DNA of 64,000 nucleotides, from positions 16,597 through 80,596 of the IMG/VR virus record IMGVR_UViG_2832949849_000001, one strand, 5' to 3'. The stretch is from a virus (Duplodnaviria > Caudoviricetes). Position numbers and translations under genes: made by a program. The notes beneath the pieces were generated by a model, which did no database searches, had not been told where the DNA came from, and saw only the letters and a program-made list of their open reading frames with translations. Positions within the stretch are counted from its first letter, which is position 1, and each line of letters begins with the position of its first letter. This document shows positions 1-64,000 of the stretch, one piece after another.

Positions 1-147
1 GTCACCTGAATTGACCATCTCTTGCACTTGCGGCCCGTTAATCAAACGCACCACTTGAGCCACGTTGAAATTGCGCGGCTTACCGATGTGCTTGCGCCCT
101 CGGTCGGTAATGTTGTAACGGATGATTTCCGATTTGTTTTTTGCCAT
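1..147 (-). CDS. P1 Pro-like prohead processing protease, 5' part (runs off the window)
   Basis: Manual translation MAKNKSEIIRYNITDRGRKHIGKPRNFNVAQVVRLINGPQVQEMVNSGD resembles the P1 Pro-family N-terminus; lies downstream of portal as in P1; preceded by the late-promoter motif. Confidence 0.7.
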   Translation of the reverse strand, partial: MAKNKSEIIRYNITDRGRKHIGKPRNFNVAQVVRLINGPQVQEMVNSGD

Positions 148-185
148 GATGTACCCTGCCTAAAATGAAAAACCCACAAAGTGAT

Positions 186-226
186 ATTGTGGGCTAGGTT
201 TGGGTGAAGGATTTGAGGCGTTCCCT
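186..226 (-). promoter_or_regulatory. Putative late promoter AGGGAACGC-N26-CACAAT
   Basis: Same motif and spacing recur upstream of several structural operons. Confidence 0.7.
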
Positions 227-340
227 GAATCTAGAAAAAGAACTTTAACTAAAAAAAATTGTCTCACTCCTGCTATGAATAATGGCAATGTCAAGTAATA
301 TTATTGCTTTTAAACACCATAATGTGTACGATGTATTTTA

Positions 341-1191
341 GGATCTGTTGAACATTCATAATTTCAACCAAATCAAGCCACAAGCAAGTGCTACGGTGCT
401 AATGTAACTGTTTAGCAGCTTATCGTAGCGACTGGACAATGCTCGGTAATGTTTTAAATTGGCAAAAGTGTTTTCAACCACATGCCGAGCCTGGTAAATC
501 AACCAATCCATATGTGAGTTACTGGTTCTGGCATTTTTCTTCCGTGGAATATTGGCACGTACTACCTTTGAATAAGCCAAATTCCTAAATTCTTCAGAGT
601 CATAACCTTTGTCTGCATTTAAAAACTCAGTATCTTTCAAGTCCAAAAGCTGCAGCAACATCGGTGCTATTTTAATATCATGAGTAATGCCATCGCCCAC
701 AAGAAACTCAAGCGGATTACCATGTGCATCAACTGCCAAATGAATTTTTGAACTGTTGCCGCCAATACTTTTGGCGATACTTTGATCGCCACCACCTACG
801 GCCCCAGCACTGCTCTGATGTGCTCGAATATGAGTCGCATCAATTGAAACCCATTCCGTATCAGCGCTTTGAATCAACCTTTTGAATAATTTATAAAATA
901 AACCTGTTGCCGACCACCTACGAAATGCTTTGAATACAGTATTGGCCTTTCCATAACAACTGGGCAAATATCGCCATTGGCAACCCGTTTTGAGGCGATA
1001 AATGATTCCTAAAAAAGTCTTTTTCAAACTGGGTTTGTCATAAACATTCAAATCTAGGAGAATGGACTTTAGCTTCTGCCATTGTTCTTCTGTGATGATG
1101 GTTGCAAGCATGGATAGAGGGCGATTAAAAGTTGTTTGGCGATAATATTTTAACGTCCTCTATCCTATCCATCCAAATGTTCAACAGACCC
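341..1191 (-). mobile_element. IS5-family (IS427-like) insertion sequence, 851 bp
   Basis: TIRs GGATCTGTTGAACATT / AATGTTCAACAGACCC flanked by TA on both sides; contains a transposase ORF. Confidence 0.9.
356..1111 (-). CDS. IS5-family DDE transposase
   Basis: Motifs TGCQWRYLP, SIDATHIRAH, KIHLAVDAHG, ADKGYDS, RHVVENTF. Confidence 0.93.
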   Translation of the reverse strand: MLATIITEEQWQKLKSILLDLNVYDKPSLKKTFLGIIYRLKTGCQWRYLPSCYGKANTVFKAFRRWSATGLFYKLFKRLIQSADTEWVSIDATHIRAHQSSAGAVGGGDQSIAKSIGGNSSKIHLAVDAHGNPLEFLVGDGITHDIKIAPMLLQLLDLKDTEFLNADKGYDSEEFRNLAYSKVVRANIPRKKNARTSNSHMDWLIYQARHVVENTFANLKHYRALSSRYDKLLNSYISTVALACGLIWLKL

Positions 1192-1251
1192 TAAATTGAT
1201 GATTATCAATGGCCATATGAAGGTGATGGAGTGTGAATAAAAAAGGACTGA

Positions 1252-1455
1252 TTGGATTTGGATTGCAATAGGAGCATCAGTACCGTGTTTGAATTTTTTA
1301 AAGATTTTTTATTGAATTTGGTTATTGAATTGTTTTTGTTGTATCTTTATTGGTTACATAAGGATGCTTACATTGGTTATTACGAAGATCAAATTCGTTT
1401 TTGGGTGGTTCCGGTTGCTTTGGGTTTTACCGTATTGGAATATTTGTTTTGGTAA
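1252..1455 (+). CDS. Small hydrophobic hypothetical protein (low-GC cargo, start uncertain)
   Basis: 67-aa ORF with two hydrophobic stretches. Confidence 0.3.
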   Translation: MDLDCNRSISTVFEFFKDFLLNLVIELFLLYLYWLHKDAYIGYYEDQIRFWVVPVALGFTVLEYLFW

Positions 1456-1806
1456 AAATTGATTCATTGAATCAGAGGTTTGAATCAAAATATATTTGCT
1501 AGCAAAAAATCCATTAAAATTGTAAGACACACACTGTGGTCATCATTCAATCATCGTTAATCAAGAATTTTTAAAAAAGCAGTTTAAAATCACATCAGTG
1601 TAACTAATTGGATAGTCCGATAAACATCCAATGGGCGTCCTGTAAAAATATCCAGCAGTAAAATCAAGATGTGATCGATTATCAATGATTAAAAGTTTGG
1701 TTTTCGGCAGCGCGATGCTGATTAGAATTTCAATTTGAGATTAAAAACATAATGTAATATTTGCATTACATTATCGGTTAAAGTCGAAAAAATGATTTTA
1801 AATTGA

Positions 1807-2076
1807 ATGACCAAGTTAGGTTATGAGATGGTTGCTTTACACCATTTTTCCCCAAATAATGAAAAGCTGCAATCTTATACAATTAAGGTAGATTCTCATT
1901 GTTTTGAAGAATTACTTCTCTTAATTGAACGTTGGCATCCAACGAAAAAGTCATTAATTAAAAATGAACGTAATAATGGCACCATACCAGAACTTTATAC
2001 CGTAGTAGATTTCAAAAACCTACCCCTTAATTGCATCACAGGGATATCAGTATTAACTATTAATATCCCTATTTAG
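1807..2076 (+). CDS. Hypothetical protein (low-GC cargo)
   Basis: 89-aa ATG ORF in AT-rich DNA. Confidence 0.35.
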   Translation: MTKLGYEMVALHHFSPNNEKLQSYTIKVDSHCFEELLLLIERWHPTKKSLIKNERNNGTIPELYTVVDFKNLPLNCITGISVLTINIPI

Positions 2077-2086
2077 CTTTTTTAAT

Positions 2087-3583
2087 TTACTCCGTTTCAC
2101 CCTTATCTAAATTATTAGCCAATGCCTGTGCATACATCAGTGCATCATCTTCATCCATGTTCATTTGACGGCGCATGAAGTTGCTTGAAGCCTTTTCATC
2201 AAAGCCCACGTCTTTCAATTGGGTGAACGCTTGCAAAACGGTCGAAGCGGCAACCGAGCGACGCTCTTGCGTGTCTTGCTTTTCTTTCTCTAATGCCGAC
2301 TGAGCACCAATAAAGGTGATTTCATAAGGGCGTTTTTTAAACACGCCGCCATATTTCAATTGACAATGCACATCGATGATGTGGTTCACAAAGTTGGTAA
2401 AGCCTTGTCTGATCATGATGGCACGCTGTGCGCTTTGGGCTGAAACACGGTAAAACCCACCCTCACCCAAACCACCTGATAAGATTTCTGAAAATCCCAA
2501 CATCGACAAATCATGACCCAATACCGCCGCCAGCATTTTGGCGTAAAACATCACGTCTTCGGTGCTGTAACCAATGGCATTGCCTGCCCCTGACATGGCC
2601 CCGTTGTCCACCGACATCATTTGTTTGTCGCTGTGCACCGGCAATATGTGCATGATTTTTTCAGTGATGGACGGTTGTTTTTGATGGCAGAGGCCACGCG
2701 CGCTTTAGATGTTTGCAAAATGCCCAATACATTGTTGTACATCTCTTTTGTTGGTCTTCGGTCATGCCATCCATGTTGATGGTGACCAAGGCTTCACGCA
2801 CCGCATCCAAGATGCGACTGGACGACAAACCCATCAAGGCATTTTGCAGCAAAAAGAATGGGCGTTCAGCGTCCTGTAAAAATGAGCCACCAATGGTATC
2901 GGGCAAAGGCTTGTGGTTTTCCCAATCATCGTTGAGCAAATTGGCCTGCCAAGCGTTGTAAAGCATTCGTTGCTGTGGCACAAAGCCCATGCGCGGCATT
3001 TTAAATCGTGCCAACTGCATATTGGTCAAAGCAGCATCTTTACTGCCTTCCAATGACAATACATAGCCTGCATCCACACCAGCACACACCATCGGCTGCA
3101 CCAAAGGCGGTAACAACACGTCATCAATGTGGATTTCTGAACGCCCTTGCCTTCTTTACCATAGATGCGCGCATAAGCGTCGCCATAACCGGTGGCCAAA
3201 TAACTCAATTGGTAAGCAGAATGGTTGATTTGTTCGGTCAGAATGTCTTGCAGCTCTTCAATGATTTTCAATTCTGCAGGTGTGGTATCGGCATTGGCTT
3301 CGATGAAAAATACCTCACTGGTTGTTTCATGCGCACCTAGTGATTGGGTGACATGTAAATTCAAAGCCGTAGCAATGATAGGATCCCCCATCATGTAAGC
3401 ATAAGATTGGTAAATATCGAAGCGTTGCCGTGCTGGATTTTGAGAAGCAGCCAACACCTGACTGATAGACACCGCATCAATGCCCATGGCACTGAGGCTG
3501 GCTGATTGCTCGATGTCGTTAGCAGTGGTGTTTAAGAACGGCAAGCCTTGGCTGTCAAGGATGGTGGATTGTTTGCTTGGCAT
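2087..3583 (-). CDS. P1 Prt-like portal protein, split by two frameshifts
   Basis: ORFs 3026-3595, 2661-3119 and 2087-2653 join into about 500 aa with MMGDPIIATALNLHVTQSLG, GYGDAYARIY and SGGLGEGGFYRVSAQ motifs. Confidence 0.8.
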
Positions 3584-3608
3584 AGAAAACCCCAATTTAA
3601 TTGAGGTT

Positions 3609-3649
3609 ATTATGCTGTGACTTAGCGTGGCTGATTTAGAGCGTTCCCT
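3609..3649 (-). promoter_or_regulatory. Putative late promoter AGGGAACGC-N26-CATAAT
   Basis: Conserved motif and spacing directly upstream of the portal gene. Confidence 0.7.
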
Positions 3650-3656
3650 ATACTGT

Positions 3657-4854
3657 TTATTTGATGAGCTGAATCACCAGGCGCGTATAGGTTTCCGCAT
3701 AAATCTGAATCATATCACCGGCTTTAAACACTCGATTGACTTCAGCCTCATGGTAAAAAAACTCATCCCATTGTTCTGACGTTGTTCCCATGAATTTGGA
3801 TACATCTTGTACGGTGGTGTAATTATTGTCTATTGTGGCACCATCTCGCGTATTGAGCTTGTATTGCATCAACATCCGTTTAACCACACCTTGCGAAGTT
3901 TCGCCATTGTTGGCATTGCGAACATAGCGACCTGACATCCGAATCAATATCTTGCTGCAGTCAGCCTTAACCACAAAAGTTTGTGGCTGTGGTACTCCCA
4001 ATTGATTGTTCGTAATGTTGTAAATACCTTGGTGAATCACAAATCCAGCGGGCAATACATTGGCCAACAATGCGGCCACTTGTTTGGGTGTCATGGCCAC
4101 AGCTTCATTGTCAGCATCTTTAGCCTCTGCAGTATTGGCTAATTTGACCACACCTTTTGTGTGGTTGTGGCATCCACAATGCCATCAATCCCACCAATAG
4201 CCGCCTCAATCGCATCCACCATACAGGCTGGTGTAATGGCCACTGATTCATTATCACGATCCCGTGATTCAGCCAATGTGGCCAATTTAACAATGCCTTT
4301 CACCTCAGTGGTGGCCACATCAATTTTATGGGTATGCAAGCCGTTGTAAACTGTGTTTTCGGTTTCTTCATTAATGGTATCAGGATGGTTGTGGGCATCC
4401 TTGTCTGCAATGTGTTCATCTAAGTATTGCATGGTAATTGCTGATTCATCATCTGCCGATACCGTGATATTGATATTTTGGTCGTCAATCAACCCCAATT
4501 TCAAATAATAATTGAGCATGGTTTTTTCTTACCAAAAATCTCATCGATGACTGAGTTATCTTCACGGCGAACTTGGGCAAACACAACATTACTGGTCTTG
4601 TCGATTAAATCAATACGGTACAAATCAAAAGTGGCTTCATTGGCCACGCCTATCATCACGCTCACACGAACAGTACCATCGCTCAAACGATAGCCTGTGG
4701 TTGGATAAGTGCCACGCAATACACCAGTACCATCATAAACCTTAGCTTGGTAAATTTGGATTTGGAAACCATTGCGATCAGGCGGATTGCTTGATGCAGC
4801 CAGCAAACCGGCATGGGTAATACGAACTACAATGTCAGCAGCGATATTGCTCAT
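3657..4854 (-). CDS. Tail fibre protein, split by two frameshifts
   Basis: Fibre repeats ATTEVKGIVKLATLAE and ATTTQK(GV)VKLANTAEA; N-terminal ITHAGL motif; three abutting ORFs. Confidence 0.75.
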
Positions 4855-4866
4855 AATGTTTCCTTT

Positions 4867-5454
4867 TTAATAATATTTTTTCACTTTGACATTGATGAAA
4901 CCAAGCCGGTAATTTCTCATCATGCCCATTTGTACAATCGCATCAAATACACCCAATTGATGCTCGGTTTGAAAACGCTCACGCTGATTCCTGACATACA
5001 CCATTCCATCCCTAACATACGCAAAAATCACATCCGCATTGGCGTTTTGATTGGGTCTAATATCATCCAAGGCCAGCATTGGTGATAAAACTGTGCCATA
5101 CGGTGTGGTAACAGCTGCATTGACCGTACTGTCATACCAATATAAATAAGATTGGCCATTGAGTAATTTGTAAGCAATATATGGATTCATATTCAAGTCA
5201 AATGCAAAACTCAATTGCTCCACATTGGCCACAGTCAAAATTTCATGCGAACCCAATTGATTGGAAAGAATGATTTTGTTGTCTACATATGAACTGGACC
5301 ACAGATAACCATCGCGGCCTTGCGACAAGTCACGAATGCCCACGCCGCCCCACTCATAATCAACCAGTGGGTACATGCGTGTAGGTGTTAAAAATTCATC
5401 AGCAATGGGCGTGCTAGAGAGCTGATTGTTGGGAATCATGTTTTGCGCCCCCAA
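4867..5454 (-). CDS. Putative tail/baseplate-associated protein
   Basis: 195-aa ORF in the tail operon, coupled to its neighbours. Confidence 0.6.
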   Translation of the reverse strand: MGAQNMIPNNQLSSTPIADEFLTPTRMYPLVDYEWGGVGIRDLSQGRDGYLWSSSYVDNKIILSNQLGSHEILTVANVEQLSFAFDLNMNPYIAYKLLNGQSYLYWYDSTVNAAVTTPYGTVLSPMLALDDIRPNQNANADVIFAYVRDGMVYVRNQRERFQTEHQLGVFDAIVQMGMMRNYRLGFINVKVKKYY

Positions 5455-6365
5455 GATACAACATACTTGAATGTCATCGTTTGGGTACTGGTTTTAGACA
5501 AAGCCACATCAAAACCGATTTGGTACAAGCCCAAAGGCGTATAAATCAAAAATGATGACAAACTGCTATTGCCTTGGGCCACCGGCAAAGATACCGTGTG
5601 CACCACTTGAAAAGAACCGCCAACATACGCTGCCATGGTATGGGTAATGGCAGTCGTACTCGACACCCATCGGTTTGTACCGCTTGGAATGTATTCAGCC
5701 GCACCCATCGCGCCGCTATAAGCCGCCAACATATTGCCTGAAGTACTCACTGTCGCTCGCATTGAAGTGCCAATTTTGTAACTTGCGGCTTGGTTGACAT
5801 TAGCTGGCCTAATCGTGTAATTGACTGTTTGCGACACTTGATCGCGATTCATAATGTTGATGCTGCCTGTTTGGTCGGTAGCGTTCGGATAAACACGAAT
5901 CTCTACTGTGACATCCAAATACTCATCTGCAAGCATGGTGATTGAAGTCGGATTGCCTTGTGCATCGGTAATCAATGCACGATTGATAATTGCCGATGAT
6001 GTGTTGCCTGACAAAATACCTACTTCGGACAAAATGGTGTTATTGAAGACACCAGCGGCAAAGCGAAAGGTTTTGCGTGAAAAGCCATAATAAGGTACTT
6101 CGCTTGATACGCCATTAACAGTGCTGCCCTGCTGCGTTGTAGATGCCGCAAAACGAGCATCTAAATCGGTTTGCGTTACCACTGGCGTACTGTTTCCTGT
6201 ACCCAAAGCAACACCCCCAAACCAACTACCAGCCGCCATTAAATCCAAACCGCTGTTTAAGACAATATTGTCCATCCAGTCGGTTTCTTGAGTGACTTCA
6301 TGTGTAACAGTGTTGCGCTTGGTGAATTGAAAACGCCCCTGCACACCTATCGCAATATTCATCAT
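5436..6365 (-). CDS. Putative tail-associated protein, paralogue B
   Basis: 309 aa, beta/Thr/Ser-rich; GTGNSTPVVTQTDLD motif shared with the upstream gene. Confidence 0.65.
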   Translation of the reverse strand: MMNIAIGVQGRFQFTKRNTVTHEVTQETDWMDNIVLNSGLDLMAAGSWFGGVALGTGNSTPVVTQTDLDARFAASTTQQGSTVNGVSSEVPYYGFSRKTFRFAAGVFNNTILSEVGILSGNTSSAIINRALITDAQGNPTSITMLADEYLDVTVEIRVYPNATDQTGSINIMNRDQVSQTVNYTIRPANVNQAASYKIGTSMRATVSTSGNMLAAYSGAMGAAEYIPSGTNRWVSSTTAITHTMAAYVGGSFQVVHTVSLPVAQGNSSLSSFLIYTPLGLYQIGFDVALSKTSTQTMTFKYVVSWGRKT

Positions 6366-7318
6366 TCAACCACCCCTGTATATCTGCCCCAAGACACTGA
6401 AAAGAAAATAGTAAATATTTCATCAGCCGTTTTTGGATGGTCTCGTCTAATTGAAATTGAAATGCAATCATATAAGTTTCAAGTAAAAATGATTTTATTG
6501 CAGCGGCATTGCCAAGACTCAAAGGCACAACAATACGGAATCTAGCTGAATAACTATCATTAACATAAGAAAGATAGGTTTTACTTACGCTGGTATTAGA
6601 AGTCGAAAATATCGTACTACCGCTTGGATAACCCGTAAAATATTTGTAGACATTGAATTTGGATATGCTTGTAGGCCAAAGCCGTTACCACTTGAAAAAC
6701 CACTTGATAGTGAATAAAAATAGATGTATTGATTTTAGATGGCAAACACTGATATGAATGAGAGCGAATCAAATGATTATTTTTATCTGTTAAATTAAAG
6801 CTTCCTGTTGTTGGTGTTTTTGACACATACATTCTCAATTCGACTTTAACATCAAGATATTCATCAGATTTGATTTGAATAGATGACGGTTGACCATTGG
6901 CATCTAAAATCAATGCACGATTGAAAAGCAATGCGCCTGTTTCATTCGTTGTAATACCAACCTCTGTTAAAACTTGGTCGTTAAAAACCCCAGCATTGAA
7001 ACGAAATTGCTTAATTAATGACGCATACGGTACATCAGCATCAATAATGGTTTTAATATCACTACCTACTGCGGTTGTAGTGGCCGCAAAACGGGAATCT
7101 AAATCGGTTTGCGTCACCACTGGCGTGCTGTTACCTGTGCCTACCGCCACACCAGAAAAAATATTTTTATTAAAAGCCAAATTCAAACCTTGGTTTAAGA
7201 CAATGTTGTTAAACCAGTCGGTTTGCTTAACCAGCTCACCAGTGCTTTGCTTATACACTTCCAATTTAAAACGTCCGCACATTTCAACTTTGGCTGAGAA
7301 CTCAGGAATTGATGACAT
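6366..7318 (-). CDS. Putative tail-associated protein, paralogue A (frameshifted)
   Basis: N-terminal ~165 aa clearly homologous to 5436-6365; C-terminus ending ...SVSWGRYTGVVE is recovered across frameshifts. Confidence 0.6.
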
Positions 7319-7330
7319 ATATCATCCTTT

Positions 7331-8365
7331 CTAATCATCTATATGAAATTCTTGTATTAAGATGCTGCAACTTAATGCCTCGCTCTGAGCATCATTGGTA
7401 ATCAAAACATTTTAAGTTGCGCACTTTCAATGGCAGCGTTGCTTGTAATGGCTTCTATTGGTGCTTCTTGATTAACCAACACATTTTAAGCTGTGCGCTT
7501 TGAATGATGGCGCTGCTTGTAATGGCTTCTATTGACGCTTCTTGACTGACCAACACATTTTAAGCTGTGCGCTTTCAATGATGGCGCTACTTGTAATGGC
7601 TTCAGGCTCTATATTGTCCAGCGCCACCATCACATTTTTAATCTCAATCGATTGAATACTCACACTGGTTTGTAGCGCTTCAAATTCATCAGTTGGATAA
7701 GGTTTAGATGTCAGATACACAGCCTCTTCAACCTCAAACTTAACCACGGTTTCCCTGGTCACTGAAAGAAGTCGCTGTGTTGACCTATATTCACACCGCC
7801 ATTCACATCACGGCGCACCACAATGTCATGAATGAATAAACGTGCTGGCAAAGTGTCGTCTAATGAATTGGCAACATCGCTAGGGATTGCATCAACTGGC
7901 GTTAAGTCAGGACTCAATTCAATGCGAACCCGTGACGTTAAAACAAAATCTTCTGCTGACCGCCCCATTTCTTCAATGTCCGTCGGTGAAAACAAAGAAG
8001 CGTCCTGAGCGTAAACCCATCTTTAACAAATACAGCTGATACGCCTTGTAATCGTCTCGCCAAAGCGCACGTAAATAGGTATTGAGTAAATGCAAGCCTC
8101 GTTTGCCATTGCGATAACGACGTGCCATGTGCAAATATTTCAGGACGCTTAAATCAACATTCTCTGCTTCAAAATTACCGATACCATCAGCAACCAAGCT
8201 TTTTTGAAGCAAATCACGGTTGCCCAAGTAAGGCGTACCATAAACATTGATGTTTTGTGCCGCATCTGCCAAATGCGTTTGATACAAAGCCACAAACACT
8301 TGCTTGAGTTCGGTTTCAAAAGCATCGTGTTCATGCGATTGTTGTAAGGGAATCAGCGCTTTCAT
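7331..8365 (-). CDS. Baseplate wedge protein (P1 gp16-like position) with C-terminal 25-aa repeats; frameshifted
   Basis: RNGKRGLHLLNTYLRALW and LTSRVRIEL segments; directly downstream of the BplA-like gene. Confidence 0.55.
7407..7604 (-). repeat. Three tandem ~74-bp coding repeats (EAITSSAIIESAQLKNVLV-like)
   Basis: ACATTTTAAG(C/T)TG(T/C)GC.CTTT.AATG..GCG...CTTGTAATGGCTTC at 7407, 7481 and 7555. Confidence 0.85.
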
Positions 8366-8367
8366 GG

Positions 8368-9777
8368 CTAGATCGGTGTATTAGTGATGCTGATGGATGC
8401 AGCACTCACATATTGAAATACTTCAGGCAAGTGATTTTGTGGCTGCTCAATCACCATAGACAAATCACTACCTCCATCAGCAAATTGGGCAATCGCTTTG
8501 GTCAATTCACGCACCGTATTGCGGTTGTTAATACGTTGCCCACCTCGTTTTGCCCACAAGGAATCGCGCCCGTATTGATTCAACAACCACAATTTGATTT
8601 GTTGGCTGACATCGCCCTCGTCATACATGGATTTCAACTGCAAAGCCACTTGAATGTGAATGGCTTGTTCTACCGCAGGGACAAACACCAATTGGTAACT
8701 GTCATCCGCCATAAATACGGTATTTTTGATTTGGGTTTGCATCGCAGTGGTATTGATGCCTGACTTGATGAAAGAAACAAACAACTTGTTGATGTTGTTT
8801 ACATTGGCACCACGAGCTTGCTCTTCCCGAATCTCATTCCATACCGATAAAAAGACAAAAGGACTGTGTTTGCGCTCAATCAGAGCTTGAAATTCGCCCA
8901 GATACACCGCGTTTTCATCGTAAATCGACGGATAACGAGTGATTTCACGCAATTCAGTGATATTGGGCGCATCAGAACCGGCCTGAATTTGACTGTCGGC
9001 ATAAATGCTCAAATATTCTTCACCAGCTTGTACATATTCCAAACTCAACTCTGAATCTTGTTTGAGCACCACATCGCCATGGGTGTAACGCAATGTGACT
9101 TTGATTTGTTCACCGACTTGCGGTACATAACCAAACTTGTCTTTTAAGCCAAAAGTGACAAATAAATCCATGATTTCATTGCCGTGCAAATGCCAGACTT
9201 TTTGACCTTTCAACACATTACTAAAGCGCTCTACATGCTCAAACAAAGCACCAGCAACATCGTTTACTTGCACATTCAGTAAAAATTGATTGTCAGCCGG
9301 TTGTGGCAAGGCAATTTGGTAAAAGGATTCATATTCAGTGACGGTGTGAACAAAGTGCATTTCATCCAATTGCTCGGCTTCAACATAAGCTTGGCCCTTG
9401 GCAGGCACCACCACACCATCGGTTACCATCCAAGTGCGGTTGCGATTGTCCAATAAGCGGCGCCCTGCATGGATTGTGGTAGCCATGTCTTGTGGATTGT
9501 GTATGGCAAAACGGTATTTAGAAGCGGTCCCATAAGGAAAGATTTGACGGGCGGCAGCATCGGCAAGCACCATTGAGTCCCGCGCTTTGGTCCAAAACTC
9601 AGTTTCACCCAAGCCAATTTGAGACGATAACATGGCCAGCATTTGTGCTATGGCACCGATGTGCTCGATCACAAACACATCGCCCATGGCCACACGCTCA
9701 GCCAATTCGGTATCACTGCCTACCAACATGCGCAATGCGGCTTCTTTGAAGTCTTCCTTACTGTAAACGTCGCTCAT
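8368..9777 (-). CDS. P1 BplA-like baseplate J-type protein
   Basis: 469 aa; KARDSMVLADAA, YPSIYDENAVYLGEF and LSVWNE motifs. Confidence 0.75.
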   Translation of the reverse strand: MSDVYSKEDFKEAALRMLVGSDTELAERVAMGDVFVIEHIGAIAQMLAMLSSQIGLGETEFWTKARDSMVLADAAARQIFPYGTASKYRFAIHNPQDMATTIHAGRRLLDNRNRTWMVTDGVVVPAKGQAYVEAEQLDEMHFVHTVTEYESFYQIALPQPADNQFLLNVQVNDVAGALFEHVERFSNVLKGQKVWHLHGNEIMDLFVTFGLKDKFGYVPQVGEQIKVTLRYTHGDVVLKQDSELSLEYVQAGEEYLSIYADSQIQAGSDAPNITELREITRYPSIYDENAVYLGEFQALIERKHSPFVFLSVWNEIREEQARGANVNNINKLFVSFIKSGINTTAMQTQIKNTVFMADDSYQLVFVPAVEQAIHIQVALQLKSMYDEGDVSQQIKLWLLNQYGRDSLWAKRGGQRINNRNTVRELTKAIAQFADGGSDLSMVIEQPQNHLPEVFQYVSAASISITNTPI

Positions 9778-9806
9778 AAAAAAAGCCTGAAAATGGATTC
9801 AGGCTT

Positions 9807-9847
9807 ATTATCAGGCTGTTTATAACGCTATTTTCGAGGCGTTCCCT
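9807..9847 (-). promoter_or_regulatory. Putative late promoter AGGGAACGC-N26-GATAAT overlapping a terminator hairpin
   Basis: Motif plus AAGCCTGAA/TTCAGGCTT hairpin (9783-9806) and U-tract. Confidence 0.72.
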
Positions 9848-9895
9848 AACCTATCTTTTTTAATAAAAATATTTCATGTTTTACAATGATGAGAT

Positions 9896-11003
9896 TTATT
9901 GTGACTTTAGGGTTAATACCTTTGTTTGGCGTAAACGTTGAATGGTGTGAATAAACAAAAATGCCAATAATATAATCCCAACATAACCGTTAATAACATA
10001 AATTATATTGACCAAACGATCAAATGGAATTTTCATTCCAACAAAAACACCTATTACGGTTAAAACTATTGTTAAAATTTTAAAACCAATTGACCTACCA
10101 TTAGTAAAACGAGCCGAAGCCTGCCATAACAAAGGTACTGCTGTCGTATAAATACCAGCTAAAACAATGACAGAAAATGCTGTAGCAAACATAGGATGGA
10201 TATAACCAGCTAACTTCAAAGTAGGGACCATAGAACCTGCTACCAATTCTAAATTAGCCATTAAACCCAAAGCAATAATGGCTAATGCCGCACTGAAACC
10301 TAACGCACCTAAAACTGCACCACGAGTAATTTCTTTTAAATTCTTGGCGGATGAACCCATTAAGCTCATGAAACCAGCTAACCACAACATACAGAATCCT
10401 ACATAAGAAGTGGCTGCAAAAAACCAATGACCCGACGCAGTCATCAAATTTAAACTCGGTAAAATCTCATTAACGGATACCAAGCCATCTGGATTTTGGC
10501 CATGGCAATTCCGCCTAAAATGATTGTTAATACTACAATAGCAGGACCCACTTTACCTAAAACATCGACAATTTTATCTAAGCCACAGATAACTGTTAAC
10601 GCTACGACAAAGCCCATGCCCAAGGCACCAATCCAAGGATTCAAATCATATTGTTGTGATACAGTTGCTCCAGTGCCACCAATCATTACAATAAATGACA
10701 TATAAATAAACAAAATAGAAAAATAATCGAAGAATCGACCTAGCCACCGTCCACATAAATATTCATAAATTTGACCACCATTTTCAAAGCGTTGATGATT
10801 ACCAATAATGACAAATTCACGTCCTACATAACAAAATAACACTAATACTACCAATATGCCTGAGATACCTGAATAACCGTAAGCCGTAAAATATTGCATT
10901 ACTTCTTGACCAGTAGCGAAACCTGAACCAATCAAAAAGCGATGAAGGCGCCTGCATAAGTAAGAACACGCCCCCAAGAAATATGTGTTTGCGTTTGTGT
11001 CAT
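9896..11003 (-). CDS. YkvI-like multi-pass membrane transporter (moron; frameshifted)
   Basis: IGSGFATGQE..QYF and IYTTAVPLLW motifs, about 10 TM segments, low GC; ATG at 11003. Confidence 0.75.
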
Positions 11004-11200
11004 AGATTTGCCTTAGAGTTGGGTAATGAATGGATTGGTAATCTAAAGTGTTTTAATCAATCTTGAATGTATATTTTCGACATAATATTGTCATAAATTT
11101 ATATTTATGTTGTTAATATATAACCAAAAAATTTTATTTTATAAATAATTATGTTTTTCGATAAGAATTTATGCATATTCTATAGAAATAGAAATAGAAA

Positions 11201-11533
11201 TTATCTTTTTGTATCTTTTATTGCTAAGTGATTCAAATCAAACTCCAACGCATAGCCTTGCACTTCAATCACAATGATTTTGCTGTCAAAACCATCGTTG
11301 CGGCTGTAAATATTCAAACTGTCTTCGGCAACACTGCCCAACACAGGAACGTCGGCACGCATTTTGGCAATGATTTCATCGGCCATTTGGTGGGTCATGG
11401 GCTTATGCAAATACTGGTACAAATCAATGCCGTAATTGCTGCCCAAATAAGCGTTTTGTGGTGTGTGTATCCAATGGTTGATTTGGCCCAAGATGAATTG
11501 TGCGGTAATTGATTGGCCATGGTTTACATCCAA
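11201..11533 (-). CDS. P1 PmgA-like (gp25-like) baseplate protein
   Basis: INHWIHTPQNAYLGSNYG motif; upstream of bplA as in P1. Confidence 0.65.
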   Translation of the reverse strand: MDVNHGQSITAQFILGQINHWIHTPQNAYLGSNYGIDLYQYLHKPMTHQMADEIIAKMRADVPVLGSVAEDSLNIYSRNDGFDSKIIVIEVQGYALEFDLNHLAIKDTKR

Positions 11534-12432
11534 GTGGGCATGAAGGTGGATTCTTGTACAAAGCGCAATGACACTTGTTCCAAAGCTTCTTCAGAGCGGT
11601 CCAAATCGCTTTGGCTCCCTGCTATCATCATGGTGTAAGTCTCATTGTAAAATTGCTTGTAGGCTTTGTTGGTACCGTAAATCACTTTCACATCAAAACA
11701 GTGATAATAAGGCGGCATCACCGTGCCATCACTTGGGGTTTGGTACAAAGCCTTGCGCTTGGCCCAATCCTTAACAATGCCCGTCATGGTGTCGTAAACG
11801 CTCAAAGTCATCTCTGTGAGCCCGTTCTGAGTCGGAATATTCATGGTACCTGAGCCAATTTGAATCTGTTCTGCACTGATTTCAATCGGATTGAACGACA
11901 AATTGGTGGTAAACAAATTGAACAAGCTGCGATTACCATCGCTGCCCTCAGTGGGTGCTTGCCCTGAGCGGTCATTGATTTGCAACACATAGAAATTTTT
12001 ACGCGACAATTCATCTGCACGGGTTTCTTCAATGATTTGTTTCATATCATTCAGTGACAAGCCACCTGCAAAATGCAAATCTTGATCACTGCGGGCTTGA
12101 TGGCCAAAATTGCTCAAGCCCAAAGCCGACAACACCTTGCCAGCACTTTGGTTGATGGTCTCATCCACTTGGTAACCCAAGTTTTGAATCGCTGCATTGG
12201 CGCGTTTGTTGATTTCAGTAGCAGCCATACCAATGGCGGCATTGGCCAAATTACCTGCCACTGTTTGGCTCAAAGCACCTGACACCTTGCCATTGATGGC
12301 TTGGGTAGCAGCACCACCCAAAGCTGTAGTTGCACTGCCAATCACCCCTGACAGCAAACCACTGGCCGTGGTGGTGATGTTACTGAATAAGCTGGGTTGG
12401 TAAATCGACATAAAGCGTCCTGTAAACATCAA
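11524..12432 (-). CDS. Phage morphogenesis protein (possibly PmgB-like)
   Basis: 302-aa ORF in the tail operon; Gly/Ala-rich N-terminus. Confidence 0.45.
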   Translation of the reverse strand: MMFTGRFMSIYQPSLFSNITTTASGLLSGVIGSATTALGGAATQAINGKVSGALSQTVAGNLANAAIGMAATEINKRANAAIQNLGYQVDETINQSAGKVLSALGLSNFGHQARSDQDLHFAGGLSLNDMKQIIEETRADELSRKNFYVLQINDRSGQAPTEGSDGNRSLFNLFTTNLSFNPIEISAEQIQIGSGTMNIPTQNGLTEMTLSVYDTMTGIVKDWAKRKALYQTPSDGTVMPPYYHCFDVKVIYGTNKAYKQFYNETYTMMIAGSQSDLDRSEEALEQVSLRFVQESTFMPTWM

Positions 12433-12841
12433 ACAGTGATGATGGGCATTCTAAATGCCAAACGGCGCAATTGATCATTGCGGTAAGCGGTGATGTCTTG
12501 CTCAATCTCGCTCGATGTGCGCCCAAACAATTCGTGCATGTGGTTTTTACTCGCCTCTTGTACCAAAGCTTCTTGGCGCTCGACATAAAATATGCCAAAG
12601 GTTTGATGATGCCCCATTCAGATGCACTCAAAGTGGTATTGGCATTGACCACCACTTCATCGCTGACCCACTCTGAAACCTCACCCACTGTTTGCAAACG
12701 TGGCTGCTCTACTTTCAAAGCCGCCCATGCTTGATATTCATGCACCGCTTCAATGAACAAAGCTTCTAAAGAAACTTCGTCCAGAAGCGTGGTGACATGG
12801 GTGTCGCGGTATTCAGTTACCAAAGAAGTGATGGTCAGCAT
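12429..12841 (-). CDS. Phage morphogenesis protein (frameshifted)
   Basis: ORFs 12380-12841 and 12429-12617 join (SEWGIIKPL...YVERQEAL...FGRTSSEIEQDI). Confidence 0.5.
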
Positions 12842-13338
12842 CAGATATTGCCTTTCTTGCTGCCAAAACAGTGGTAAGCAATGCTACCTGCGTATTGCAT
12901 AATTTGGGTACGGTTCTCGCCATCGATTTCAGGTGGCTCAAAACCATGTAACAAAGCTGAAATACATGGCCATTTGCGCACATGCTCTTCCACAGTGCCT
13001 TGATAAATGGTGAAATTGAACTTGGTTCGATGGGTAATACTGCGTTCATAAGCCACTGCTTCGAACAGTTCCAAAGCATGACCTGGCACCGTTTCAGTAA
13101 TGGTCAAACCATGTGAAAAGTCGGTTTTAGCCATTGGGCTGGTATGAGTGACAATACCACCTGCTAAAAACACATCGATTTTGTCTTCTGCTGATGCCAA
13201 AGGCAATGCAAAGCCTTTGGTTAAAAATTTCAGGTGTTCATAACCTTCAATCACCATCAAATACTCGCTGGCAATGGCGATTTCGCCCAAAGCGGTGACT
13301 TGATTGATGGCAGCCTGTTGCTGTTTTAAATTGAACAT
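12841..13338 (-). CDS. P1 BplB-like tail tube protein
   Basis: GEIAIASEY...ITETVPG pattern matches the BplB family as recalled. Confidence 0.65.
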   Translation of the reverse strand: MFNLKQQQAAINQVTALGEIAIASEYLMVIEGYEHLKFLTKGFALPLASAEDKIDVFLAGGIVTHTSPMAKTDFSHGLTITETVPGHALELFEAVAYERSITHRTKFNFTIYQGTVEEHVRKWPCISALLHGFEPPEIDGENRTQIMQYAGSIAYHCFGSKKGNI

Positions 13339-13348
13339 GGGTTTGCCT

Positions 13349-14254
13349 TTATTGGAATAAACGGGATACAGCGCTGGCGGTATTGTCAAACAAGGTATTC
13401 ACCGCGCTGTGACCGATATTTTGCAAGTCTTTTTGATCCCAACTTCGGTGCGTTCCCAAACTGATTTGAACCGTGGCATACACATCACCAAAGCTGGAAT
13501 AAGGATTGATCAAAGGGCGTGAAATGCTTTCAATCACCAGTGGCTTGTAAGTCTCACCTTTGTAAGTCAAAGACACATACGTCGGGGCAATGGTCGGAAA
13601 CAAGGTTTCAATCAGTTTTTTCATGCCATCAGTGGTGGATGTCACGCCAGTTTGAGCCGCTTCTTCAGTGGATTGCACCGCTGCTGTGATCATGTCTTCG
13701 GCCATTTCGGCGGGATAACCCATGGCCCACAAGGTTTTGATGGGCTTGGTCACTTCTGATACTGGGTCTTGGTAGGCACGAAATGCCAAAGTCAGCTCAA
13801 ACTTAATCGGCTCATGTCCGACAAATACCTGACGGCTATTAAGTTTGGTAATGCCGCTGCGTCCTTCGGCTGCACCCATGACTTCAGACAATGGCCGCAC
13901 AATACCTGCCACCGATTCACCCGTTGCCCCACCGTATTCTTCCATCTTGCTTGCCAACAATTGTGTTACTTGTTCTGCCTGTCCTGATTGCAAACGTGCA
14001 GCCAAGGTTGGATTTTTGGATTCTAGTGGGACGTTTTCAAATGGAGACTGCCAATTGAATTGTTGTTGCATGTCGGCGCTATCAATTAAAGGCGCTGAAA
14101 CGGCTATCGCGCCAGCAATCGGATTGCCATCTTTGTCGCAAGGCATGATGGTGGCAAACAAATTGGCATTCAAAGAACCCCAATTGGACTTCATGGTGTA
14201 CTTTTGCTGCAAAACCTCAACACCAGCAGCCACCAAATCATTGAACCACGTCAT
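13349..14254 (-). CDS. P1 Tub-like tail tube/initiator protein
   Basis: NWQSPF, KLNSRQVFVGHEP and DPVSEV motifs align with the P1 Tub pattern. Confidence 0.65.
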   Translation of the reverse strand: MTWFNDLVAAGVEVLQQKYTMKSNWGSLNANLFATIMPCDKDGNPIAGAIAVSAPLIDSADMQQQFNWQSPFENVPLESKNPTLAARLQSGQAEQVTQLLASKMEEYGGATGESVAGIVRPLSEVMGAAEGRSGITKLNSRQVFVGHEPIKFELTLAFRAYQDPVSEVTKPIKTLWAMGYPAEMAEDMITAAVQSTEEAAQTGVTSTTDGMKKLIETLFPTIAPTYVSLTYKGETYKPLVIESISRPLINPYSSFGDVYATVQISLGTHRSWDQKDLQNIGHSAVNTLFDNTASAVSRLFQ

Positions 14255-14275
14255 GCCCTACGCTCCTATAAAACC

Positions 14276-14983
14276 TTACATGCCCATTTTGGCGCGTTTG
14301 CGCATTGATTTGGCGCGTTTCATACGTGCCGCGCCGTTATGTGATTTACGCTGTGCTTTTTTGATGGCTTGCTTTTGGGCTGCCGTCAAACGCACTTTGC
14401 CACTGATGCGTTTTTTGATTTTAACCTTTTGGCCATTTCGCACCGCCACCACTTTTTTGTAAGTGGCATCCATAACCGCACTGTCCATCGCTGCACCCAA
14501 ACCCGCAAATTCATTGATGGCCTCCTGAATGGCATCATCACCATCTGGCAACACACCAGTCAGCAAATCAATGATGTTTTCAGCCACATCGTCGTCATCG
14601 TCGTTCAACAAAGCATCAATGTCAGCATTGACCACACCTTGCAATTGCAGCCACTCGGCGGCCACACTCAATGCCATGTCCAAATAATCGGATTCATCAC
14701 TGCTGATGTCACCATCTTTGTCCAAATCCACAATGCCCATGAACAAAGCGTTCAAACGATCAGTTGGGGTTTCACCTTCTTGCAAGTCATCGGTTTCCGC
14801 CCAAGCAATCAAGGCACTGGCGACCAACAAACGCAAATTGGTCAATTCATATTGGCTTGCTGCATCTTTGGCTTCGACCACCACACTATCAAACACCACT
14901 TGGGCATTGTGCGGCACCATCGGTTGCGTGACTTGATGTGCCAAATCGTTTAAGTAATTTTCAATCATCGTGTTTCCCTTCAA
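14276..14983 (-). CDS. P1 PmgG-like morphogenesis protein
   Basis: Acidic body plus basic tail VRNGQKVKIKKR...RLTAAQKQAIKKAQRKSH...KSMRKR. Confidence 0.75.
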   Translation of the reverse strand: MKGNTMIENYLNDLAHQVTQPMVPHNAQVVFDSVVVEAKDAASQYELTNLRLLVASALIAWAETDDLQEGETPTDRLNALFMGIVDLDKDGDISSDESDYLDMALSVAAEWLQLQGVVNADIDALLNDDDDDVAENIIDLLTGVLPDGDDAIQEAINEFAGLGAAMDSAVMDATYKKVVAVRNGQKVKIKKRISGKVRLTAAQKQAIKKAQRKSHNGAARMKRAKSMRKRAKMGM

Positions 14984-16590
14984 TCAATCGAGTACATATT
15001 GGTATCAATGAAGATGCGGCGTACCACACCATTGATGGCCAAGTTGATGGTCACATCCATCTCGTCATCCGGATAACGTTCATTCGGACGCACCACATAG
15101 CCAAAAGCCGCACCATCTAAAGACGCACTTGGCACCAACCAATCAGACGCTTGCGCCCATTCGCACACACGCTGCAATTGGTCTTCCATTGCGCGAATGG
15201 CATCAGTCATAGGCTTTTGCAACACACTTTTGGCATAACGACCAAAATAATGTTGAAACCAAATGGCAATCTCAGCCGCACTTTCCAACTTGGAAATGCC
15301 TGATTTATTGGCACCCGACAAAGAATCTGCCCATACATAACCACTGGTATCATGGTATTCCTGGTAAAGACAAGGATTGATTTTGGCTTCTGCCAATTGC
15401 GCCAATTCCAAATCGTTCGGATATTGGGTTTGATTGAATTTGGTACCAATCAACTGGTAATCTCGTCCCGCAATCGGTTGCTGTAAAGCAGGCATCCCGT
15501 AAGCGTTGTAAGTGGCATTGCGAGCACAAGCCAAACCTACTTTTTGACCAACAGACGACATCAACACAATGCCGTTTTTGTAAGTCGGGTCTTGACGCTC
15601 AAGCGGTGACCATAACCAACCGACATACATTGCCTCTTGGTCATCAATTTCAAACTGGTCTTTCCACGCAATCGCCGCTTCAGGTGACAACATGCCATCA
15701 ATGGCTTGGTACATGCGGCGGTTTTGAGCAATCGCTACTTGGGTTAAAGCAAACACCAAAGCCACATGATTGGTATCCGACATGATGTAGCGGTATTGCA
15801 AAGAAGTATTGCCAATTTGATTGGCAGCCGCCACGTATTGGATATCTGCCAACACACCTGCATCGGTATAAGGCACCACAGCTTTGGCTTGTTTGGCAGC
15901 AAACAACGCATCATCAGGTAAAATCGCATGGGCATCATGATTGACCTCAATGCTCAACCAATCACCGTAATAACGTTGTGCCACATCGGCAATGAAATAA
16001 GACTGATTCAAGTCATCAGTGGCATCCACATCTGTGGAGCCAGTGACGGTGTACAACACATCCCCCGTACCCACTTCAACCCCGCGGCTGTTAGTCTTGC
16101 GCTCACGTACCACCAAACTGATTTCAGTATTGTTTTTGCCTTTTTCAAACGACACCCACACACCAGCATTGATACAGTCCGCCAATTTAACCGCCATGAA
16201 CCACGTGCCTGAGATTGGGACTTCTTCAACCAAACTGATTTGTGATTCTTCAGCATGGCTCAATAAAATCCATTGATTCGAAGCCGCATCACTGGCCAAA
16301 CGCATCACTACTGCAGCTGCTGCACCACGACTGAAAGCTTCAACCATTTGCAAATACGTACTGGCCGTTTGGGTCTTGCGCAAAGACTGCGGCTCACCCA
16401 AATAACGTTTCATTTTGCTGGCAGCCACCAACATGGGTTTGTCTATGCGTCCACGAGTGAACACACCCACAGTGGCAAAGGTTTGGTCCCCTGTTTCTTG
16501 CAACAAACGTTCGGTACGGTCATAAGGAATATTGACTTGTACGCCTGACTGTTGACCCACTAATTGGCGTTGATAAGTATTTTGTGCCAT
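14980..16590 (-). CDS. Contractile tail sheath protein (P1 gp22-like)
   Basis: GVFTRGRIDKP N-terminal motif, PIAGRDY, LAEAKINP; likely start MAQNTYQR. Confidence 0.8.
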   Translation of the reverse strand: MAQNTYQRQLVGQQSGVQVNIPYDRTERLLQETGDQTFATVGVFTRGRIDKPMLVAASKMKRYLGEPQSLRKTQTASTYLQMVEAFSRGAAAAVVMRLASDAASNQWILLSHAEESQISLVEEVPISGTWFMAVKLADCINAGVWVSFEKGKNNTEISLVVRERKTNSRGVEVGTGDVLYTVTGSTDVDATDDLNQSYFIADVAQRYYGDWLSIEVNHDAHAILPDDALFAAKQAKAVVPYTDAGVLADIQYVAAANQIGNTSLQYRYIMSDTNHVALVFALTQVAIAQNRRMYQAIDGMLSPEAAIAWKDQFEIDDQEAMYVGWLWSPLERQDPTYKNGIVLMSSVGQKVGLACARNATYNAYGMPALQQPIAGRDYQLIGTKFNQTQYPNDLELAQLAEAKINPCLYQEYHDTSGYVWADSLSGANKSGISKLESAAEIAIWFQHYFGRYAKSVLQKPMTDAIRAMEDQLQRVCEWAQASDWLVPSASLDGAAFGYVVRPNERYPDDEMDVTINLAINGVVRRIFIDTNMYSID

Positions 16591-16594
16591 AAAG

Positions 16595-17017
16595 TTACTC
16601 CTGCTGTGCTTCAGGCACCGCTTCAATGAACACACCATGCGGTGCTACCCATTTGCCAATGCCGTTAAAGCTATTTACATTGCGCTGCAGTGTCGCCATG
16701 ATTTCAGCGGTTTTAACCGTCACCACTTGGCTCTCACCACCACGCAAACACACATTGCCAACTTCTGGGTAAGCGACGGTGGCATAAGTACGATTGACCA
16801 ATAAAACTGTGGCTGGATAGCGTTCAGGCTCAAATGGTGCAGATGCATTGGCTGTTTCAACTTCCACGGCTTCAGATACAGATGCCATTTGTGTGTTTTC
16901 AGCCTTCACTTTCGCTGCTGCTTTTTTCTGTGCCGCCGTCAATTTAATTACAGGTTGCTCAACACTGGCAGTGTCGCCAGCTTGAGCAACCACGTCTTTT
17001 TGAGTGTCTTCAGACAT
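16595..17017 (-). CDS. Hypothetical virion protein
   Basis: ORF between capsid and sheath genes. Confidence 0.55.
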   Translation of the reverse strand: MSEDTQKDVVAQAGDTASVEQPVIKLTAAQKKAAAKVKAENTQMASVSEAVEVETANASAPFEPERYPATVLLVNRTYATVAYPEVGNVCLRGGESQVVTVKTAEIMATLQRNVNSFNGIGKWVAPHGVFIEAVPEAQQE

Positions 17018-17035
17018 GGTTGCATCACCTTTCAA

Positions 17036-18751
17036 TTAAAATTTCACATTGATCAAAGCTGCAGAATCAGCACACTGCAAATGCGGATTGACGGTGTCTA
17101 CACCGGCTTCAAACACAAATTGACCTGTGATGCCATCTACTGTGGTAGCCAATGGTGAAACCGCCGCACCCAACGCAGTACCAGTGATGTAAGGATTGGC
17201 ACCTGCTTGATCGGACGTACCGATACACAACATCGGGAAACCATCAGAAGTGGCAACTAATTCAGGAATTGGGCTGAAATACAATTCATATTTACCCAAC
17301 AAACGACCCAAACGATAAGTGCCTGCACGTGGTTTCACATTGGATGCTTGTAAGATTTCAGGTGGCAAGGTGCCCAAATACGAAGCCGCTGACGCACCGA
17401 CATAAATCACACCAATACCATTTAAATTGGTGCGTACAATCATGTCCAAATTGGCCGCCTCAATCGCCTGACCCAAATCCATCATAATGCTGGTGATGGA
17501 ACGCTCATTCATACGGTTGGCTTTGTCCATTTCAAAATTGAATACATGGGCTGAAGCAATGCGCCACATGCGACGCACCGCCAAATGATGACGCTCAGCC
17601 ACACTTTGGGTACGAATGGCAGCCATGTTTTGTGAACTTTGATCCAACTTCACATCTACTGCCCATTGGTGGCGTGCTTCTTGTGACACACTGTACAAAG
17701 CAGATGCATACGTTGCACGAATGGACTTGATGGTGGCGTGTGATTCCACCACTGGACGCTTTCCTTTCATATTGGCATGTTCAAAATCAATCGCGGCACT
17801 GAATTCAACCACTGAACCTGATGCCAATGCCGGTGTAAACACCGCGGACAAAACGCCTGTGGTAGCGTTACCTGTCACTGTCACCGCTGTACCTGCAGCT
17901 GTACCTGGCAAATGGAACGATTGTGAGAAGGTAATGGTGGTATCAGAACGATTGGCCATAGGATTGCTTTGACCGACCAACAAACCATTCACATACACAC
18001 CCACTGCTGACGGCAAAATTGGTGAACCTGCCGCATCGACTGACGCATTTTTAATCGTTGCAGCCCAAGTGCCACTGGTGTCAACGGCTTGAGCCATGCG
18101 TTGTGACATCAAGAACGGCTTACCCGCATTCAAGCCATCTAATGAGGCGTACTGTGCGTAATCACCTGAAGCGGCAGCAGCTCGATGACCCACCAAAATC
18201 ACACGACCTTCCAAGCCTTGGTCCATGGCAATGCGGCCACTGAACGGCATCGGTTCAGAATAAGCCATCACAATCGCAGTCAACACTTGGCTCACGCTCA
18301 TCGCACCGCCTGAAGCACTGTTCACATCATCGAATACGGTTTTTTGACTGCCTAAAAATTGGCTTGGTAAACCCAAAAATTCCGCATAATTTTTTGATAC
18401 CAATGGCAGCGTCGAACGCAAAGCATCGTCAGCGACCCAAGCAGGTGCTGCATGACCATGTTCATGAGCAAACATGGCTTCGGATTTGGCAATCGAATCC
18501 ATCACCAAAGAGGCAGTGTTGTAAGGTGCAGCACCTTCGGCAAAAGTCACGGTTTCAGGTAATACTGCCATCAAGTCTTGCACCACTTGTGGCGCACCAC
18601 TATCACGCAAATGATCTTGTACATTGGCATCATCAAACACAGCAATATTGCTTGGCTTGCCACCTGTGACTTTGTCCAAGGTTTGTTTGATGAATTGGTT
18701 GGTTTGATTTTGAACAGACGGTGTCATGCTCTTGGCTGCAGGTTGTGGCAT
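17036..18751 (-). CDS. Major capsid protein (P1 gp23-like)
   Basis: About 570 aa, first gene after a late promoter, YRLGRLLGKYELYFSP motif, upstream of sheath as in P1. Confidence 0.75.
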   Translation of the reverse strand: MPQPAAKSMTPSVQNQTNQFIKQTLDKVTGGKPSNIAVFDDANVQDHLRDSGAPQVVQDLMAVLPETVTFAEGAAPYNTASLVMDSIAKSEAMFAHEHGHAAPAWVADDALRSTLPLVSKNYAEFLGLPSQFLGSQKTVFDDVNSASGGAMSVSQVLTAIVMAYSEPMPFSGRIAMDQGLEGRVILVGHRAAAASGDYAQYASLDGLNAGKPFLMSQRMAQAVDTSGTWAATIKNASVDAAGSPILPSAVGVYVNGLLVGQSNPMANRSDTTITFSQSFHLPGTAAGTAVTVTGNATTGVLSAVFTPALASGSVVEFSAAIDFEHANMKGKRPVVESHATIKSIRATYASALYSVSQEARHQWAVDVKLDQSSQNMAAIRTQSVAERHHLAVRRMWRIASAHVFNFEMDKANRMNERSITSIMMDLGQAIEAANLDMIVRTNLNGIGVIYVGASAASYLGTLPPEILQASNVKPRAGTYRLGRLLGKYELYFSPIPELVATSDGFPMLCIGTSDQAGANPYITGTALGAAVSPLATTVDGITGQFVFEAGVDTVNPHLQCADSAALINVKF

Positions 18752-18797
18752 ACTTTTTCTCCAAATAAAAAAACGACATGCGTTGTTGGCATGTCGT

Positions 18798-18838
18798 ATT
18801 GTCACTTTGATTGCAAGTATGATTTCGCAGCGTTCCCT
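18798..18838 (-). promoter_or_regulatory. Putative late promoter AGGGAACGC-N26-GACAAT
   Basis: Motif plus ACGACATGC/GCATGTCGT hairpin and U-tract upstream of the capsid gene. Confidence 0.72.
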
Positions 18839-18936
18839 ATATTGCTTTCGATTCGCAAAAAGCTAATCTAACAATGACTGTTTACTGAATATGATAAAAT
18901 ACGCCATTATATTTAAAAAATAAAAAACCATAATTT

Positions 18937-19818
18937 ATGAACTTCATCGACTTATTCGCTGGTATTGGTGGCTTTCACCTTGCTCTATCCCGTCTTGATA
19001 TGAATTGTGTTTTTGCTTCTGAGATAGACTCTCATGCTCGAGAAGTTTATAAACTCAATCACAAGATTTCTGATGAGATTTTCAATGAGGACATACGCTC
19101 TATTAGTCCTGATGCCATTCCAGACCATGATATTTTATGTGGTGGATTTCCATGTCAGCCGTTTTCGCAAGCTGGGCACAAGCGCGGCTTTGATGATGTT
19201 CACAAATCAGAGCGTGGTAATTTATTTCATTACATAGCAGATATTATTAAAGAAAAACGTCCTAACGCGTTTATTTTAGAAAATGTACGTCATCTTCTTA
19301 AACATGATGAAGGCCGAACTTTCCAAACAATACGAGACATTCTTGAAAAAGAACTTAATTACACTGTTTATTTTAAAATCATCAAAGCTACTGATTTTGG
19401 CCGACCTCAACACCGACCTAGAATCTATATTGTTGGATTCAACAATCATACTGTAAACACAGTACCAAGTTTTGAATTCCCAAAACCAACTGGCACCACA
19501 ATGACTATGTCAGACGTATGGGAAGGAGATTGTTCTCGCGAAATTGGTTTTACATTGCGCGTAGGTGGCAAAGGCTCACCTCTAAACGATCGAAGAAACT
19601 GGGATGGCTATTTAGTTAATGGCCAAGAGGTACGATTATCTCCAAAAGAAGGAAAGCGCATGATGGGCTTTCCTGATGCATTTCAATTATCAAAATCAAA
19701 AACACAAGCCATGAAGCAATTGGGAAACAGTGTTTGTGTTGACGTAGTTTATCATGTAGGCCTCGCAGTAAAAGAATACCTTGAACAAAATCAGATATCT
19801 AAAAGTGAAAGTGACGGC
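18937..19818 (+). CDS. DNA cytosine-5 methyltransferase (in frame with the downstream nuclease)
   Basis: FIDLFAGIGG, GGFPCQPFS, LENV, PQHRPR and QLGNSV motifs. Confidence 0.93.
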
Positions 19819-20837
19819 ATGGCAAATTTCAACAAAGGGGAATGGGGAGAGCTGTATGCTTTTTTAAAAGCAATTCAAAATCCTCAAATAAAATTTGGTG
19901 ATACCAATACCAATATTTTAAACACAAACGACTTTATTACTGTTTTTTCATTGCAACATAATGACCAACCATATCAATACACCATACAAAATAATCAATT
20001 AATTATTTCAGAAAATGGCATATTAATATCAGAGCACAATATTGATGAAATATTAAACCAAGAACGCCTGAATCAGCTTAAAAATGACATTGTTAATTCA
20101 AAAGCAACTTTTGAAATACAAGATCAAAATATACTTGAAACACTCAAAATCAATTCATTTAAAGGCAGCTCTTTTCAAAAAAAGATGTGAGTGTGGGGTT
20201 TAACTATCAACATATGTGCATTGAAAATGACCCACTGGGAATTAAATCATTTTTAGGTAACAACCCTACCCTTTTAAATGCCTCATCCAATACAAACTTT
20301 ATTTTCGAAGTAAATGGGTTCCAAGGCAGAATTGATGATGTCAACTCAATCGATACCAAAAATAAAGTACGTGATCGCATTGCCTATATTTTAGAGCACG
20401 GCGGTAGTTTTACATTTGATAAATGTGAAAAACCAACCTTTGAAGAAAACCTTTTCAGAGTAGACAGCTGCATGCCTCAAATTTTAGGTAATTTACTGTT
20501 GCAGTACTACTCTGGTAGTGGCTCTGAAATCTCACAGTTGATTACTGATGACTCAGAAAAAATCAAAATAAAACGATTGTTAGAAGCCATGTTGCTTGGG
20601 ATGTTCCCAAGTAAACTGTGGGATGGCAATTACAGCTCAAATGGCATTATCGTAGTACGTAAATTAGGTGACTTACTGCTGTATCACACTTTAAAGCGTA
20701 ATATTTTAATGAACTACTTATTTGAAAATACAAAACTTGATACGCCATCTACTTCACGCCATGGTTTTGGTAAACTTATTGAAGAAAAGAACGGCTCAAA
20801 ATTTTTCAAACTGAATTTACAAATCCGAAATACTTAA
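19819..20837 (+). CDS. HpaII-family restriction endonuclease (frameshift near 20180)
   Basis: NKGEWGELY, IKSFLGNNPTLLNAS, LGMFPSKLWDG and TKLDTPSTSRHGFG motifs. Confidence 0.85.
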
Positions 20838-20848
20838 AATCAAAAATC

Positions 20849-20882
20849 AAAGCCCACTCATATCATCACATAGTGGGCTTTT
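20849..20882. terminator. Bidirectional intrinsic terminator
   Basis: AAAGCCCACT...AGTGGGCTTT between convergent genes. Confidence 0.7.
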
Positions 20883-20885
20883 AAT

Positions 20886-21398
20886 TTAAATCAAATCATT
20901 GAAATCAGGGTTTGAAGCCTGTTCTAACGGCTGCAAATACACCACACTGGAGCGTCCTTGCGGCAAACTAGAAGGCGATGTAATGCTGGACACCTGATAA
21001 CCATAAGCAAAATCAGGCAAAATCACATACACCCTGTCATGTTTTTTGATTTCGAATTCGCCTTCTATAACCGGCTCAATTAATACTGGCACATCACCGT
21101 TACTCACATTGAAGGTCTGCCAATTGCCCGCATGTTCCGCACCACCATATTGACTGGCAAACACCATTTTGCCCGCTCCCACAATTTCCAATTCATAATC
21201 GGCTTCATCTTCCATGCCCATTTGCATTGCACCACCGAATGTAGCGGCATTGTCAGGATCATTGTCTTCATCAGGACGCAGCGAGATTTTACGGTAGACC
21301 ACCACGTCTTGAGACCAGATGTGATTCATCACCACCATGCGCTTGGCACGGTTGTTGGCATTCGATAAAGGATTGCCATTGCTCCAATCAAGACCCAC
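20886..21398 (-). CDS. Putative head-tail connector/morphogenesis protein
   Basis: GTG start with AAGGAG RBS; within a late operon. Confidence 0.55.
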   Translation of the reverse strand: MGLDWSNGNPLSNANNRAKRMVVMNHIWSQDVVVYRKISLRPDEDNDPDNAATFGGAMQMGMEDEADYELEIVGAGKMVFASQYGGAEHAGNWQTFNVSNGDVPVLIEPVIEGEFEIKKHDRVYVILPDFAYGYQVSSITSPSSLPQGRSSVVYLQPLEQASNPDFNDLI

Positions 21399-22514
21399 GT
21401 TTGGCTCCTTCCAAAAGCTTTTGAATCTGAGCAAAGACCTCGGGAGTCGTATTTTGCTGAATTTCAGGATTGTTCAATTGACGGTTGATTTCACGAATCG
21501 CCTCCATATTGGCGGCTTTGGCCTGCGCTTTGGCTTTGGCAATCTCGGATGGTGTCATCCCCACACCCGCAATGCTTTTGGCTTTGCGGCTGTTGCTGCT
21601 AAAAGCATCGGTCATGTCAGCAGGAATGGCCGCATTGGCATGTTGGCGGATGCGCTTTTTGTTCCAAGCCTCTTGGCTGATTTGCTCTGCCAATTGTTCA
21701 ATCTGCTTTTTACCCATGGTTTGGCTTTGGGCGTTGGATTCCCACGCATTTGTGCAATGTATTGTTTCATGTAGGCAGTGAAAGCAGGCGATTTGGTCAA
21801 CACCAACATCACACGTAACACATGCTTACAAGCAATGCCACCCAATTTGGGATTGCGTACCTTAGGAAAACCCGTCTCAGGCTTGCCTTGCGCAAAGCCG
21901 CCTACGGTAGCCACATAGCGGTACCAAAATCGATGGCGTCCACAATCACAATCAAAACGAATAGGACCGCGTGCCACTGCTTCGGCCATTTTATTGCTGA
22001 TTCGGCCACCTGAAATGGCGGCCTGAAAATCCAAAAACTGTACCGATACCGCATGGTGGGTTTGTTTGGACTTGGCACTGGCATTGACCCGAAACACCAC
22101 CACGCCTTCTTTGTCACGTCTTGCTGCCACCGCTGTATTGATTTCAGTTTCACAACGCAACAAATCGACCTTACGGCTTTTGTTAATCACGGTTCGTGGA
22201 TGAATGCCACCGCGTACTTGCATGGATTTGAACTTGTCTTGCAACTCGTCCATCGCTTTGGCCAAATGCTGCAAATCATCACGGGTCAATTCTTCGGTCA
22301 TCACCCCACTGGCAATATTGATTTTGGCCAATACCTCTTCAACTTGCGTCGGCTTTAAACCCAAGGCATTGCCCAAAGCCAATATATTGCCCGCTTCGGT
22401 GCGCTCTTGCTCAGCGCGTTTTTCTCGCGCCTCAATCACATCCAGCTGCTGTTTAACCGTTAAAGCGGCTATGGCTTCTTTGTTTTCGGCAACTACTTTA
22501 TTTCGTGTGGCCAT
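21388..22514 (-). CDS. P1-like tail-stability protein with SWIM-like Cys/His motif (frameshifted)
   Basis: FDCDCGRHRFWYRY...RNPKLGGIACKHVLRVM; continues into 21388-21717. Confidence 0.65.
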
Positions 22515-22515
22515 A

Positions 22516-22827
22516 TCAATACAAACTCATGCCAGATTTGGTTTTAAGCATTGCGGTGGCTTTGGTAATGGCAATGGCTTGGCTCATGGGAATAAAACGA
22601 CGCGCGCCTTCTTGCACCGGCAAATCCACATCATTAAAGCCCACCACAGCAGCAGCCACCAACCAATCCGCACGGTTTTTATACACGAATTGATTGGTGA
22701 GACTGTGATCCAACACTTGGCGTGGCTGAACGTAATGGACTTTGTTCAATTGGTAGGATTTGGCATGTTGCGACGCTTTACGCATCTCACGATAAGCATG
22801 GCCCACACGCATGGAATCAATCGGCAT
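22516..22827 (-). CDS. P1 gp26-like (LysM/tail-X-like) baseplate protein
   Basis: DHSLTNQFVYKNRADWLVAAAVVG pattern; position after a late promoter. Confidence 0.5.
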   Translation of the reverse strand: MPIDSMRVGHAYREMRKASQHAKSYQLNKVHYVQPRQVLDHSLTNQFVYKNRADWLVAAAVVGFNDVDLPVQEGARRFIPMSQAIAITKATAMLKTKSGMSLY

Positions 22828-22902
22828 AGGGAACTCACAATCAAATCTATTGGGATGCTTGGATAATAAGCCCACCAACCACCCTTAAATTGAGCGTTCC
22901 CC
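22828..22902. promoter_or_regulatory. Overlapping divergent late promoters
   Basis: Plus strand AGGGAACTC-N25-GATAAT; minus strand GGGGAACGC-N25-TATTAT; the -10 boxes overlap at 22862-22868. Confidence 0.6.
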
Positions 22903-23376
22903 ATGTCACAAGAAGTGATGATTCGTGCCTCGTTTGGCAGCTATGAAGGCAAACCCGTAGGCATTTTGTCTATGGTGATGGACATTGATGGCAAACCAAC
23001 TTTGATTTGCACCCAAGAAGAAACGCCACCTAAGTTTGGTTTACAGGACGGCTTTATCTTGATCACTGATTTAGATGGTATTGGTGCCACCTTATTGTTT
23101 GACCAAACCCAATTCATCACTGCCATTGAGGCATACAAAGAGCTCAAAGCCAAAGGCACGATTGTATTGGAGCCTAGTTTACAAAAACACGACGTGTCCG
23201 ATTCGGTACAGATTGCAGGCTTGAAAGATTCAGGCCGCTTCAATTATCAGGTTCAAAACGTCGGCAATGGCGCAGCTGCCATCTTGGCCACAGCACTGTA
23301 TTTCAAAAAATACTGTGGTACCCAAACTGTTTTATCTGGCATGAAAGGCTTCATGAACATGCTGACCACTGTTTAA
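22903..23376 (+). CDS. Hypothetical phage protein
   Basis: 157-aa ORF behind the late-promoter motif. Confidence 0.6.
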   Translation: MSQEVMIRASFGSYEGKPVGILSMVMDIDGKPTLICTQEETPPKFGLQDGFILITDLDGIGATLLFDQTQFITAIEAYKELKAKGTIVLEPSLQKHDVSDSVQIAGLKDSGRFNYQVQNVGNGAAAILATALYFKKYCGTQTVLSGMKGFMNMLTTV

Positions 23377-23431
23377 AGCGCCTTTTTAACACTAAGACAC
23401 TTACCGTTAATTTGACCCATAGAGATTTGCC

Positions 23432-23755
23432 ATGACGACCAACACTTATCCAAATAACTTTCAATTATCGTTGATTGACGAAATGGTGGCCATTGAGGGT
23501 ATCCAAGACACCACCGAATTTCAGGACGCTTTGCATGCTGCAGCCAAATCATCATTAGAGGCTTTGCAATCTCAAGCCAAAAACCGTGTGGTGTACGTAC
23601 TTTGCGGCTCAGATACAGGCATTGAGATGCTGCAGCGTGTGGCCGCTCAATATGGGATGGATTATTTTGAATGTGTGAAGCTGCATACAGAGGCAACCAT
23701 GCCTGCTGAGGTTTTACGGGGGCTGCAGTTTATGAATTTGGTTGGGTATTTTTGA
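23432..23755 (+). CDS. Hypothetical phage protein
   Basis: 107-aa ORF followed by a terminator. Confidence 0.55.
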   Translation: MTTNTYPNNFQLSLIDEMVAIEGIQDTTEFQDALHAAAKSSLEALQSQAKNRVVYVLCGSDTGIEMLQRVAAQYGMDYFECVKLHTEATMPAEVLRGLQFMNLVGYF

Positions 23756-23780
23756 GTATGACGAATATTAAAAATATAGA

Positions 23781-23808
23781 AAAACGCCACCAAATTGGTG
23801 GCGTTTTT
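23781..23808. terminator. Bidirectional terminator (second copy at 24747-24770)
   Basis: AAAACGCCACCAAATTGGTGGCGTTTT. Confidence 0.7.
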
Positions 23809-24914
23809 TGTCTTTGAATTTACGCTGCTGCTTTTAAATTCTGATTAATGATAATCGTTACAATTTCATCACATTTTTTTTCAACTTGTAAAGATAAAGA
23901 CTCTAATTCATCTAATAATGAATTGATTTGATCATATGTATTTTGCATGTTAATACTCCTTAAGTTAGTTTAAAACTGCTGTTGCTCCAGCAATTTAAAT
24001 AATTTGTCACATTCATCTAAGTCATTATTCGACATTGCAACCATAATTGACTCAAGTTGCAACACAACCTGTTTTGAATTGATAAGCGCCTTTTCAATCT
24101 CATAACTTTGCTCATGAGAAACAAAACAGGAGTCAAATTAGATAGGCTATCAAGTCTAACTAACATTGTTTTAAGTATTACTATAATCTGATCAACACTA
24201 GGAGTTACACACCCATTAACTAAATTATAGTTATAACCATTATTATTAATGGCACCCAATACTTTTTGGGCACTAGAATATGTTTTTCCCAAACATTCTC
24301 TGCTACTTCTAAGACTCTTTTTGTTATTTTTTGGTTCTGTTGATTCATAATGTAGACCTAATTTTTTGAAAATTAGAATACCTAATAAAAATCAAAATGT
24401 TATCCAGAATATTGTACAGTTTGTTTATATTGCCTGCAATAACTATAAAATACAGCCAAATTATTATTTTAAATTTATTTAAGTAGCCCAATTAAATATG
24501 TTTAATAAAAATCACTTTAGTAAGTAAGAGATACAATATATCTGAAAGCTTATTATTATGATAATCGCATTATCATAAATTAGGTTTAATATTATAAACA
24601 TTGTTGTATTTAAGCAAATTGAGATTATTTTCAAGTAACTTGCTTTCATATCCCGTTCAACTAGACAATGTCAACAATGAGCATTTTTATTTCCAAGTAA
24701 TAATAAATATATTCAAATGTAATAACATACTAATGTTATTTATAAAAAAACGCCACCAAATCGGTGGCGTCTTTCATTCATCCTCAGTCCAAACTCTAAC
24801 CCAAATCCTCGCCTCCATATCCTCATCAAACATGGACCAATTAGTACCTTCATCATCAATGGTGAATTCAAGCGTGCCTGCAAACCAAGTTTCAGGGTAA
24901 AATCCTTGAAGCCT

Positions 24915-27900
24915 TCAGCAGCTGCAATCAATGCTGCAGGTGAATCTCCAACACTCACACCATCCCTCAACAAACTGCCCCACAAACCTTTCAAACCTTG
25001 CCTTAATTCGTGTCAAAGTGGATTCGCGTTCTAAAATTCTTGGCACAAAAGACAAGCTCTTGGCGATTTCATCATCACGCGGCATGGTATTGGTAAAAAT
25101 AAAGCTTTCGACCATTGTTTGGAAGCATTCATCTTTCAATTGCTCTTCTTCTACCAATCATGAATGGCTTGCTGTTTTTCTTGCTCCCAAAAGTCTGCAA
25201 AAGCTGTATCAAACGCCTCACTTGATTGAATGCCTGGCAACACTTCTTGCACAAATTTTTCAAGCAACGGCAACTTCACCCGCAATTTAGGTTCTTTAGA
25301 GGCAATGTCCAAAATGGCTTGAACTTTGCGCATAAAGGTTTCTTGTCCTGAAATCCAATCGCTATGGTCTTCATCGGCCACGCCTTTGAGTAGATTCAGA
25401 ATGTAGGCGACGTTGATGATGTCGGTATGGATCAACTCAGTTTCAAAATCCAACTCGTCCAGAACCGAAGTTTTGGCGGCTGGTGCGTCAGTAGGAATTT
25501 TCTTATGGCGTTTGACCTTGTCGTACAAGTCCAAGTATTTCGATTTGAAACCTTCAAATGTATTGTCGTCCATCGCCAAATCGTCTGTATTGAAGTCGGA
25601 GAACGATTTTAACGTTGTTTGCAAACGCAATAAGTCACGATAGGCTTTTACAAACTCAGCTTGTTCATTTTCATCAGCCAAAGCATCCACGCTTTGTACC
25701 GTCGGAGTAATACCCAATAAAGCATCCACAGCCTTGTGATATTTGGCCAAATACTCACTGTATGGCTGCAACAGCACTGTTTCATTAGCATTGGTATTGG
25801 CAAACAAGGTGACAGCCTCATCGGTCTTGTCTTTCAAATTGCGAAAACAAACGATGTTGCCATGGGTTTTGGAAGCATTGTAAATGCGATTGGTACGTGA
25901 AAAAGCTTGAATCAAACCGTGGTATTTCAGGTTTTTATCCACATACAAGGTGTTCAAAGTTTTGGCATCAAAACCGGTCAAGAACATGTTCACCACCAGC
26001 AAAATATCGATTTGCGCCTCTTGTGGCTGTTTGGCGTGTTTCTCAACTCGTTTGGTGATGTCTTGGTAGTAGTTGTAAAAGCTTGCAGTATCTTTCAAAC
26101 TGAACTGTGAACCGTATTGCTGATTGTAATTGGCAATGAAACGTTCCAAATGGTCACGACTGACTTGAGGCTGCTCACCATCATCACCCATGTCTTGCTG
26201 CCCATCTTTGTTCTCAGCTTCATTGGCGGCATAGCTGAAAATGGTCGCTACCTTCAACTTCCGATAATTAGGATTATTCGCCAAAGCTTCAGCTTGGACT
26301 TTCTCAAACAACTGGTAATACTTGATCAAAGCCTGCACACTGCTGACACAGAAAATGGCATTGAATTGATAACGGTTGGTTTTCTTTGGATGTGCATCCA
26401 CAATATAACGAACAATTTTCTCCAAACGGCGCTCGTCTTCCAAAGTCTCTTTACTGGCCGTGGTTTGAATATGGTCAGTTACATCTTCATCTTCGGGCTC
26501 TAAGTCTGAAACAATGTCCAATTCATTGTTAGAAACCCGCTCTTGGGCTTTTTCTTGGTATTTACCCACGTATTCAACCGAAAAACGCAACACATTGTCG
26601 TCACGAATGGCATCGGTAATCACGTATTTGTGCAAACACTCATTGAACAAGTCTTTGGTGGTCTGAGGGATGCCATTGGCTCGACTGACGTTCTCTTCTA
26701 AAATTGGCGTACCTGTGAAGCCAAACATCTGTACTTTGGTGAAAAACTTTTTGATATTCTGATGGGTTTGGCCAAACTGACTTCGATGGCATTCATCGAA
26801 AATGAACACCACTTTCTTATCTTGCAAATACGAAATCTGATTTAAATATTTTGGACTAGTCACCGCAATATTCAGCTTTTGCAAAGTGGTGACAATCAGC
26901 TTTTTCTTGCCGCCTTGCGCTTGGCTATCTGTAATTTGCTTAATCAACGACGACGTGTTGGTGGTCGTATCCACACAACCATCAGTATAATGATTGAATT
27001 CAATTGCTGTTTTGTAATCAAGGTCTTTGCGATCGACCACAAACATCACCAAATCCACTTCTGGCAAGGTCTGTATCACTTGGCTGACCTTAAACGAGGT
27101 TAAGGTTTTGCCTGAGCCTGTGGTATGCCAAATGTAAGCGTTTTGATTCGATAACTTGGCTCGCTCAATCAAGGCCTCCGCCGCATAAAACTGATACGGA
27201 CGAAACAGCATCAACACTTTGTCACCATGATTCAACACTGTGTAATGCGTGATCATCTTTGCCACATGGCAAGGGCGCAAAAAGTGATCAGAAAACTGGT
27301 GTAAGTCCGAATAAATATTATTGTCTTTGTCTGCCCAAGAGAAAGTAAAATCGAAGCTGGCTTGGTGGTTGTTGGCAAAATACTTGGTACTGGCACCATT
27401 GCTGATGACATAAATCTGCGTGTACAAGAACAAACCATGACCCACCCAATACGAATCACGGTGGTAACGGTCGATTTGATTGAACGCCTCTTTCAAATCC
27501 ACACCCAAACGCTTGAGCTCAATTTGCACCAAAGGCAAACCATTGATCAAAATCGTCACATCAAAACGGGTTTTATAGGTATTTTGTTGGGGATTGTGTA
27601 TTGTCACTTGTTGTGTGACTTGGAATTCGTTTTGACACCAATGTTCTTGGTTGATGAATTGAATGCTATGGGTATCACCATTGTCGCGTTGCAATTGGTA
27701 ACGACTGCGCAAAATCTGCGCCCGTTCAAACACCGTACTGCCTTGGCTCAAATAATTAAGCACCAAATGAAACTCTCGCTCGCTCAAAGGTGTGGTGAGT
27801 TCATTGAATACTTCCAATTGCCGTTTGAGATTGCGCAACATGGTCGCTTCATCAGGCAAAGCCACCAAGTCATAACCCAAACCACTTTTGCTATCACCCG

Positions 27901-27961
27901 TACCAGCCAATTGTACCAATAAGGCTTTTTCCAATTCGTATTCGCTTTGAACCAAACCCAC
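24915..27961 (-). CDS. hsdR: Type I restriction endonuclease subunit R (C-terminal frameshift near 25155; 3' end approximate)
   Basis: QIELK nuclease motif, WHTTGSGKT, DECHRSQFG, FGFTGTP, MFLTGFDA, QAFSRTNR. Confidence 0.95.
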
Positions 27962-28081
27962 TTCCCCTTATATTTTAAGCTTAATCTTTTTATTTAGATG
28001 ATACTGTCATCATTCACAGTATAAAACATGCTCAGAGGATTTTGTAAGCATCTGGGCATGTTTTGGTCGTTAACTTAAAAA

Positions 28082-29102
28082 TTAAGCTGCTCTAGCCGCT
28101 TCAACTTTCATCAAAATCCGCATTAATGTCACCACTTCATTACAGACTTCAGTTAAGTCAAAGTCTCCACCCTCCCAAGCGCATACCCAATAACGACCAT
28201 TAATTTCAGCCCAAGTATTGTCTCCATCATTAACTATCCAAGATAACTTCTTCAACTCTTTACAAGCCAATTTCACCAATGCGTCTGTTTGTTTATCAAT
28301 ACGAATTTGTAAACTATATTGCAAAGGTTTCTCATCGATATGTAAATTAACAACCACTTCAGTCCATGTTGGACAATGATTATTAGCAAAACGCAAAGCA
28401 GGACCATTTGGCCAAGTATGCACCCGATAATGAACTTCATAACCTTTTAATTGGTTTTCCAACGCCTCAGTAATGTGATCACGGACATGTCGATAAAAAT
28501 CATCACGCAACGTCACCATTTTCTTAATGTCACCCAAATGCTCAACCACAAAATCCACTTGCTGCTCATTCATCACATCCACCCCCAATTGTTCCAATGC
28601 ATTAAAAATTCCCGCGCAAACAAAGTCCATTTGTTATACGGCTGGTTTAACAAAGCCTCTGCCAACAACGGCCTAGTGTGCGTTGCCAATGTGCGATAAG
28701 ACAGCCCTGTCCAAGCTGCAGCATGGCTTTTTCCATCCACACACAAAATCAAAAACACCTGTTTTTGCCTGGATAATGTTGGCGAACATAGCGTTCATAA
28801 TCAGTAAACGGATTGTTTTGATGGTGACCAATTTTGCATTCAATCGCCAACACTGCCTGATCGGTTTCAATCAACAAATCAATGCGCCCCTTACTGGTCA
28901 CCACCTCGGTGTGTACGTTTTGCACATCGCCCCAAGCCTCGGTATCCGATTGTGCCACGCCACACTCACGCAAAGCCGCCAACAAGCCTTGGTAAAACAC
29001 CCCGTTTAATCCATGCTCATTTTCTGAATTTAAAAAAAACGCCAACAACTCTGTGGTCGGGTTTTCATAATGCTTGCGCAAAGCCGTATCAAAAAACGTC
29101 AT
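28082..29102 (-). CDS. PD-(D/E)XK nuclease family protein (frameshifted) between hsdS and hsdR
   Basis: ENPTTELLAFFLN...HGL and GRIDLLI...AIECKI...NNPF..Y motifs. Confidence 0.75.
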
Positions 29103-29324
29103 TTCTTTTTACTCGTGTGCAAAGACTTCGCTTGCTCCAACACGCTTTGCAAACGTGATAATTCATCTACAGCCACATCGATACTGTCCATACAGCTTGT
29201 CCCTTATTGGTTTTGAAATATTGTTTTATTTACAGGCCGCTTTAGTAAGCGTCCTGTAAGCTTTACAAGCGTCCTGTAAAAACAGCCAAAGCGCAGGGCT
29301 GCGGCTTTGGCTGTTTTTAAACGC

Positions 29325-30616
29325 TCACACAAACATCTGTTGCAACAAACCTTGCTTCCACACACGCGCTTGTTCCAATTGCTGCGCCAAAGCGTCGATT
29401 TTGGCATCAATGGATGAAAGGCAGGCGGCGATTTTGGTCTGCTCTGCAAGAGTTGGTATTTTTATTTCTACCTTGCCTAAATTAGTTTTAGATATACCCA
29501 ATACAGAAATACCTGTAGCCAATTTTTGAATTTGTGCACGAACTGCCAAAGTTTGCATTAAGTAACCATGAAATCCCAAAGCAAAGTCCTGTTTCGGTCT
29601 AGCAATATAAGTATGCAAACCTGCAACAAGTTTTTGATTGCCTAAATTCACTATTTCGATGGTTTTACCAATATCTTTATAATCTTCAGAAGCATCTGCA
29701 ATGACCAAATCACCAACTCTTAAAAACCGCTCTTCATCTAATTTGCTAATCTCAACCTCAGCACTTAGAAAAGGTACTTTTTCCTTAGTCGCATCAAACA
29801 AGCTAGAAAATTTTGTATGAATATCCCCATAATGAATATTCATAATTTCACCCTGTTCAGATAACAAAGCTCTCGAGTAAGAATTTGTCTGATGAAAAGT
29901 AAATTTTTCAGAAAATATTGTGGTTTTCCAATCAGGAAAATCCTGACCATTATCGTCCTGAAAGCGAAGCTTTGGCTGAACAATTGCTGCATCATGCCTT
30001 GCTTGTATTGCTGCCACAAATCATGTTCTTGGCGCAAAGCCGCGATTTTGTCATCCACCGCAGATAGAAAAGAAGCGATTTTGGTTTGTTCTTGTAGACA
30101 AGGTATATTTAACTCAACATTCCCTAAATTTCCTTTTGAAATACCTAAAACCGAAATCCCTGTTGCTAATTTTTGTATTTGCTCTCGAACCTTAAAAGTT
30201 TGCATCAAATAACTATTAAATCCCAAAGCACTAGGTGAATTTGGACGGGCAATATAAGTATGCAGCCCAGCTACAGCTTTTGGTTATTTAAGTTCACTAC
30301 TTCAATGGTTTTACCAATATCTTTATAATCTTCTGAAGCATCAGCAATGATTAAGTCTTTTACTTGTAAAAATTGGTTTGTAGCAATTTTTGTGTGTCCA
30401 CTTTACAGCTTAAGAAGGGCACGTCTTCCTTAGCTACATCAAACAAAGCAGAAAATTTCGTATGAATATCACCATAATGAATATTCATGATACTACCTTG
30501 CTCAGCCAATAACGCTCTTGAGTAAGAATTTGTATTATGAAAAGTAAATTTTCAGAAAATTTATGTACTTCCCAAGCGTCCTGAAACCCCTTAAACCTCA
30601 ACTTAGGCACATTCAT
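29325..30616 (-). CDS. hsdS: Type I R-M specificity subunit with two paralogous TRDs (frameshifted)
   Basis: VPKLRF, EQTKIA and KQG(M/L)(M/L)QQ conserved regions; start overlaps the hsdM stop. Confidence 0.88.
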
Positions 30617-32198
30617 TTGCTGCCCTCCGCAAACGGGTTTTCAATGCCCAATTCGCTGCAAAAATCGGTAATTTGTGCTTCTATCGCCACGCTGTCGGCT
30701 TTCACTTGGCGCAAAGCCGCTGCCACTGCGCTCAAATCAATCGCCGCTTCCGCTTCAAACGTATCCACATATCGGGGAATATTAAGGTTGTAATCATTGG
30801 CTTTAATAGACTCGATACTTGCCACAGATGCGTATTTGTCTTCGCTTTGGCGTGTGTTCAAAGCCGTTACAATGCGCTCGATGTGTTCGGGCAAGAGTTT
30901 GTTTTGGGTTTTGACTTTTTCAAAATCGTTGCTGGCATCAATGAACACAATATCATTCGGATTTTGACGGCATTTTTTCAACACCAAAATACAGGTTGGT
31001 ATGCTGGTGCCGTAGAATAAATTGGCAGGCAAGCCAATAATGGCATCAATCACATTCAATTGCTCAATTAAGTATTGGCGTATGTGCCCTTCTGCCGCGC
31101 CACGGAACAACACGCCATGCGGTAACACAATCGCCGCTGTACCCTCTTCTGACAATTGATAAACAATGTGCTGCACAAACGCCAAATCGGCTTTGGTTTT
31201 AGGCGCAAGCTTGCCGTATTGGCTGAAACGCTCATCGGTACTGGACAGCATCGGGTCAGCGCTCCAATGCGCTGAAAACGGCGGATTGGCGACAATGGCA
31301 TCAAAGCGCAAATCCAAGTGTTGCGGCTTTTTCAAGGTGTCATCTTGCTTGATTTCAAAATCGGCAAAATGCACGTCGTGTAGCAACATGTTCATGCGGG
31401 CCAAGTTGTAAGTGGTGCGGTTGAGTTCTTGACCGTAAATCTTGGAAATTTTGTTGGCTTCACGTTTCACACGCAACAACAACGAGCCCGAACCACAAGT
31501 TGGGTCGTACACATTGCGTAGCTCGGTATTGTTCACCGTTACCAAACGCGCCAACAAAGTCGATACTGGTTGCGGCGTGTAAAATTCGCCTGCTTTTTTG
31601 CCTGCACCTGAAGCAAACTCACCAATCAAGTATTCATATGCATCACCCAACACATCGCTATCAGTATTGGCCAAATCAAAATCAATCAAAGCCAAACGCT
31701 GAATGATTTGTACGATGGTCTCATTGCGATCGTCGGCTGTTTTGCCCAATTTGGTTGAGGTCAAATCCAAATCATCAAACAAATGACTGAAATCGTCAGC
31801 TGAATCCGTACCTAAAGTCGATTGCTCAATGTTGCGCAACACTTGTTGCAAGTCATCCAAAATATAACCTGCGCCACTGCTGTCTTGTTTAGAACGTTCG
31901 GCAATGCTTTGGAACAATTCCGCAGGCGTTAAGAAGTAGCCCAACTCTTTGACGATGCTGTTTTTAACGGCACTGATATAAGCGTTGTAATGTTCATCAC
32001 TTGGCTTGAGTTGGTCGTAAATCAAGTTGTCTGATACCAATATCTTATTGGCATAAGCAACCATTTTTTCAGACAGGTATTTGTAGAAATAAAGCCCAAG
32101 ATGTAATCACGGAATTCATCGGCATTCATTTTGCCGCGCAAAGCATCGGCAATGCTCCACAATTGGCGTTGCAGTTGGCGTAGTTGTTCTTCTGACAT
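30613..32198 (-). CDS. hsdM: Type I R-M methyltransferase subunit (frameshift near 32090)
   Basis: LWSIADALRG, GEFYTP, YDPTCGSGSLL, ANPPFS and VLPHGVLFRG motifs. Confidence 0.95.
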
Positions 32199-32424
32199 GT
32201 TTGGTATCTTTATATTGAGTCAGGCTTGACCTGAATGGGTTATTCGATTTTGGCTGATTATAGCCCAAGGTTTGTTTAGGTGGCGTGAGGTATGAATACT
32301 ATTTCAACTTTATGCAATCATACCAATAGCATTAAAAACGTTACTTATTTGATTTGTTTTGATTCATAAAAAGCGTCCTGTAACCCTACAGGACGCCACC
32401 ATTTCATCTATTCAAACCAAAGCA

Positions 32425-33255
32425 TTACTTATAAATTCCCACCGCTTTACGCCAATCTTTTTGGCTCTCGTAATCAGCAGCCCAAGGATAATCACGCATC
32501 GTCGTGTGATTCAACGCCACCATATCATGTTTTCTGCCAAAGTTTTGCGTATGGATCCATACAACTTTGAAATGTTCGCTCACTGAGCTGACCATTTTAG
32601 GATTGATGACGCTCAAAGCCATTTTGTAATGGTTGAACCAACAGAAAATCCAATCCATGCTTTGGGCGGCATTGACCAAGTTTTTGACTTGATGTTCTTC
32701 TAAAACGTATCCACTTGGCTTTTCAGTGGTGAGCAACAAGCGGTGCAAGTATTCAGTAGCCTCGCCAACTTGTTCCAAAGTCAACTCATCAATACTGGAT
32801 ACATTGAAACGCTGATGCACTAATTTGTAAGCATCAGGATACAACAAACCTTTTTTACTGACCACGGCATTGACCGCATCACGCAAACCTGTGCGTTCGT
32901 CTGTGGTGGTTGAGCGTCCTGTAAACTTCTGTGCTTCGGTTTCGATTAAATCCAACACCCATTTGCGGAATTGTTTGGCAATTTCAGTTTTGGCAAACAT
33001 TGCAACCAAATGACAACCTCGCAAACTGAAAATTCTCACAGGCATCATAATATTACCCGTTTTCCTAATGACACTCATTTGAGGGTCATTGACATACTGC
33101 TTGAAATTCATCTTCATTGCGATTAAAATTTGCGTAACTGCATCGGCTTTTTTATAGCCTAATGCATTAGCCAATTCAGTAGCAGTAATCCAAATTTGAT
33201 TGTCAGGTTGCGAAACAGGATTCAAAGAAACTTGATTGAAAGTCAGTGCGTTCAT
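32425..33255 (-). CDS. Bro-N / P22 Ant-like antirepressor
   Basis: IWITATELANALGY, RIFSLRGCHLVAMFAKT, FRKWVLDL and LVHQRFNV motifs. Confidence 0.85.
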   Translation of the reverse strand: MNALTFNQVSLNPVSQPDNQIWITATELANALGYKKADAVTQILIAMKMNFKQYVNDPQMSVIRKTGNIMMPVRIFSLRGCHLVAMFAKTEIAKQFRKWVLDLIETEAQKFTGRSTTTDERTGLRDAVNAVVSKKGLLYPDAYKLVHQRFNVSSIDELTLEQVGEATEYLHRLLLTTEKPSGYVLEEHQVKNLVNAAQSMDWIFCWFNHYKMALSVINPKMVSSVSEHFKVVWIHTQNFGRKHDMVALNHTTMRDYPWAADYESQKDWRKAVGIYK

Positions 33256-33300
33256 GATGAACACTCCTTTGTAATTTTCGAAATTTAAAAGCCCAATTGG

Positions 33301-33384
33301 GCGGTCAAGAGGTTCGAAAGCCTTACAAAGACGGCTGGAGTTATTTCCCTTACGGGTATTGTATTCCTCACCCTCTCGACCATG
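33301..33384 (-). ncRNA. C4-like antisense RNA upstream of the antirepressor
   Basis: Closing stem GGTCGAGAGG/CCTCTTGACC; the segment CTTTGTAA...TTTCGA is complementary to sites at 33467-33485 and 33267-33282, the latter abutting the RBS. Confidence 0.75.
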
Positions 33385-33890
33385 ATTTTGACGCACTACT
33401 GCCTAAACAATAGATACACGAATTCTATGGACGAAAAATATCACTCAATGACGGCAGTGATGACCGCTTTGTAAAAAGGTTTCGACACCTTGAGCGCATC
33501 ATAAAACAAAAAACCACCTGTGCAAGGTGGTTTGGGTTGATAACATCCATTAAATAGGAGGCAAATTATAGTGGCTCACCTTTTTGAATGATTGAGTACT
33601 TTTAAAGACTTTTGCCATTCGAGGTATTCGCTTTGAATCTTTGGCTTTTTAAATTTATCATTTAAAGTTACCAAATCATGGCTATCATAGCCGAGGTTTT
33701 GTTGAGCATATAATGTAAAGCTTTTAATTGACAACATGGATGTTCCCTATGAGTTGATATGGTCAGCAGACAGCACAAATCAAAATTTCGCTTCAGTTGG
33801 CTTTTAGAATCATTGTGCTAATAAATAACCCGTCTATGAAGACGGGTTGATGAACACCAATTTACTTCACTACATTTAAATTAAATGTAA

Positions 33891-34106
33891 TTAAGCAATG
33901 GCTTGAATATTAGTGGCTTGAGGGCCTTTAGGTCCAGACTCACTGTTAAAGCTTACTCGTTGATTTTCAGCTAAGGTACGAAAGCCTTCGCTTGTAATAG
34001 CTGAAAAGTGTGCAAATAACTCAGCACCTCCGTTATCAGGTGTGATGAAACCAAAGCCTTTAGAATCGTTGAACCATTTTACTGTACCAGTTTGTTGAGT
34101 CGACAT
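33891..34106 (-). CDS. cspA: Cold-shock protein (moron)
   Basis: [23 protein letters not shown] and KGPQA motifs; own terminator at about 33827-33848. Confidence 0.93.
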
Positions 34107-34350
34107 TTAATCATTCCTTTTATGTTTATATAACAATATTAAGGTTTACTTAATAAAAACTGAACCTGATAACTTAAAGAAACAATCAATAGAAACTAAC
34201 AAATTTATGATAGTAAAATATCTTGGAGACCTATAGAAAGACAGAGATAAGTGAATTCATTACTAAACCAACTTTTTCAGTATAACCCATATATCAAAAG
34301 ATAAGTTTTTTATTTTCAATATATTATTTCAAGCTATCAATAATTTATTA

Positions 34351-34517
34351 GGGCGTGCCCCTATTTCACCCAACGAAACAAAATGGTCTAGTCCTATTGT
34401 ATGAATATGAAATGGTATTTTTTGGCTGATTTAATCGCTTAATTTGGGAAAATTTCAGTATAAATTACACTGAGGCGGCTTCAATTATTGAGTAGTGCTT
34501 GAAATGAGGATACGCCC
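34351..34517. mobile_element. 167-bp MITE-like element
   Basis: Imperfect TIRs GGGCGTGCCCCTATTTCA / TGAAATGAGGATACGCCC flanked by TA; no ORF. Confidence 0.65.
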
Positions 34518-34838
34518 TAATATCCGACTCTCAGCAATATAATTTTCTATCACCTTTTCATCCCAAAAGATTGAAATTGACATTTCACCCTATCTAATTA
34601 AAATCCCAATAGATTCTTGCTCCCAACATACGCTGGCGAAGAGGAGGTTTATGTTGCGTAGGTATGAGTTTTCATCTGGCACTCTCATATTCACCAAGAA
34701 TCCCCATTTTCTTTTAAACAGTCGCGCCCATGATGCAACGTGTCAGTGTAGATGCATCATGCGTAGGAATGAGCATCCCATATCTGTACTCATCTCCATC
34801 GACTGTTTCTCAATACCACATGAAGTGAGATTTTGACA

Positions 34839-35228
34839 CTTCTAAGCGGCCTGTATGGCCGTGAACAACATCTGGGCAAAAGTAAAAACTGGCGAAACTT
34901 TCTAAGCGGCCTGTATGGCCGTGAACACAAAAGAATTGGAAACTTTGGGCATGACTGCTTTCTAAGCGGCCTGTATGGCCGTGAACACGGAAACCATTTC
35001 TAAAGCGGGTGTCATGTCGTTTCTAAGCGGCCTGTATGGCCGTGAACCCTTGGTTTCGATTGCGCCAACTCCAATCACCTTTCTAAGCGGCCTGTATGGC
35101 CGTGAACACACATAGAGTCTGGCAAGATTTACAGTGTTGATTTCTAAGCGGCCTGTATGGCCGTGAACAATTGCGCCAAGACACGGCGATTAGAGCGCAT
35201 TTTCTAAGCGGCCTGTATGGCCGTGAAC
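34839..35228 (-). CRISPR. Type I-F CRISPR array: 7 repeats (GTTCACGGCCATACAGGCCGCTTAGAAA) and 6 spacers of 32-33 nt
   Basis: 28-bp repeats at 34839 (1 mismatch, trailer), 34899, 34959, 35020, 35080, 35141 and 35201; CGGCC-ATACA-GGCCG hairpin. Confidence 0.97.
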
Positions 35229-35365
35229 AGTAAAAATAATCTACAAAAACAAGATACCACAATGGTTTGAAGCCTAAAACCTGTTAAATACCCAAATTTC
35301 AAGCTTCAAACATAAGTGATTGATTTTAATTATTTATTAAAGAGCGCATAAATATTGGGTTAAAA
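35229..35365 (-). promoter_or_regulatory. Type I-F CRISPR leader with IHF-like site
   Basis: AT-rich; the minus strand has AACCCAATATTT, AATCAATCACTTA (matches WATCAANNNNTTR) and AAATTTGGGTATTT. Confidence 0.75.
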
Positions 35366-35402
35366 TTGATATGACGCCACCTACGCCACCGATTATAAAA
35401 TT

Positions 35403-37684
35403 TTAATGGACACAATCAAACAATGAATCCATCAAAGCTTTGTTTGCAGTAGCTGTTTCCAATACCTTCTTCTCCCGAATGACTTTAAACAAACCATCGA
35501 AAGCGTCATTGATGCGTTGGCGCTCTTCACCTTGTGGATAAGCGCGCTCACCGACTCGACCATTGCCACCTTGGGTTGAATAAGCCAAATAATCATTCTT
35601 GCGCCCTTGCTCTTCCAAACGATCCTGTAAATATGCTGAAAACGCACGCGCTGCCATTTCAAAGTCTTTGGACCAATACTTGCCTTCTTTGCCCATGTCC
35701 AATTCAATAGCGTTTTTATAGAACTCACTTTGTCCTGGTAAGCCATCAAACGTTAAAACACCATCTGCACTGATATCGACATCGCTCTCACTGCCCAAAG
35801 TCCAGTGACGCACTAACAAGGTGTAAGCCACATTCGAGCGAAGCTCTTGGGTTTGGGCGGTGTGGTGGCGTAATTGGCATGGCTTGCAATCCACTTTTTT
35901 AGGTCACTCATAGCGGCATTGAGTGGCAAACGGCTGCCTCTCAAGAAATTACCCGCCATGCTTTCAAGGAAGGCTTTGGTGTCTGCACTTGGCTGATGAA
36001 CATCAGGAATGAATGCTTTAGGATATTCAAACTTCAACACCCCATCGGTCTTCATCATGGCCACACGCAATGCTTTGAACACCTGAGCCAAATCCACATC
36101 AGGTAAATCATCAGGATTGCTGGTACCCATGAAACTGGCACTGCCAACGGTTTGTGTGGACAAATCTTTAATCAGGTTATCCAATGCATGGAAATATTCA
36201 TGGCCAAGACTCCCACCGCCTTTCATTTTGGTGATGTTGATGACCTTACTGGATGACTCATAATGCGCTAATGCGCCTTTCTTACCGCGTGCACCAAACG
36301 CCAATGCCAAATTGCCCTTCAGCCCCAAATATTGTGGTTCAATGCCCAAAACATCCGACATGTCTAACATCGCAGCAGCGGCATTTTTCATGTGAAATTC
36401 AGCGGCAGACTTGTCTTTCAAAACCCAATTGCCTGATTGAATGCCTTTGAAACCAAACATGTCTTGCAACTGCTGCGAAGAGGTTAAATCCACCTCTTGC
36501 CCACCAATACGTTCAATGTCTTCTGCAGACTCCAATTGAAACGATGGCTTTTTGGGTTTAGAAGCACCTTCAGGAGCAGCATTGCCTTCACCATCAGTAC
36601 CAGTTTTAAAATCTGCACACCAATTAGACCAATCGGCGTATTTTTTATCGCGTTGGGCATTGCGCAAAGTAGTGTTGACCGATTTACTGGTCCAACTAAA
36701 AAAACGCTCGCCCAATTCAGCCCAAACTTGGCTGTCGTAGGACAACAACTTCTCTCGCCCACGGACACTAATTTGTTTGAAGTTGTTATCAATATTTTCT
36801 TCAAAAGTAATGCCTGCAGTCAGCTCATCTTCGTACAACATGCGCATCAACTTGATGCTAGGCATGGCCACAATGATTTCATTCATCACTGCAGCCACAT
36901 CTTTGAAGGTCAAACACACCTCCAAACGCTCACGCAAATTGGAAATGGCTTGTACGTAGTTCTTTTGACTGTGCTGACTCAATGGATGTAATGGCATTTT
37001 GTCCATATTGGCATACACCCGGCTGATGAAATACGCCACCTGTGAAGGCATACCTTTGTCCGCCAATGCCGCCCAATCTACCCGTCCAAATACGTTGTCT
37101 TTGACTATCAATGATTCAGACAAACGTGGGTCTTTGGCCAGCTCATCCCAATCGATGTCATTACTGTTCAACCTTTGCCCATCACGCTTGGCCTGTAAGA
37201 TAGATTTTTGAGCCAATTCTTTGCGTGCACCGGCAATGTAAGCGGTATCTTTCCAACGATAATTTTCAGCTGTGGTGGTATCTGATAAATCATCATCGAT
37301 GTTTGCTGCAGCAGCCAAATCATCTTCATCCAAACCCACCTCATCTTCGCTTGGTGGCAATTGATTATCTGTATCTTCTGCAGTCATGGGGGCCTCAGGC
37401 TGTTGTGAAACAGCCTCATTGCTTTCGGACTCTGCCTCAGTTTGCATTTGGTCAGACTCTTTTGGCTCTGCTGCAGGTTCAGGTTCTACCAATGGCTCTG
37501 GTTCCGCCGCGGGTTCAGATTCTGTCGCCGTCACAGCCAATCCAAGCTGCAAACGCAAATCCTGCACCACCTTAATCCAATCCAATTTCTTCAATACATC
37601 GGCTTCGGCATTGCGTGCTTCAATTGCTGTTTTAAGCTCACCATTTAAGCGCAAGCGTTCCATCGTATTCAATTCCATGCTCAT
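35403..37684 (-). CDS. DdrB-like polyvalent protein with zincin-like HEYFH and LPD1 domain (frameshift near 35850)
   Basis: LALAFGARG, GGGSLGHEYFHALD, EMAARAFSAYLQD and YPQGEER..INDAFD motifs. Confidence 0.8.
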
Positions 37685-37689
37685 CCCCT

Positions 37690-40407
37690 TTATTGGCTTA
37701 ATTCGTCTAATTTGGCGGTATAAGCATTGACCGCTTGTTCTACCATGGCTTGCATTTCAGTATTGTCGCCACCGTTGTAACGCAAGGCGACTGCAGTCAT
37801 GCGTTCATGAAAACCTTCACCCATCACATCAACCAAACCCTCAATGACCTCTTTTAAAAATGCTCGATCCGCATCATGACCAGACTCATCGGTTTCTTCA
37901 GGCTCAAATTCAGGCTCAAACGTATCTTCTAACTCAACCCATTCGCCATTTTCATTTTGTACTTTTACAAATAGATTCAACAAACTACTCTCATTCTGTT
38001 GACTGACATCATCAAAAGTGGCAGTATTAATCAAGCTTGAAACCCCAGCTTTGGTAGTTGGGAAAGGTTCGGGCTGTAAAGCGGCACTATCTAGTGTCGC
38101 TTTTACTTTGTTAGGCAACATCAAATCATAGTGCAGGTATCCTTGAATATCCCGTTCTATCATCACTACAACCTGATGTAACATCCCATCCACAGCAATA
38201 GTATTTTCAAGTTTGTAATATTCAAACGTACCTGGTTTAGCAGCTAATTTAAAATTCGGCTCTACCACTGCATTTCGCGCTGTTTCAATAATTTCTTCGA
38301 TTTTGGCGGCCAGTAAGATTTTTACAGGATTGCCTGTATATCGGATGAACTCCTTCACGCTGCGATTACGAATTTCTACTTTACGCACATCACCATTTTC
38401 ATCTCGCGGCATAGCAGGACAATCCACCCATTTACCACGCAATGATTCCAAATGTGTACGAGCAGCCGCACGCATGGCTTTCTTGCCTTCATCGGTGCTT
38501 AAATCAAAATCACCCAATTCATTTCCTACAAATTGGACGGGTTCCAACTGTGAATTTAAAACTGGCTCCGGTTCTAAAGCCGGCTCTGGCTGCGAATTAA
38601 CAACATCCTCCAGATTGGCTACATGCTCACCATTACTATCAATCACGCTCACAATCTCAATATTCCATCCAGAATCATTGACAGCACTATCAAACGCAGC
38701 TACATTTGAATTCATAGGAGTCTGCCCAAGCAGTGACCGACCAACAAGATTGTTGCCCAAAGCATCAAGAACTGAATTGTTGGAGCCAGTATCAAGCTTG
38801 GGTTCGGCTCCTTTTAATTTATTGTGATATGCCAAGAATTCAAATTTTGCGTTTTCACGCTCAGCCACCGTAACGATATGCGTAACTGTGTAGCTTCCAA
38901 TCACAGCCTCACCCTTAAAGCGGTGAAAAGCCACAAAGCTGTCTTTTCGGTCCTTTTTAACTCCCTCACGTCCCAAGTAATCGCCATTTTTTAAGGTGTT
39001 TGGTACGAACGGAATAATCGCTGCTCTAAAGCGATCTTTATCTGTACCCAATCGCATCTCACGCGTAGCAACTGAAGTAAACAATACATCACCAATCACT
39101 GTTTTAACGTATCGGCCTTGAAAGTTTTCACGCATATAACGCTGAACGGCATCATACAAATCAGCTTCACCGGCATTCATGAATGCGTGAATATCTGTAT
39201 TAAGCAAATCAATGTTCATTTCAGATGGCTCTACGCCATTTGGCACTTGTTGCGGTTTCGGCTCTACAACAACCACGCTAGAACCATTTTCCAATGCCGC
39301 GATTTGGTCCAACAAGCTCTGTAAAACATTCTTCTTCTGCTCAATACGCTCTTCCGTGGCTTTGATTTCAGCTTCATTCTCAGCCGCTTTGGCATTGGCT
39401 CGCGCAAACTTGGTGGCGTTGGCTTCAACCAAGGCCATAATCTTTTTGGCAATGGCTGCAATGGATTGGTCTTGGCCATTCTCTTTGGCCACCACGATGG
39501 TGATGTCTTTCTTGTTGAGCATCCACTTCCAAGACACCATTGAATCATCAGGTGATAGCTTATTGGGTGTTACATCAGGATTGTGAAAGAACACCGATAC
39601 TGTTTGGCCATCGCTCATGCTGAACAACATGGCAATGTTGGTGGTGCCACCTTGGCGGTATGGCTCAGTGACTTCAACGCCACCTTCTTCCACCACCTTA
39701 ATGTCATCACCTGCAGCACGATTCAAAGCCATGCCGATTTGGGCGGCTTTCTTTTGGATTTGGTTATTAGGTATTACCAAGGCATCCAACACACCCAACT
39801 CGCCACCATCTTGGTGTTCAATTTGGTCTAATAAATCACGGTGGTTATTGGCTTCAATCAATTGGCCATAAGCACTGTCCATGACACGCATGTCGTATAA
39901 AACACGGCTGGCAGCCGCGGTAGGTTGATCCCAATCATATTCAGGAATTTGTTGCATGGCTGTCTCGCTGTAAGAGTCGAAAGGGAGGGATTGGGCACTC
40001 ATGGCCTCTTTGTGATTACCGTACTCTAGCCACCATTTGAATTGACCGACGGTACACGCCACCACACTCATGGGCTTCTTGCCAAAGCAGCCAAGGCTGT
40101 ACACATTGATGGCATGGTCTTGGTCTAGAAAACCAAACATGACTTTGTGTTCATCAAAACCCACACCTTGTTTGTCTTGGTTAATCACATACACAGTATT
40201 GGTTTCAGGATAAGGCCCAACGTAACAATCAATTGGGTCTTGGTCTGCCCCTTTGGTACCAACCAATTCGCCGTAATCATCTGAAACTAAAATAGGTGGG
40301 CGGCCTGATTTGATGCGATAACTGCCTGCTACGGATTCAATATGCACTGGCAAGCCATAAACCGATGTAACACGCCCGTTTTCATTGCGGGTGACGTTGC
40401 CCATCAC
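37690..40407 (-). CDS. DarA-like polyvalent protein (InPase-like + DarA N + two LPD3-like + DarA C)
   Basis: GADQDPIDCYVG...FDEHKVMFGF; SDGQTVSVFFHNPD...WKWMLNKKDIT; C-terminal DRAFL...QAVNAY. Confidence 0.8.
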   Translation of the reverse strand: MMGNVTRNENGRVTSVYGLPVHIESVAGSYRIKSGRPPILVSDDYGELVGTKGADQDPIDCYVGPYPETNTVYVINQDKQGVGFDEHKVMFGFLDQDHAINVYSLGCFGKKPMSVVACTVGQFKWWLEYGNHKEAMSAQSLPFDSYSETAMQQIPEYDWDQPTAAASRVLYDMRVMDSAYGQLIEANNHRDLLDQIEHQDGGELGVLDALVIPNNQIQKKAAQIGMALNRAAGDDIKVVEEGGVEVTEPYRQGGTTNIAMLFSMSDGQTVSVFFHNPDVTPNKLSPDDSMVSWKWMLNKKDITIVVAKENGQDQSIAAIAKKIMALVEANATKFARANAKAAENEAEIKATEERIEQKKNVLQSLLDQIAALENGSSVVVVEPKPQQVPNGVEPSEMNIDLLNTDIHAFMNAGEADLYDAVQRYMRENFQGRYVKTVIGDVLFTSVATREMRLGTDKDRFRAAIIPFVPNTLKNGDYLGREGVKKDRKDSFVAFHRFKGEAVIGSYTVTHIVTVAERENAKFEFLAYHNKLKGAEPKLDTGSNNSVLDALGNNLVGRSLLGQTPMNSNVAAFDSAVNDSGWNIEIVSVIDSNGEHVANLEDVVNSQPEPALEPEPVLNSQLEPVQFVGNELGDFDLSTDEGKKAMRAAARTHLESLRGKWVDCPAMPRDENGDVRKVEIRNRSVKEFIRYTGNPVKILLAAKIEEIIETARNAVVEPNFKLAAKPGTFEYYKLENTIAVDGMLHQVVVMIERDIQGYLHYDLMLPNKVKATLDSAALQPEPFPTTKAGVSSLINTATFDDVSQQNESSLLNLFVKVQNENGEWVELEDTFEPEFEPEETDESGHDADRAFLKEVIEGLVDVMGEGFHERMTAVALRYNGGDNTEMQAMVEQAVNAYTAKLDELSQ

Positions 40408-40892
40408 ACACCACCTTGCAGCGCGGCTAGGGTTGCCTGTGCTTCGGCAATCAAGCCATCCAACTCAGCCTCTTGCGACTCTAATGCGGCTTTACGGGTG
40501 ACACGCGTATTACCCGACCCTTTAGGTGGCGTGGCTTTTTTGCGCGCCAAAGCCTTTTGAAATTTGGTTGCGTTGGCATCCAAGTCATTGACGATTTCAG
40601 CCAAAGCTTTTTTGATGTCGTCTTGCTCTTTCATCGGCAAAATTTTGCCATTCATACGCACCTGGTAGATGTCACCGGTTTGCTTCACACGCAAGACGAT
40701 GGTTTGAGAGTCTGCCAAAGTAAAACCAATTTCACGGTAAGTGATGCTGTTCTCACGTTTGGTCTTTTCAGCCACCCAAGATGCGGCAATTTCAGCCCCT
40801 GCTCGCTTAAAAGCGGTGACCAGCTTTTTGGGTGCTGTTGTATCGTTTCCCTTGAGTTCATCCCAAGTAAACAAATGATTGGTATCTGCCAT
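40404..40892 (-). CDS. Hdf-like protein (DarA N-terminal domain homologue)
   Basis: DSQTIVLRVKQTGDIYQVRMNGKILP motif; directly upstream of the darA-like gene. Confidence 0.78.
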   Translation of the reverse strand: MADTNHLFTWDELKGNDTTAPKKLVTAFKRAGAEIAASWVAEKTKRENSITYREIGFTLADSQTIVLRVKQTGDIYQVRMNGKILPMKEQDDIKKALAEIVNDLDANATKFQKALARKKATPPKGSGNTRVTRKAALESQEAELDGLIAEAQATLAALQGGV

Positions 40893-40926
40893 AACAAAAG
40901 CCCACTACAGTTGTTGTAATGGGCTT

Positions 40927-40967
40927 ATTATCAAGCGGCTGATGATGGCAGTTTCGAAGCGTTCCCT
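40927..40967 (-). promoter_or_regulatory. Putative late promoter AGGGAACGC-N26-GATAAT of the dar operon
   Basis: Motif plus AAGCCCA hairpin and U-tract. Confidence 0.72.
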
Positions 40968-40990
40968 CTTCCACTAAACAGTGATTTGCA

Positions 40991-41356
40991 CTACTTGGCT
41001 TTAAACTCCTTAATAGGAATTGGTTTGTCTTTAACCAACTCCACCACACCTTCATTCAAGCCATTGAAATTTTTAAAGTGAATGGAAACCCCATCATTAC
41101 CCACCATACGCATACCACTGCCTGAAACTGCAATTTTTAACAGGTGGTTTTTACCTGAGTTATCCATCATCGTCGCGGTTTTAAAACCATCGTTCGATTT
41201 CAATTCAATGGTTAAATCATAAGGGCCTGTAAAGTAGATGACTTGGGTTTCTTGCTGTATGGCATGTTCAGTACTAGAAACTTGCTTACTCTGTTCTACA
41301 GTCGCACAACCCACCAATCCAACAGCGATGAATCCCAATATGATGGCTTTTTCCAT
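40991..41356 (-). CDS. MliC/PliC-like lysozyme-inhibitor lipoprotein (moron)
   Basis: Lipobox LVGC; AVSGSGMRM resembles the S(A/G)SGxxY motif. Confidence 0.6.
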   Translation of the reverse strand: MEKAIILGFIAVGLVGCATVEQSKQVSSTEHAIQQETQVIYFTGPYDLTIELKSNDGFKTATMMDNSGKNHLLKIAVSGSGMRMVGNDGVSIHFKNFNGLNEGVVELVKDKPIPIKEFKAK

Positions 41357-41692
41357 AACATTTCTTTCAAATTTGACGTCTCATTACATGAGCATATACT
41401 CACAAATCACCCTAAAAATATAATTTATTTTTATTAAAAATGATTTATTTATTACTCTATGCTATAATCGCTCTACCTTGTTAGTTTCAACAGCCAAATT
41501 GGCTCTTCTGTAATACCTTCTGCTTGATCCTCAGAAAATAAAAACAGCAACATCATAAGAAAGGACTGACGCTATGCAACATAGACGCAGACTGAATACT
41601 TTCCGTGCCATGAAAAAAGCTCAGGAAAATACTGAACAATCTAAATAATTAATAAAAAATATACCGCCATCAGGCGGTTTTTTATTGCTTAA

Positions 41693-43279
41693 TCACTTGA
41701 TAGTGATTGCCGCCATCTTCGCCTTGGCCAGTTCCAAAGCACTCTTTTTCTTCTCTTGCGCACCCACGCCACCATCAGCTCGATCACTAACGTTGTAATG
41801 CACGCCTTCCAAATTCGCAAAACACACCGTATCAAAAATATCGGGTGATTTGATGCCTTGGGCGGCCATCTTTTCTTTACCCATGATTTGGTAGCGCAAC
41901 ACACCCGAATCGGTAAAGTTGTAAGGGATATGTGTCGCCTGGTAAATGAACATTTCCTTGGTCTTCTTAGGCAAGTTCCACAAAAAGCGAATCCGGCCTT
42001 GGCGTATGGCATCACGAGTATGGACCGAACATTGGGCGCGCTGATTGATGAAACGGTTTTTGTACTCGGTTTTGAAATTGGGCTTGCCCCACGATACCCG
42101 CACCACATCAAAGCCTTCGTCTTCCAAGTCCTTACACAATTGCAAACCATTGCCACCACTGTCGATGACCAAACGAATGTTGGAATATTTGGCAGCTTCT
42201 TCGGCAATGCGGCCTTTGAACTGTTTCACATCGATGCCATTGCTAAAAATCGGAATGTCGATAAAATCAATGACGCGGTTTTCACCCACACCTTTGACCT
42301 TGGCCAAAGTGGCTACCGAATAATCTCGGTACTCACCTGCAGCGACGTCGCACAACAGAAACCAGCCCCAATCCTCGTCATCTTCGGCAATCAGAGGTGT
42401 GGTGTTGGCCATCGCTTCATCCAACATGCGCCGGTGTATTAAGGTTCGTTCTTCATCTTCGGCAAACTGTCCCAATACCCGTATGCGGTACTCAACTGAG
42501 TCACGACCACCTGATTCCACCTCTCGTGCTTTGAGCCACTTGCGGCTCACGTGTGGGGCGTTCTCAGAGTTGAAACACAGATTAATCCAACCGCCTTCAT
42601 CCACAGGTGTGTTGATGTGCGATAAGGTGTGGTGAGTGTCATAGAAATAGCCTGTGGTTTTAACGCCTTGGCTGAATAAAAATGTGCGATTACCCTCTTG
42701 GGTTTGGGTACCATTAATCACGTCATAGTGACTGTCAGCCACACCTGCAGCTTCATCAATGAAAATGGTTTGGTAATAACGGTGCTTACCGGCAATGGCC
42801 ACAGAATCAGCATTGCCTAAGGCAATTTTGGCAATAAACCATTGGTCTTTGTAGCCATCCATGTACCACCGTTCAGCCTTTGGATGTGTGCGTCCTGTCA
42901 GCCATCCCATACCATCCAGCATTTTGATGCGCTGAAAATTGTCGTTCATTTCTTTCCACACACCATCAGCCACCTGTTGAATCACCGGTGCGCCCACATA
43001 GGTGTTGGAACCGACTTCAATCTTGCCATCGTATTCCACCACAGGAAAACACCACATCGAATGCAGCGCAGCACCACCTAGCCAAGCAGTTTTGCCCGTA
43101 CCGGTACCAGACACCACAGAAATGCGCGATGTTGGATTGATGGCCAATTTTGATAAAACTTGTTGATCACGGGTCAGTGTCAGTCCACACAAGTCAAACA
43201 GAAAGCCTTCTAGGTTGAATTGGTACTCTTTTAAGAAGTCATGGTAAATCGGCAGGCTTAAAATGGATTGAATGGCCAT
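41693..43279 (-). CDS. Terminase large subunit (P1 PacB-like)
   Basis: VVSGTGTGKT Walker A, FIDEAAGV Walker B, YRIRVLGQF, GIKSPDIFD. Confidence 0.92.
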   Translation of the reverse strand: MAIQSILSLPIYHDFLKEYQFNLEGFLFDLCGLTLTRDQQVLSKLAINPTSRISVVSGTGTGKTAWLGGAALHSMWCFPVVEYDGKIEVGSNTYVGAPVIQQVADGVWKEMNDNFQRIKMLDGMGWLTGRTHPKAERWYMDGYKDQWFIAKIALGNADSVAIAGKHRYYQTIFIDEAAGVADSHYDVINGTQTQEGNRTFLFSQGVKTTGYFYDTHHTLSHINTPVDEGGWINLCFNSENAPHVSRKWLKAREVESGGRDSVEYRIRVLGQFAEDEERTLIHRRMLDEAMANTTPLIAEDDEDWGWFLLCDVAAGEYRDYSVATLAKVKGVGENRVIDFIDIPIFSNGIDVKQFKGRIAEEAAKYSNIRLVIDSGGNGLQLCKDLEDEGFDVVRVSWGKPNFKTEYKNRFINQRAQCSVHTRDAIRQGRIRFLWNLPKKTKEMFIYQATHIPYNFTDSGVLRYQIMGKEKMAAQGIKSPDIFDTVCFANLEGVHYNVSDRADGGVGAQEKKKSALELAKAKMAAITIK

Positions 43280-43997
43280 CAGGCGTCCTGAGATTTACCA
43301 GATTGTTGCTCATACAGCTCTTTGGCCAAACGTTCGGCGGCCTCAAAAGCGGCTGCACGTCTGGCGGCACCATCTTGAGCCAACAGCTTCAAAGTTTCGG
43401 TACTGGCCTCAATCGTGGTTTCTACTTTCAGATTGTTACCGTATTTGGCAGGCGCCAAACGGGTCAACGACCATTCCAAAGCATCAATAATGACTTTGCC
43501 ACGTTGCACAAACAGCTTGTTCCATTCAGGTGTGAATGTGCCATTGCGCTCAGTCATCATAATGTCGTGCTCGATGTCATAAGCCACACGGAAACGCTCA
43601 TCGTGCATCAATTGGATATTGGCTTCCATCACTTCATGATACATCTTCTCCAGCTCACCACTGGTATCACGCCGCAACCAACCTAAAAAGGCGGCCATGG
43701 TCGGGTATTTGTCACGATTGCCGTTCAGGACGCCTGACAAAGTCTTAAAACGCTTGGTATCAGGCTCTGGCATGGTCAGGTCGGTCAAGATGTCTAGAAA
43801 TAAGGTGGCACTGAACTCAACATAAAGCTTGCGCTCTTTTTTAGCCAAATCGAGCGCCTTTGTGATTTCACCTTCAAAAGTGGCTTTTTTACGTCCAGAA
43901 TTAGCGGGTTTACTCGTCCCTTAGGTGCACCACGTGTTGGAGTGGGCTTGTTTTGATTCTTCTTTAATGTAGGTGTTCTCTTAGATTTAGTTTCCAT
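43279..43997 (-). CDS. Terminase small subunit (probably includes 43794-43997 across a frameshift)
   Basis: IDALEWSLTRLAPAKYG TerS-like motif; coupled to terL. Confidence 0.65.
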
Positions 43998-44114
43998 ATG
44001 ATTGAATCCTTATTTTTAAGCTCAAAGCCTTTACCCGCGCGTATATGGAACTTATAAAATGTTGGAATTCCACCCTTTGACCGCTGTTTTAATTTCGGCT
44101 TAAATTAACAAAAT

Positions 44115-45149
44115 TTAACGATTAGAAGCCAACGCTTTAAAGCCACTGGCCAAGGTTTTACAGATGGCATTGGCAGCATTGCTGATAGCTTTAATCAAGA
44201 CTTCAAAACGCGCACTGTCCACATCGTTCTCTTGGTGCTTCTCCCAAGCTTTGGAAGTCACCAAATCTTCAAACTCAGAGAGGCTTAATTGTTTGAGCAT
44301 TGGCAAAGGCATATTGGGCAATTCAAGCTGCATCATCGCCAATTGGTTCTTCATGTCGCGCCCAAACCTCAAGCGCGCCGTAAGGGACAATGGCATCAAA
44401 GCAAAATCGGTAAGGTGCGTACACCTCACCCCTTTCGTTGGCATCAAAGCAAAACCATCATCAAACACACGTAAGCGCACGATATGATCCAATGCCAACA
44501 AGCCTTGCTCAAAAGCCATCATCAAGGCCGCATAATCACTGACCGACATCGACAAAATGCGTTGGATGTTTTCATTGATATAAGCATCAATGCTGACATG
44601 TTGCTCATCCAACCAAGACCATTCAAAATCACGGGCATGAATCTGAGCCGCCGCACAGGCAATACGCCAAGCTTCACGCTTGTCTGTCACACCTTTGACT
44701 TGGCCATTCAAGACGCAGCGCTCGATTGCCACTGCTGATGCACCTGTCAATGGCAACATCTTCAACAAATCAGGGCTGTCTGACTCACTGTCTAGCTCAA
44801 ATTCATATTTCAAATCATCAGCCACCACTTGGCGTCCGATTTTATGCAATGGATAGTCTTGGTCTTCTAACACATACACTGACAAATCAGCACCGGTATC
44901 GGCATCCAACACCAATGCCTGACCACCATTGATGGCATGGGTATGGTAATGCAATAAGCCGGCATACAATTCTTGTACGGTCCATGCCTCAATAGGTACA
45001 TTGGTTTCAGCCACCACTTGTTTGACTGAATGAAAAACACCTGCCTCATTGTTCAAAGTGGGCATCGCTGCCAAATCGATGACATCACCGATAGACAGCT
45101 CTTTCATGTGTGCATTAATACGGGCAGTGACCAAAGGTGGGATATACAT
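44115..45149 (-). CDS. P1 gp6-like tail/baseplate assembly protein
   Basis: ELSIGDVIDLAAMP...WTVQE pattern. Confidence 0.5.
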   Translation of the reverse strand: MYIPPLVTARINAHMKELSIGDVIDLAAMPTLNNEAGVFHSVKQVVAETNVPIEAWTVQELYAGLLHYHTHAINGGQALVLDADTGADLSVYVLEDQDYPLHKIGRQVVADDLKYEFELDSESDSPDLLKMLPLTGASAVAIERCVLNGQVKGVTDKREAWRIACAAAQIHARDFEWSWLDEQHVSIDAYINENIQRILSMSVSDYAALMMAFEQGLLALDHIVRLRVFDDGFALMPTKGVRCTHLTDFALMPLSLTARLRFGRDMKNQLAMMQLELPNMPLPMLKQLSLSEFEDLVTSKAWEKHQENDVDSARFEVLIKAISNAANAICKTLASGFKALASNR

Positions 45150-45815
45150 TCATTTTTCCAATACAGAGGGGTGTGGTTCTAAATCCAATCTCGCCTGCAT
45201 CACATCTTCTATTTCTGTTGGTAAGGTCAATTCCACCAAACGATGCCGACGTCCTGCGATTTGTGCTTGCATAAATGCAGCTTTAGCATGACCCAAAGCA
45301 CTTTCTACTCGGGCACCATTGCGTACTTCAGATTCAAAATACTTGCGATTCAACTCAATCATGCGATCAATTTGCTCTACCAACACCACCCCGCTGTTAA
45401 CCGCCTCTTCGTAGCAGTGCAGCTTGGCAGCATGTTGGCCAATAGAGCCTGAAATCTTAGAAGCCATCAAACTCCAATAGTGTTGACCCACCGTATGCAG
45501 CATTTCATTGATTTCCAATGAATGTTTTAACTCGCTAGAGCTGTCAGTGGCACATAGCAAGTAGTCAGTTGAGACCCCATAAAACATCGCCAATTCTCGC
45601 AAAGCCCACATGGGAATGGGTTTTTCACCATGCTCCCACTCACTCAGATGTGACTTTTGAATGCGACCAGGGAAGGCAGCAACCACTTGGTAAATCTTAA
45701 TGCCCAAAGCAGTACGGGTTTTTTGTAAGCGTTCACCCGCCAAACGCGACAAACGCATGTTTTCGGTTTCTTTGCGCTTAGAGGGTGTGACTGTGTGTGG
45801 TGCTGCATTAGCCAT
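45150..45815 (-). CDS. XRE-type HTH transcriptional regulator
   Basis: GERLQKTR...HLSEWEHG...YGVSTDYLL. Confidence 0.75.
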   Translation of the reverse strand: MANAAPHTVTPSKRKETENMRLSRLAGERLQKTRTALGIKIYQVVAAFPGRIQKSHLSEWEHGEKPIPMWALRELAMFYGVSTDYLLCATDSSSELKHSLEINEMLHTVGQHYWSLMASKISGSIGQHAAKLHCYEEAVNSGVVLVEQIDRMIELNRKYFESEVRNGARVESALGHAKAAFMQAQIAGRRHRLVELTLPTEIEDVMQARLDLEPHPSVLEK

Positions 45816-46350
45816 GTTTGCTCTCTCCTGTCTTTGGACGCTTCCCTGCTTTCTTGGCCTTTTTATGGTGGCTGCTAAAAATTTCTGTAATTTTGATTCG
45901 GTGGCGATGCCACATCAGTGCTTTTTTTAATTTGTACAAACCAAGCACCATGCCTTTTACATCTACCAATTCAATGCGGCCATCTAAATGGGTTATGGCA
46001 AAATCCGCAACATAATCAATCTTATGCGAATACACCGAACCATCTTCATTCAAAACCTTATCGGCAATCGGATAACGCACCTGACACTCAAAATCAGCAA
46101 TGATGCCAGCTTCTTTTTGCTGTTTAAGCAATTGGTAATGCTGGGCTTCTAAGGCACTGTCAAACTTACGGCCATCTACCTTGGTAATTTTATTGCCATA
46201 CTTGCTAGTGGCTTTGGGCTTGCCCGTTTTAGCATCTGCTTCACGCCATTTGCCTTTAGCGTCCTGTACCAACTGCCCTGCTGCCACACGTCGGTTAAAC
46301 TCAACCGTACTGATTCGCTCTTGTTTGCCTATTGCTGTATTAGACATCAA
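45808..46350 (-). CDS. DUF1064-family nuclease
   Basis: SKYGN...DGRKFDSALEA...YVADF...DVKG...YKLKK. Confidence 0.85.
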   Translation of the reverse strand: MMSNTAIGKQERISTVEFNRRVAAGQLVQDAKGKWREADAKTGKPKATSKYGNKITKVDGRKFDSALEAQHYQLLKQQKEAGIIADFECQVRYPIADKVLNEDGSVYSHKIDYVADFAITHLDGRIELVDVKGMVLGLYKLKKALMWHRHRIKITEIFSSHHKKAKKAGKRPKTGESKHG

Positions 46351-46589
46351 CTACCTTCCCTTAAAACGCAGCGTTCCCTCTTTTGGGCTTGATTTTCATC
46401 ATGCGCCCTCACCTCCAACCAATAAGCACGAATGGGCTCCATATCCATGCCTTTGTCTTTTTGCTCCCGCCACCATGCCTCACGGCTGGATTTGATTAAT
46501 CGAGCCGCCCAGCGCCATCGACACTGATCGCAATGGGCTAAGGTGGTGTATCCCATCACCTTGCATGATGCGCAGTACTCTTCAATCAT
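46347..46589 (-). CDS. Hypothetical Cys-rich phage protein
   Basis: CxxC...CxxC; translationally coupled. Confidence 0.5.
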   Translation of the reverse strand: MIEEYCASCKVMGYTTLAHCDQCRWRWAARLIKSSREAWWREQKDKGMDMEPIRAYWLEVRAHDENQAQKRERCVLREGS

Positions 46590-47397
46590 TTACGGTAATC
46601 TTCCCAAGAAAACAAAACATTCCAAGGCCTACCGCCTGTTTCTTTCATACGAGACATGGTCAAGTCACCAACGCTTTTTTCAAACTCAATCAAATCACCA
46701 TTGCAAATGAAAATCGTAGGACGCATTTCTGCATAGCGTGCATTGAACACATCAAAAAATGCACGTGCATCGGCTTCGCTGTTCTGGTTTAAAATCCGTA
46801 CTTCATCCACCACAAGCAAATCAAACGACACCAAAGCATCAATCACTTGGCTTTCAGTCACATTGGAGTCAAACGACTTAGCTTCACGAATACGACGTAA
46901 CATGTCATTGGCAGTGGTGAAATGAGCCGTTTTACCGAAGCGCTCGATCACCGCATTGGCAATGGCACAAGCCAAGTGGTTCTTGCCATTACCACGGTTA
47001 CCATGAAACACCACATTGCGACCTGAATGCTCAGTCTCAAACTCTTTTACAAACTCAACTGCAAAAGATTTGGCATTTTTTGTTCTGCAGTATTGGCAAC
47101 GTAATGATTAATCCGTTTATCACGGAAGCGCTTAGGGATACCTGCATCGACAATTGCTTTCTCAACTGCCATAATTTTTTGCTTGGCTTGATTCTCTGCC
47201 TGCATGACTGCCAACAATTGTTTGGTTTCTGCTTTCTGCTCCTCAGCCACACACTGAGGGCAACGGGTCCACAAATCACGTAAACCAAGCTTGGCAACGT
47301 AAGCACCGTGTTTTGAACAAACTTCATCACGGGCGCGGATTTGAGCGCTTGTAACACCTACAGGCAAAATGCTTGAAATATTTTGTAACATGACCAT
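46586..47397 (-). CDS. DnaC/IstB-like helicase loader ATPase (frameshifted)
   Basis: CSKHG...CPQC, GIPKRF, GNRGNGKNHLA and LLVVDE motifs. Confidence 0.88.
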
Positions 47398-47401
47398 CCC
47401 C

Positions 47402-48384
47402 TTAAAAATCGATCTCGATGTTGTCCAAATCCACCGCAGCCAAAGTACGTGCCATTTGCTCACGGTATTCGTCTGTCACATCTGCAGATGTCAGAATTCT
47501 GTAGCTGTGGTGCTTGGTACCTCCCATGCCAGGTGGCAATTCGGATGGCTTGGCTTTTTGTGATGGTACAAATTTGCTTGATTCAGCATAGGCAGTACGA
47601 CGTGCTTTGGCACCATTCGAGAAATTACGCAGCAGAGCCTTGTTCCACTCTGCCTGAGTGCGCTCAACGTCTTGGGTCATCCAGTAGGCAAGAAACTCAG
47701 CAAAGTCTGCTTGATTGTCAGCAGTGCTTAGGTCAACACGGGAAAATTTCAGTAATTGCTGTCCAGCATGGTCAGGTTGCCAGTCGATGTGCATCGCAAA
47801 TTTTTGGTCATCAACTTTGGGCTGAGTCTGTGGCTGCGACTTGGACGGTTCGCAGTCAGGTGCTGTGTGCTGCGGCGAATTTTCGTGCGCGGGCTGTATG
47901 TAAGTATTCTCTGTTGTAGTCTTTGGTAATCTTTGTTCTATATACGAGAGCGATTTCTTCACTTCGGCGACAGCGATTTTCTTACTTCCCGAGAGCGATT
48001 TCTTCACTTCGGGAGAGCGATTTTAGCGTTCGCGACAGCGATTTTGACAGCCTCTAAATCCAGCTTAAAAAAGGTTACATGTTGGATGCGATTTTCTTTG
48101 ATTTGCACCACACCTAATGCCATTAATTTGTCACGTGCAGTTTTTACTTGGCTAATGGTCAAGCCTGTTTGTTCAGCCAATTCCGCAAGTGTGGTGTAAA
48201 AACCTGTCTCTTGATCGCAAATATCCCACCAATACAAAAGCTGGCTAAACAAGTCAGCAGCTTGCTTGCTGCCAAATGGCTTGGCTAATTGAGGATAAGT
48301 AGCAACAGGTTTGCCGATTAATTGTTGTAGCTCCATCTTGGCGCTAACCTCGGGCAATTTTTGGAATGGAATAGCAGCCATCAC
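47402..48384 (-). CDS. Replication initiator (N-terminal HTH, DnaT-like C-terminus); frameshift inside the iterons
   Basis: FSQLLYW...ELAEQTGLT; KFAMHIDWQP...EFLAYW. Confidence 0.78.
47946..48053. repeat. Iteron-like direct repeats (putative phage ori)
   Basis: Five GA(G/C)AGCGATTT units about 19-21 bp apart inside the initiator gene, as in lambda O. Confidence 0.7.
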
Positions 48385-49115
48385 GCTACCTCTTGAGTTG
48401 AAATTTGTTTTGCTAGGAATGCCAAACCTTTAGGCGTCACCAAAACTTGGGTGGTCAAACGATCCATGCCCATACGTTCGCTGTAATGTGTATGTTGGGA
48501 ATGGCGCAACAATCCAGATTGAATCTTGTCCTGGTAAGCAATCCATTCACCTTTGCCGCCACGCTTATAAATCCAAGCATTCTGGCTCAACCAATCAAAT
48601 AATTTACGCGGTTGGGTATCCAAAGTTTTAGCAGCATCAGTAATACACAAATCACCATCAGCCTTTGAAATGAGGTCTAACGCCATGGCTTTGGGTGCCA
48701 CCACTGCCAATTGGCTTTCTAAGGCCATGCGCTTTTCAGCTTCAGCAGCAGCCAAGCGCAAAGCTTCCGGCAAGGTTTGTGGAATGATTGGGGTTTGTGA
48801 TGCTTTAAGACGACGCTCACACTCAATGAAATACAAACGGGCTTCACGGCCTTTTTCATTGCGCTCAACCATTGCCAGTTCTTTAGCCATTGCTAAGGTA
48901 ATGTGGTATTCAGTAGCTGGACGACCTTTTACTAAAGTTTTAGTAAAAGTCACAAAGTCTTGATTTCCAATAAACGCATACTCTGCAATTCGATTGTTAA
49001 TCCAATCATTAAAGCGGCTCTTCACTTCCAAAAACTCATATAACTCACGAGCAGATATCATTTGTACTTCTTCGCCAGCAATCTGCTGATTGACAACCAA
49101 TATTTTTGTATCCAT
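48381..49115 (-). CDS. AntA/AntB + KilA-C (ANT) antirepressor
   Basis: ISARELYEFLEV, MAKELAMVERNEKG, PQTLPEAL and VTPKGL motifs. Confidence 0.88.
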   Translation of the reverse strand: MDTKILVVNQQIAGEEVQMISARELYEFLEVKSRFNDWINNRIAEYAFIGNQDFVTFTKTLVKGRPATEYHITLAMAKELAMVERNEKGREARLYFIECERRLKASQTPIIPQTLPEALRLAAAEAEKRMALESQLAVVAPKAMALDLISKADGDLCITDAAKTLDTQPRKLFDWLSQNAWIYKRGGKGEWIAYQDKIQSGLLRHSQHTHYSERMGMDRLTTQVLVTPKGLAFLAKQISTQEVA

Positions 49116-49184
49116 AATTAACTCACTTGTTTTGTGGCTCAAGCCACGTTTGGAATGGCCAGCAAAATCCCTTGCTGGCTTTTT

Positions 49185-49666
49185 TTATTCCACCAACAAT
49201 GCTTGGCGAAACGCCACCGATGCCTCAATCAACTTGTCTACCAGCTCAAGGCTGGTTTTACGTTCATTACGGGATAATTCATTGCCCAATTCAGAATTTT
49301 TATCCATTGCTGCTTTCACTGACTCACCAACGCCAGCACAGGCAGTAAACACATCAATGAAATGCGCCAAACATCTTGAGATGACTTACTTTCAGGCAAT
49401 GGCATCACCATGTGATCAACCAAGTAAGCCATGGCGCGCAACGGAGTCACATCCTGAGAAAGCTGCAAAATATTGCAGGCATCGTAGAGGCTCAAATGAG
49501 CATGGTCAGAATTGGCATTCAATTTGTTATTCAATGAACGCTCATGTTGTAAACCCATGTCTTGAGCCATCTTAATTACGCTGCGACCATCACCATAATT
49601 TCTAGATGAAACACGAAATAAATTTAAAATATCAGGATGTTGCATGTTTTCTTTCTTCAAACTCAT
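49185..49666 (-). CDS. CII-like regulator (frameshifted)
   Basis: SLNNKLNAN...HLSL motif; downstream of cro. Confidence 0.65.
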
Positions 49667-49693
49667 GTGATTTACTCCTTAAAGTTTGGAATA

Positions 49694-49900
49694 CTATTTA
49701 CGATTCTTCCGTAAAGGTTCAAAAACTAAATCGGCTGCTGAAACACCTGTGACATTTTCAATATCTAAGGCGGTAGAAGGTGCAATCTGAATATAGCCCT
49801 TCACGTAACTATGAACAGTTTGTTTGGTTTTACCGATTGCTTTAGCAAGCTTTGCCTGGCTACCTGCGATTTCAATTGCCCTATTAATTGCGGTGGTCAT
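49694..49900 (-). CDS. Cro-like repressor
   Basis: AIEIAGSQAKLAKAIG HTH; divergent from cI. Confidence 0.88.
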   Translation of the reverse strand: MTTAINRAIEIAGSQAKLAKAIGKTKQTVHSYVKGYIQIAPSTALDIENVTGVSAADLVFEPLRKNRK

Positions 49901-49928
49901 AAGAGTCTCTTTTTTTAATATACCGCAA

Positions 49929-49992
49929 GTCTATTTTCAATATACAGAGTTGTCAATCTTAAATGCACGACATGGGTCAATTAATAATTTAC
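49929..49992. promoter_or_regulatory. Three 17-bp operator-like sites (OR)
   Basis: GTCTATTTTCAATATAC (49929), GTCAATCTTAAATGCAC (49952), GTCAATTAATAATTTAC (49976). Confidence 0.65.
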
Positions 49993-50009
49993 TATTTAGG
50001 AATATAAAA

Positions 50010-50705
50010 ATGGTTGATTGCAAAAATATGGAATTTAATATTGGACAATGGGTGAAACAAGCTCGAGAAAAGGCAAACAAAAGCCAAGAGCAGCTTGCTT
50101 TGGATTTAGGATATAAAGGAAAGGGAACGGTCTCAGCTTGGGAAAAAAATACCAATGCGGTACCATTTGATAAAATGCTGGAAATTTCAAAAATAACAGG
50201 CTTACCATTGCCTTATGCATCAAATGGCAGTCCTTCTGTAATAGTGAGTGATCCAGATGATGGGCCAATCAAATTAAAACTATACGATGTAGCTGCCTCA
50301 TGTGGCAGTGGACACTTTAACGGTAACTACCCTGATTTAATTAGAACAATCTCATTAACCGAAGATGCAGCATTAGAGCTATTTGGCACGGCAAATTTAA
50401 AAGATGTTCAAATGATTCCACCTGATGGCGACTCTATGGAGCCCACCATCCCTGCAAAATCAATATGTTTTATTAAAACAAATATTGATTCAATTTCTAG
50501 TAGTGGAATCTATCTATTTACATTTCAAGGTGCCACATTTATGAAACGTCTATTTCTAGGCAGAGGAAATATCATTCATGTGAGTTCAGATAATCGATTT
50601 TATGAAAAAGGTGACTTCACTATTAATCCTGACGAGATACATGATTTGGTTATCCATGGAAAACTTTGGAAGGCTATGTCGCTTGATATGATAAATCTAG
50701 GGTAA
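50010..50705 (+). CDS. CI-like repressor (HTH + S24 peptidase)
   Basis: SQEQLA...TVSAWE, AASCG and GDSMEP motifs; ATG at 50010 after AGGA. Confidence 0.92.
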   Translation: MVDCKNMEFNIGQWVKQAREKANKSQEQLALDLGYKGKGTVSAWEKNTNAVPFDKMLEISKITGLPLPYASNGSPSVIVSDPDDGPIKLKLYDVAASCGSGHFNGNYPDLIRTISLTEDAALELFGTANLKDVQMIPPDGDSMEPTIPAKSICFIKTNIDSISSSGIYLFTFQGATFMKRLFLGRGNIIHVSSDNRFYEKGDFTINPDEIHDLVIHGKLWKAMSLDMINLG

Positions 50706-50777
50706 ATTTTAAATAAAACACAAATACACAAATTAATTTGATTTTAATCAATTAGTTGTGTATTTTTTGCTTTTTTA

Positions 50778-50818
50778 GTTCATTTTAAATTGACTTAAAT
50801 TGTCTACTTAAAATATAC
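50778..50818 (+). promoter_or_regulatory. Two 17-bp operator-like sites overlapping a PL-like promoter
   Basis: GTTCATTTTAAATTGAC and GTCTACTTAAAATATAC; TTGACT...TATACT. Confidence 0.65.
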
Positions 50819-51292
50819 TTAATTCATCAACTCACGAAGCACACAGCAACACGGGGTCGGTCAGCAACATTAGGTGCGCAGAACTTTCAAAACTCAGTAA
50901 CGTGATAAGCAGCTTAGCCTGAATGGTGGCAAGTGAACCGCAAAATGCTTATGCGCCAAAACCAAACGCTAAAGGTAATCCACATAAGTGGCACCGGAAC
51001 GAAGTAAGCGAAATCATTGTTAGGCGTGGTGAATACCAAAGCGTGACAGCAAGCGTGGATATGTCCAAGGGACGCACACAGAGCGGCGCAAACAATCGGC
51101 AAGTCGGCTAGAAACGGATTAGAAGTGGTTAGAACTTAATAGAAGTAAGTTTTTAGGTGTGGTTCAAATCTACGAAAATCAAACGTAACAAGCGCGCAGG
51201 GCAACGCTACCCTGTAACAGGTTCCAAACTGAGCAGCATCAAAACATCGGTGTTGCTTGGCTTGCAACTTCGCAAGGTAAAAGGAATAAAAA

Positions 51293-51619
51293 ATGACAGT
51301 TATTCATGAAGATAACAACGCGGTTACAGCAACGCATTTGTCGGAAGACAATCCAGGTCACGATTATCAAATTGATTTTGGCGATTCGTCACATGAAATT
51401 TCATTCCAAAATGGTCCAGTAAAGGAACATGGCGTGAATGGCATTACTAGCGAAGCATTGCTGGCCATCTTGATTCATCGAACTGAAGTATTGAACAGCA
51501 ATTTCCCTTGTGCTGAAAATGAAGCTGCATTAGATGGCTTAAATCAAGCCTTAAATGCTTTTGAATCTCGCACACAAAATCGTATTGATCGCGGCGTCGA
51601 AGGCGAAAACAAGCTGTAA
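51293..51619 (+). CDS. Tad1-like anti-Thoeris/anti-CBASS signal sponge
   Basis: HDYQI...ISFQNGPVKEHGVNG...LLAILIHR...FPCAENEAAL...RTQNRIDRGVEG follows the Tad1 pattern. Confidence 0.78.
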   Translation: MTVIHEDNNAVTATHLSEDNPGHDYQIDFGDSSHEISFQNGPVKEHGVNGITSEALLAILIHRTEVLNSNFPCAENEAALDGLNQALNAFESRTQNRIDRGVEGENKL

Positions 51620-51687
51620 GGTTTCAAACTGCTTGGCATTAAGGTGCCAAGTGGCTTGCAACTTCGCAAGGTAACTGGAGATTTATC

Positions 51688-52044
51688 ATGGCATGGGAGA
51701 CAGGTTTAGAGTTTATGTCCATGCAAAACTACATTGCTAAGGTTCGAGCTAATCCACGCAGAAAAGCTGCAATGGATAGAGCATCTGCCCGTATTGCCGT
51801 TCAATTAGAAGCAAAAATGGGCGAAACCATTGTTAGCTTGCGTTCTCGCCATGGGCTCACACAGCAAGAATTAGCTGAAAAATCGCAACTGAAGCAATCG
51901 TATTTATCAAGAATTGAAAACCATAAGTGCTCTTTGCACAATACAACGGTCTCTAAAATTGCCTCCGCATTGGGTTGTACTGATGAAAAAATCTGTATGG
52001 CCTTTAGCAATCAATGGAAGTACTTAGAAAATAAAAAAGCATGA
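51688..52044 (+). CDS. XRE HTH protein (HigA-like, no toxin partner seen)
   Basis: LRSRHGLTQQELAEKS...YLSRIEN. Confidence 0.75.
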   Translation: MAWETGLEFMSMQNYIAKVRANPRRKAAMDRASARIAVQLEAKMGETIVSLRSRHGLTQQELAEKSQLKQSYLSRIENHKCSLHNTTVSKIASALGCTDEKICMAFSNQWKYLENKKA

Positions 52045-52119
52045 GAAAAGTACAGATTTATGCACAATTGGGAAGCTTGATAACTTAAACTGGAAAATAA
52101 CCAAAATGAAAGGGAACTC

Positions 52120-52665
52120 ATGAGCGATTCAACTTCTGAAAACTCTTTTCCTGATGATTACTTCACTGATATTAATGACGAAATACTGTCATATCTAGAA
52201 CAACAAGCTCATGGGGCTATATTAGAAAGCAAAGAAGCGATTTCTAAGGTTCGAGATAAAGGATCAAAGCTCGTTGATATTTTGATTGTTGGAATTGGCG
52301 CTGGGCTGGTGTTTTTATTGAATGGCTCTCAGCCTGACAATTTTAGAATTGCCTCATGTATTTTTGTTCTAAGCTGGTCAGGCATTACAGCTTACATTGC
52401 CCACAATTTGATTAAAACCAAGACCAAGGCCAGCGCCTTTAATAGCCCAAAAGCACTATACAGCCAATCATTCAAAAACAATCAAGCCCCAAATAAAGTA
52501 AAAATTATGCGGCAGCTTGAGCTTCATAATATGTCGCTAACGATTGATGAGTTGAATGACCTAAACAAAGAAGTAGCAGAGTATTTAAATAAGGCAATAA
52601 CAGCGATTGCCTTATCAGGTCCACTAGTAATCGTAACCCTAATTGGCTCTATTCTTTTAACTTAA
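52120..52665 (+). CDS. Hypothetical membrane protein
   Basis: Three hydrophobic segments. Confidence 0.6.
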   Translation: MSDSTSENSFPDDYFTDINDEILSYLEQQAHGAILESKEAISKVRDKGSKLVDILIVGIGAGLVFLLNGSQPDNFRIASCIFVLSWSGITAYIAHNLIKTKTKASAFNSPKALYSQSFKNNQAPNKVKIMRQLELHNMSLTIDELNDLNKEVAEYLNKAITAIALSGPLVIVTLIGSILLT

Positions 52666-52967
52666 CTGACTCAGAATGGATGTCATCCATCACAAACATT
52701 CTTTCAGCCTTCTGAAAAGGGAAGCTTGAATTTTGGCTTAACATTGTTTCCAAAACCTGAATCTAAAAAAGCGAAAGGCCCCGAAAAATTCGGAGCCATA
52801 ACGCCGACCGAGGAACCCCTCAATCCACTTGACTAAACTATATATTACATGCTAGGCAATAGCAATAAGTAGATGCTTAAAACATAACTATATTTGAATA
52901 TTTATTCAAGTAAATACTGCCAAGTCTGTAAGAGACCGACACTTCACGCTAACAGAAAGGAAGCATC

Positions 52968-53291
52968 ATGCAAGAAGATTTAACAAAACGCCTTCAAGCC
53001 TTAAAGCAATATGGTTTCAAAGACGAAAACGGACATCCGCTTGAAAATTGCCAAGAGTTTGTTGAATTAGAAATGATATTGAAACGCGCCAAAAGTGATG
53101 ACGCTCCCTTGTCGCCAAAGGACAAAGAAGCTGTTAAATCCGCACTGTTGGCAATATCCCAAAACAATCCTCATATGGACCTTGAATCATTGGCTCGTAC
53201 GCTGTGCAGCTCACTTAAGCATGTCAACTCATTCAATCAACCTGCTGTATCAGGTGGGGCGACTAAAATTAGCGATTCCAATCATTTATAG
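52968..53291 (+). CDS. Hypothetical phage protein
   Basis: 107-aa ORF with RBS and terminator. Confidence 0.55.
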   Translation: MQEDLTKRLQALKQYGFKDENGHPLENCQEFVELEMILKRAKSDDAPLSPKDKEAVKSALLAISQNNPHMDLESLARTLCSSLKHVNSFNQPAVSGGATKISDSNHL

Positions 53292-53360
53292 GACAGACTA
53301 GCAACAAAATTTCAAACAAGCGTCCTGTAAATCACAGGACGTTTTTTATGGGGAAGTGAA

Positions 53361-53609
53361 ATGAAAGCATTTCAAGAATTTATAGCAAAAGCATCTGCTG
53401 AATTGGTTGCCGAATCAATCAAGCATGGCGTTTCAATAGGTATCAACACATCATTCGTAAATGGTTCGATGGCTTTATTTATAAACACTCCAAGCAAAAG
53501 TGTTTTCACTGCCGAGTATCGCAGCGAAGAAGATTGGTACGCCGCTTTAAGCCTAGCAAAGACAAGCATCCAAAAGACTGCACTTGAGGGAATTAAGGTG
53601 GCTGCTTGA
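53361..53609 (+). CDS. Hypothetical phage protein
   Basis: 82-aa ORF. Confidence 0.5.
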   Translation: MKAFQEFIAKASAELVAESIKHGVSIGINTSFVNGSMALFINTPSKSVFTAEYRSEEDWYAALSLAKTSIQKTALEGIKVAA

Positions 53610-54133
53610 ACATCAGCGATACCATGTGAAGCAGGCAACTTCACATCAGGCGATTGGCTGCGCAGTTCCGGCCTGCGTCAGAAACAAGCTGGCATCGGTC
53701 AGTCGCTTGCTGTGAAGTTGCGTTGAAAATGGTTTGGGTCAGTCATGAGTGCCAAGCCACGGTTTTGAACCAACCGAGAAACCATGACGTGATGTAGCGG
53801 ATTTTTATTGAGACTCCTTGCCGCGTGACATCAAACTGAAAAAGCACAGGCAGACCATAGCGCAAGAATGGTCTGCCTTTTTGCTTTTACGATTATTGCT
53901 TGGTTTGCAACAGGCATTATCCGTAAGAGTGAACAAAGGAGAAAACATGGCTCTTTTAGAAGCACCCGCAAGCATCATGAAGTCACCCGCATGTCTGAGG
54001 GTAAGCACAACTGCTACATCAGATTGATTGCAGGTTTGCCTACACCCCCAGCAACCGAGAAGCAAAAACAAACGGCAGCCAGACGCATTCAGGCAAGCAT
54101 CAACGCTACTTACAACGAAAGGACGGCAGATTA

Positions 54134-55293
54134 ATGGCCAAATACTTTATCCGCAAAACGGCAGCCGTGATGGTTGCCCTTTTTATTTCAGGTATCGCAG
54201 GTGCAAGCCTCGATCGCAATGATGGAATTGTAAACCACTCTGCAACTGACCTAATGCACATTGAAGCCCAAGAGCGCCAACGTTTAGAAAATTGGCATCA
54301 ACGAACGCTGCAAATTGAAGCAGAGCAAGCGCAATACGAAGCAGCTTTGTATGCAGCGATGGAAGCGCGTAATGCAACGGGTAATTATGGTGAAGTTTAT
54401 GAGTACGAATAAGCGGCCTGCATTTTGGGCTTGCTTACTGGGTTTAACTTGGGTGGTGATAACGCTGCCCTTTTTCTATTGGAAGCATAGAAAGGCGGTT
54501 AAACATGTCAATCACTAAATTTGTTGAAATTGACGTTGATATTGATGAGCTTCTTGAAGAAATGAGCAGCTCAGAAAAAACTGAGCTTTGCGCTCAATTA
54601 ATTGAAGAGGGATACGCTGACGGCTACTTTCCTGATGGCATCAGCAACAATCCTCGCACCACAGTCGAGCAAGCATGGGTTCACTCGCTGAATATTGATT
54701 TACCCAAGCCTTTAGTTGAGTTCTTAGAAGATACCACAGGCAAGACCTTTGGGAGGTGCTAATGAGCTATACCTTCAATATCCCGCCGCAACACAAGCTG
54801 GCAGTAGTCGCTGTCATCGCAGTCAAAGAGATGATTGCCGCCAAACACCAATACGCCACGATTACAGGCATCACCTTGCCTGATGGTCGTCAAATTTTCC
54901 AAATCGTGGCTCCTGCCAAGCGTACCGAGTGCATGGCTGTCGGTTTAAGGCGTTGGTTAAAAACTTATCAAAATCACAAACGGAAGGTGAAAAATGATTA
55001 CTGAATTGCAATTACTGACTTTGGCTTGTTTGGCCTGTGGCTTGAGCCAAGAACAAGCATCTCGCTTCGATGGTGACATCGATGCCTTGCTTGATTACAA
55101 ATTCGGCATGGCATTTGAAGACTTTGCCAATATGGCTCGTGCCAGTCAGCCTTTTTGGGGTTTGTTTCCGTACCAGGAGCCTGTTTGCGAGCAATGCAAT
55201 GGTACCAAAAAAATGTTTGAAGAATTCTTCTGCTATGAAGAACGTGAATATTTCACCAAATCACACGAGTGTCCATTTTGCTATAAGACCTAG
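54134..55293 (+). other. Cluster of small coupled hypothetical early ORFs (54134-54412, 54505-54762, 54756-55004, 54994-55293)
   Basis: Overlapping stop/start junctions typical of lambdoid early operons. Confidence 0.55.
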
Positions 55294-55295
55294 CC

Positions 55296-56096
55296 ATGAA
55301 TCAAATCACCATCCGCGCATCCAGCTTGGGCAGTCTGTTTGACTGCCCTGCTTCTTGGTACGCCAAGCACATCGAGCGCATCCAAATGCCACGCAGCCCA
55401 CGCAGCTTGATTGGCAACGCAGTCCACCATGCTGCCGCAGCGTATGACGTCAGCCGCATGAACAAATCAGGCTTGACCATCAACGAAGCCGCAGGCGCAG
55501 CTGTGGACTACATCAAGCAATACACCACCGAAGTGGCTTGGGAGGGTTTTACACAGAAAGACGTTGAATCAAAGTCCATCGAATTACACCAAACCTATTG
55601 CGCCAAAATCGCCCCGAATTACGACTTCGTGGCCGTTGAAGTGAAGTGTGAACCAATCACCATCAAAGTCGGCAACTTGGCCATCACGCTTACGGGTGAA
55701 ATGGATCGCATTTACCAAAGCTTTGATGGTGGTATGGGCGGTATGGATTTAAAGACAGGACAGAATGCTGTCAGCAAAGACGGAGAAGTGGCAACAGCCG
55801 AACACATTCCTCAAATGGGTGTTTATACCGTTTTGGCAGAAAGCCATTACGACATCGAATTGACCGAGCCATTTGCTATCGCAGGCTTGTCCACCACCAA
55901 TGGTCAAGCGGGTGTGGGCTTGATTCCAAACGCCAAAGCCGCCCTGCTTGGCAATCCCGAAACCGAAGAAAAAGGCTTGATTCACTACGCTGGCAGCATT
56001 ATCGAATCAGGCAATTTTTACGGCAATCCACGCAGCATGATTTGTAACAAACAATATTGCCCTATTTTCAATCGTTGTAAATTTCGAGGTAAATAA
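55296..56096 (+). CDS. PD-(D/E)XK exonuclease (AddB/Cas4-like with Cys ligands)
   Basis: ASSLGSLFDCP, GNAVH, LTGEMDRI, DLKTG, QMGVY and CNKQYCPIFNRC motifs. Confidence 0.82.
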   Translation: MNQITIRASSLGSLFDCPASWYAKHIERIQMPRSPRSLIGNAVHHAAAAYDVSRMNKSGLTINEAAGAAVDYIKQYTTEVAWEGFTQKDVESKSIELHQTYCAKIAPNYDFVAVEVKCEPITIKVGNLAITLTGEMDRIYQSFDGGMGGMDLKTGQNAVSKDGEVATAEHIPQMGVYTVLAESHYDIELTEPFAIAGLSTTNGQAGVGLIPNAKAALLGNPETEEKGLIHYAGSIIESGNFYGNPRSMICNKQYCPIFNRCKFRGK

Positions 56097-56098
56097 CC

Positions 56099-57052
56099 AT
56101 GAGCCAATTACAAACCACAGCAGACTTGCTGAAACCAGCCGCCAAAGCCAATACCTCAGTTGGCTTTTTTGATTTAGAGTCCTTTGAATTGACACAACGC
56201 ATGGCTGCATCTTTTGCCAGTTCATCCATTGTGCCTTTGCAATTTCAAAAGCGTAACAAAAGCGGCAAAGCCTCAGATACTGAAAATATGGAGGCTATTT
56301 CAAATTGCTGCATCGCCATTAATATGGCTGCTCGATTAAATGCAGACCCACTTATGGTAATGCAAAATTTATATATCGTTCATGGTAAACCAAGTTGGTC
56401 AAGTCAGTGGATTATCGCCACCATCAACCAATGCGGACGCTTCTCAACGTTAAAATATCGCATGATAGATAAAGGTGAAACTACCATTCAAGGAGTGAAA
56501 AATTTAGCTTGCGTGGCATACGCAGTCAGCTTGGACACTGGTGAAACAGTTGAATCCCCTGAGGTTTCTGTTCAAATGGCTATCGCTGAAAGCTGGTATG
56601 GTAAAAATGGTAGCAAATGGAAAACCATGCCTGAATTAATGCTGCGTTATCGAACAGCCAGCTTTTTTGGGAAATTATATGCTCCTGAGCTATTGATGGG
56701 TTTCCAAAGCACCGAAGAAGCCGAAGAAATGGCCTACATCGAAACCATGCCAACAGGTGAAGTGGTAGAAGAAACCACCAAAGTGACCAAAGGCAAGATG
56801 AAAAAAGCCGAAGCGGTGGCAGCAGAAACACCACCACAAGAAGCCTTGCCAACTCCAAGTCCAGAAGCTGAAGCTATTGCGCAACAAGTCGCCGCCGCAA
56901 GCATTCAGGACGCTTCTCAGGAAGCTGCTGCCGAATATGTGGACACGCAGACAGGCGAGGTTTTATACAACACTGGACCTTTATCCGAGCCCAATCAATA
57001 CCCTGTCAATCCTGATGAAGATGAAGATTTATTCGCAGGCACAGGCCTTTAA
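56099..57052 (+). CDS. RecT-like single-strand annealing protein
   Basis: DPLMVMQNLYIVHGKPSWSS and WKTMPELMLRYR motifs, acidic tail; adjacent to the exonuclease. Confidence 0.72.
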   Translation: MSQLQTTADLLKPAAKANTSVGFFDLESFELTQRMAASFASSSIVPLQFQKRNKSGKASDTENMEAISNCCIAINMAARLNADPLMVMQNLYIVHGKPSWSSQWIIATINQCGRFSTLKYRMIDKGETTIQGVKNLACVAYAVSLDTGETVESPEVSVQMAIAESWYGKNGSKWKTMPELMLRYRTASFFGKLYAPELLMGFQSTEEAEEMAYIETMPTGEVVEETTKVTKGKMKKAEAVAAETPPQEALPTPSPEAEAIAQQVAAASIQDASQEAAAEYVDTQTGEVLYNTGPLSEPNQYPVNPDEDEDLFAGTGL

Positions 57053-57102
57053 CCTTTAACCCAAGCCACCCACTGCGGTGGCTTTTTACTTGGAGCAAAA
57101 CC

Positions 57103-58242
57103 ATGAACACTGCCGTGATGCCGCAAGAGTCACAAGAAGCCACCGCAATCGCCCCCTTAGCCGCCATTCCTGCCAACAGCTTGGCATTTTTAAACCAAAT
57201 TGGCGTGATTGATGCGGCAGAAAGCACCGAAAACATTGAATTAAATTTGCATGAAATTGGCAAACCGATTTACTGGACCAAACGCCAAGTGCAAATGGCA
57301 TTGATTGATGGCGGCGAATCTATCACCAATTTGTACCAGCAAATTGACGATGAAGCCGAAGCAATTTTCCAAAATACCGATGCAAGCACCAAGAAAGGCT
57401 TGGCCGTGCTCAAAACATTGGCCGTTAATGTCACCAAGGCCAAGACAACAGTTGCCACAATTGAAGCCGAGATGAAAAAAGCCATTGATGTGGCCATGGA
57501 ATTGCCAACGCAAACCAAAAAAGCATTAATTGCCAGCAGCAAAGAAGCGCAAGCGGCTATTGATGTGGTACGCGATCGAGTACGCAAGCCTGTCACTTTG
57601 GCCGAAGAACACAAGAAAAAGCAGGATAAAGAAGCCGAAGCCTTGCTGGAAAAGCTTAAAGCGTTAACCAGTGTTGGTTATGACCCTATCAATCAAACCT
57701 ACACATCAAGTGCCGAATTACAGCAGCGCTTGGATGCATTGCCAAATATAGTCCCGCCCCAATTCAAGACCGAACCTAAAATTTTGGCCGCATACCAAGA
57801 TGCAGAGAAACGCCTGCCTGACATAATTGCCATTGCCCGAATGCAAGAGCGCAAAGACGCGGAAGCACAAGCCGCTATTGAAGCTGCTAAAAAAGCCGAA
57901 GCCAAAGCCGAGGCTATGAAAGAAGTCGTACAGGACGCTTTTAAAAGCGGGGCTGACATTGGTAATACTTATGGTGTGGCTGCCCAAGAAGCATTGAAAG
58001 AAGCTGCTCAGCCTGTTGTAGCAGAGCCAAGCCCGCCACAACCGCAACGCAGTGGCTTTACCTTAGATCAACGCAAAGCCATGGCAGGCGCATGGGTTTC
58101 CCATTTGCGTACAGTGTGCACAAAACATGGCTTCCATCCTGAGGAGCCTATCCCTGCTGAAATTTTGGCTGTTTTCAAAAGCTATTTCAATGATATCGGC
58201 AAAGGTGATGTACCTTATTTGGCCATTGAGTGGTCAGAATGA
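57103..58242 (+). CDS. Hypothetical coiled-coil phage protein
   Basis: 379-aa helical ORF. Confidence 0.6.
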   Translation: MNTAVMPQESQEATAIAPLAAIPANSLAFLNQIGVIDAAESTENIELNLHEIGKPIYWTKRQVQMALIDGGESITNLYQQIDDEAEAIFQNTDASTKKGLAVLKTLAVNVTKAKTTVATIEAEMKKAIDVAMELPTQTKKALIASSKEAQAAIDVVRDRVRKPVTLAEEHKKKQDKEAEALLEKLKALTSVGYDPINQTYTSSAELQQRLDALPNIVPPQFKTEPKILAAYQDAEKRLPDIIAIARMQERKDAEAQAAIEAAKKAEAKAEAMKEVVQDAFKSGADIGNTYGVAAQEALKEAAQPVVAEPSPPQPQRSGFTLDQRKAMAGAWVSHLRTVCTKHGFHPEEPIPAEILAVFKSYFNDIGKGDVPYLAIEWSE

Positions 58243-58797
58243 GCGCTACAGATACGCAAATTTTTTGCACCAAATGCCAAACAGCAAAATCACCATCTCA
58301 GTTTTCACGTTCATTAATCAGGGCAAATCAAAAAGGCATGTGTAAAGCATGTGCAAAACAACGCCAACAGCGGTTTTATCATGAAGTATGGATTAGCCCA
58401 CTTATGAGTAATGACCCATTGATTGACCTTCTAGCAGCCCTCAACCCAAGGAATCAAAGCCATGGCATCTAAATACACCAATCTCATTGCTGACATGCGC
58501 CATGTGGCCATACAACTGTCTGAAATGCCTGAACAGGAATTTGTGAGTTTTCCAAGCAAGTTTTGGGTTTGTTCGATGATCCAATTACCCCTAATGTTTT
58601 AATCGCACAGGTTAATTCCGGCGATATAAAAGCACAAAAAATTGCAACGATAGTAACTGTTTTATCTGCAATTTCGGCTAATTTTCTTCATCAACATCAA
58701 CCGTCAAAACCCGTTCCCATTTCACAAAAACAATTGCCATTTCTTAACTAACGACACCAGCCGCATACCGATGCGGCTTTTTATTTTGGAGAAAAGA

Positions 58798-59043
58798 ATG
58801 CTAAAAACCAAACAATACACTGGAGCGCAGTTGATTGAATTGCGCAAACGTTTGCGACTGAATCAGCAACAATTTTGGGCTGAGGTCGGCGTCACCCAAT
58901 CAGGTGGCTCTCGTTACGAATCAGGCCGCAAGATGCCTAAGCCTGTCACCAAATTGATTGAATTGGTGCATGAGTGTCAATTGGACATTTCTACTACCAA
59001 GGCTTGTAAGGCATTGGCCAAAGCGGCAAAAGGAATCGCATGA
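58798..59043 (+). CDS. XRE HTH regulator
   Basis: LNQQQFWAEVGVTQSGGSRYESGRKMPKPV. Confidence 0.8.
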   Translation: MLKTKQYTGAQLIELRKRLRLNQQQFWAEVGVTQSGGSRYESGRKMPKPVTKLIELVHECQLDISTTKACKALAKAAKGIA

Positions 59044-59411
59044 ACCTCACATTCACCAGCAAAGATTACACCAACCTTGAGTTGGTGATGATGCGACGCA
59101 AGCTTGGTTTAAGTGTGGCTGAGTTTTGGGGTGCGATTGGCTTACCCAAAGACATTGGTGATGCTTATGAAGCAGGTGAGCCATTACCACCACCTTTGCC
59201 GCCCTTGCCTGCTCTAGTTTGTGTGGCCATTGAATTGGTACATGAGCTTGATTGCGACATCAGCACCCCTGAAAACCGCTTGCGTCTTGCATCCATTGTC
59301 CATCGTGACCAATACCTTCAAGATTTGGAAAATTATGAACGAAAAACTCAATCGTCAAATTCTCAATGTTTTAGAACTTACAGGCGCCAGTACTGCCGAT
59401 CAATTGCATGA
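59040..59411 (+). CDS. Divergent paralogue of the upstream HTH gene (3' end uncertain)
   Basis: RRKLGLS..EFW..IG...YEAG...IELVHE...DIST shared with the upstream gene. Confidence 0.6.
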   Translation: MNLTFTSKDYTNLELVMMRRKLGLSVAEFWGAIGLPKDIGDAYEAGEPLPPPLPPLPALVCVAIELVHELDCDISTPENRLRLASIVHRDQYLQDLENYERKTQSSNSQCFRTYRRQYCRSIA

Positions 59412-59951
59412 ATGCTTAAAACAGTCACGCAAAGCCACTATGGATGCATTAGAGGCTTTGGAACACATTGGCGCCATCACCCGAGAATTTGATGCTGGCT
59501 TAAATTGTTCGGTTTTTTCATTGCCGACAAAACACTTACAGCAGAGCCAGCACCTGCCAAGGCCCCACAAAAGCAATCCCCAAATCAGCCTCCTGTCACC
59601 GCACAAACAGGCAAGCCCAAACGAGGCCGCCAAGCCAAGCGAGCTGCACCCGATGAGTCGGTTGCGGCGGCGCCTGTGTTTGAGCTTGCCCCTATGGTTG
59701 AGCCTGTACCTGTGGTTGAGCCAAAAATAGATGAGCCTGCCGTGGCCGCTGAAATGGATACACCACCCTCTGCCATCACCGCCAAGGCTGCATTGCGGTC
59801 AAAGCCATACACGCCAAACCCCACACGCGGCTATGAGGCCAAAAAAGGTTACGTCAAAATCTTCTTGGAGCGACGTGCGTGCAGCCGAACATTGACTTTG
59901 ACCGTGGACGACTTGAAAGAACTGTTGCGAGCGGTTGAAAAAGCGGCTTAA
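59335..59951 (+). CDS. wHTH protein with Pro/Ala-rich linker (frameshifted)
   Basis: ORFs 59221-59730 and 59505-59951 join at a T-run. Confidence 0.45.
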
Positions 59952-60009
59952 TGAGAACGAAATTTTTCATTACCAATCCCCAATAACGAAAGTCAAGGAA
60001 TCGGATGAC

Positions 60010-60351
60010 ATGAAAAAGGCAAAAAAAGCCAAGTACAAATACATCCCATCAAGCGTCCACAAAGCTGCTGATGGCGTAACAGATATTCATGTACTACATC
60101 ACTTTAGTATCAGGGAAGATACTCTCACATGGCTCTTTAATGCAGCCATTTACGGCTTGTGTCGCATGCTACAAGAAGATAAGCCTGAGTCACTTGATAT
60201 TGCCGAAACTTGGGATGTGGGCATCCAAGGTGCGCTGCTTGATTTTAAAACAATCCCTGATGCAACACCTGAGCTGCTTGAGTTTGTAGAGACCGCCCGC
60301 CAATTTCGACAAGAGGCGATTTTATCAACCAGTATGCCAAATAACGCATAG
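60010..60351 (+). CDS. Hypothetical phage protein
   Basis: ORF in the early operon; start uncertain. Confidence 0.5.
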   Translation: MKKAKKAKYKYIPSSVHKAADGVTDIHVLHHFSIREDTLTWLFNAAIYGLCRMLQEDKPESLDIAETWDVGIQGALLDFKTIPDATPELLEFVETARQFRQEAILSTSMPNNA

Positions 60352-60366
60352 CCTGAAAGAGTCAAG

Positions 60367-60933
60367 ATGGAATCAATTTTAAATAAGATTGAACGAGCAA
60401 TGCCTGATGCAGCTCAGAAAATCACACCCAAACAGACCAATTGTAAAGAAATAAATGATGCAATCGCAAATGTTATGCGAGTGTTTTTGCGAAGCCTTCT
60501 GGCGGCGGCTAGAAAAGGGGAAAAACACCCATCCTTTAATGACTATGCTGCCGCTCTTAGTCCTGATTTTGCTCACAAATCGCTTATGATGGCGCGCCAT
60601 TTTGGATTGTTTCCAAAATATAGCGAATCGAAAGCTGAGAAATTTGGGATTGATTGGGGCTGCTCTTTTACAAATCAAAACGGTTGTCATTACTCGCCAA
60701 GCCACAAAAAGCCAGTTCACAAAGGACAGTACAGAGAAATCTTTGGAACACTTGACAGGTCAATGAAGTTTATTTTGACTGAATGCCTTGAGCATGAGCA
60801 GTCTTTGGAAGAAATCTTATTGGGCAATATCTCAGGCTACATGCCTGATTGGAGCGAATCCAAAGTTAAGGATGCATGCCAAAAATATCTGCAAGTAATT
60901 ACATCTCAAATACCTCAAAAACATGGTATTTGA
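60367..60933 (+). CDS. Hypothetical protein
   Basis: 188-aa ORF. Confidence 0.5.
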   Translation: MESILNKIERAMPDAAQKITPKQTNCKEINDAIANVMRVFLRSLLAAARKGEKHPSFNDYAAALSPDFAHKSLMMARHFGLFPKYSESKAEKFGIDWGCSFTNQNGCHYSPSHKKPVHKGQYREIFGTLDRSMKFILTECLEHEQSLEEILLGNISGYMPDWSESKVKDACQKYLQVITSQIPQKHGI

Positions 60934-61026
60934 AACGCATAAGAAAATCGCCAGCTTGTCACCATCCATTTTCAAGAACGAAAGTCATCACTTGGCTTTC
61001 GTTTTCTTTTTTTACAGGACGCTTAT

Positions 61027-61908
61027 ATGTGGATCAAACAATTATCCATTTTTGTATTACCAAACCCCATCTGCATTGATTCCGAAACTTTGGCTAATGC
61101 AGTTTTTAAACCTTGCCCAAGCTTAAGTTGGTCAAGCTCAGGCTTTCACCAAGCCATGCCATTCAGTGACAGCTTGGTTTTTGATGCTGCTCAAAGTCGC
61201 AAAATTTGCTTGCGTACGGACACTAAAATTCTACCCGCTTCGGTCATTCGTGATGCTTTAAATGCAAAAGTGATTGAAACTCAACAAAGTGAAGAGCGAA
61301 AAATCGGACGCAAAGAGCGTTTGGAGTTGAAAGAACAAATCACAGATAGCTTATTGGCCAAAGCGTTTGTAAAGTCCACCCACCAATGTGCTTACTTCAT
61401 TGATGGTTTGATTTTGGTCGATTCTGCCAATTCCAACAAGGCTGAAAACCTCATCACCGAATTACGCCAAGCTTTAGGCGGCTTGGCTGCTGTATTACCT
61501 AAAACAGCCCACGCACCTAGCCAAATCATGACCAATTGGCTATTGGCTGGCGAAGCTGTGGGCAATTTTGAGCTCGATAGCGACTGTGAATTGGTCAGCG
61601 TCGGTGAGAAAGCTGCCATTATCAAAGCCAAGCGCCAAGATTTGACTGCAGAAGAAATACGTCACCATTTGGAATCTGGCAAAATTTGTACCCAATTGGG
61701 CTTGGTTTGGAACGAACAAATCCGCTTTGTTTTAAATGATGATTTAAGCCTCAGCCGCATTCAATACTTGGACATGTTGCAAGAAGAAGCCGCCAATGAA
61801 GGTGATGATTTAGAAAACCTGATGACGGCCACCCAAATCATCATGACTCAAAACTTGTCTTTGCTGATTCATGAATTGGTTGAGTGTTTGGGCGGTTTTC
61901 TATTTTGA
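61027..61908 (+). CDS. rdgC: Recombination-associated protein RdgC (phage copy)
   Basis: KILPASVI, LKEQITDSLLAKAF and HLESGKICTQLGLVW motifs. Confidence 0.93.
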   Translation: MWIKQLSIFVLPNPICIDSETLANAVFKPCPSLSWSSSGFHQAMPFSDSLVFDAAQSRKICLRTDTKILPASVIRDALNAKVIETQQSEERKIGRKERLELKEQITDSLLAKAFVKSTHQCAYFIDGLILVDSANSNKAENLITELRQALGGLAAVLPKTAHAPSQIMTNWLLAGEAVGNFELDSDCELVSVGEKAAIIKAKRQDLTAEEIRHHLESGKICTQLGLVWNEQIRFVLNDDLSLSRIQYLDMLQEEAANEGDDLENLMTATQIIMTQNLSLLIHELVECLGGFLF

Positions 61909-62196
61909 ACAGTACAAGGAAGTTAAATGAAAAAATATTTTCATACGATGCTTATTGCAATGATGTGCATTTTTCGATACGTTAGAAGAAGCCAAGCAGC
62001 ACCACATCGGTAATTGTGAAGAATTTTATGATTACTTTGCCGATTCAGGGGGTAGCGCTGAACATTATGTAGATGGTCTTGAAAGTGGATTTTATGGCGA
62101 AGTACGAGGCTATTCAACTTGCGAACGCCGCAAGCCAACACAGGCTGAATGTGATGAAGTTGACCGTGATTTGAGGTTTATGTTGAACCGCCAGTA

Positions 62197-62400
62197 TTGA
62201 CTGAATCAGTCAGCGCATGGATTCCATGCAGCGAGCGGATGCCTGAGCAAAGCGGTTACTATCTTGTAAGTGTGATGGATATTAGCTCGCAAGATGTATA
62301 TCAGAGTGTCTCTTATTGCATAGCAGGTTGCAGGTTTTCGTCTTCATTTAATGAACGAGTAACCCACTGGATGCCACTGCCTACCCCACCGCAAGACTGA
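62197..62400 (+). CDS. DUF551 protein
   Basis: WIPCSERMPE...VTHWMPLP. Confidence 0.8.
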   Translation: MTESVSAWIPCSERMPEQSGYYLVSVMDISSQDVYQSVSYCIAGCRFSSSFNERVTHWMPLPTPPQD

Positions 62401-62746
62401 TGCCACCCTCGCGAATGAGGGTACCAACATACAGGCCGCTTATGCGGTATTTTTTGGAGAAAATATGAGCAAGAGAACATTCATTGCCTTGGCGCTTGCA
62501 GTATTAGCAGGCGCAAACATGGGTGCAAATCAGCACTACATCACACCTAAGCGTTTCAAGCATCAAAACACATACTATCAGCGATTAAACAAAGCAAACT
62601 ATCGCAACCAACGTAAACGCAAATAACCCACCGAATTGGTGGGTATTTTTTGAAAAAAACATTTGCACGAAAGCCAAGCAAAAAGAATTATGATTTTAGA
62701 CCCAAACGGCCTGTAAGTTACAGGCCATTTTTTATGGAATGAGAAA

Positions 62747-62935
62747 ATGAACATTGACCCATTACTCACAAAAAAAGAAGTGTTACAATTGACCAAAATG
62801 TCAGACACTACCCTTTGGCGCTTGCGCCGCAACGGTGATTTTCCTAATCCTGTCAAAACAAGCACGAATAGCATCCGCTGGCACCAGTCATCAATCCACA
62901 AATATCTCGAAAATCTCAAGCAGCAAAATCAATAG
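62747..62935 (+). CDS. AlpA-family regulator / excisionase
   Basis: LLTKKEV...SDTTLWRL...GDFPNPV...IRW; adjacent to att. Confidence 0.88.
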   Translation: MNIDPLLTKKEVLQLTKMSDTTLWRLRRNGDFPNPVKTSTNSIRWHQSSIHKYLENLKQQNQ

Positions 62936-63013
62936 ACGGTAAGTTAGTCGGTAAAATAAAATCAAAAACTCGTTTTAATCAATAAAATCAACCCTCTTTC
63001 AAACATATCAATA

Positions 63014-63028
63014 ATTGAGTGGGAGTGA
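63014..63028 (+). other. Putative attR, a duplicate of the guaA 3' end
   Basis: ATT GAG TGG GAG TGA encodes I-E-W-E-stop, the conserved GuaA C-terminus; preceded by arm-like repeats GACGGTAA/GTCGGTAA (62936-62954). Confidence 0.75.
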
Positions 63029-63073
63029 TTGAAAGTTATTTCATAACGCTTCATATCACACCCAAAAACTAAT

Positions 63074-63098
63074 AAAGCCCCGATTATTCGGGGCTTTT
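63074..63098 (+). terminator. Intrinsic terminator after att (probably the original guaA terminator)
   Basis: AAAGCCCCGA TTAT TCGGGGCTTTT. Confidence 0.7.
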
Positions 63099-63147
63099 CT
63101 TGTCTCTACTTCTCATATTTTCTGATTCAATATCACTTGAAACACAG

Positions 63148-64000
63148 GGTAATCCTCCCATTTTTAATGGACAGAATCAGTAGAATCAAATGTTCATCAA
63201 TGGCGGCTTACCACCGTTGGCTTGATGAGGCCTTTCATGATTATAGAACCACAACCAACGGGTGGCATAATCCTGAATATCATTTAAGTTGTTAAACAAA
63301 TATTGATTCAACAATCCATACCTTACAGTGCGGTTGTAACGCTCAATATAAGCGTTTTGTTACGGTTTACCAGGTTGGATGTATTCAATCCTGATGCCTT
63401 TTTGTACGGCCCAATTTTGAAATTCATGACTGGTAAATTCTGGACCATTGTCACAACGTATGGTATTGGGTGGCAATCTATATTCCAAGATTTGATTCAA
63501 AGTCCGAATCACACGGCTGGCAGGTAAGGATAAATCCGCTTCCATTGCCAAACCTTCACGTTGTAATCATCAATCACATTCAACAATCGATAGCTTTGGC
63601 CATCGCTCATTTGGTCATACATGAAATCCAAAGACCAAATGTCATTGGTATGCTCAGGCTCTTTTAAGACTTCTGGTACAGGACGCTTAATGCGGCGTTT
63701 AGGTTTAATTCTCAGATTCAATGCCAATTCACAGTAAATGCGATAAACGCGTTTGTGATTGAATTGAAAGCCTTTTACATTACGAATATAGGCAAAGCAC
63801 AAACCAAACCCCCAATCTTTATGTTCATTGGTGAGCTTGATAAGCCAATCGGCAATCAATGAATTGCCATCTTCACTTTGGTGCTGATAACGATAACATG
63901 TTTCGCTGATTTGAAAAGCATCACAGGCAAAACGTATGCTAACAGCCTTTTGTGTGACTGCCTCATACGCCATCTTTTTACGCAAAGATGGCTTTACCAC
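63148..64000 (-). mobile_element. IS3-family element, OrfB disrupted (partial; end approximate)
   Basis: NHKRVYRIY, WSLDF, DNGPEF, PGKP*QNAYIERYN and YNHERPH motifs; frameshift near 63555 and in-frame TAA at 63360-63362. Confidence 0.85.

Follow-up and report, generated by a model that had tools for sequence, protein, structure and literature searches.

Can a CRISPR array carried in a phage genome, with no cas genes beside it, serve as an immune memory, and if so, whose enzymes would read it and whose interest would it serve? The locus considered here raises this question. The window, that is, the whole 64-kb stretch of DNA that was analysed, is part of an 80.6-kb IMG/VR provirus record with a CheckV completeness of 66%, and repeat finding together with a mismatch-tolerant pattern search of the record delimited in it a regular CRISPR array at 34839-35228 on the minus strand, composed of seven repeats of 28 nt, spaced 60-61 nt apart, and six spacers. 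The reversed pattern, searched over the record as a control, gave 0 matches. A preliminary description of this DNA had read the locus as an orphan type I-F array that borrows the machinery of its host. Its parts, from the leader side to the trailer side, are:

35368-35419, minus strand: junction between the upstream gene and the putatively captured leader, described from consensus scans only
35313-35325, minus strand: IHF consensus, matched by AATCAATCACTTA, -97 to -85 relative to repeat 1; the host leader has its counterpart AATCAAAAAGTTA at -96 to -84
35229-35367, minus strand: leader of 139 nt, with homology to the leader that adjoins cas6f in the host I-F locus
35201-35228, minus strand: repeat 1, leader-proximal, identical to the cas-linked repeat of Vitreoscilla stercoraria DSM 513
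35169-35200, minus strand: spacer W1
35141-35168, minus strand: repeat 2
35108-35140, minus strand: spacer W2
35080-35107, minus strand: repeat 3
35048-35079, minus strand: spacer W3
35020-35047, minus strand: repeat 4
34987-35019, minus strand: spacer W4
34959-34986, minus strand: repeat 5
34927-34958, minus strand: spacer W5
34899-34926, minus strand: repeat 6
34867-34898, minus strand: spacer W6
34839-34866, minus strand: repeat 7, terminal, with the last A changed to G; the same variant closes the array of the DSM 513 prophage
34575-34838, minus strand: trailer, conserved with the DSM 513 prophage (247 of 265 columns identical, 93%)

Six of the seven repeats are exact copies of the unit that reads GTTCACGGCCATACAGGCCGCTTAGAAA on the minus strand and the terminal copy carries a single mismatch, which agrees with the earlier account of seven I-F-type repeats with degeneracy confined to the trailer copy. 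Against the Rfam model CRISPR-DR4, six copies scored 37.5 bits with a gathering score of 35 and the terminal copy fell just under it (34 bits); no more degenerate repeats were detected in the trailer. Because the transcribed strand is the minus strand, the leader lies on the high-coordinate (right) side of the array and the variant repeat marks its trailer end. The spacers W1 to W6 measure 32, 33, 32, 33, 32, and 32 nt and are all distinct, as had been reported (six unique spacers of 32-33 nt). A 10-nt string, TTGGCGCAAT, is common to W1 (35169-35200) and W3 (35048-35079) with differing flanks, and may be due to chance or to a repeated motif in the target. Fold prediction of the repeat as RNA gave a 5-bp stem and a 5-nt loop followed by an 8-nt 3' tail, CUUAGAAA (-9.3 kcal/mol, z -3.26), and a hairpin of 5-bp stem and 5-nt loop with an 8-nt 3' handle is the shape of a Cas6f substrate. 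Taken together, the array appears to carry the features of type I-F, namely this repeat shape, spacers of about 32 nt and a repeat that is served by an I-F cas operon in DSM 513.

On sequence grounds, the array belongs to a prophage of P1-like myovirus type in a Vitreoscilla bacterium, with phage genes flanking it on both sides for tens of kb. The features of the window that define this setting are:

8-20 kb of the window: baseplate, tail sheath, PmgG-like head protein, and DNA methyltransferase
25151-34106, minus strand: accessory block downstream of the array
25151-27961, minus strand: hsdR of a type I R-M system
29325-30017, minus strand: hsdS of the same system
30613-32064, minus strand: hsdM of the same system
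32425-33396, minus strand: Bro-N anti-repressor
33891-34106, minus strand: cold-shock protein
35403-37684, minus strand: last gene of the anti-restriction operon; its product is a polyvalent-type protein in which an LPD1 domain and an LPD5-like region occur
37690-40407, minus strand: DarA_N/LPD3/InPase anti-restriction gene, 905 aa, co-oriented with the array
40404-40892, minus strand: Hdf-like gene, co-oriented with the array
50-57 kb of the window: CI-like repressor and RecT

The stop codon of the LPD1 gene is 174 nt from repeat 1 and the array follows downstream on the same strand, so that its placement directly after, and co-oriented with, the neighbouring gene of the prophage stands as first described. 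The label given to that gene, "ddrB-like", had to be narrowed. Since the protein encoded next to the array showed no similarity to P1 DdrB (BLASTP best E 2.3), the label is true of its position in an hdf-darA operon only; the 905-aa DarA_N protein likewise showed no similarity to P1 DdrB. In phage P1, the gene order is hdf-darA-ddrA-ddrB behind the late promoter LPdar. The LPD1 gene is split in the window (overlapping ORFs of 623 and 163 aa; 35813-35894) and is a single 760-aa ORF in DSM 513; its two halves match consecutive parts of phrog_29900, and the split may be a frameshift or a sequencing error. At the junction between this gene and the leader, a promoter-like site (35419-35392, 10/12) and a weak terminator-like hairpin (35389-35371) were found, in numbers near shuffle expectation, i.e., at chance level.

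The accessory block has peculiarities of its own. A split gene for a PDC-S26-like PD-(D/E)XK nuclease (28082-29102; ORFs of 117 and 182 aa) lies between hsdS and hsdR, and the hsdS product (29325-30017; 230 aa) is about half size and matches one half of most specificity-subunit models. The defence cassette beside the array appears to be swappable (window 23759-32334 compared with DSM 513 G001:C15:32103-38214), since at the place of the type I R-M system DSM 513 has a Schlafen-type helicase (AbiO/PDC-S41-like), a MazG-like protein and a STAND NTPase with NB-ARC and TPR. Additionally, the Rfam family sRNA-Xcc1 scored above its gathering score of 53 in the window (33296-33380, minus strand) and in the DSM 513 prophage (L014 11052-11138, plus strand), with 68.5 and 61.7 bits; in each prophage the match covers part of the Bro-N anti-repressor ORF, at its 5' end, and may represent either an RNA gene or a conserved stretch with a coding or regulatory role. 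Besides the type I system, the window holds an opposite-strand orphan methylase amid the tail genes (18937-20837, plus strand), consisting of a 417-aa DNA methyltransferase (phrog_116) and the 216-aa ORF that follows it.

The six Cas proteins of DSM 513, compared by tblastn with the 80.6-kb record (66% complete), gave a best E of 0.19 and none is encoded there, and HMM searches of the record for Csy4, Cas1f, Csy3, and Cas3f returned 0 hits each, which extends the reported absence of cas/csy genes from the window to the whole record. The exact repeat (28 of 28 nt) was found in one genome of a 185,579-species collection, that of V. stercoraria DSM 513, where it occurs at two loci, and its occurrences in the viral and metagenome contig collections were 0 and 0. 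On scaffold 24 of this strain, an 81-repeat array comes directly after cas1, cas2/3, csy1, csy2, csy3, and cas6f, and the I-F operon is complete, with all six NCBIfam equivalogs above the curated cut-off. The expectation that an I-F cas operon with the same repeat exists in the host was thus borne out in DSM 513, the window record being the provirus alone. Spacer length in the window (32 nt in four, 33 nt in two) is in keeping with the host array, in which 77 of the 79 readable spacers have 32 nt and 2 have 33 nt. The host array itself (G001:C24; L016 13426-13532) has a scaffold gap of Ns with duplicated flanking spacers (for example, V24_71-73 equal V24_76-78), probably an assembly artefact.

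The relationship between the phage array and the cas-linked locus is not restricted to the repeat. The leader reaches 73.6% A+T over the last 140 nt, compared with 57% across the window, and shares 77% identity over 139 nt with the cas6f-adjacent leader of DSM 513 (G001:C24:8578-8715), the homology between phage and host stopping at the cas6f stop codon. A single exact match to the IHF consensus WATCAANNNNTTR is present in the leader. This consensus is frequent in the window (15 matches vs. 6.5 expected), so that the leader match alone means little, and its weight therefore comes from the fact that the host leader keeps it at the same position. With this qualification, the AT-rich leader with an IHF-consensus site of the preliminary description was recovered. 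According to the accessible text of a preprint on the I-F integration complex, about 150 bp of leader are folded in it with two IHF dimers, and inverted-repeat motifs of the leader are described as well (10.1101/2023.05.26.542337); the putatively captured leader is about as long. The trailers of the phage and the host array showed no homology to each other.

The second locus of DSM 513, on scaffold 15, is a 12-repeat array with 11 spacers in a prophage that is collinear with nearly the whole window (79-99% identity by block). This array occupies the same insertion site, with flanks 93-99% identical to those of the window, 11 of its 12 repeats are perfect, its terminal repeat shows the same A-to-G variant, and its leader differs from that of the window at 2 of 220 aligned columns. 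Because the insertion site, the leader, the trailer and the terminal-repeat variant are common to both prophage arrays, a single ancestral capture is suggested. Spacer variation between orthologous prophages, which the preliminary description had thought possible, is complete at this shared site: none of the six window spacers occurs among the 11 of the DSM 513 prophage or the 79 readable spacers of the host array. Moreover, within the DSM 513 cell no prophage spacer (0 of 11) recurs unchanged among the 79 readable host spacers, and simple swapping from the host array is therefore not seen. One pair of spacers is related, the prophage spacer V15_5 and the host spacer V24_6, which occupy the same register and are told apart by changes at positions 2, 11, and 20, every one of them synonymous in a single frame (peptide KNVPIAFLVT). 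Such a pair would fit a history in which one protein-coding gene was sampled twice and independently, from two of its alleles and with the same PAM as anchor. The complete non-overlap, including the trailer-end spacers, could reflect recombination with other arrays and not stepwise acquisition at the leader end.

Distant relatives of this phage in another host, a 96-kb IMG/VR provirus (G177/L029) and the G175 prophage, with 62-72% protein identity to the window phage, keep the Hdf-DarA operon and do not have the array, and the I-F repeat of G175 itself has a different sequence. The array is therefore best seen as a lineage-specific gain that matches its particular host. Sampled words of the window were recovered at 97% in one sequencing run, which may be the source run, and at 26-37% in five others; none of the runs listed was of RNA. 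In four of these five, from four studies (X3-X6), contigs join repeat 1 to the phage leader and the upstream gene (X3, X4, and X6) and the terminal repeat to the phage trailer (X3 and X6), and a short contig of X5 extends into the terminal repeat. X3 and X4 each have a further contig that departs from the leader at 35367, and its continuation in X3 corresponds, by eye, to the reverse complement of the 3' end of DSM 513 cas6f. Prophage-type and cas-linked loci therefore appear to co-occur in other samples, as judged by the cas6f-type continuation of the leader in two runs. Contigs of X3-X6 break at the repeats and none crosses the spacers of the window, and hence they are uninformative on spacer presence or absence.

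The spacers of the window found no match in their own record at up to 7 mismatches, in line with the earlier inspection by eye, and only chance-level matches among 50,697 phage records. Two candidates were rejected there: W5 against the portal gene of a Paraglaciecola virus (E 1, an indel needed and the 5' end unmatched) and W4 against Escherichia phages of the NJ01 group, where the matched stretch comprised 19 spacer nt and 4 repeat nt (E 5). Among 72,556 plasmids, the hits were to the repeats of I-F arrays, in Legionella, Acinetobacter, and E. coli, apart from one 21-nt chance match. In 176 genomes of the host's family, repeats were found and otherwise matches of 22 nt or less, and because only three candidates were scored in the genomes with I-F arrays, matches could be hidden there. 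Sites for W1 in three family genomes, with 8-9 mismatches and no CC, were also discarded. The DSM 513 prophage, L029, and the other compared loci held no match at up to 6 mismatches, nor did the related 96-kb provirus G177; a peptide-level search of all spacers against the compared phage DNA gave one 8/10 chance match, and a site for the orthologous spacer V15_3 in G024 was rejected at 9 mismatches. Cultured phages of the Vitreoscilla host are essentially absent from the collections searched.

For one spacer of the orthologous array, a plausible protospacer was found. V15_5 agrees at 29 of 32 nt with the 3' end of a gene of Salmonella Jersey-like siphoviruses, the one for the major capsid protein (best E 0.02), and the 133 Salmonella-phage records with such matches were counted as one phage family. 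In phage Jersey, the site is in the same frame as V15_5 (KHVPIAFLVT, 9 of 10 residues) and is immediately preceded by CC, the PAM of type I-F. The E value of 0.02 is a limit of the match taken by itself, and the Jersey site is a homologue and not the true target of V15_5; that target would presumably lie in a Vitreoscilla phage that has yet to be sampled and whose capsid gene is homologous. The match supports an anti-phage use of the orthologous DSM 513 array. The anticipated phage protospacers with a CC PAM were thus obtained in part, with a capsid homologue preceded by 5'-CC for one spacer of the orthologue and none for the six spacers of the window.

What, then, could such an array do? We consider it probable that it is a working, trans-dependent I-F array, in which the Cas6f, Csy, and Cas2/3 proteins of the host use its crRNAs against other phages and the host Cas1-Cas2/3 with IHF have renewed its spacers. 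This reading starts from direct observations, namely the array anatomy, the absence of cas genes, the prophage context, the repeat identity and leader homology with the host, the complete spacer difference between near-identical prophages and one capsid target for the orthologous array, and from them we infer transcription, processing, interference, and the route of spacer change. The temperate P1-like Vitreoscilla myovirus would have captured a leader-plus-repeat module from the type I-F locus of its host and placed it at the 3' end of its Hdf/DarA anti-restriction operon. Host Cas6f would cut the pre-crRNA at the conserved hairpin, and the crRNA, loaded into the host Csy complex, would destroy together with Cas2/3 any DNA that carries a matching protospacer beside a CC PAM, so that the lysogen would be closed to other phages. 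Through the host-like leader of 139 nt and its IHF site, host Cas1-Cas2/3 may be able to write new spacers into the phage array, and the phage would thereby carry an updatable immune memory from host to host. The borrowing of host I-F machinery, already proposed in the preliminary description, gains support from the DSM 513 operon, the orthologous array, and the V15_5 capsid homologue with its CC.

A bolder version of this reading is possible and we put it forward tentatively: the phage genome would be a mobile, continuously rewritten I-F memory, with Cas1-Cas2/3 and IHF integrating at the leader-proximal repeat of the prophage, crRNAs perhaps made in lytic growth against co-infecting phages, and the array forming one slot of a cassette-swapped island of defence and counter-defence. 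Because the spacers would integrate in the prophage's own array, immunity gained in one cell would travel with the virion to any Vitreoscilla host whose I-F system is compatible. Likewise, crRNAs may also arise during lytic growth since the array ends a Dar-type operon, which is late in P1.

The array could instead be an inert passenger, the product of one illegitimate capture from the host CRISPR locus that is neither selected nor used and whose spacers changed by recombination between identical phage and chromosomal repeats, and we regard this as rather unlikely. This prophage copy shows decay, in that the LPD1 and PDC-S26 genes are both split, hsdS has half its usual size and CheckV completeness is 66%, so that the array could be a passenger here, and that no target was found for its six spacers in the collections searched is consistent with disuse. 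The identity of phage and host repeats would permit array-array recombination, and the accessible text of a survey of mobile elements reports no sign of enrichment of prophages with CRISPR components (PMC7145637). Neglect would not be expected, however, to leave 6 of 7 repeats perfect here and 11 of 12 in DSM 513 and a leader kept at two differences. Exchange with the chromosome is also at odds with the 11 spacers of the DSM 513 prophage, none of which is identical to the 79 readable host spacers of the same cell, and with the sole related pair, whose three synonymous changes fit two acquisitions from two alleles.

Counter-defence is a different matter, and very unlikely in our view. The array would then be a decoy in the manner of RNA anti-CRISPRs, its transcribed host-type repeats soaking up Cas6f and Csy or diluting host crRNAs and so weakening I-F immunity, for which its co-oriented position 174 nt downstream of an anti-restriction operon whose P1 counterpart has a late promoter, and the identity of its repeat hairpin to that of the host, would be suitable. 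Yet a decoy has no need for unique spacers of ruler length, for a 139-nt host-like adaptation leader, or for complete spacer replacement between near-identical phages, and for one spacer of the orthologous array (V15_5) a phage target beside a CC PAM is plausible. The RNA anti-CRISPRs published so far consist for the most part of single repeats or of altered ones.

It is highly improbable that the array is a tool against elements borne by the host, with spacers aimed at satellites, defence islands, or plasmids in the manner of ICP1 and with borrowed host Cas proteins. Its location between anti-restriction genes and a swappable defence cassette, and the precedent of ICP1 as cited in PMC7145637, would suit such a role, but no match was found in the 176 family genomes (three candidates scored in genomes with I-F arrays) or the plasmids, and the sole target homologue is a phage capsid gene. 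Finally, that the array is not phage-borne at all, because the provirus call took in host chromosome by mistake or because of a misassembly, is barely credible: the record is a predicted provirus of 66% estimated completeness and an identical repeat does exist at a chromosomal locus, but phage genes extend on both sides for tens of kb, and the gene-leader-repeat and repeat-trailer junctions recur in the independent DSM 513 assembly and in contigs of four other runs.

If the array works in trans with host proteins, as we consider probable, the locus is of interest beyond this phage. Phage arrays without cas genes are rare, and those described are mostly mini-arrays of one or two spacers, as far as the accessible text of two papers goes (PMC7145637; PMC7099407). 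The cultured type strain DSM 513, with a complete I-F system and a near-identical prophage that carries a different spacer set, forms a natural pair for experiments, and makes it possible to ask whether a phage-borne array receives new spacers from the adaptation enzymes of its host, and whether the memory serves the phage or the host. Besides, the CRISPR array can be seen as a component of a prophage island in which anti-restriction genes stand side by side with exchangeable defence cassettes. Among the matches listed for published literature on Vitreoscilla and CRISPR, this locus was absent.

Among known systems, prophages of Clostridioides difficile carry multi-spacer, cas-less type I-B arrays that use the host system. 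The Vitreoscilla array is alike in being multi-spacer and cas-less; the subtype, the host phylum, and the phage type differ. Phage ICP1 of Vibrio cholerae carries its own cas genes, whereas the Vitreoscilla phage has none according to the tblastn and HMM searches. Both phages carry an I-F array that takes part, or would take part, in conflict between mobile elements, as ICP1 is cited to do in the available text of PMC7145637. The same text reports 212 CRISPRs in 26,987 prophages and 21 in 2,498 phages, notes that isolated CRISPRs of plasmids often match the Cas type of the chromosome, and proposes co-option of host Cas proteins by mobile elements (PMC7145637). The accessible part of that survey offers no locus-level evidence, whereas leader homology, an orthologous prophage, and a shared protospacer are documented for the Vitreoscilla lineage. 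RNA anti-CRISPRs and solitary repeat units differ in lacking normal spacers and an adaptation leader, both of which are present in the Vitreoscilla array.

The nearest relatives in form are the cas-less mini-arrays of viruses (Faure et al., 2019; Medvedeva et al., 2019), for which the accessible text describes repeats identical to those of the host, one or two spacers against closely related viruses, and a proposed use in heterotypic superinfection exclusion by means of host Cas proteins (PMC7099407). Like them, the Vitreoscilla array lies in a viral genome without cas genes (in a 66%-complete record) and its repeat equals that of the DSM 513 host at 28 of 28 nt. Unlike them, it has six spacers (11 in the orthologue) in place of one or two, together with a full host-type leader, and the two prophage arrays show a complete spacer difference between near-identical prophages. 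The spacers of the mini-arrays target related viruses; none of the six window spacers matched the record, the DSM 513 prophage, or G177, and the sole target homologue, that of V15_5, is the capsid gene of an unrelated siphovirus family.

With respect to activity, the closest parallel is described in the available portion of a 2026 preprint, in which an isolated, laterally transferred I-F array with a leader like the cas-adjacent one is active in trans in interference and primed adaptation (PMC13142298). This array, CRISPR3 of Pseudomonas aeruginosa ATCC 10145, resembles the Vitreoscilla array in being a cas-distant I-F array with a cas-adjacent-like leader and a link to mobile elements, and differs from it, as far as that text goes, in being chromosomal and in having a leader about 98% identical to its counterpart, whereas the Vitreoscilla array is internal to a phage and its leader is 77% identical (PMC13142298). 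Overall, virus-borne arrays without cas genes and isolated I-F arrays acting in trans are already in print in the accessible texts of these sources (PMC7099407; PMC13142298; PMC7145637), and what is distinctive of the Vitreoscilla array is that it is larger than the mini-arrays described, has a complete leader, and comes with a cultured strain for comparison.
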